This document shows positions 1-32,633 of a stretch of DNA of 32,633 bases, piece by piece. Under the pieces are notes generated by a model, which was not told the DNA's origin, did not search any database, and saw only the letters and a program-made list of their open reading frames with translations. How positions within the stretch are numbered: position 1 is the first letter of the stretch; each line of letters opens with the position of its first letter. The stretch is from Octopus bimaculoides (taxonomy: Eukaryota). Made by a program: the position numbers and the translations under genes. The stretch lies in assembly GCF_001194135.2 (NCBI RefSeq), contig NC_068982.1, positions 100,542,844 through 100,575,476 of the forward strand, written 5' to 3'.

Positions 1-957
1 TAAGTTGGTGAATGCTGCCATAATCCTTGCCTTCAGTTCATCTTTGTTGTTGCAAGGAGTTTTGTTGGTCTCTCGCTCAACTGCGCCCCACACATAATAA
101 TCAAGGCGGATCCAGTCTGGGGAGTTATCTGGCCAGATGTTAGGGATGATGTAGTCGAGATAAATTGTCTGACAGCTATGACTAGGTTCTCCTGCTTGTG
201 TGGCAGGGTGCAGAATCCTGTTGCCAGACATAGGGTTTTCCGGTAGCCATCATCTTGACCCAGGGCAGTACTCCAAGCACTTGATGTGGGCCTCCGTTTT
301 GAGTCTGAGGCCGTGTGGGAAGATGAACGGAGGCATAACGTCACCATCACTAATGATCACTTCAAACATCATGATGTTGACTAGTTGTTTGATGTTTATC
401 GCTCTCAGTACATGTTTTGGAGACACGGCAAGCCAACAGTTGTTCTATGTGTTCACCATCTGATCCTGTCAGAAATTTTTCACGTCTGAGAAAAACCAAA
501 GCATGTTCGGTTGGAAGGTACGCTTGAGTTTGTTCTAAAGCTTCGTAGTGCGTTCTTTTCTCTTGTCCTTGAGGGCTTAGGATAAAAATTGACCTTTTCT
601 CATCTTGCATGAGGAATACCGAATGTCTTCATGCACTACCTGCCGGATAAGAAACTCAGACACACCCATGTCCCTGGCGATGGATCTGATTGGCTTGGAG
701 GAATCGTTGTTAATCATGACCTGGATCTCACCAACAAATTCAGGAGTTCTTTTCTTATCAGAATGATCAGAGTGAGTTTTCCGAGCTGCCATACCTTCGT
801 AATCATCATTAGATACATCCAACTCTTTCCAAATCCTCTACACTGTCCTCAGATTGACACCCAGATACTCTGAAATGTTAGTACTGAAGCTTCCGGCGCG
901 AATTCCAAGCAGTACAGCATGTCGTTTCCAAATTTCTGGCAGAGAGAAATGCGTCAA
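1..957 (-). pseudogene. DD37D transposase pseudogene
   Basis: Manual translation across stops and frameshifts: HTH region (LPEIWKRHAVLLGIRAG...GVNLRTV*RIW; KPIRSIARDMGVSEFLIRQVVHED), LWFFSDVKNF (D1), PYVWQQDSAPCHT (D2, 215-217), IWPDNSPDWIRLDYYVWGAVE (D3, 100-102). D2-D3 gap is 112 nt = 37 codons + 1 nt. Confidence 0.9.
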
Positions 958-1088
958 AGTGCTGTTTTTCTCATAGACAGTGCCCAATTGACCCTACTAT
1001 ACTCTGTAGTCGACAAAATCAAAAGCAAACAATGAGCATGCACGCGTGCTGTGCAGATAATGTCAGACTGACTTGGTGCCTGAATCTT
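1..1088 (-). mobile_element. Tc1/mariner DNA transposon, DD37D (maT/Bmmar1-like), decayed; 3' end lies outside the window
   Basis: Contains the transposase remnant below. Probable left TIR region at ~1058-1088 abuts a (TA)n run, consistent with a TA target. TIR limits are uncertain because the other end is not in the window. Confidence 0.85.
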
Positions 1089-1242
1089 ATATATATATAC
1101 ATACACACANNNNNNNNNNNNNNNNNNNNNNNNNNNNNNNNNNNNNNNNNNNNNNNNNNNNNNNNNNNNNNNNNNNNNNNNNNNNNNNNNNNNNNNNNNN
1201 NNNNNNNNNNNNNNNNNNNNNNNNNNNNTATATATATATATA

Positions 1243-1322
1243 CCACGTGCTTCTTTCAGTTTCCGTCTAACAAATTCACTCACAAGGCTTTGGTCGGCTC
1301 GAGGCTATAATAGAAGGTACTT
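1243..1322 (-). mobile_element. SINE family A fragment
   Basis: Matches 7195-7272 (cttctttcagtttccgtct...cacaaggctttggtcggc.cgaggctat). Borders an AT microsatellite and a gap. Confidence 0.8.
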
Positions 1323-1394
1323 TCTCAAAATATCGTTTATAATTTAACTATCAATAAAAGTGAAAAACAATTCGTGAGATCAAACTGATGCAAG

Positions 1395-1515
1395 CGCGTG
1401 TGCGTGCGCGTGTATATATGTGCATGTGTGTGCATGTGTGCGTGTATGTGTATGCATGTGTGTATGCGTGTGTATGTGTATGTGCATGTGTATGTATGTG
1501 CATGCATGTGTGAGA
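1395..1515. repeat. Mixed (TG)/(TATG)/(CG) microsatellite
   Basis: Visible directly. Confidence 0.9.
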
Positions 1516-2024
1516 ATGAGTTAGCGTGTGAGTATATACAGTGTTTGATACTCGAAGCATTTTTCTTTTCCCTTTTCATATCATGCGTGCGTAGGACGCA
1601 GGTTTTGTTCCGTCCTGGAGGTATGGCCTGGACGAAATCAAATAAATACGTTCATTGCCGTATTCTGTTCAATAAAGCTAACTGACCGTATCCCGTCTGT
1701 CGCCAACCGAACATTAACATGTCCGAATTAAACCTCTGCATACTGTCTCTTGACCAGTTGAAATATAAACAAGATTTCGTTCAAACCACATCCTGCAGCA
1801 TAAAATAAAATCATGTTAGATAATGTAGTCTTAAATAAAATGGTTTAATAACAAACCAGAAAGTCGTGGTTGGAACGTCTTAGATTTTGCTTAGTGAGGG
1901 AAAAACTGTTTACAACATTATCTGAGGTGAGAATGAAGCTCGACAGAAAGGATTTACGCTTGCTGTGCATGTAAACACACACAGCAAACGTAAACCAGGC
2001 TGCCACATAATTCAGCTGTTAATA

Positions 2025-2487
2025 TACATGCATGCATATATATACATGCATTTATGCATACATACGTACAGTTATACATGTATACATCCATCCATCCATC
2101 CATCCATACATACATACATACATTCATACATACATACATATACATACATACACACATAGACACACGTACATACACACACATACACACATACATGCATGCA
2201 TACATGCAATCATACATACATACGTATTCACACATACATGCATAGATAATACATTCATACATACATGTAATCATGCATATATGAAATCATACATATATGC
2301 ATAGGTACATACATACATCCATGTATGCATACATACATGCATAAATTCATACATACATGCATACATACATAGATACATGCATACATACATGCATACATAC
2401 ATGCATGCATACATGCATACATACATGCATATATACATACGTACGTGCATGCATACATACATGCATATATATATACATACATACACA
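2025..2487. repeat. Compound (TACA)/(CATG)/(ATCC) microsatellite running into a gap
   Basis: Visible directly; source of the H/T/Y/M-rich ORFs. Confidence 0.95.
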
Positions 2488-3132
2488 NNNNNNNNNNNNN
2501 NNNNNNNNNNNNNNNNNNNNNNNNNNNNNNNNNNNNNNNNNNNNNNNNNNNNNNNNNNNNNNNNNNNNNNNNNNNNNNNNNNNNNNNNNNNNNNNNNNNN
2601 NNNNNNNNNNNNNNNNNNNNNNNNNNNNNNNNNNNNNNNNNNNNNNNNNNNNNNNNNNNNNNNNNNNNNNNNNNNNNNNNNNNNNNNNNNNNNNNNNNNN
2701 NNNNNNNNNNNNNNNNNNNNNNNNNNNNNNNNNNNNNNNNNNNNNNNNNNNNNNNNNNNNNNNNNNNNNNNNNNNNNNNNNNNNNNNNNNNNNNNNNNNN
2801 NNNNNNNNNNNNNNNNNNNNNNNNNNNNNNNNNNNNNNNNNNNNNNNNNNNNNNNNNNNNNNNNNNNNNNNNNNNNNNNNNNNNNNNNNNNNNNNNNNNN
2901 NNNNNNNNNNNNNNNNNNNNNNNNNNNNNNNNNNNNNNNNNNNNNNNNNNNNNNNNNNNNNNNNNNNNNNNNNNNNNNNNNNNNNNNNNNNNNNNNNNNN
3001 NNNNNNNNNNNNNNNNNNNNNNNNNNNNNNNNNNNNNNNNNNNNNNNNNNNNNNNNNNNNNNNNNNNNNNNNNNNNNNNNNNNNNNNNNNNNNNNNNNNN
3101 NNNNNNNNNNNNNNNNNNNNNNNNNNNNNNNN

Positions 3133-3190
<58 letters not shown>
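3133..3190. repeat. (AG)n microsatellite
   Basis: Visible directly. Confidence 0.95.
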
Positions 3191-3192
<2 letters not shown>

Positions 3193-3460
3193 AGGGAGGG
3201 AGGGAGAGAGGCATGTAAAATAGATGCAGACTCGCTTTTATAGCAAAGCTACTCCATCTATTACTGCCCCTGTTTATTGCTACTAGTAAACTGGTTACTA
3301 CTGTTAGTTATCAGCACACATCAGTTCGAGGAAGAAGTGTTTGGGAGTTGTCAATGAAATAAATAAGATACACAACGCTGACGTTTTGAAATATATAACA
3401 ATATCAATTTACAATCGTTATTATACTAACTAACTAACAACTAACTACTACATCGTTTAG

Positions 3461-3696
3461 ATAGGTGTATATGACTTCCTGTTACTGAAAGAGTTTAGGA
3501 GAGAAAGAAAAGATAAGAAAATACCATAAGACATAACATCGTAAATTAACAAGAAAAATGACTGAGGATTTAACGTTTGTTTGCCGTGAGGCAACTCCGG
3601 TACGGTGGAATTTGCTACAATTTGCACTCATCTGTTCGTACACAGTTGGATATTCCGGCCTAACTAGCTTCCCCTTTTATCTGGTGCGACATACAG
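3461..3696 (+). other. Candidate exon with 5'UTR and start of a CDS (ATG 3558; MTEDLTFVCREATPVRWNLLQFALICSYTVGYSGLTSFPFYLVRHT, phase-1 end)
   Basis: TACTAAC at 3424-3430, AG at 3459-3460 (weak pyrimidine tract), AAAAATG start context, CAG|GTAAGT donor at 3697. No homology recognised and no downstream exon found. Confidence 0.3.
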
Positions 3697-3902
3697 GTAA
3701 GTGTTGCATTCAAGTTGTTTTTTTTTATTTTTTCGTTTTGATTATCTGAGAATGTTGTCGATGCTGAGATTTGTTTTCTAGTCCTTCCTTCAACTTACTC
3801 ATGATCGAGCAGACACCTATTATGCTCAAAAGGTGTTCTACAAAATGATTATCCCGTTGTATGTATGTATGTATATATGTATGCATCGTATCTATGTAGT
3901 AC

Positions 3903-3966
<64 letters not shown>

Positions 3967-4554
3967 NNNNNNNNNNNNNNNNNNNNNNNNNNNNNNNNNN
4001 NNNNNNNNNNNNNNNNNNNNNNNNNNNNNNNNNNNNNNNNNNNNNNNNNNNNNNNNNNNNNNNNNNNNNNNNNNNNNNNNNNNNNNNNNNNNNNNNNNNN
4101 NNNNNNNNNNNNNNNNNNNNNNNNNNNNNNNNNNNNNNNNNNNNNNNNNNNNNNNNNNNNNNNNNNNNNNNNNNNNNNNNNNNNNNNNNNNNNNNNNNNN
4201 NNNNNNNNNNNNNNNNNNNNNNNNNNNNNNNNNNNNNNNNNNNNNNNNNNNNNNNNNNNNNNNNNNNNNNNNNNNNNNNNNNNNNNNNNNNNNNNNNNNN
4301 NNNNNNNNNNNNNNNNNNNNNNNNNNNNNNNNNNNNNNNNNNNNNNNNNNNNNNNNNNNNNNNNNNNNNNNNNNNNNNNNNNNNNNNNNNNNNNNNNNNN
4401 NNNNNNNNNNNNNNNNNNNNNNNNNNNNNNNNNNNNNNNNNNNNNNNNNNNNNNNNNNNNNNNNNNNNNNNNNNNNNNNNNNNNNNNNNNNNNNNNNNNN
4501 NNNNNNNNNNNNNNNNNNNNNNNNNNNNNNNNNNNNNNNNNNNNNNNNNNNNNN

Positions 4555-5050
4555 ATATATATATATATATTTATATATATAAATATATATACATATATAT
4601 ATATATAAATATATGTGTATGAATATATATAAATATATATATAAATATATGTGTATGAATATATATAAATATATATATAAATATATATATTTGTTTATAT
4701 ATATATATAAATATATGTATATATATATATAAATAAATATATATATGTATGTGTATATACATGTATATATATATATAAATATATGTATATATATATATTT
4801 AAATATGTATATGTATATATATAAATATAGAGATGCATATATATGTACATATATATATATAAATGCATATATGTATATGTGTATATATATACATATATAT
4901 AAATACATACATACATACATACATTCATATATATATACACACATAGCTCTACACATACATATAGATCTATCTATCTATCTATCTATCTATCCATCTGTGT
5001 ACACACACACAAACACGCACTCATACGCACAAACACACGCACACACACAC

Positions 5051-5124
<74 letters not shown>

Positions 5125-5145
5125 GTGTGTGTGTGTGTGTGTGTC
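4555..5145. repeat. AT-rich compound microsatellite, then (ATCT)n and (CA)n
   Basis: Visible directly; includes a short tandem duplication around 4600-4680. Confidence 0.95.
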
Positions 5146-5694
5146 AAGAACTACAACGTTCTGTGTATCCTACATCACTGAAGACGGCAAGCAGGGTGTG
5201 GTTAGATGAAGATTTGACACCTATTTCCAACAAATCAAACCGCAGCATAGATGCAATCCCTAGCTAATTAATTTTTTTTCTTCTTCCGTTGCAGTTAGAA
5301 CTAATTAAAAGCGTTCAAAATTATGACCAGCTCATTTTTTAATCAGACACAATATGATTCTATTATACCAGCGTTTTCTCCACCACTTTTGTTTTATTTT
5401 AAGATGCTACAGTAAAATTTGAGGGATATACGGCTGCTATCTCTTGAAGGCTGATCAACCACATAGCAGCAACCTTTGTTTTGAGGGCAGGGGTGATATG
5501 GGATGGCGATTTCTGTTTATTTTTCCCCACTACACATTGGTTGTTTGTATTTTTTCTTCTGTTGTTTCAACAACCTCCATCCTCAGCTCGATGGTCTATT
5601 GTTATACTAAGTAAGGTGTGTAATTAATTAAAGAAGGTAGTCAAAGCATCAACGTAATAACACATTCAATGGCTTCGTTCCTTGTCACTTTGTA

Positions 5695-5899
5695 TGCATG
5701 TGTGTGCGTGCGTGCGTGTGTGTGTGCGTGCGTGCATGTGTGTGCGTGTGTGTGTGCGTGTGTGCGTGTGTGCGTGCGTGTGTGCGTGTGTGTGTGTGTA
5801 CGTGCGTACGTGCGCGCGTATGTATCTATGAAAAGGTGATTGTGCATACACATATGTTTATATGTTTTTATAGATAATGTGTATAGATGCACAAACCCT

Positions 5900-5941
<42 letters not shown>

Positions 5942-6330
5942 TATATCCATATATATAAAGATAAAAATACATTATGTATATATATATATGCATATGTATG
6001 CATAAGAGTAGGATTTTTACACGCTAGAAATATGCAATGCAAGCTACCATGTCCTTCAGCTGATGATCTATACAGATATAAAAATATATATACGCATATA
6101 TATCTGTCTGTCTGTCTGTATGTATGTATGTATTATGTATACATGACTGCAGATATCTATCTGTACAAATACATACATGCATACATACAAACATATTTCT
6201 AAATAGATACGTGTATGTGTGTGTGCGTGCGTATGTATAAGTGTCTGTGTGGGTATGCGTGTGTGTATACATATGCAATCAATGACATACACGAACATAT
6301 ATGCACATATTTCCATGTGGATAAATGAAT

Positions 6331-6368
<38 letters not shown>

Positions 6369-6500
6369 ATACACACACATACACACACACGTGTATATGT
6401 ACAGTGTACCGCTCCGTTATAGGTGATATATATGTATGTATCACATATATACGTACATGGACACACGCGCACGCACACACACACACACATACGTATTAGC
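5695..6500. repeat. Cluster of (TG)/(CG)/(CA)/(TA) microsatellites
   Basis: Visible directly. Confidence 0.9.
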
Positions 6501-6884
6501 TGAGCGAAATGTGCTGATGAAAAGATGACAGCATATTTTTAAAAGATACAGAAATAGGAAAACCGACTGAAATTCGAACCTACTGCTCAACGTTGACGCA
6601 TCGATGCAATGACCGCTGTCTGCGTATCTCTGGCAATTATACACTTTTGACAAAAGCATCCTGCATCCTTATACAAGCATACATTCAACAGAGATGTTCT
6701 TGAAACCCTAGCACATGTGAGGTTTTCTTTTCGCATGTGTGATTTTATTTAATTTTCTCCCGATAAGACTAGGAAATCACTTCCTTGTTAAAATATGCTG
6801 AAGAAGTTGACCTTCGTTTATTCTACTACAAGATAAAATTAGCAAAATGCACTAAGGACAACGTATAGTAGTTTTAAAATTAGC

Positions 6885-6931
<47 letters not shown>

Positions 6932-6959
6932 ATCTATCTATCTATCTATCTATCTATCT
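6885..6959. repeat. (ATCT)n microsatellite at the 3' end of the adjacent SINE
   Basis: About 18 units with one interruption. Confidence 0.95.
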
Positions 6960-7356
6960 CTTTTACTCCTTTAGTTGTTTCAGTCATTTGACTGCGGCCA
7001 TGCTGGAGCACTGCTTTTAGTCGAGCAAATCGATCCCAGGACTTACGCTTTGTAAGCTTAGTACTTATTCTATCGGTCTCTTTTGCCGAACCGCTAAGTT
7101 ACGGGGACGTAAACACACCAGCATCGGTTGTCAAGTGATGTTGGGGGGACAAACACAGAAATACAAAACACACACATACATATATATATATATACGACGG
7201 GCTTCTTTCAGTTTCCGCCTACCAAATTCACTCACAAGGCTCTGGTCGGCCCGAGGCTATTGTAGAAGACACTTGCCCAAAGTGCCACGCTGTGGGACTG
7301 AACCCGGAACCACGTGGTTGGTAAGCAAGCTACTTACCACACAGCCACTCCTGCTC
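6960..7356 (-). mobile_element. SINE family A, full length
   Basis: Head AGGAGTGGCTGTGTGG (A-box-like)...GGGTTCAGTCCC (B-box-like), then CTTTGGGCAAGTGTCTT, an internal AT/GT microsatellite and a CAGTC-AAAT-GACTG tail hairpin. Direct repeat CTATCTATCT at 6950-6959 and 7357-7366. Homologous to 19970-20256 and 23115-23532. Confidence 0.9.
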
Positions 7357-7559
7357 CTATCTATCTAAGACACACACATGATGGGATGTGTGTGTGTGTG
7401 TGTGTGCGTGTGTGTATTTGATACTGGGGATCATTTGAAGGGTGGAAAATATTTCTGCATACATTTAAGTAAACTTTTAAATGCTTATTCAACAGGTTTA
7501 GTTGAATAAACCGTTAAAGGCAAAACTCTAAAGACCCCGTCAAGTCAACATCAACATGA

Positions 7560-7816
7560 TATATGTATGCATGTATGTATGTATGTATGTATGTATGTAT
7601 GTATGTATGTATGCATGTATGTATGTATGCATGTATGTATATATATATATATATGTGCGTGTGTATATATATATGAGTGTGTGTGCGTGTGTAGGGAAAG
7701 AGATGTATTTATTTTTATGTGTATATATGTACCTAATAAAATATGTATATATGTGTGTATATATTTAAGTATATTTATCTGCATGCCTGTCTGACTGTCT
7801 GTCTGTCTATCTATCG

Positions 7817-7877
<61 letters not shown>

Positions 7878-7988
7878 GTATAGATAGATGAAAAGGGATT
7901 GACAGACAGACAAACAGATAGATAGACAGATGGCTAGCTAGCTAGACAGTTTGATAGATAGATATGTGTGTATATGTATATATATATA
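7560..7988. repeat. (ATGT)n, (TA)n, (ATCT)n, (GATA/GACA)n microsatellites
   Basis: Visible directly. Confidence 0.9.
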
Positions 7989-8875
7989 NNNNNNNNNNNN
8001 NNNNNNNNNNNNNNNNNNNNNNNNNNNNNNNNNNNNNNNNNNNNNNNNNNNNNNNNNNNNNNNNNNNNNNNNNNNNNNNNNNNNNNNNNNNNNNNNNNNN
8101 NNNNNNNNNNNNNNNNNNNNNNNNNNNNNNNNNNNNNNNNNNNNNNNNNNNNNNNNNNNNNNNNNNNNNNNNNNNNNNNNNNNNNNNNNNNNNNNNNNNN
8201 NNNNNNNNNNNNNNNNNNNNNNNNNNNNNNNNNNNNNNNNNNNNNNNNNNNNNNNNNNNNNNNNNNNNNNNNNNNNNNNNNNNNNNNNNNNNNNNNNNNN
8301 NNNNNNNNNNNNNNNNNNNNNNNNNNNNNNNNNNNNNNNNNNNNNNNNNNNNNNNNNNNNNNNNNNNNNNNNNNNNNNNNNNNNNNNNNNNNNNNNNNNN
8401 NNNNNNNNNNNNNNNNNNNNNNNNNNNNNNNNNNNNNNNNNNNNNNNNNNNNNNNNNNNNNNNNNNNNNNNNNNNNNNNNNNNNNNNNNNNNNNNNNNNN
8501 NNNNNNNNNNNNNNNNNNNNNNNNNNNNNNNNNNNNNNNNNNNNNNNNNNNNNNNNNNNNNNNNNNNNNNNNNNNNNNNNNNNNNNNNNNNNNNNNNNNN
8601 NNNNNNNNNNNNNNNNNNNNNNNNNNNNNNNNNNNNNNNNNNNNNNNNNNNNNNNNNNNNNNNNNNNNNNNNNNNNNNNNNNNNNNNNNNNNNNNNNNNN
8701 NNNNNNNNNNNNNNNNNNNNNNNNNNNNNNNNNNNNNNNNNNNNNNNNNNNNNNNNNNNNNNNNNNNNNNNNNNNNNNNNNNNNNNNNNNNNNNNNNNNN
8801 NNNNNNNNNNNNNNNNNNNNNNNNNNNNNNNNNNNNNNNNNNNNNNNNNNNNNNNNNNNNNNNNNNNNNNNNNNN

Positions 8876-9387
8876 ATTGATTGGAAGTGTTATCATGTAC
8901 ATTGTTTTGTCTTGGTATAAAAAGATGGGCTACAGCAAATATTCTGCTCAATACCACAGATTTGCTTGTCATTTGTTTGACCTTAACCAGTTGAGCATGT
9001 CCCTTGGTGGCTGACGATATGTGCATCTCTGATCATGAGCAGAAGTAGTGGGGGAGCATCATAACCATGTGTTGAGAGGAATTCTTTGGGGTTTGAATAA
9101 TTCGCCTTGAAAACATGGGTGTTTTGCTCAACATCCTTAAACAAACCTTATTCAAGGACCTTTTGAGCGGGATGGGCTACTCAACCTGAAGAAAATTCTA
9201 ACTGGGCCCCACCTACGAGGTCATGCGCTGTTTATCTTGATATGAGATCACCTTGTTGTGCACATGTGGTTGTGCTGCATGTGCCTGGTGTACCCTTATC
9301 AGACAGGTAGTCATGATGGGTATAATGGGCTTCGTATATTTTACCCCAGTGTCACTTTGATGGCATGCATTGCTCTCTCACTCAATA

Positions 9388-9425
<38 letters not shown>
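8876..9425 (+). repeat. Probable 3' end of an unidentified interspersed retroelement with an (AAT)n tail
   Basis: Complex non-coding sequence ending ...ctctctcactc followed by (AAT)n at 9384-9425. Single copy in the window, so repeat status is inference. Confidence 0.4.
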
Positions 9426-9426
<1 letters not shown>

Positions 9427-9574
9427 TTTCAAATTTTAGCACAAGGCCAGTAACATTGGTAGAAAGGTTAAGACGATGACATCGGTCCCAGTGCTCATCT
9501 GGTACTTTTTTTTCATCGACCCTTGAAAGGATCAAAGGCAAAGTCGACTTTGGTGTAATTTAAACTCAGAACGT
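9426..9574 (-). mobile_element. SINE family C, lacking most of the head
   Basis: Reverse complement aligns with 21355-21505. Confidence 0.85.
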
Positions 9575-9640
9575 AATCTGAAGGATTGAGACAAGATATA
9601 GATGATCTCTGATTGCAGCTGAGCAAACTTAAACACACAC

Positions 9641-9838
9641 GCGGCGAGCTGGCAGAAACGTCAGCACGCCAGGCGAAATGCTTAGCGGTATTTCGTCTGC
9701 CGTTACGTTTTGAGTTCAAATTCCGCTGAGGTCGACTTTGCTTTCAACCTTTCGGGGTCGTTATAATCGACTTTATCCGTTTGTCTGTCCTTGTTTGTCC
9801 CCCCTGTGTGTAGCCCCTTGTGGGTAGTAAAGAAATAA
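9641..9838 (+). mobile_element. SINE family C with internal deletion
   Basis: GCGGCGAGCTGGCAGAA head, GAGTTCAAATTCC B-box-like motif, tail ...CCCCTTGTGGGTAGTAAAGAAATAA as at 24446-24517. Confidence 0.9.
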
Positions 9839-10046
9839 CACGCGCATACGTGCACATACAGACACCCATGTGTCTTTTATTGCTTTTATATGACTACTAA
9901 GGGTGAACGATTCATTTAAATGATGTAATTGTGTCGGGAAACAACGCTGCTGTTTGCCAGTATTACATCGTTAATAAAAATACTGACTATTGCACGCGCA
10001 CGTACTCGTTTATGTATGTATTTAATATATGTATCTATGTGAAGGA

Positions 10047-10432
10047 GTGGAGGCGCAATGGCCCAGTGGTTAGGGCAGAGGACTCGCGGTCATGGGATCG
10101 TGGTTTCGATTACCAGACCAGGCGTTGTGAGTGTTTATTGAGCGAAAACACCTAAAACTCCACGAGGCTCCGGCAGGGGATGGTGGCGAACCCTGCTGTA
10201 CTCTTCCACCACAACTTTCTCTCACTCTTACTTCCTGTTTCTGTTGTGCCTGTAATTCAAAGGGTCAGCCTTGTCACACTGTGTCACGCTGAATATCCCC
10301 GAGAACTACTTTAAGGGTACACGTGTCTGCGGAGTGCTCAGTCACTTGCACGTTAATTTCACGAGCAGGTTGTTCCGTTGATTGGATCAACTGGAACCCT
10401 CGACGTCGTAAGCGACGGAGTGCCAACAACAG
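10047..10432 (+). mobile_element. SINE family B, full length, 12-bp TSD
   Basis: A-box TGGCCCAGTGG, B-box GGTTTCGATT, (CAA)n tail. TSD CTATGTGAAGGA at 10035-10046 and 10433-10444. Closely similar to four other copies in the window. Confidence 0.95.
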
Positions 10433-10436
10433 CTAT

Positions 10437-10760
10437 GTGAAGGAACATGGGTTAGTGGTTAGGATATTTGACTCACGATCGTATGGACGTGAGTTCGATT
10501 CCAGGCGGCATGTTCTGTCCTTGAGCAAGACATTTTATTTCACGTTGTTTCAGTTCACTCAGCTAGCAAAAATGGGTTGTAACTGTAATTCGAAGGGCCT
10601 GCCTTTTCACATTCTGTGTCACGCTGAATCTCCCCGAGAACTGCGTTAAGGACACGTGTGTCTGGGGGGTGCTCAGCCACTTGTACGTAAACTTCACGAG
10701 CCGGCCGTTCCAGTGACCGGATCAGCTGGAACACACACCGTCGTAAGTGACGGAATGCCA
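10437..10760 (+). mobile_element. SINE family D (older; own head, 3' half shared with B)
   Basis: tRNA-like head (GGGTTAGTGGTTAGG...GAGTTCGATTCC), CCTTGAGCAAGACA motif, then from ~10585 a diverged version of the B 3' half. Confidence 0.85.
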
Positions 10761-10953
10761 GTATGTATATGTCTCTGTGTAAGTCTGTGTGTTGTGCCTA
10801 AACGTATCTAGATGGTTCTCTCTGAAAATGGGGTTATCGAGGTGGGTTTTGGAGAATGCCCTCTGGTCACCTGCTTACGTTTGATTAATATAGGTTGGGT
10901 CACTTGAATGAGGATCTGTGTTGTAAGAACCGAAACTCCCATTGACTCCAGGA

Positions 10954-10958
<5 letters not shown>

Positions 10959-11001
<43 letters not shown>

Positions 11002-11209
11002 TTCCCGAGCGTCAGACTAATACACTTGCTCGTTGTTCCTTGCTTGTTGTTCTTCTATAATTTGAACTGTATATATATATATGTGTGTGTGTGTGTGTAT
11101 GTATATATATATGTATGTATATATATATACGTATGTATATATATGTATATACACTCTACGTATTATATATATGTATATGTGTGTGTGCTTGTGTGTGTGT
11201 GTGTTTGTT

Positions 11210-11248
<39 letters not shown>

Positions 11249-11250
11249 CT
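10959..11250. repeat. (TA)n and (TG)n microsatellites
   Basis: Visible directly. Confidence 0.9.
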
Positions 11251-11729
11251 ATGCATGCTCGCTTTGCAAAACATGTAGTTCCGGGTTTTCTGCTGTACAC
11301 TAATCGATGGATTTAATGACAATGTTGTAAACATAAAATATAGACATTTTCCCAGTGTTATTTGTAGGATTTCTTCCGTTAGTTCGCTCTAGAGAGAGAA
11401 GTAATTAGAAGCCCTCCTCCTCTTCCTCCTCCTCATTTTAACAGAACGTGCTGATTCACTTGAAAAAGGCATGATCACTAGGTATCTTGGTTTAACGACA
11501 CTCCTAAAGCTAAGACTTCACCTATATGTCTTGCGTTTATTATGGCTCCACTCCTTCTCTACATCAGCATCATCATCATCGTCGTTGTCGTCGTCATCAA
11601 TATTTTTGATACCATATTTGTGATTGAACCTCTAAGAAAGTAGCGTGACGGTGTAAAACCATCCCAATGTTTAGTATTGTTCATTTTCGCGTCCAAATTT
11701 CGTCTGACTCAACTTGATCTTTAATCGGC

Positions 11730-11940
11730 TACAAAAATCGTTATAGCGACGGAAAATACCTTGCGGTATTTTTTTTTATAGCTCTGTTCATATCCAGCCG
11801 AGGTCAACTTCATCTTTCATCGTTTCGAGGTCGATAAATTAGAGTATGAGTCAAGTACTGGTTCGATTTAATTGACCAACATCATTCCCTAAGATTTGTG
11901 GCGTAGTGCTTATGTTAGCAACAATTATTATTTAGAAACG
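11730..11940 (+). mobile_element. Degenerate SINE family C
   Basis: gccgaggtcaactt..ctttcatcgtttcgaggtcgataaatt...tactggttcgatttaattgacc matches the C core. Confidence 0.65.
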
Positions 11941-11956
11941 ATTATTAATTATTATT

Positions 11957-12324
11957 GTAGAGGCGCAATGGCCCAGTGGTTAGGGCAGCGGACTCGCGGT
12001 TTCGATTCCCAGACCGGGCGTTGTGAGTGTTTATTGAGCGAAAACGCCCAAAGCTCCACGAGGCTCCGGCAGGGTATGGTGGCAAACCATGCTGTACTCT
12101 TCCACCACAACTTTCTCTCACTCTTACTTCCTGTTTCTATTGTGCCTGTAATTCAAAGGGTCAGCCTTGTCACATTGTGTCACGCTGAATATCCCCGAGA
12201 ACTACGTTAAGGGTACATGTGTCTGTGGAGTGCTCAGCCACTTGCACGTTAATTTCACGAGCAGGCTGTTCCGTTGATCGGATCAACTGGAACCCTCGAC
12301 GTCGTAAGCGACGGAGTGCCAACA
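11957..12324 (+). mobile_element. SINE family B with 14-bp head deletion
   Basis: Aligns to 10047-10432. Possible low-complexity TSD at 11940-11956 / 12325-12341 (14/17). Confidence 0.95.
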
Positions 12325-12344
12325 GATTAATTAGTATTATTATC

Positions 12345-12660
12345 AAAAATGTTGACTGAGAGCAGAATCGTTATATTGTTATTGTGATATTTACGTTTTT
12401 TATAAGTTTAAATTCTATCAGGTCAACATGATTTTCCCGCACTCTGGGGGCGATAAAATAGGTATTTGTCAGATACAGAGGTAATGATAGTCAACACCAC
12501 GTCTCTCCAAAATGTGTGGCGTTGCACCTATGTTAGGAATCATTATTGTTAAGAAAAAACCGTTATCGACTGTTATTGTTAAGACCCAGCGTGGTCAGCT
12601 TTATCGACCATTCCCCTCCCTAAATCTGAGTGGCCTGGTGCATATGTCAGAAATCAATAT
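12345..12660 (+). mobile_element. Highly degenerate family C copies (one plus a partial)
   Basis: gcagaatcgtta...ggcgataaaataggta...gtggcgttgcacctatgttaggaatcattatt and a second tail fragment. Confidence 0.5.
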
Positions 12661-12796
12661 TCGTCAATGACTCATATTGATCTATTTCTCATTGCTTAAT
12701 TATTTCCAGTTTGCTTTTTATTGCTTCCATCATTAAATGTAATAACACTAACTTTCGGATGGTTCACTGCAACCTAAGTGTGGTGATAATACATAC

Positions 12797-12998
12797 CATG
12801 CCGATCGTCTGCTTTTATGCTTGTTTTTGTACTAGAAGAGTTCGGTGTCGTCTGATAAACGATGGAGGTCGTCTGCTCGGCTGATAGTAAACTGGTCATG
12901 TGTACGATACAAATCTGTTCAGTCGTTAAGAGATCCTTAATCGTGCAGTTTTTTTATTTATTATTTTTTTTGCTGGGATAGATACCTGTCTATCTCAC
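12797..12998 (-). other. Candidate exon: 5'UTR plus CDS start (ATG 12899; MTSLLSAEQTTSIVYQTTPNSSSTKTSIKADDRH, phase-1 end)
   Basis: Strong acceptor cttattttcgtctacgtcttttcttgcAG| with a CTTAT branch-like motif, ATG|GTATGT donor at 12796-12791, and 103 nt open from the ATG to the donor. No homology recognised. Confidence 0.45.
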
Positions 12999-13077
12999 CT
13001 GCAAGAAAAGACGTAGACGAAAATAAGTACACACACACACACACACACAAATCTCTAATCGCTCAATATCTTCCCAT

Positions 13078-13128
<51 letters not shown>
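13078..13128. repeat. (CT)n microsatellite
   Basis: Visible directly. Confidence 0.95.
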
Positions 13129-13131
<3 letters not shown>

Positions 13132-13525
13132 ATTCTCTATTCTGTTGCATTATACACAGCAAAAGTGTGTTCACACTAATACGTTCATTCTCAACTCCGA
13201 CACTCACATATACAAACGTACATAGATAGATAGATACATACATACATACATACAGACAGACATACACATGTACACATACATACGTATACACAGATTCATA
13301 TATATGTTTGTAATGTTCGTATATATATTACATATATAACATATGTGTGTTTATGTATATGTAGTCATTCTTGTGTGTAAATGTCTACCTGCCTATTCAT
13401 TTCTCTATCTTTCTGCATATATACTACAATGTACTTGTCGCTTTGAGGTGTGTGATAAAGACAGGAATTCGAGGGCAGCGATGGAGTGAAGTTTCAGAAT
13501 TGAATAAAAGAATAAACTCAGTTTC

Positions 13526-13740
13526 TTATTTCTTTATTGCCCACAAGGAGCTAAACATAGAGGGGACAAACAAGGACAGACAAAGGGATTAAGTCGATTA
13601 CATCGACTCCAGTGCGTAACTGGTACTTAATTTATCCACCCCGAAAGGATGAAAGGCAAAGTCGACCTCGGTGGAATTTGAACTCAGAACGTAACGGCAG
13701 ACGAAATACCTCTAACGTATCTGCCAGCTCGCCGCCTTAT
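13526..13740 (-). mobile_element. SINE family C, 17-bp TSD, 21-bp head deletion
   Basis: Exact TSD AGAATAAACTCAGTTTC at 13509-13525 and 13741-13757. Confidence 0.95.
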
Positions 13741-13974
13741 AGAATAAACTCAGTTTCCTTTCCTTTCCTTTCGCATAAACACACACACACACACACACAC
13801 ATACCCCCCCCCACACACACATNNNNNNNNNNACACACACACATACCCCCCCCCACACACACATACGTGCGCGATTACAAGCGCACACACACGCACTCAC
13901 GCATACACGCACGCATACGCACACACAAGCACACATAGCCACAAATGTAAATATATATACATTTACATATATCT

Positions 13975-13977
13975 AAT

Positions 13978-14012
<35 letters not shown>

Positions 14013-14115
14013 CCTTCTTTCTTTCTTTCTTTCCTTCTTTCTTTCTTTCTTTCTTTCCTTCTTTCTTTCTTTCTTTCTTTCTTTCTCTCTTTCTCTCTCT
14101 GTCTCTTTTTCTCTC
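13975..14115. repeat. (CTTT)n/(CT)n polypyrimidine microsatellite
   Basis: Visible directly. Confidence 0.95.
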
Positions 14116-15479
14116 TGTGATTATGTATGTATGCATGCGTGTGTGTTTTGTTATCAAGATACCCGGCGTTGCTCTGGAAACAAACGCTTTAGTTGGAGAT
14201 TAATTTCTTGGAGAATAATCGTGGTAGTCCTGCTTAAATATAGTATTTGAAATGCTACATTTACATTCTTTGTAACAGAGACTCTAATCTTGAAAAAGCG
14301 ATTTTATCTAGCAAAACAAAGGTGAGCTATTCTCAACGAAGGGTTGTTTTTCCACCTTTAAGTGTTGACATAACGCTTGTTCTAGGATGCAGCACGCCCG
14401 GTATATTCTTCTGTAATACGTGTAGTTAAAAAACATTAACAAATATTTGAAATTATTTATAGAAGTTTAGTGCGACAAATGAATATAGGTTTTTGTCAGT
14501 TTTTAAAATGAAAACAAATTGGTTACCAAAGAAATAGGGAACTGCTTGGGACGAATGACAGAAAAATGTCCTAAATGGAATAAGCTTCTAAATATGGTTC
14601 ACTTCAATGAACAGTGCCTTTGTAATATTTGTGTGTTTAATTTCGAAAGGAATATTATCTTAACAAATAAAAATACGTGTTAGTCTTTGAAACAGGTGTA
14701 TAGCTAAATATGCCTGTAGCGGCAGAATTGAGTTACTGTCTAAGGAAAGGGGAGAAAATTGTAATAATTAATCGAAATGTATACTGATAACTTGAGGATC
14801 AGAAGTAATGTTAAACCGAATTCAAGCATATAAGAGGTATATAGAGCTGAATAAATAGCATCGAAACGTTCGGTATAAGATACTAAATAACATATTCAAT
14901 TATGTGGTTCTTCGTTTTGTAATCTTTTGGGTAAATCAGACAAAATCAGCAAACCTAAATTCAGAAATATGCAAATATGTATTACAATAAATGTGGACAT
15001 ATATGTGTGTGCGGCGTGTGTGTGCATGTATATATATTCAATTATATATGCATAAACACACAACTATATATAAATGTACATAACACACACACACATGCAT
15101 ACATACATGCAAGGCAGTCAACTTGGCTACCACACAGAAGGCCAAAATACTCGCCACTCCACTGTTCAGAAGTAAACGATTTTGTCTTTGTTACCTCTTT
15201 TAGAATTAGTAGAATCGCTTTCTCGTTGTAGATATATCTCTGTAACAAGTTTGAAAGATTTTCTGCCATAGGATCTCAAACGACTATCTAGTTCGACTCC
15301 GTTTTAATTTTTGTAACAAATGTAACACAGAAATTTCTTGTCGTCAAGGATCTCATAAACTCTATCCTTAAGCATTCATCCAATATGACTATTCAACCGA
15401 GCAACAGGTGAGCACAGCTTTAAACTTAAATGACAGCAGGACTCCAGTGGGCTTTTGCTGGGTGGATCTCCTGTCATTT

Positions 15480-16510
15480 GACCTTTACGGAAGTGTAAAG
15501 CGACTACATAGAAGCGAGATTACTTTTGAACTTTCTCCTGCATAGAACTTCAACATCCGGTTGTTTTCGGACATTGCATTTCATTATTTGATGGGTATTT
15601 CGATTTTTCTTAAACTGTAGGTTAATCTCTCCTAGTTGCATGTCATCTTTACTACCGTTTGGTGGAAGATGTTAGTTGTACTAATGTTCAGGGATTTAAC
15701 GTTGCCTCTTGAGACTCTACGAAATCTCTTTTTAGGTTTGTGCAGGAAAGTAATTACCTTGGAAACTTAAAATCATCAAGACGGATGACATGACCAACCC
15801 ATCTCATTTGTAGGCTTCCATACTAGGATGGCCTGCTCTTTCCAGCACATCTGTGTCTGGTGTAAAAGATTGCAAACTGATGATATCCCTCTGACACATA
15901 TCCGGTGAAATCTTTCGGATATTTTAGTGTCGTCCATGTCCCAGATGAGTATAATATGAATGGAATGAAGCAAGCATCGTAGATAGAAAACCTGGTGAGA
16001 AGTTTCAAAACCTTGTCTGACGAGAAACATTTCTCTGGTGTCCCAAGCGAAACTGAAGCCTTCTCGACCCTCTAAAAATCACCGAAAATGCATAAAATAA
16101 TCTTCTCCATGAAGACTGATGTCTTTGACATGTACATTTGGTTCCACACTGAGATCTTCAGGGACAAGTGTAAACATCACCTTAGTTTTCTTTAGGTCTT
16201 GTAAGTACAACAGAAGTACAGATACTGGAGAAGAAGTTCATTATTTTCTGAATATTTTGCGTTGACCTCGCAATCACTATGTACAACAAATCGTGAGGTA
16301 GGGTTACAAATGTATTCGAGTTAGCTTTGAAACGATACAGATGAAGCAGTTTTATTATCGTGCTACAGCAGACAAAGTGGTTTAGATCAGAGTCCTGAAA
16401 TACATGAGCAATCTGAGTGTAATATATATGGAGAATAAAGATAGTGCAGGTATGTTTCTGTTACAGGCCATTGTCCACAGGAACCTGTCCCACAGAGTAC
16501 CGCTTGATTT
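15480..16510 (-). mobile_element. RTE-clade LINE, ORF2 (RT and C-terminus) remnant, 5'-truncated and heavily mutated
   Basis: Across frameshifts: FPVDNGL*Q, PALSLFSIY, LLHLYRFKANS...HDLLY(.)DC (YADD region, ~16271-16295), DLKKTKVMF...EPNVHV, RVEKAS...ILYSSGTWT, ERFHRICVR, DTDVLERAGHPSM, MRWVGHVIRLDD, and a C-terminal CRRKFKS. This motif order is typical of RTE/BovB-like ORF2. Confidence 0.85.
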
Positions 16511-16680
16511 GTGTGTGTGTGTGTCTTTGTGTGTGTGTGTGTGTGTGTGTGTTTGTGCGTGCGTGCGTATGTGTTTGAAACTACACATTACTTTCCTTTA
16601 AGTGTGTAGTTTGGTACATACACATGACACATGCACACATACACACGCACGCACATAAACACACACATATATGTGGGGTG
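16510..16680. repeat. (TG)n and (CA)n microsatellites between the two LINE remnants
   Basis: Visible directly. Confidence 0.9.
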
Positions 16681-16699
16681 GGGTGGATTGTATAATGGT

Positions 16700-17746
16700 G
16701 ATGGTGGTGACAGTTGATCTTCTGATAGTACCAAGGAAAGTATGTTTCCAATTGGTCAGATACTATCTGTTGGTCGGTCGCAACTTCTGACAAGTGTGTT
16801 ACCATTTTTCGGTAATGGGCCAGAATTTAAACTCAGAATATACAAAGAGGATATGATATCGAGAAGTATCCCGTCTGACGCCCTAACAATTTCTCCAATT
16901 CATTACTCTGGATTGGTTCTTCTGTGTCATACATCCAGACTAACTAACCTCAAAGAACACCCGGATGTGAATTCCTCAAAAAAAAAATCAAAAAAAAAAT
17001 CAAAAAACGACCAGGCCTGGGTATGTTCCCCGAAGACTCGAAGAAAACTAATTCTGACATGAAGCGAAGCTCTCTTGGACTCGTGACCTCTACATCACAT
17101 TACACTTCGAAGGTTATGCATTTGCTAACCAGGAACAAGAAATTGCTCCGAAATACCTAATAAACGAAAGACATAGTGAAGCCCTTCGAGTTCCAAGATG
17201 GAACCGAAAATGTAGATTGTCTTATCTCTGTGGAAGACTTCACATATGTGATTAGCAGCTGTCCAAAAATGTCATCAAGGTACTACCTCTCTATGCGACG
17301 TGACGTCACAAAAGCAACAAACAATGCCACTCAGAAAAAAAGACTGTTCTGGAAGAAAGACAGAGAACCCCTGTGTTATTGGATACACTCACAAACATCA
17401 GCACAAAGAATACTGATGAAACATTCCCATCAAAACATCTGCCAAGTGTAAACATAACATGCCGGATATTGATGTTTTTGTGAATATCGCTTTGAAAATC
17501 AAAGAGAAAGAGGATAGCTATGGATAACTTCTTCGAAACCACCAGCTTTTATATCCAGATTAGAAATTCACATTTATACTAATAATAATTGGTTCACGTG
17601 TCTTGGTGAGTAAATGCCTAAATGATAAACTGGATAAGCTAGGGTTTTCAGAAAAAGAAATCAGTCAACTAACTTGCACATAATAAATACAATCTGTAAA
17701 TGGTACAGTAAAAATATGCAAGACTTTTCTCATGTTTGAAATGTGA
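16700..17746 (+). mobile_element. R4/Dong-like (RLE-type) non-LTR retrotransposon, 3' ORF remnant
   Basis: ITLHFEGYAFANQEQEIAPKYLIN; decayed CCHC knuckle NRKCRL..VEDFTYVISSCPKMSSRYYLSMRRDV (17211-17304, RHD position); KCKHNMPDI (PD 17462-17467); EKEDSYG*LLRNHQLLYPD...IIIG...QSVNGTVKICKTFLMFEM* (stop 17744-17746). 5' limit approximate. Confidence 0.85.
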
Positions 17747-17819
17747 CAGTGCTTTTATTATCTACGTTTGAACGATAGAGCTTTGTTAAAGAGGAAGAAT
17801 AGAAGACAACTTACACACA

Positions 17820-18088
17820 TACATATTTATACATATAAATGTACATTTATACATATATACATATATGAATGTATGTATGTATGTATGTATGTATGTATGT
17901 ATGTATGTATGTATGTATGTATGTATCATACTCTACGTATGGTATAGCAGAAGCTGTACCACTAGCGTCATAATTTACATATACAGCATCAAGTACAAAA
18001 AGTATTCAACATAGGCTGCACATCAGATTCCACGTGTCATGCAAGCCACACAAAACGAATTATGTGAAACACATTACACTACGCACTC

Positions 18089-18149
<61 letters not shown>
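17820..18149. repeat. (ATAC)/(ATGT)n and (AC)n microsatellites
   Basis: Visible at 17820-17926 and 18090-18149. Confidence 0.9.
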
Positions 18150-18153
<4 letters not shown>

Positions 18154-18813
18154 ATACGTTAGTGAGTACATATACAATGTATCACACAAATCTCGCCGCA
18201 AGTCACCCTACATACAGGCACAATCAGTCAGCCAGCACCTCACACATCAAAAGAAACTCACACACAGTATGAATAATGAACTTACACGACTACACGATAT
18301 AACAATCACAAAACCACACAACGGAATATCATAACACACAGCAGAAACCCCACACTTCACAAGCTGCGGCACAATAGCTTTCTCTCCACCGCCCCTCACA
18401 AGTCACATACCGTACCACATCACATCACTTGCTGCTATCTCACAGTAACAGTAGTAGTTGTAGAAAACATATGTTAATCTAAATTTAGAAAATCTGCACT
18501 GTTGAATTCAGACGATCACCGATTGTAACTCGCCTTCTCTGCCGCTAATAGATCATTTATTACTCTCTTGCCGTACACAAGACAGGTTTCCGATACAAAT
18601 GTATAACAAAGAATGTTATCGATTTCTTAAAGGTGGGAGTCGAAGGGAATATTAGGGTATAAGCTTCCCGTGAATGAAGCAAGCCCACCACATATTTTTC
18701 CCATTCCTGTTTGTAATGATTTCGCTTTCTCTAATGTTTTGAACGTATTTAAACATTTGAGAAGGAAAGCAAAACGTCCTAAAAAATCTTGTTACTCTCG
18801 CTTTTGAAGAATG

Positions 18814-18930
18814 AACAGTTGATAACAGTTGATAACCCTCCGATAGGTTTTCTGATAATGAGTTTTGAGTTCGTATTCGTCACTGGCGTTTCCCGTACGC
18901 GTACTCCCGCTACCGTTCACAGTGGCGCAG
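18814..18930. promoter_or_regulatory. CpG-dense patch with GATA, E-box and E2F-like motifs; possible promoter
   Basis: 9 CpG in 18871-18930, GTACGCGTAC palindrome 18895-18904, TTTCCCG 18889-18895, tandem AACAGTTGAT x2 at 18814-18833. Motif evidence only. Confidence 0.25.
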
Positions 18931-18966
<36 letters not shown>

Positions 18967-18967
18967 A

Positions 18968-19034
<67 letters not shown>

Positions 19035-19385
19035 GGTAGTAGTAGTAGTAGTGGTGGTGGTGGTGGTGGTGGTGGTGGTAGTNNNNNNNNNNNNNNNNNN
19101 NNNNNNNNNNNNNNNNNNNNNNNNNNNNNNNNNNNNNNNNNNNNNNNNNNNNNNNNNNNNNNNNNNNNNNNNNNNNNNNNNNNNNNNNNNNNNNNNNNNN
19201 NNNNNNNNNNNNNNNNNNNNNNNNNNNNNNNNNNNNNNNNNNNNNNNNNNNNNGGTGGTGGTGGTGGTGGGTGGTGGTGGTGGTAGAAGTAGTGGCTGCA
19301 GTAATAATAGGAGTGGTGGTTGTAGAAATAGTAGTAGTAGTAATAGTATGGTGATGTGGAAGTAGTAGTAGTAGGTGCTAGTAGT
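18931..19385. repeat. Compound (GTA)n/(GTG)n trinucleotide repeat spanning a gap
   Basis: Visible directly; source of the poly-S/G/V/L/P ORFs. Confidence 0.95.
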
Positions 19386-19969
19386 AGTAGGGAATCTTTG
19401 GATATATCACTGAGACATAACTGAATAGCAGACCTTTCATGAAAACCGATCCGGTCGTGGCAGTACCGACATGCATTTAGAGACAATATATTTAATAATA
19501 GACCATCCATTTCCATTCAATTTAAGATAATACAATGTGATTCGAGATATGGTTAATATGGAGATATGGTTACTATTTCTGTCAGAACGACTGTGTCCCT
19601 TGGTAACACAGAACATCTGCTTCTGGCAGCAGATCAAATAAGATGATGGGGACAAGTCACACTAAGGAAGTGGGACCGGGACCGGCACCCTAGCAAACCC
19701 TTCCAAATTGGTGGATTTAGGTGGATGATGTTTAGTCTGTCCCTTTCTCCACCCAACGTCACCTCAATTTAGTTGGGTAGGGGTTAAAAAATATAGAAAT
19801 CAACTCAATGGGAAAGTAAGAAACTAAATGAAAATATTTGCTTGGCTTGGTATAACACAGATCTAACATTAAACTATATTTATTTTATGCATAACATAGC
19901 ATAGAATTTGAAATAAATTTCATCAGGACTGAAATAAGTTAAAATATTTTATTACACCCACGTTGAAGC

Positions 19970-20109
19970 TAGCTTGCTTACCAACCACATGGTTCCGGGT
20001 TCAGTCCCACTGCGTGGCACCTTTGGCAAGTGTCTTCTACTATAGCCTCGGACCGACCAAAGCCTTGTGAGTGGATTTGGTAGACGGAAACTGAAAGAAG
20101 CCCGTCGTA

Positions 20110-20152
<43 letters not shown>

Positions 20153-20256
20153 ATTTGTGTGTCTGTGTTTGTCCCCCCACCACCGCTTGACAACCGATGC
20201 TGGTGTGTTTACGTCCCCGTAACTTAGCGGTTCAGCAAAAAGAGACCGATAGAATA
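19970..20256 (+). mobile_element. SINE family A, 5'-truncated, runs into a gap
   Basis: Reverse complement of 7065-7335, with internal (TA)n at ~20108-20150. Confidence 0.95.
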
Positions 20257-20781
20257 NNNNNNNNNNNNNNNNNNNNNNNNNNNNNNNNNNNNNNNNNNNN
20301 NNNNNNNNNNNNNNNNNNNNNNNNNNNNNNNNNNNNNNNNNNNNNNNNNNNNNNNNNNNNNNNNNNNNNNNNNNNNNNNNNNNNNNNNNNNNNNNNNNNN
20401 NNNNNNNNNNNNNNNNNNNNNNNNNNNNNNNNNNNNNNNNNNNNNNNNNNNNNNNNNNNNNNNNNNNNNNNNNNNNNNNNNNNNNNNNNNNNNNNNNNNN
20501 NNNNNNNNNNNNNNNNNNNNNNNNNNNNNNNNNNNNNNNNNNNNNNNNNNNNNNNNNNNNNNNNNNNNNNNNNNNNNNNNNNNNNNNNNNNNNNNNNNNN
20601 NNNNNNNNNNNNNNNNNNNNNNNNNNNNNNNNNNNNNNNNNNNNNNNNNNNNNNNNNNNNNNNNNNNNNNNNNNNNNNNNNNNNNNNNNNNNNNNNNNNN
20701 NNNNNNNNCGGAATTTGAACTCAGAACGTAGCTGGCCTTGTCTCTTAGACACAAATTATTATAAAGGATAGAGCAGGAAAT

Positions 20782-21154
20782 TGTTGTTCGCACTCCGACG
20801 CTTAGGACGTCGAGGGTTCCAGTTGATTCGATCAACGGAACAGCCTGCTCGTGAAATTAACGTGCAAGTGGCCGAGCACTCCACAGACAAGTGCACCCTC
20901 AACGTAGTTCTCGGGGATACTCAGCGTGACAAGGCTGACCCTTTGAATTACAGGTACAACAGAAACAGGAAGAAAGAGTGAGAGAAAGTTGTGGTGAAGG
21001 AGTACAGCAGGGTTCGCCACCATCCCCTGCCGGAGCCTCGTGGAGCTTTAGGTGTTTTCGCTCAATAAACACTCACAACGCCCGATTTGGGAATCGAAAC
21101 CGCGATCCTATGACCGCGAGTCCGCTGCCCTAACCACTGGGCCATTGCGCCTGC
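20782..21154 (-). mobile_element. SINE family B, 12-bp TSD
   Basis: Exact TSD AGAGCAGGAAAT at 20770-20781 and 21155-21166; 10-bp internal deletion near 20926-20931. Confidence 0.95.
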
Positions 21155-21159
21155 AGAGC

Positions 21160-21861
21160 AGGAAATGGTTTGCGGTAAACGTGCCTGTACGTTCTGCGAA
21201 GTTATCTTTGCTTTTCATTCTTCCAGGGTCGATGAAATAAAGCACCAGTTAAGTACTGGTGTCAGTATTATCAATCATACCTCACCCCTAATTCTGAGGT
21301 GGAGTGCCAGCTGATAAAATCGTTAGCGTGCTGGGCTTAGCGGCATTTCGTTCGTCTTTACGTTCTGAGTTCAAATTCCGCCAAGGTCAACTTTGCCTTT
21401 CATACTTTCGGGGTCGATAAAATAAATACTAATTGAGCACTGGGGTCGATATAATTGACTTACCCCGTCCCTCGAACTTGTTGGCCTTGCGCCAAAATTT
21501 GAAACCAATACTATTATGTTTTTATATTATGAAACGAAATACTGCTGTGTTTCATTTCTCCAGAGTCGATAAAATAACGTACCAGTCAAATACTGGGGTC
21601 GATACCATCGACCTCAGGTCTTGTCTCTATACAAGAAACGTTTATTATTATTTCAAAATAAGTAAAGGCGGCGAGCAGAGAGAATCGTTAGCAATGTTCC
21701 ACCCGTCTTTACGCTCTGTGTTCAAATCCCGCCGAGGTCGACTTAGCCTTTCATCTTTTCGGGATTGATAAATTAGGTACCAGAGGAGTACTGTGGTCGA
21801 TGTGATCGACTTAACCCCTCCACCAAAATTTCAGGCCTTGTGCCTATAGTAGAAAGGATTG
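21160..21861 (+). mobile_element. Array of four same-orientation family C copies (~21160-21290, 21295-21515, 21540-21650, 21666-21861)
   Basis: The C core (GTCGAT(G/A)AAAT..TACCAG...CTGGGGTCGA, variably decayed) recurs four times. The last copy has a probable TSD at 21651-21665 / 21862-21876 (13/15). Confidence 0.85.
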
Positions 21862-22359
21862 TTTCAAAGTAAATAAATAAATAAATAAATGTATAAACAT
21901 ATAAAATAAATATAAATATAATCAGTTACGTTAGGTGATCGTTTGAAGAACGCAATGGTTAATTCAGACTTACACATTCCAATAATAATAATAATAATAA
22001 TAATGATAATAATAATTTTTTAAATAAAAACTGGTCGCCCCAGCTTTAATGTCCGTCGAGGATAAAAATCGGTACCGAGAAATCATGCATTTATTGCTGT
22101 TTATTTTCAGTTTAGTCCCATTTGAATAAATTAATGATCAATAGCATTCCACCTGTGGCCATCCCGTCTTTTTATATCTAAGACTACATTATTTCCAGTG
22201 CAGCTTACCTCGCATGTATAGATAAGTAGGCTTAATAAAGGTTAAAGCGACCTCAACAGGTGTAGTTGCATACAAATATGTATGTTTATATGGGAGAATA
22301 ACATGTAATAGACTATGTTCTATGTAGCTTGCTGAAAGCAACGTTAAATGAAAGAGATG

Positions 22360-22810
22360 GATAGAAAGAGAGAGAGAGGGAGAGAGAGAAAGAGACAGTC
22401 AGAGAGGGAGAGGCAGAGAGAAAGAAAGAGCGAAATAAAGAGAGACAGTGAGAGAGAAAAAGATGGTGGGGTAGGGGACTAATGTTAAAAGACTCAGCTG
22501 TGGTGACAGATGCTGTTGGAGGAGGGAGAGGGGTGATTTTAATGTCTTCCAATATTTGTTCAGAAGCTGCAGTAGTGTTCCATCTCTACTACTACTACTA
22601 TTACCACTACCACTACTAGGTCAGTTATCGCCGGCTGTCTTCGGAGCATATGTGCGTTATCGTTCTCGTCCCTTTTGAAGAATTCTGTCGGTAAATTAAA
22701 AGGTACACGTTCTATAGTCTCTCTTTCTCCCTCCCCTCTCACTTCCCCTCTCCTCTCTCCCTCCCCTCTCCCTCCCCTCTCCACCCTCTCCCTATCCCTC
22801 TCTCTCTTTC
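22360..22810. repeat. GA-rich tract (22360-22460) and TC/CCCCT-rich tract (22718-22810)
   Basis: Visible directly. Confidence 0.85.
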
Positions 22811-23114
22811 ACACTCGCACAAACTCATAAACACGTACCTTTATGCATACACTTTTTAACAAGTAGGTGTGTGAATGTGTAAACAAGTATTTATCTATAA
22901 ACTATTAAATATAGATTACAGGAATACAACCGCGACGAAAATAACGCGTGCGAGAAAATCTTGTAACGCGCAAATTAATTTTCTCATTGATTTTCATGTT
23001 ATAAGGCGAGAATGTGTTCCAACGGAATCTATTTTTTTTTTCCTCTGGAAAAGAAAAAACTAATAAAAAATAAAGTGAAACCAAAAAGGCAACACCACCG
23101 CTTTTATGCCTACA

Positions 23115-23280
23115 GGAGCAGGCATGGGTGTGTGGTAAGAAGTTTGCTTTCCAACTACATAGTCCCGAGTTCAGTCCCACTGCGTGACACCTTGGGCAAG
23201 TGTCTTTTACTATAACCTCGGACCGACCAAGGCCTTGTGAGTGGTTTTGGTTGACGGAAACTGGAAGAAGCCCATCGTAA

Positions 23281-23322
<42 letters not shown>

Positions 23323-23532
23323 GTGTGTAGGAGTGGCTTTGTGGTAAGTAGCTTGCTTACCAACCACATGGTTCCGGGTTCAGTCCCTCTACGTGGCATC
23401 TTGGGCAAGTGTCTTCTACTATAGCCTCGGGCCGACCAAAGCCTTGTAAGTACTGGGGTCAATTCATTCAACTAAAAATTCAAGGCAGTGCCCCAGCATG
23501 GCCGCAGTCTAATGACTGAAACAAGTAAAAGA
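23115..23532 (+). mobile_element. Composite family A: older head + microsatellite + younger head + tail
   Basis: Two consecutive A heads (23115-23280 and 23329-23446) and a tail ending CAGTC-TAAT-GACTGAAACAAGTAAAAGATA. Confidence 0.9.
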
Positions 23533-23801
23533 TAAATGGTACACTGTACAATATGTATACATAAAAATATTTGAAGAGAAATACGTTCGGGCATAAATAT
23601 GACTTGTGATATCGTAGCAGAGTACATTCTTACAATAAATGATGTTGACTACTGTCTGAGTGGTGGTGGTGAAATTAGTGTTACCAGGAGGATAAGGGAC
23701 ACCATCTTATACTTTACAGTTCATCATCATAACCATCTGCTTCAGGGATGAAGAACTTATCCAAAGTTGTTTGATGTTTACGGTCTTACTTCACTTCGTC
23801 A

Positions 23802-24095
23802 AGGCGCAATGGCCCAGTGGTTAGGGCAGCGGACTCGCGGTCATAGGATCGCGGTTTCGATTCCCAGACCGGGCATTGTGAGTGTTTATTGATCGAAAAC
23901 ACCTAAAGCTCCACGAGGCTCCGGCAGGGGATGGTGGCGAACCCTGCTGTACTCTTTCACCACAACTTTCTCTCACTCTTACTTCCTGTTTCTGTTGTGC
24001 CTGTAATTCAAAGGGTCAGCCTTGTCACAACTGTGTCACGCTGAATATCCCCGAGAACTACATTAAGGGTACACGTGTCTGTGGAGTGCTCGGCC
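23802..24095 (+). mobile_element. SINE family B, runs into a gap
   Basis: Aligns to 10051-10345. Confidence 0.95.
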
Positions 24096-24400
24096 NNNNN
24101 NNNNNNNNNNNNNNNNNNNNNNNNNNNNNNNNNNNNNNNNNNNNNNNNNNNNNNNNNNNNNNNNNNNNNNNNNNNNNNNNNNNNNNNNNNNNNNNNNNNN
24201 NNNNNNNNNNNNNNNNNNNNNNNNNNNNNNNNNNNNNNNNNNNNNNNNNNNNNNNNNNNNNNNNNNNNNNNNNNNNNNNNNNNNNNNNNNNNNNNNNNNN
24301 NNNNNNNNNNNNNNNNNNNNNNNNNNNNNNNNNNNNNNNNNNNNNNNNNNNNNNNNNNNNNNNNNNNNNNNNNNNNNNNNNNNNNNNNNNNNNNNNNNNN

Positions 24401-24615
24401 CGATTAAATAAGTACCAGTTATGCACTGGGGTCGAAATAATCGACTTAATCCGTTTGTCTGTCCTTGTTTGTCCCCTCTGTGTGTAGCCCCTTGTGGGGA
24501 GTAAAAGAAATAAGAAGCGTTAGCACGCCGGGCGAATTGCTTAGCGATATTTCGTCTGTCTTTACGTTCTGAGTTCAAATTCCGCCGAGGTCGACTTTGC
24601 CTTTCATCCTTTCCG
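24401..24615 (+). mobile_element. Family C 3' half (24401-24517) fused head-to-tail to a truncated C head (24518-24615)
   Basis: ...AAAGAAATAAGAA|GCGTTAGCACGCCGGGCGAA... Confidence 0.9.
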
Positions 24616-24655
24616 ATCGCGAGCCGAATATTCTTACCACAAAGCCACGCGCCTT
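24614..24655 (-). mobile_element. Family D-like tRNA head fragment
   Basis: Reverse complement AAGGCGCGTGGCTTTGTGGTAAGAATATTCGGCTCGCGATCG resembles 10440-10481. Confidence 0.6.
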
Positions 24656-24659
24656 TAAA

Positions 24660-25350
24660 ATTATCAGAAAGCTTATTTAACTTCACTAGCTGACTTTGTG
24701 TATTGTCTAAAAGGAGTAACACGTTTTTGACACAACATCTTTCTACAGCAGGGCTAAAATTTTTATAAACCAGTCTTTAGAAAGACTCTTAGTCATCCAT
24801 ACCTTCTTATTTGAAAGTCAGATCAGAGCTAAATTAAGCTTTCAGTAACCTTTGAAAGCCATTGGATTTTCGGAGTGATACTCGTGTTGGGGATTTTATT
24901 TCATATCACCAGTAGCATTTCCTCTCAGAAAAAAGCATCAGAAAATTTTGCTAAGCTTTAAATCCTGTTGATTTTTCGTCTCGTTCTGGCAGGCTTGAGC
25001 TTCCGTAGTTTCATCAACATCTTACCGTATTCACGTTCTGGTGTGCAGCCCACTTTAGGAATCATTCATTTCAGCTGCTTCAGATAATTAGTTGCATGCT
25101 TTGAATCACTACCGGCAGCTTCTCCAGTCACTTTTATGTTGTGAAAATTCAAGCGCTTCTTAAACCTTTTAAAACCAGCCTTTACTAGTCAGGAAAAGTT
25201 GTCGTTTTATTAGAATTTTCACCTTCCTTTTACTGCAAATTGTCATACAAACTTTTGGCTATTTTAAAATTAACATCATACTTATCGGCACATTGCATCG
25301 AGTTTGTTCCTCGTTCCATATACCCAAGAGTTGTTAGGTCTGAGCAATCA
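24660..25350 (-). pseudogene. Tigger/pogo-family transposase remnant (CENP-B-type HTH + DDE_1)
   Basis: Across frameshifts: LLGIWNEEQTRCNVPISMMLI..AKSLYDNL; FLTSKGWF..FKKRLNFHNIKVTGEAAG; VDET (~25009-25017); GFKA...GNATGDMK...YHSENPMAFKG...SNKKVWMT...DWF; LLLLDN (D at 24705-24707). Confidence 0.9.
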
Positions 25351-25640
25351 ATGTTTTAGCAATATGGTTGTTGCTTTTTTTCCCCCATACATCAAGCTTG
25401 TCAATACACATGGTAATTCAAGGCTCAAGTACTCTCAAATGACTTCTAAAAGGGGTTACCTGAATTAAACCAAGGTCCAACAACATCTCTAGCATTGGAG
25501 GTAAGATTATACTACAAGATTTATTGATTGCCAGTTATGCGTTCCAACCTAAGAACATCTGGAACTATTGCAGAAGCTGGAGACTTATTACTCCAAAACC
25601 GAAAATTATATAAAGATAGGCGGAAAGCTCTTTCCCTAGC

Positions 25641-25675
<35 letters not shown>

Positions 25676-26635
25676 CGCACACACACNNNNNNNNNNNNNN
25701 NNNNNNNNNNNNNNNNNNNNNNNNNNNNNNNNNNNNNNNNNNNNNNNNNNNNNNNNNNNNNNNNNNNNNNNNNNNNNNNNNNNNNNNNNNNNNNNNNNNN
25801 NNNNNNNNNNNNNNNNNNNNNNNNNNNNNNNNNNNNNNNNNNNNNNNNNNNNNNNNNNNNNNNNNNNNNNNNNNNNNNNNNNNNNNNNNNNNNNNNNNNN
25901 NNNNNNNNNNNNNNNNNNNNNNNNNNNNNNNNNNNNNNNNNNNNNNNNNNNNNNNNNNNNNNNNNNNNNNNNNNNNNNNNNNNNNNNNNNNNNNNNNNNN
26001 NNNNNNNNNNNNNNNNNNNNNNNNNNNNNNNNNNNNNNNNNNNNNNNNNNNNNNNNNNNNNNNNNNNNNNNNNNNNNNNNNNNNNNNNNNNNNNNNNNNN
26101 NNNNNNNNNNNNNNNNNNNNNNNNNNNNNNNNNNNNNNNNNNNNNNNNNNNNNNNNNNNNNNNNNNNNNNNNNNNNNNNNNNNNNNNNNNNNNNNNNNNN
26201 NNNNNNNNNNNNNNNNNNNNNNNNNNNNNNNNNNNNNNNNNNNNNNNNNNNNNNNNNNNNNNNNNNNNNNNNNNNNNNNNNNNNNNNNNNNNNNNNAGAT
26301 TAAATACGCTTTACATCGCTTAATCAGCCAAAGGAGTAAATATAAACAACTGAATACTTGTCAGTGATTGGTTGAAATTATCGAAATAAGACAATTTTTT
26401 ACATGAAATAAATTCGAATACAAAAATGTTTTTCTGTTCTATAACACAAAATAGATAAGTATACGAAGTTTGAAAGTCTTTCCGTACCAAAAACACTACG
26501 TAAAACATTAATGAAAAATGTGGCCCCCGTTTTAAAATAGATCCATATCCCTGATCAACCTTTGAGTGAAAGCTATTTCCACAAAAGACTCTATATATCT
26601 ACTTCATACGTGTTATGATACCTACCAGTCTAAGC

Positions 26636-26682
<47 letters not shown>

Positions 26683-27345
26683 CTAACTACATCTTTCTTT
26701 CTCATTAGCCCCATATACATAGATGCATGTATGCATGCACACGTACATACATACATACATACACACATACATACATATAGCTGTAGTGGGTCCAGCTAGA
26801 AGAAAAGGAAGCGGGGAGTCCACAGGCGAAGTTTTACTTTGATGCGCATGAAGAACTATTTATCTAAATTATTGTGAGTTTTCTTTTGTTTTCAAATTAG
26901 CCCNNNNNNNNNNNNNNNNNNNNNNNNNNNNNNNNNNNNNNNNNNNNNNNNNNNNNNNNNNNNNNNNNNNNNNNNNNNNNNNNNNNNNNNNNNNNNNNNN
27001 NNNNNNNNNNNNNNNNNNNNNNNNNNNNNNNNNNNNNNNNNNNNNNNNNNNNNNNNNNNNNNNNNNNNNNNNNNNNNNNNNNNNNNNNNNNNNNNNNNNN
27101 NNNNNNNNNNNNNNNNNNNNNNNNNNNNNNNNNNNNNNNNNNNNNNNNNNNNNNNNNNNNNNNNNNNNNNNNNNNNNNNNNNNNNNNNNNNNNNNNNNNN
27201 NNNNNNNNNNNNNNNNNNNNNNNNNNNNNNNNNNNNNNNNNNNNNNNNNNNNNNNNNNNNNNNNNNNNNNNNNNNNNNNNNNNNNNNNNNNNNNNNNNNN
27301 NNNNNNNNNNNNNNNNNNNNNNNNNNNNNNNNTATATATATATAC

Positions 27346-27380
<35 letters not shown>

Positions 27381-27587
27381 GATAGATAGATAGATAGATA
27401 GGTATGTATGTAAAAATATATGTGTACACATATGCACATGTAAATATACATGTTCATGCATACATACATAGATATATACATGCATGCATTTACACACACA
27501 CACACACACACACAAACACACACAGAAAGCAAACAACTGGTATCAATTTTGAACATGGCATTTATGGTTTAAACACAATTGTAGTGT

Positions 27588-27978
27588 TGTTATAATAGAA
27601 TTGTTGGAGTAGGATATATATCGCATAAGGAAGGGAGTAAGATGGCGTGCAGATAGTCTCTTACAGCTGTTTCCAGAATAACTGCAGCGAATGAAGATAA
27701 GCTTTCGATATAATAACCGGCTATATAGTCTTCAGAGAAGAAGAATAGAAAAAGATCTTTATAAGGAGATATTAATAGTTACCAGTTCTTCCGTCGTAGA
27801 AGAGAGAGATCTACTAAAGATCTTCCTCCATTCTTCCTGTCTAAAGATGGGATAGTCGGCTATTATATGAAAGATTATCTTCAGAAATGCACCATATGCG
27901 CAGCTGTTTTAGAAGCAATTGTACACCTTTCTCACTCATTTGTATGATACAGTCTACTCCAACAATTCTATTATAACA
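27588..27978. mobile_element. Fold-back / MITE-like element with perfect 25-bp TIRs (TGTTATAATAGAATTGTTGGAGTAG)
   Basis: 27588-27612 is the exact reverse complement of 27954-27978. Inner arms 27693-27761 / 27815-27882 match 55/69. Only a 2-bp GT/GT flank as possible TSD. Confidence 0.7.
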
Positions 27979-28476
27979 GTTACGTTTAAATCATAAATTT
28001 TATGCTCTAAATTGATGCAAATTGTTTGCCTGTTCATTCTTTCTTTCTGCTATATATCTACTTGCTCAATGATGAATCACTTATAGCCATTCATTGCTAG
28101 ACAACTATAACATCACATTTTTGCTTTAAATGCAGTTCAAGTGGGAGTTTTAAGTGGTAAACTAACCTGTGCACTTATTGTATATGCCTGTTACATTACG
28201 TCATTAGACGCGAGTTTAACTGTACACTATCTCTCCTCCCGCTCTCTCTAGATATAGGTAAATCAAAAATATAATCAGGAAAAACAACACAAGTGAAAAA
28301 GATGTACACACTGAATATATGAGATCGATGCACAGAGAAAGTTTAAGATGGAAAAAAGAGACAGGTGTGACGTTTCGAGCATGGTTCTTCGTCAGAAGGA
28401 GAAAAGTCCAGAAAAAAAAAAGAAAAGAATAATCCAAGAAAAGCACACGTGTCGTTACATGGCTGAAAATAACTGG

Positions 28477-28510
<34 letters not shown>

Positions 28511-29310
28511 ACGTACGCACTCGCACGCACACACATATCGATGGATTTGACTGAGTCCATAATTACTAAAACATATTTTACCAAGTAACATTGAAGTTAT
28601 GCCTTATGAATAAGTCTACGTCCATTACAGAGTCAAAAGAAAAACATATATTCTGCGTTGTTTAGTTACATCCCTTTTACCTTCTGCGTTTAAATCGACT
28701 GAGGTCTCCTCCATTTGTGAGCATGCTGTCCAAGATGTATGCCAGCTACTTTCGGTTCAGTCAATTATGTTCCCACCCCGCTCCCAATTCTCATCTTTAC
28801 CAAAGTTTTAAAATCATTAGCAAATCTGGAAATGAAAAGACTATGTAATACCCTTCAGTATTTAGTTTCGTGCTTTTGGCTGTTTCGGTTTCAAATCCTG
28901 CTGGGATAGAGTTACTCCTGAGATTCATAAAAATATGTAACCGACATTAATTTCTGGCTTTATGTTAATGCAAGAAATCTTTGTTGTTCTCGATTCTGTT
29001 CTCTAGAGCAATTCAATTATTCCATATGTCTTTGATAATGATATTTATGGTGGCATCAATCTTCTCTCTTGGATACCATGGGGAGTTTTGAACCTTACAC
29101 ATGAAATACGTTAAACTCTGGTGAATTATACAATGCCTGCCTTCATGCTAAAACGTTAATCTAGGGATTTTTTTTTGTTCTGGTATTGATTTACAACAAC
29201 TTTGGTAGAACCAGGAAGACTTAAAGACTAAATCATCTGTCATTATCATGATATATAATCTCAAAAAGATATTGATAGAACTAGAGATATAGATAGATAG
29301 ATATAGATCG

Positions 29311-29312
<2 letters not shown>

Positions 29313-29352
<40 letters not shown>

Positions 29353-29375
29353 GGAGAAAGAGATTGAGAGAGAAA
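29313..29375. repeat. (GA)n microsatellite
   Basis: Visible directly. Confidence 0.9.
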
Positions 29376-29992
29376 GGCACATATACACACACAGCAGCAA
29401 ACACGCATTAAGAATACTTCAGCTCCTTCTTAGCTACTTCAAAGAATGTACAAAGCTCACGAGAGACCCACAACGTCGTGCTGCTTCCCCACCAGGGACA
29501 AGACTGCTGCTGATACATATGCAGACAGCGAAGACAGCATAGAAACAGACAGCCGGACTTGATTGACATGAAGATGTTCATCAACATACTTCAATCTATG
29601 ACCCGCATACATGCTGTCTCCTCACTCAACTGTTTGTATCACTACTACTTTGTCCTCTGCACCTCGGAACTTGCTGGTTTTGTACCCCTCCTTCCACGCT
29701 TGTCAATTTAATCATTCCTCTCTTCCACCTCTTGAAACCCAAATTATGTTACCCTACCACCACTTTTGACCTGCACTAACCATTCCACTTCGTCCTTCTT
29801 CCTCGAAATATCAAACCACTGGAAAATCCCTCTCGTTTTATTTTAATTTTTCTTACAACTGTCAACTTAAACCATTCGTGACACATAACAGTGAGAGAAC
29901 TTAACCGATCGCTCATCATACTAGAAATAGCAGTAAAATTTCCCTCAAATTTCATCCTACTATTTTTTTTTAAGGAGTTAGTATGTTATCCT

Positions 29993-30380
29993 GTGGAGGC
30001 GCAATNNNNNNNNNNNNNNNNNNNNNNNNNNNNNNNNNNNNNNNNNNNNNNNNNNNNNNNNNNNNNNNNNNNNNNNNNNNNNNNNNNNNNNNNNNNNNNA
30101 GTGTTTATTGAGCGAAAACACCTAAAGCTCCACGTGGCTCCGGCAGGGGATGGTGGCGAACCCTGCTGTACTCTTTCACCACAAATTTCTTTCACTCTTA
30201 CTTCCTGTTTCTGTTGTGCCTGTAATTCAAAGGGTCAGCCTTGTCACACTGTGTCACGCTGAATATCCCCGAGAACTACGTTAAGGGTACACGTGTCTGT
30301 GGAGTGCTCAGCCACTTGCACGTTAATTTCACGAGCAGGCTGTTCCGTTGATCGAATCAACGGAGTGCCAACAACAACAA
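29993..30380 (+). mobile_element. SINE family B, gap in head, 25-bp deletion near the 3' end
   Basis: Starts GTGGAGGCGCAAT like the 10047 copy. TSD ATGTTATCCT / ATGCTATCCT at 29983-29992 and 30381-30390 (9/10). Confidence 0.95.
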
Positions 30381-30649
30381 ATGCTATCCTAGATACATCA
30401 CACCAGAAAATATGACTTCAGATTAAAGACTTGAACACCTTTATGTCTTAAGTCTGACCTTTGCTAAGCAACATCAACAACCCGTTTAAGTTCAGACAGG
30501 ATTAATTTGACACAGTATTATATATAATCTAATTGAGAACGATACATTAACTAAGTATAATAGACACTTTTCAATTTCCTGCGACTCAGTTTTACACTGT
30601 AGTTTCTTCACCGGACTGTAGACTAGATAATTACGAAGGATCATGTATT

Positions 30650-30864
30650 GGTTTCAAATTTTGGCACAAGGTCAGCAGTTTCAGGGGAGGTAGTAAGTCA
30701 ATTACATCGACCCTAGTGGTCAACTGGTTCTTATTTTATCGACTGCGACAGGATGAAAGGCAAAGTCGACTTCGACGGAATTTGAACTAGAGAACGTAAA
30801 GACGGACGAAATGCTGTTAAGCGTTTTGCCCGACGCTGCAACAATTCTGCCAGCTCGCCGACTT
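30650..30864 (-). mobile_element. SINE family C, older copy
   Basis: Aligns to the other C copies. Decayed TSD at 30633-30649 / 30865-30881 (13/17). Confidence 0.9.
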
Positions 30865-31505
30865 ACGGTGGATCACATATTTCTCATACAACGAGTAACT
30901 TTTCTCTGCAATGCTGTGGATGTACTGAGGAAGAGGATATATAACTTGAAAAAAAAATTTTCTGCTAATATTGCTGCAATAATTGCTTGAACGTTTGCTA
31001 CTCAGTTAGAAGCACAGTCGGTGGGATCCAATCACAAGTCGAGCAGAGACGATACCAGAGAGAGTAAATTGTCTGTGACTACAATTTAATTAAGAGACCT
31101 AATAAGCAGTAAATTGCTGAAATGAAATATAGTTATTCCAATATATATTCGTTATATACAAGCGATGTATATGCGGACACACATCATGAACACATGCATA
31201 CACTTACATAAGCGCCCACACCACATGTATAGAAAGAAACATGCGCACTCGCACACATACACACGTGCATACATATGTATATTTCTCTATTAATTAAAAT
31301 AATTTATTTTTCAGTTTTATTCGTGCATACATCCGTTTTTCTCTCTGAGTATTGACGTAATATCCGCCTAAACCAATCGCATATCATCTTATAAAAAACT
31401 CTTTTCCAGTGACAGACGCTTCTAAATTCACTTCATTATAATTCGGTTATATCTCTGTCTTTAAATAAAGTTCAATAAATATTTGTTCTTCACTAAACCT
31501 AGTAA

Positions 31506-31876
31506 AAATAGCAGCCAAATCTTTCTCAAAACACGTGCTGCTGTCATATATATCTACGAGGAAACATTAGATACTCATAGGACTTATTTGAAATCGCATC
31601 CAAATTTCCCTCAAAATATGTGCTACCGCCATATAACTATGAGAATACATTTGATACTTGCAGGACTTATTTTAAATGACAGCCAAATCTCCCTCAAAAT
31701 ATGTGCTACCTCCACATACCTACGAGGAGAACACATTAGATACTAGCAAGACCCACTTGAAATGACAGCCAAATCTCCCTCAAAATATGCGCTGCCACCA
31801 TATATCTATGGGGAGGATACATTGGATACTAGCAGGACCTTTTAGAAATTGCAGCCAAATCACCCTTAAATCACAC
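31506..31876. repeat. Minisatellite, 83-86-bp unit, ~4.4 copies
   Basis: Units start at 31506, 31591, 31674, 31760 and 31846; core CAGCCAAATCTCCCTCAAAATATG...CATT(A/G/T)GATACT..(G/A)GAC. Confidence 0.9.
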
Positions 31877-32409
31877 TCTTCCATCGTATGTCTAAGAAGA
31901 CGACGCGTTAGATTATGTAGTTCTCTATGTGTACCTAAAAAGACAAGGCTTTTCGTGGCAGGAAAACCTTTGACATGACCTAAGGAAGAAGATATATAAT
32001 AAGGGTTGACTTGACTTGGGGGTTAAACAACAACAAAAACAACAACAACATTGCAGCCACTACAAACCAAGCCTTACACCTATACACACTCACACATATA
32101 TACACATATATACACATATATACACATATATACGCACACACATATTAAGTGAGGCAGTTGCCTCATCAGTGAGATATAGATGATTAAACACCATTAATGA
32201 TGCATGAGCGGGAAATGAGAGATTTTTATGGTAATGAACTATGTTACAAGGGTTCATTGGAGATGGGTGCCTTTTAAAGTTCATCTCCATGGGATGTCAG
32301 CGTTGATTTAGTTTGATTTCTTGGCACTGAGGAAATAGGATAACCAGCTAGGAATGGATTAGAATTTTAAAATGAGGCAAAATCTGTAGAGTGATTTAGC
32401 GAAGGCATT

Positions 32410-32601
32410 GATTTCTTCTCTTCCTCCTTATCTTTCTCTTTCTCTCTCTCTTCCTTTCCCCCTCTCGTTCTCTTTCTTCCTCCCCCCCTCTCTCTCTCTC
32501 TCTCTCTCTGTCTACCGTTTCCTCTTTTATTTTCACTGTCACTTTCTATTTCCGTTTCATGATCTTCCTATCTCTCTCTGTATTTTACGAACGCGCGCAC
32601 A

Positions 32602-32633
<32 letters not shown>
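32410..32633. repeat. CT-rich tract and terminal (CA)n
   Basis: Visible directly. Confidence 0.9.

What the first reader, a model, noticed from the sequence alone, without database searches (positions are those of the whole stretch)
27588..27978. 391-bp fold-back element: perfect TGT...ACA 25-bp ends, diverged inner arms, no canonical TSD
Seen: exact 25/25 terminal inverted repeat; inner arms 55/69 identical; weak similarity between them (shared ACAGCTG); 53-nt central spacer. Five inner mismatches would be A-C pairs in a plus-strand hairpin. Flanks give only GT/GT, with no 4-9-bp TSD or TA/TTAA. Established: TGT termini typify Ginger transposons and LTR integrase substrates, which normally leave 4-6-bp TSDs. 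Inference: identical ends with decayed arms imply recent mobilisation or selection on the termini. It may be an unclassified MITE or a hairpin-RNA locus (siRNA/ADAR). It is the most unexplained structure in the window.
Basis: partly seen in the sequence, partly recalled or inferred. Interest (0 to 1): 0.7.

Follow-up and report, generated by a model that had tools for sequence, protein, structure and literature searches.

The report
Decayed half-kilobase fold-back repeat
The 25-bp "perfect ends" are real, but they lie inside a longer, roughly 80%-matching 0.5-kb DNA palindrome in repeat-rich animal DNA, so this is most likely an ordinary decayed fold-back or MITE-like repeat and not a new transposon with TGT...ACA ends.

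Summary
The 25/25 inverted repeat at 27588-27612 / 27954-27978 is real, and so are the 53-nt loop, the inner arms at about 81% and the GT/GT flanks. The 25-mers are not termini. The inverted repeat continues outward for another 46 bp on each side (27529-27574 / 27984-28029, 37/46, z = 11.8 against shuffles). The true object is therefore a fold-back of about 500 bp, 27529-28029.

Outer and inner blocks are equally diverged (80% and 81%). In arms that similar, a perfect run of 25 or more turns up by chance 15-17% of the time. The 25-mer also contains the palindrome TTATAA, so TA, TATA or TTATAA can each be read as a target-site duplication. The claim of "no TSD" is therefore not decidable from one copy.

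Mismatches give G-U and A-C pairs equally on both strands (12:12). There is no Rfam match and no coding capacity, so nothing points to a selected RNA hairpin.

Control searches with the window's own abundant SINE showed that the DNA collections hold nothing from this organism.

Best reading: an inert, decayed fold-back / MITE-like relic. Interest is low.

The parts
27529..28029 (.). Whole fold-back (imperfect palindrome), about 501 bp. It may reach 27522-28033 through ACAG/CTGT with a 3-nt indel.
   Evidence: Global arm alignment: 247 columns, 171 matches, 81% identity over ungapped columns. RNA fold -185.4 kcal/mol, z = -11.9.
27529..27574 (.). Outer inverted-repeat block, left arm. It pairs with 27984-28029.
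   Evidence: 37/46 identical, ungapped. Score 47 against shuffles of 15.5 +/- 2.7, z = 11.8., I1.
27984..28029 (.). Outer inverted-repeat block, right arm.
27575..27587 (.). Left junction of 13 nt with no clear partner. The right side has only 5 nt here (27979-27983).
   Evidence: alignment (6-nt and 2-nt gaps).
27588..27612 (.). It contains the palindrome TTATAA at 27590-27595.
27954..27978 (.). Perfect 25-bp block, right copy. It contains TTATAA at 27971-27976.
27613..27691 (.). Left mid segment. It is poorly complementary to 27884-27953 or not at all ('bubble').
   Evidence: 46/79 with many indels. The similarity is not significant on its own: local p = 0.41 and 0.09, global p = 0.06. Identity is lower than in the flanking blocks, Fisher p = 0.001.
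27884..27953 (.). Right mid segment.
27692..27761 (.). Inner inverted-repeat block, left arm. It pairs with 27815-27883.
   Evidence: 14/15 plus 42/54, giving 56/69.
27815..27883 (.). Inner inverted-repeat block, right arm.
27762..27814 (.). Central loop of 53 nt.
27490..27525 (.). (CA)n microsatellite abutting the left end of the fold-back. It is context only. Its match to (TG)16 at 28478-28509 is simple-repeat similarity.

Best explanation
This is a single, old, non-coding fold-back repeat of about 0.5 kb (27529-28029) in the repeat- and microsatellite-rich DNA of an animal draft genome. It is most likely the decayed relic of a MITE-like / fold-back-type non-autonomous DNA element.

Shown:
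- Three collinear blocks of inverted repeat share one centre: outer 46 bp at 80%, a 25-bp perfect core, and inner 69 bp at 81%.
- These blocks are separated by poorly matching stretches and close on a 53-nt loop.
- There is no coding capacity, no known RNA family, and no strand bias in wobble pairs.

Inferred:
- The two arms descend from one palindromic ancestor and have drifted apart by about 20%.
- The 25-bp perfect core is the longest surviving uninterrupted stretch of the stem, by chance or through a short conversion tract between the arms. It is not a transposase-protected terminus.
- Today the element does nothing except provide cruciform / hairpin potential. If it lies in a transcript, it would form an imperfect duplex of about 240 bp that dsRNA-binding enzymes could act on.

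A nested variant cannot be separated from this with one copy. In that variant a younger unit of 375-391 bp, with a hidden palindromic TA/TATA/TTATAA duplication, sits in the loop of an older 110-bp palindrome.
For:
- Outer and inner blocks are equally diverged, 37/46 and 56/69, Fisher p = 1. This is as expected for one origin.
- A perfect run of 25 or more has probability 0.15-0.17 at 80-81% identity.
- The whole region folds as one hairpin, -185.4 kcal/mol, z = -11.9.
- The longest ORF is 54 aa, with no Pfam match and no protein homologues.
- No Rfam family reaches its threshold.
- G-U and A-C pairs are 12:12 on both strands.
- The surrounding 32 kb is packed with SINE-like repeats, a dead Tc1-like transposase and microsatellites, so this is a repeat graveyard.
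- Long inverted repeats are very common in animal genomes. LIRBase lists 297,317 with arms of at least 400 nt in 77 invertebrate genomes, after deliberately excluding MITE-sized ones such as this (PMC8728187).
Against: - No second copy was seen: none in the window and none in 41 kb of another species that carries the related Tc1. A transposon origin is therefore an inference from shape, not from demonstrated mobility.
- No target-site duplication is visible at the outer ends.
- Identity along the arms is over-dispersed. The mid block is 46/79, p = 0.001 lower than its neighbours. When those columns are counted, the 25-run has permutation p = 0.004. Simple uniform decay does not fully describe it.
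- Dfam/Repbase, the host genome and sequencing reads could not be consulted.
Confidence: 0.6

Rival explanations
1. Nested insertion. The reader's unit (391 bp; or 375 bp with a 17-bp TIR TAGAATTGTTGGAGTAG and a TTATAA duplication; or a 20-bp TIR with TA) is a discrete and fairly young MITE. It landed in the loop of an older palindromic repeat of about 110 bp (27529-27587 plus 27979-28029).
For: - The step from 25/25 perfect to a gap-ridden junction (13 nt against 5 nt) is abrupt, and the 80% block follows.
- The permutation p for the 25-run is 0.004 when all columns are counted.
- The mid segments are not significantly complementary, as is usual for MITE interiors.
- Palindromic TA/TATA/TTATAA parses are available.
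Against: - It needs two centred nestings. The sums of paired coordinates are 55558, 55566 and 55575/6, so all three blocks share one centre to within 9 nt.
- Outer and inner blocks have the same divergence, which would be a coincidence under nesting.
- Every one of the TSD parses is an automatic by-product of a palindrome inside a perfect inverted repeat.
- No other copy was found.
Confidence: 0.2
2. A local inverted duplication that is not a transposon. For example, a fold-back or template-switch replication error next to the (CA)n tract produced a palindrome that has since decayed, with a short conversion tract keeping 25 bp identical.
For: - It is single-copy as far as can be seen.
- There is no TSD at the outer ends.
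- The left end abuts a compound microsatellite.
- Outer and inner blocks are equally diverged.
Against: - The mid blocks are barely similar.
- Identity is heterogeneous, p = 0.001.
- No outgroup locus was available to show a one-arm ancestral state.
Confidence: 0.13
3. A functional hairpin-RNA locus: an hpRNA / small-RNA precursor or a dedicated ADAR substrate, whose 25-bp perfect duplex is under selection.
For: - The hairpin is very stable.
- The perfect 25-bp duplex is about the size of a small-RNA duplex.
- The run is unusual if the baseline identity is taken as 69-75%.
Against: - G-U against A-C is 12:12 on both strands, so neither strand's fold is favoured.
- No Rfam family reaches its threshold. 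The only weak hits are to plant MIR models at E of 0.02 or worse.
- The arms of about 240 nt contain large bubbles.
- If the host is a mollusc (a lead only), a survey of 32 molluscs found no dedicated endo-siRNA pathway (PMC12479628).
Confidence: 0.05
4. Assembly artefact: a chimeric or mis-joined palindrome in a gap-rich draft scaffold.
For: The scaffold has 11 N gaps. One of them (26904-27332) lies 197 bp to the left of the fold-back.
Against: The arms differ by about 20% and by many indels, whereas artefactual palindromes are near-perfect. The structure lies inside one uninterrupted contig, 27333-30005.
Confidence: 0.02

Closest known systems
[quoted passage not shown]
   Same: It is under 800 bp, non-coding and AT-rich. 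It folds back on itself, has an exact inverted repeat of 17-25 bp, and sits among other repeats.
   Different: Multi-copy status and a target-site duplication, which define the class, were not shown. The inverted repeat continues outside the supposed TIR. There is no match to the only transposase relic in the window, a Tc1-like copy.
Foldback (FB) elements of Drosophila and FB-like families such as Tetris (PMC4079207) and Tm1 (PMC3169594)
   Same: Almost the whole element is two long inverted arms around a short loop.
   Different: FB arms are built from tandem sub-repeats and are usually much longer. No tandem sub-repeats occur in 27529-28029. No 9-bp duplication was seen.
Long inverted repeats / hpRNA loci (LIRBase, PMC8728187) and inverted Alu pairs as dsRNA substrates of ADAR
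   Same: It has two arms and a loop, and if transcribed it would form a long imperfect duplex.
   Different: The arms are about 240 nt, against at least 400 nt in LIRBase. There is no evidence of transcription, small RNAs or editing, and no strand-biased wobble pairing. The arms are not copies of any dispersed repeat seen in the window.
Ginger / LTR-type TG(T)...(A)CA termini
   Same: The 25-mer happens to begin with TGT and end with ACA.
   Different: Those bases are internal to a longer inverted repeat. There is no 4-6-bp duplication and no integrase nearby.

Membership tests
MITE | Terminal inverted repeats at the element's ends | tested here: inconclusive
   A perfect 25-bp inverted repeat exists. 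The complementarity continues 46 bp further out, so the true ends are undefined.
MITE | Target-site duplication of a superfamily-typical length flanking the TIRs | tested here: inconclusive
   There is no direct repeat longer than 2 bp at 27588/27978 or at the outer ends. The TA/TATA/TTATAA parses are possible only because of a palindrome inside the inverted repeat.
MITE | Many dispersed, similar copies in the genome | not testable with these tools
   There is no second copy in the 32.6-kb window. The 25-mer has 0 hits in the metagenome, genome and viral collections, but the window's own abundant SINE also has 0 hits in the metagenome and genome collections.
MITE | Small size and no coding capacity | tested here: met
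   The size is 391-501 bp. The longest ORF is 54 aa. The longer neighbouring ORFs have no Pfam match, and there are no homologues.
Ginger / LTR-integrase-type element | Element termini TGT...ACA (TG...CA) with a 4-6-bp duplication | tested here: not met
   TGT/ACA are not termini of the inverted repeat. Only GT/GT flanks them.
Foldback (FB) superfamily | Long inverted arms made of tandem sub-repeats | tested here: not met
   Tandem Repeats Finder and the direct-repeat search report no arrays inside 27529-28029.
Tc1/mariner non-autonomous derivative (including the IR-DR type) | TA duplication at the ends, and ends similar to an autonomous Tc1-like element | tested here: not met
   There is no TA at the outer ends. 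There is no similarity to the window's Tc1-like copy or to its intact relatives L001-L004.
hpRNA / long-inverted-repeat small-RNA locus | Transcribed hairpin that yields small RNAs | not testable with these tools
Indirect evidence: there is no strand bias in G-U against A-C pairs, 12:12.
Known RNA families (miRNA precursors and others) | A match to an Rfam covariance model at its gathering score | tested here: not met
   There were 0 matches at gathering scores. In the permissive search the best hits on the fold-back were 22-23 bits, against thresholds of 75-100.

The most novel reading that the evidence does not exclude
The fold-back is a transcribed long hairpin whose 25-bp perfect duplex is kept intact by selection. 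It could be the source of a small RNA or a docking duplex for a dsRNA-binding or editing enzyme. The host may be a lophotrochozoan (possibly cephalopod) lineage that otherwise lacks a dedicated endo-siRNA pathway.
Probability: 0.05. Interest if true: 0.55.

Novelty: new member of a known kind. Interest (0 to 1): 0.17.

Why it matters
It matters little as it stands. It is one more unclassified palindromic repeat in a repeat-laden draft genome.

Its use is as a caution. The longest perfect stretch of an imperfect palindrome can look like a pair of transposon termini. A palindrome inside that stretch can hide a target-site duplication, or fake one.

It would become interesting only in two cases. 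One is that genome-wide copies show a discrete, recently active family. The other is that RNA data show a processed or edited hairpin.

Tried and rejected
- The look-up of sequencing runs and read laying (tried with run ids obtained from the look-up of encoding contigs) were both closed. No read depth, empty-site, RNA or small-RNA evidence was available.
- **25-mer in public DNA collections.** There were 0 hits in metagenome contigs, genome contigs and viral contigs. This is uninformative, because a 24-mer present in all five copies of the window's abundant SINE also gave 0 hits in the metagenome and genome collections.
- **Six-frame translation of the fold-back in the search for homologous proteins.** There were 0 hits. 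The same trick with the SINE returned only one protein, so that database does not hold this genome's spurious ORFs.
- **The look-up of encoding contigs with window ORFs** (54, 188 and 122 aa): none is on record.
- **Organism identification.** The Tc1-like relic led to Logan runs SRR24188319/20 and to the ENA assembly ERZ21867824. That ENA assembly shares no SINE with the window, so it is a different species. Accession numbers and sequence strings were not found in papers. A predicted chitin synthase (UniParc UPI00078A5774) carries an exonised copy of the window's SINE. From memory, SAM-domain chitin synthases and this style of SINE- and microsatellite-rich draft suggest a mollusc, perhaps an octopus. 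That is a lead, not a result.
- **Relation to the window's Tc1-like element:** none.
- **A larger palindrome reaching the (CA)n / (TG)n tracts:** this is only simple-repeat similarity.
- **Mid-block inversion (direct similarity):** CAGCTGTTT only, p of about 0.04-0.08, treated as chance.
- **Rfam mir-297/mir-466 hits** lie on the neighbouring microsatellite, below threshold, and are noise.

Full report
**Setting.** The window is a gap-rich draft scaffold of a eukaryote, evidently an animal. It has 11 N runs totalling about 4.4 kb and dozens of microsatellites. It also has several SINE-like families at 75-96% identity and a dead Tc1-like DDE_3 transposase at 1-1028 on the minus strand. No Rfam family reaches its gathering score anywhere in the window. 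No tRNA is called. The ten longest clean ORFs have no Pfam match. The finding lies in an uninterrupted contig, 27333-30005. It sits just right of a compound TA/GATA/CA microsatellite.

**Checking the observation.**
- The exact 25/25 inverted repeat TGTTATAATAGAATTGTTGGAGTAG at 27588-27612 / 27954-27978 is there. Shuffles of the window give no such pair.
- It extends to 29/32.
- The inner arms 27692-27761 / 27815-27883 match 56/69 with one 1-nt indel.
- The loop is 53 nt.
- The inner block gives five A-C pairs on the plus strand, and the flanks are GT/GT.

The inverted repeat does not stop at 27588/27978.
- A gapped alignment of the left half against the reverse complement of the right half runs outward to 27522-27529 and 28029-28033.
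- The ungapped repeat search finds the same outer pair (I1).
- The outer block, 27529-27574 against 27984-28029, is 37/46 identical. Its local score is 47. In 2000 dinucleotide shuffles the score is 15.5 +/- 2.7 with a maximum of 30, so z = 11.8.
- Beyond that, only (CA)n / (TG)n similarity remains.

The object is therefore a fold-back of about 501 bp, and the 'TGT...ACA ends' are internal to it. Folded as RNA, 27520-28040 forms one long hairpin of -185.4 kcal/mol, z = -11.9.

**Anatomy.** The global arm alignment has 247 columns, 171 matches and 35 gap columns, with 81% identity over ungapped columns. There are three collinear blocks of real complementarity:

| Block | Coordinates | Identity |
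|---|---|---|
| Outer | 27529-27574 / 27984-28029 | 37/46 |
| Core | 27588-27612 / 27954-27978 | 25/25 |
| Inner | 27692-27761 / 27815-27883 | 56/69 |

- Between the outer block and the core is a 13-nt / 5-nt junction.
- Between the core and the inner block is a 'bubble', 27613-27691 against 27884-27953. Its similarity is not significant on its own: local p = 0.41 and 0.09, global p = 0.06.
- The bubble's identity is lower than that of its neighbours, Fisher p = 0.001.
- The sums of paired coordinates for the three blocks are 55558, 55566 and 55575/6. All three blocks share one centre to within 9 nt.

**Is the perfect 25-mer special?** The outer and inner blocks on either side of it are equally diverged, 80% and 81%, Fisher p = 1. 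Simulated arms give these probabilities for a perfect run of 25 or more:

| Arm identity | P(run of 25 or more) |
|---|---|
| 80-81% | 0.15-0.17 |
| 75% | 0.04 |
| 69% (all gap columns counted as mismatches) | 0.006 |

Permuting the observed columns gives p = 0.0044. That makes the run at most mildly unusual, and it does not by itself show selection or recent mobilisation. A short conversion tract between the arms would explain it equally well; that is an inference.

**Target-site duplication.** Positions 3-8 of the 25-mer are the palindrome TTATAA. The same bases can therefore be read as:
- a 17-bp TIR (TAGAATTGTTGGAGTAG) with a 6-bp TTATAA duplication;
- an 18-bp TIR with TATA;
- a 20-bp TIR with TA.

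These parses follow automatically from a palindrome inside a perfect inverted repeat. They are neither evidence for a duplication nor grounds for saying there is none.

**RNA hairpin?**
- Each transition between the arms gives G-U on one strand and A-C on the other. Selection for a fold on one strand should bias this. The count is 12 G-U and 12 A-C on either strand. The five A-C pairs in the inner block are offset elsewhere in the stem.
- The permissive Rfam search gives only 22-23-bit hits to plant MIR models on the inner hairpin, against thresholds of 75-100. The stronger mir-297/466 hits lie on the neighbouring microsatellite.
- The longest ORF is 54 aa.

Nothing supports a selected RNA or a peptide.

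**Copy number, the decisive test, could not be done.**
- There is no second copy in the window, by pattern search with 3 mismatches, by word-7 BLASTN or by self-BLAST.
- The 25-mer has no exact match in the metagenome, prokaryotic-genome or viral collections.
- I ran controls. A 24-mer shared by all five copies of the window's commonest SINE also has no match in the metagenome and genome collections. Those collections therefore hold no DNA of this organism.
- A six-frame translation of the fold-back found no protein. The same query built from the SINE found only one, a predicted chitin synthase with an exonised SINE piece.
- Window ORFs are not on record in the contig index.
- 41 kb of another species that carries the related Tc1 has no similarity to the fold-back.

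**Explanation.** I commit to this reading at about 0.6: an inert, decayed fold-back repeat of single palindromic origin. It is most likely a MITE-like or fold-back-type non-autonomous DNA element, and its 25-bp core is the best-preserved piece of stem.
- For it: the common centre of the three blocks, the equal divergence of the outer and inner blocks, the absence of any functional signal, and the repeat-graveyard setting.
- Context: such structures are commonplace. LIRBase lists 297,317 long inverted repeats with arms of at least 400 nt in 77 invertebrate genomes, after filtering out MITE-sized ones like this (PMC8728187).
- Against it: no second copy, no duplication at the outer ends, and over-dispersed identity along the arms.

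**Rivals.**
- About 0.2: a younger unit of 375-391 bp nested in the loop of an older 110-bp palindrome.
- About 0.13: a non-transposon local inverted duplication, for example by template switching beside the (CA)n tract.
- About 0.05: a functional hairpin RNA. If the host is a mollusc, a survey of 32 molluscs found no dedicated endo-siRNA pathway (PMC12479628). That would weaken the siRNA version but not an editing-substrate version.
- About 0.02: an assembly artefact, unlikely because the arms differ by about 20% and by many indels.

**Comparison with known kinds.** It works like a MITE or fold-back, or like an inverted-repeat dsRNA source. Membership in any named family is not established.
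- The two defining MITE features, copies and duplication, were untestable or inconclusive.
- The Ginger/LTR-type terminus test, the FB sub-repeat test, the Tc1/mariner test and the Rfam test were all run and not met.

**Verdict.** The sequence feature is real, with mis-set boundaries and an over-read interpretation. It is probably an ordinary, unclassified palindromic repeat. Interest is low unless genome-wide or RNA data say otherwise.

**Organism.** It was not identified. 'Mollusc / cephalopod' is only a lead from memory, prompted by the SAM-domain chitin synthase that shares the window's SINE.

Noticed in passing
window 1-1028 (- strand): This is a decayed Tc1-like (HTH_Tnp_Tc3_2 / DDE_3) transposase with in-frame stops and a frameshift. 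It runs off the window start. It is 84% identical in DNA to contigs carrying an intact 349-aa ORF in Logan runs SRR24188319/20, and 77-80% identical to copies in ENA assembly ERZ21867824. It is unrelated to the fold-back.
   Followed up: partly
window 10051-10431, 11990-12324, 20782-21152(-), 23802-24095, 30100-30364 (older copy 10576-10760): This is a very abundant SINE-like family of about 335-380 bp at 90-96% identity, with 5-6 copies in 32 kb. ARAGORN calls no tRNA in it. A 48-residue piece is exonised, at 81-97% identity, in a predicted SAM-domain chitin synthase (P0064, UniParc UPI00078A5774). That protein is the only pointer to the host organism.
   Followed up: partly
window 1229-1329, 7066-7335, 19966-20256(-), 23114-23451(-); and 9400-9838, 13523-13715, 21335-21819, 24405-24613, 30645-30860: These are two further dispersed repeat families, at 75-93% identity between copies. 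They are often adjacent to microsatellites or assembly gaps.
   Followed up: no
window 31497-31874: This is a tandem repeat with an 86-bp unit (4.2 copies) and a 169-bp higher-order period, at 75-77% matches.
   Followed up: no
window 27394-27514: There are sub-threshold Rfam hits to mir-297 and mir-466 (34-51 bits against gathering scores of 85-90) on both strands of a TA/TG/CA-type compound microsatellite. They are low-complexity matches, not miRNA genes.
   Followed up: yes
window 18931-19374: There are (GTA)n / (GGT)n-type trinucleotide arrays on both sides of an N gap. They give long homopolymeric-amino-acid ORFs on both strands. No coding evidence was sought.
   Followed up: no
whole window: About 13.5% of the window is N, in 11 gaps of 10-887 bp. 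Most gaps are bordered by microsatellites. The assembly therefore breaks at simple repeats, and distances across gaps, including the one 197 bp left of the fold-back, are estimates.
   Followed up: no
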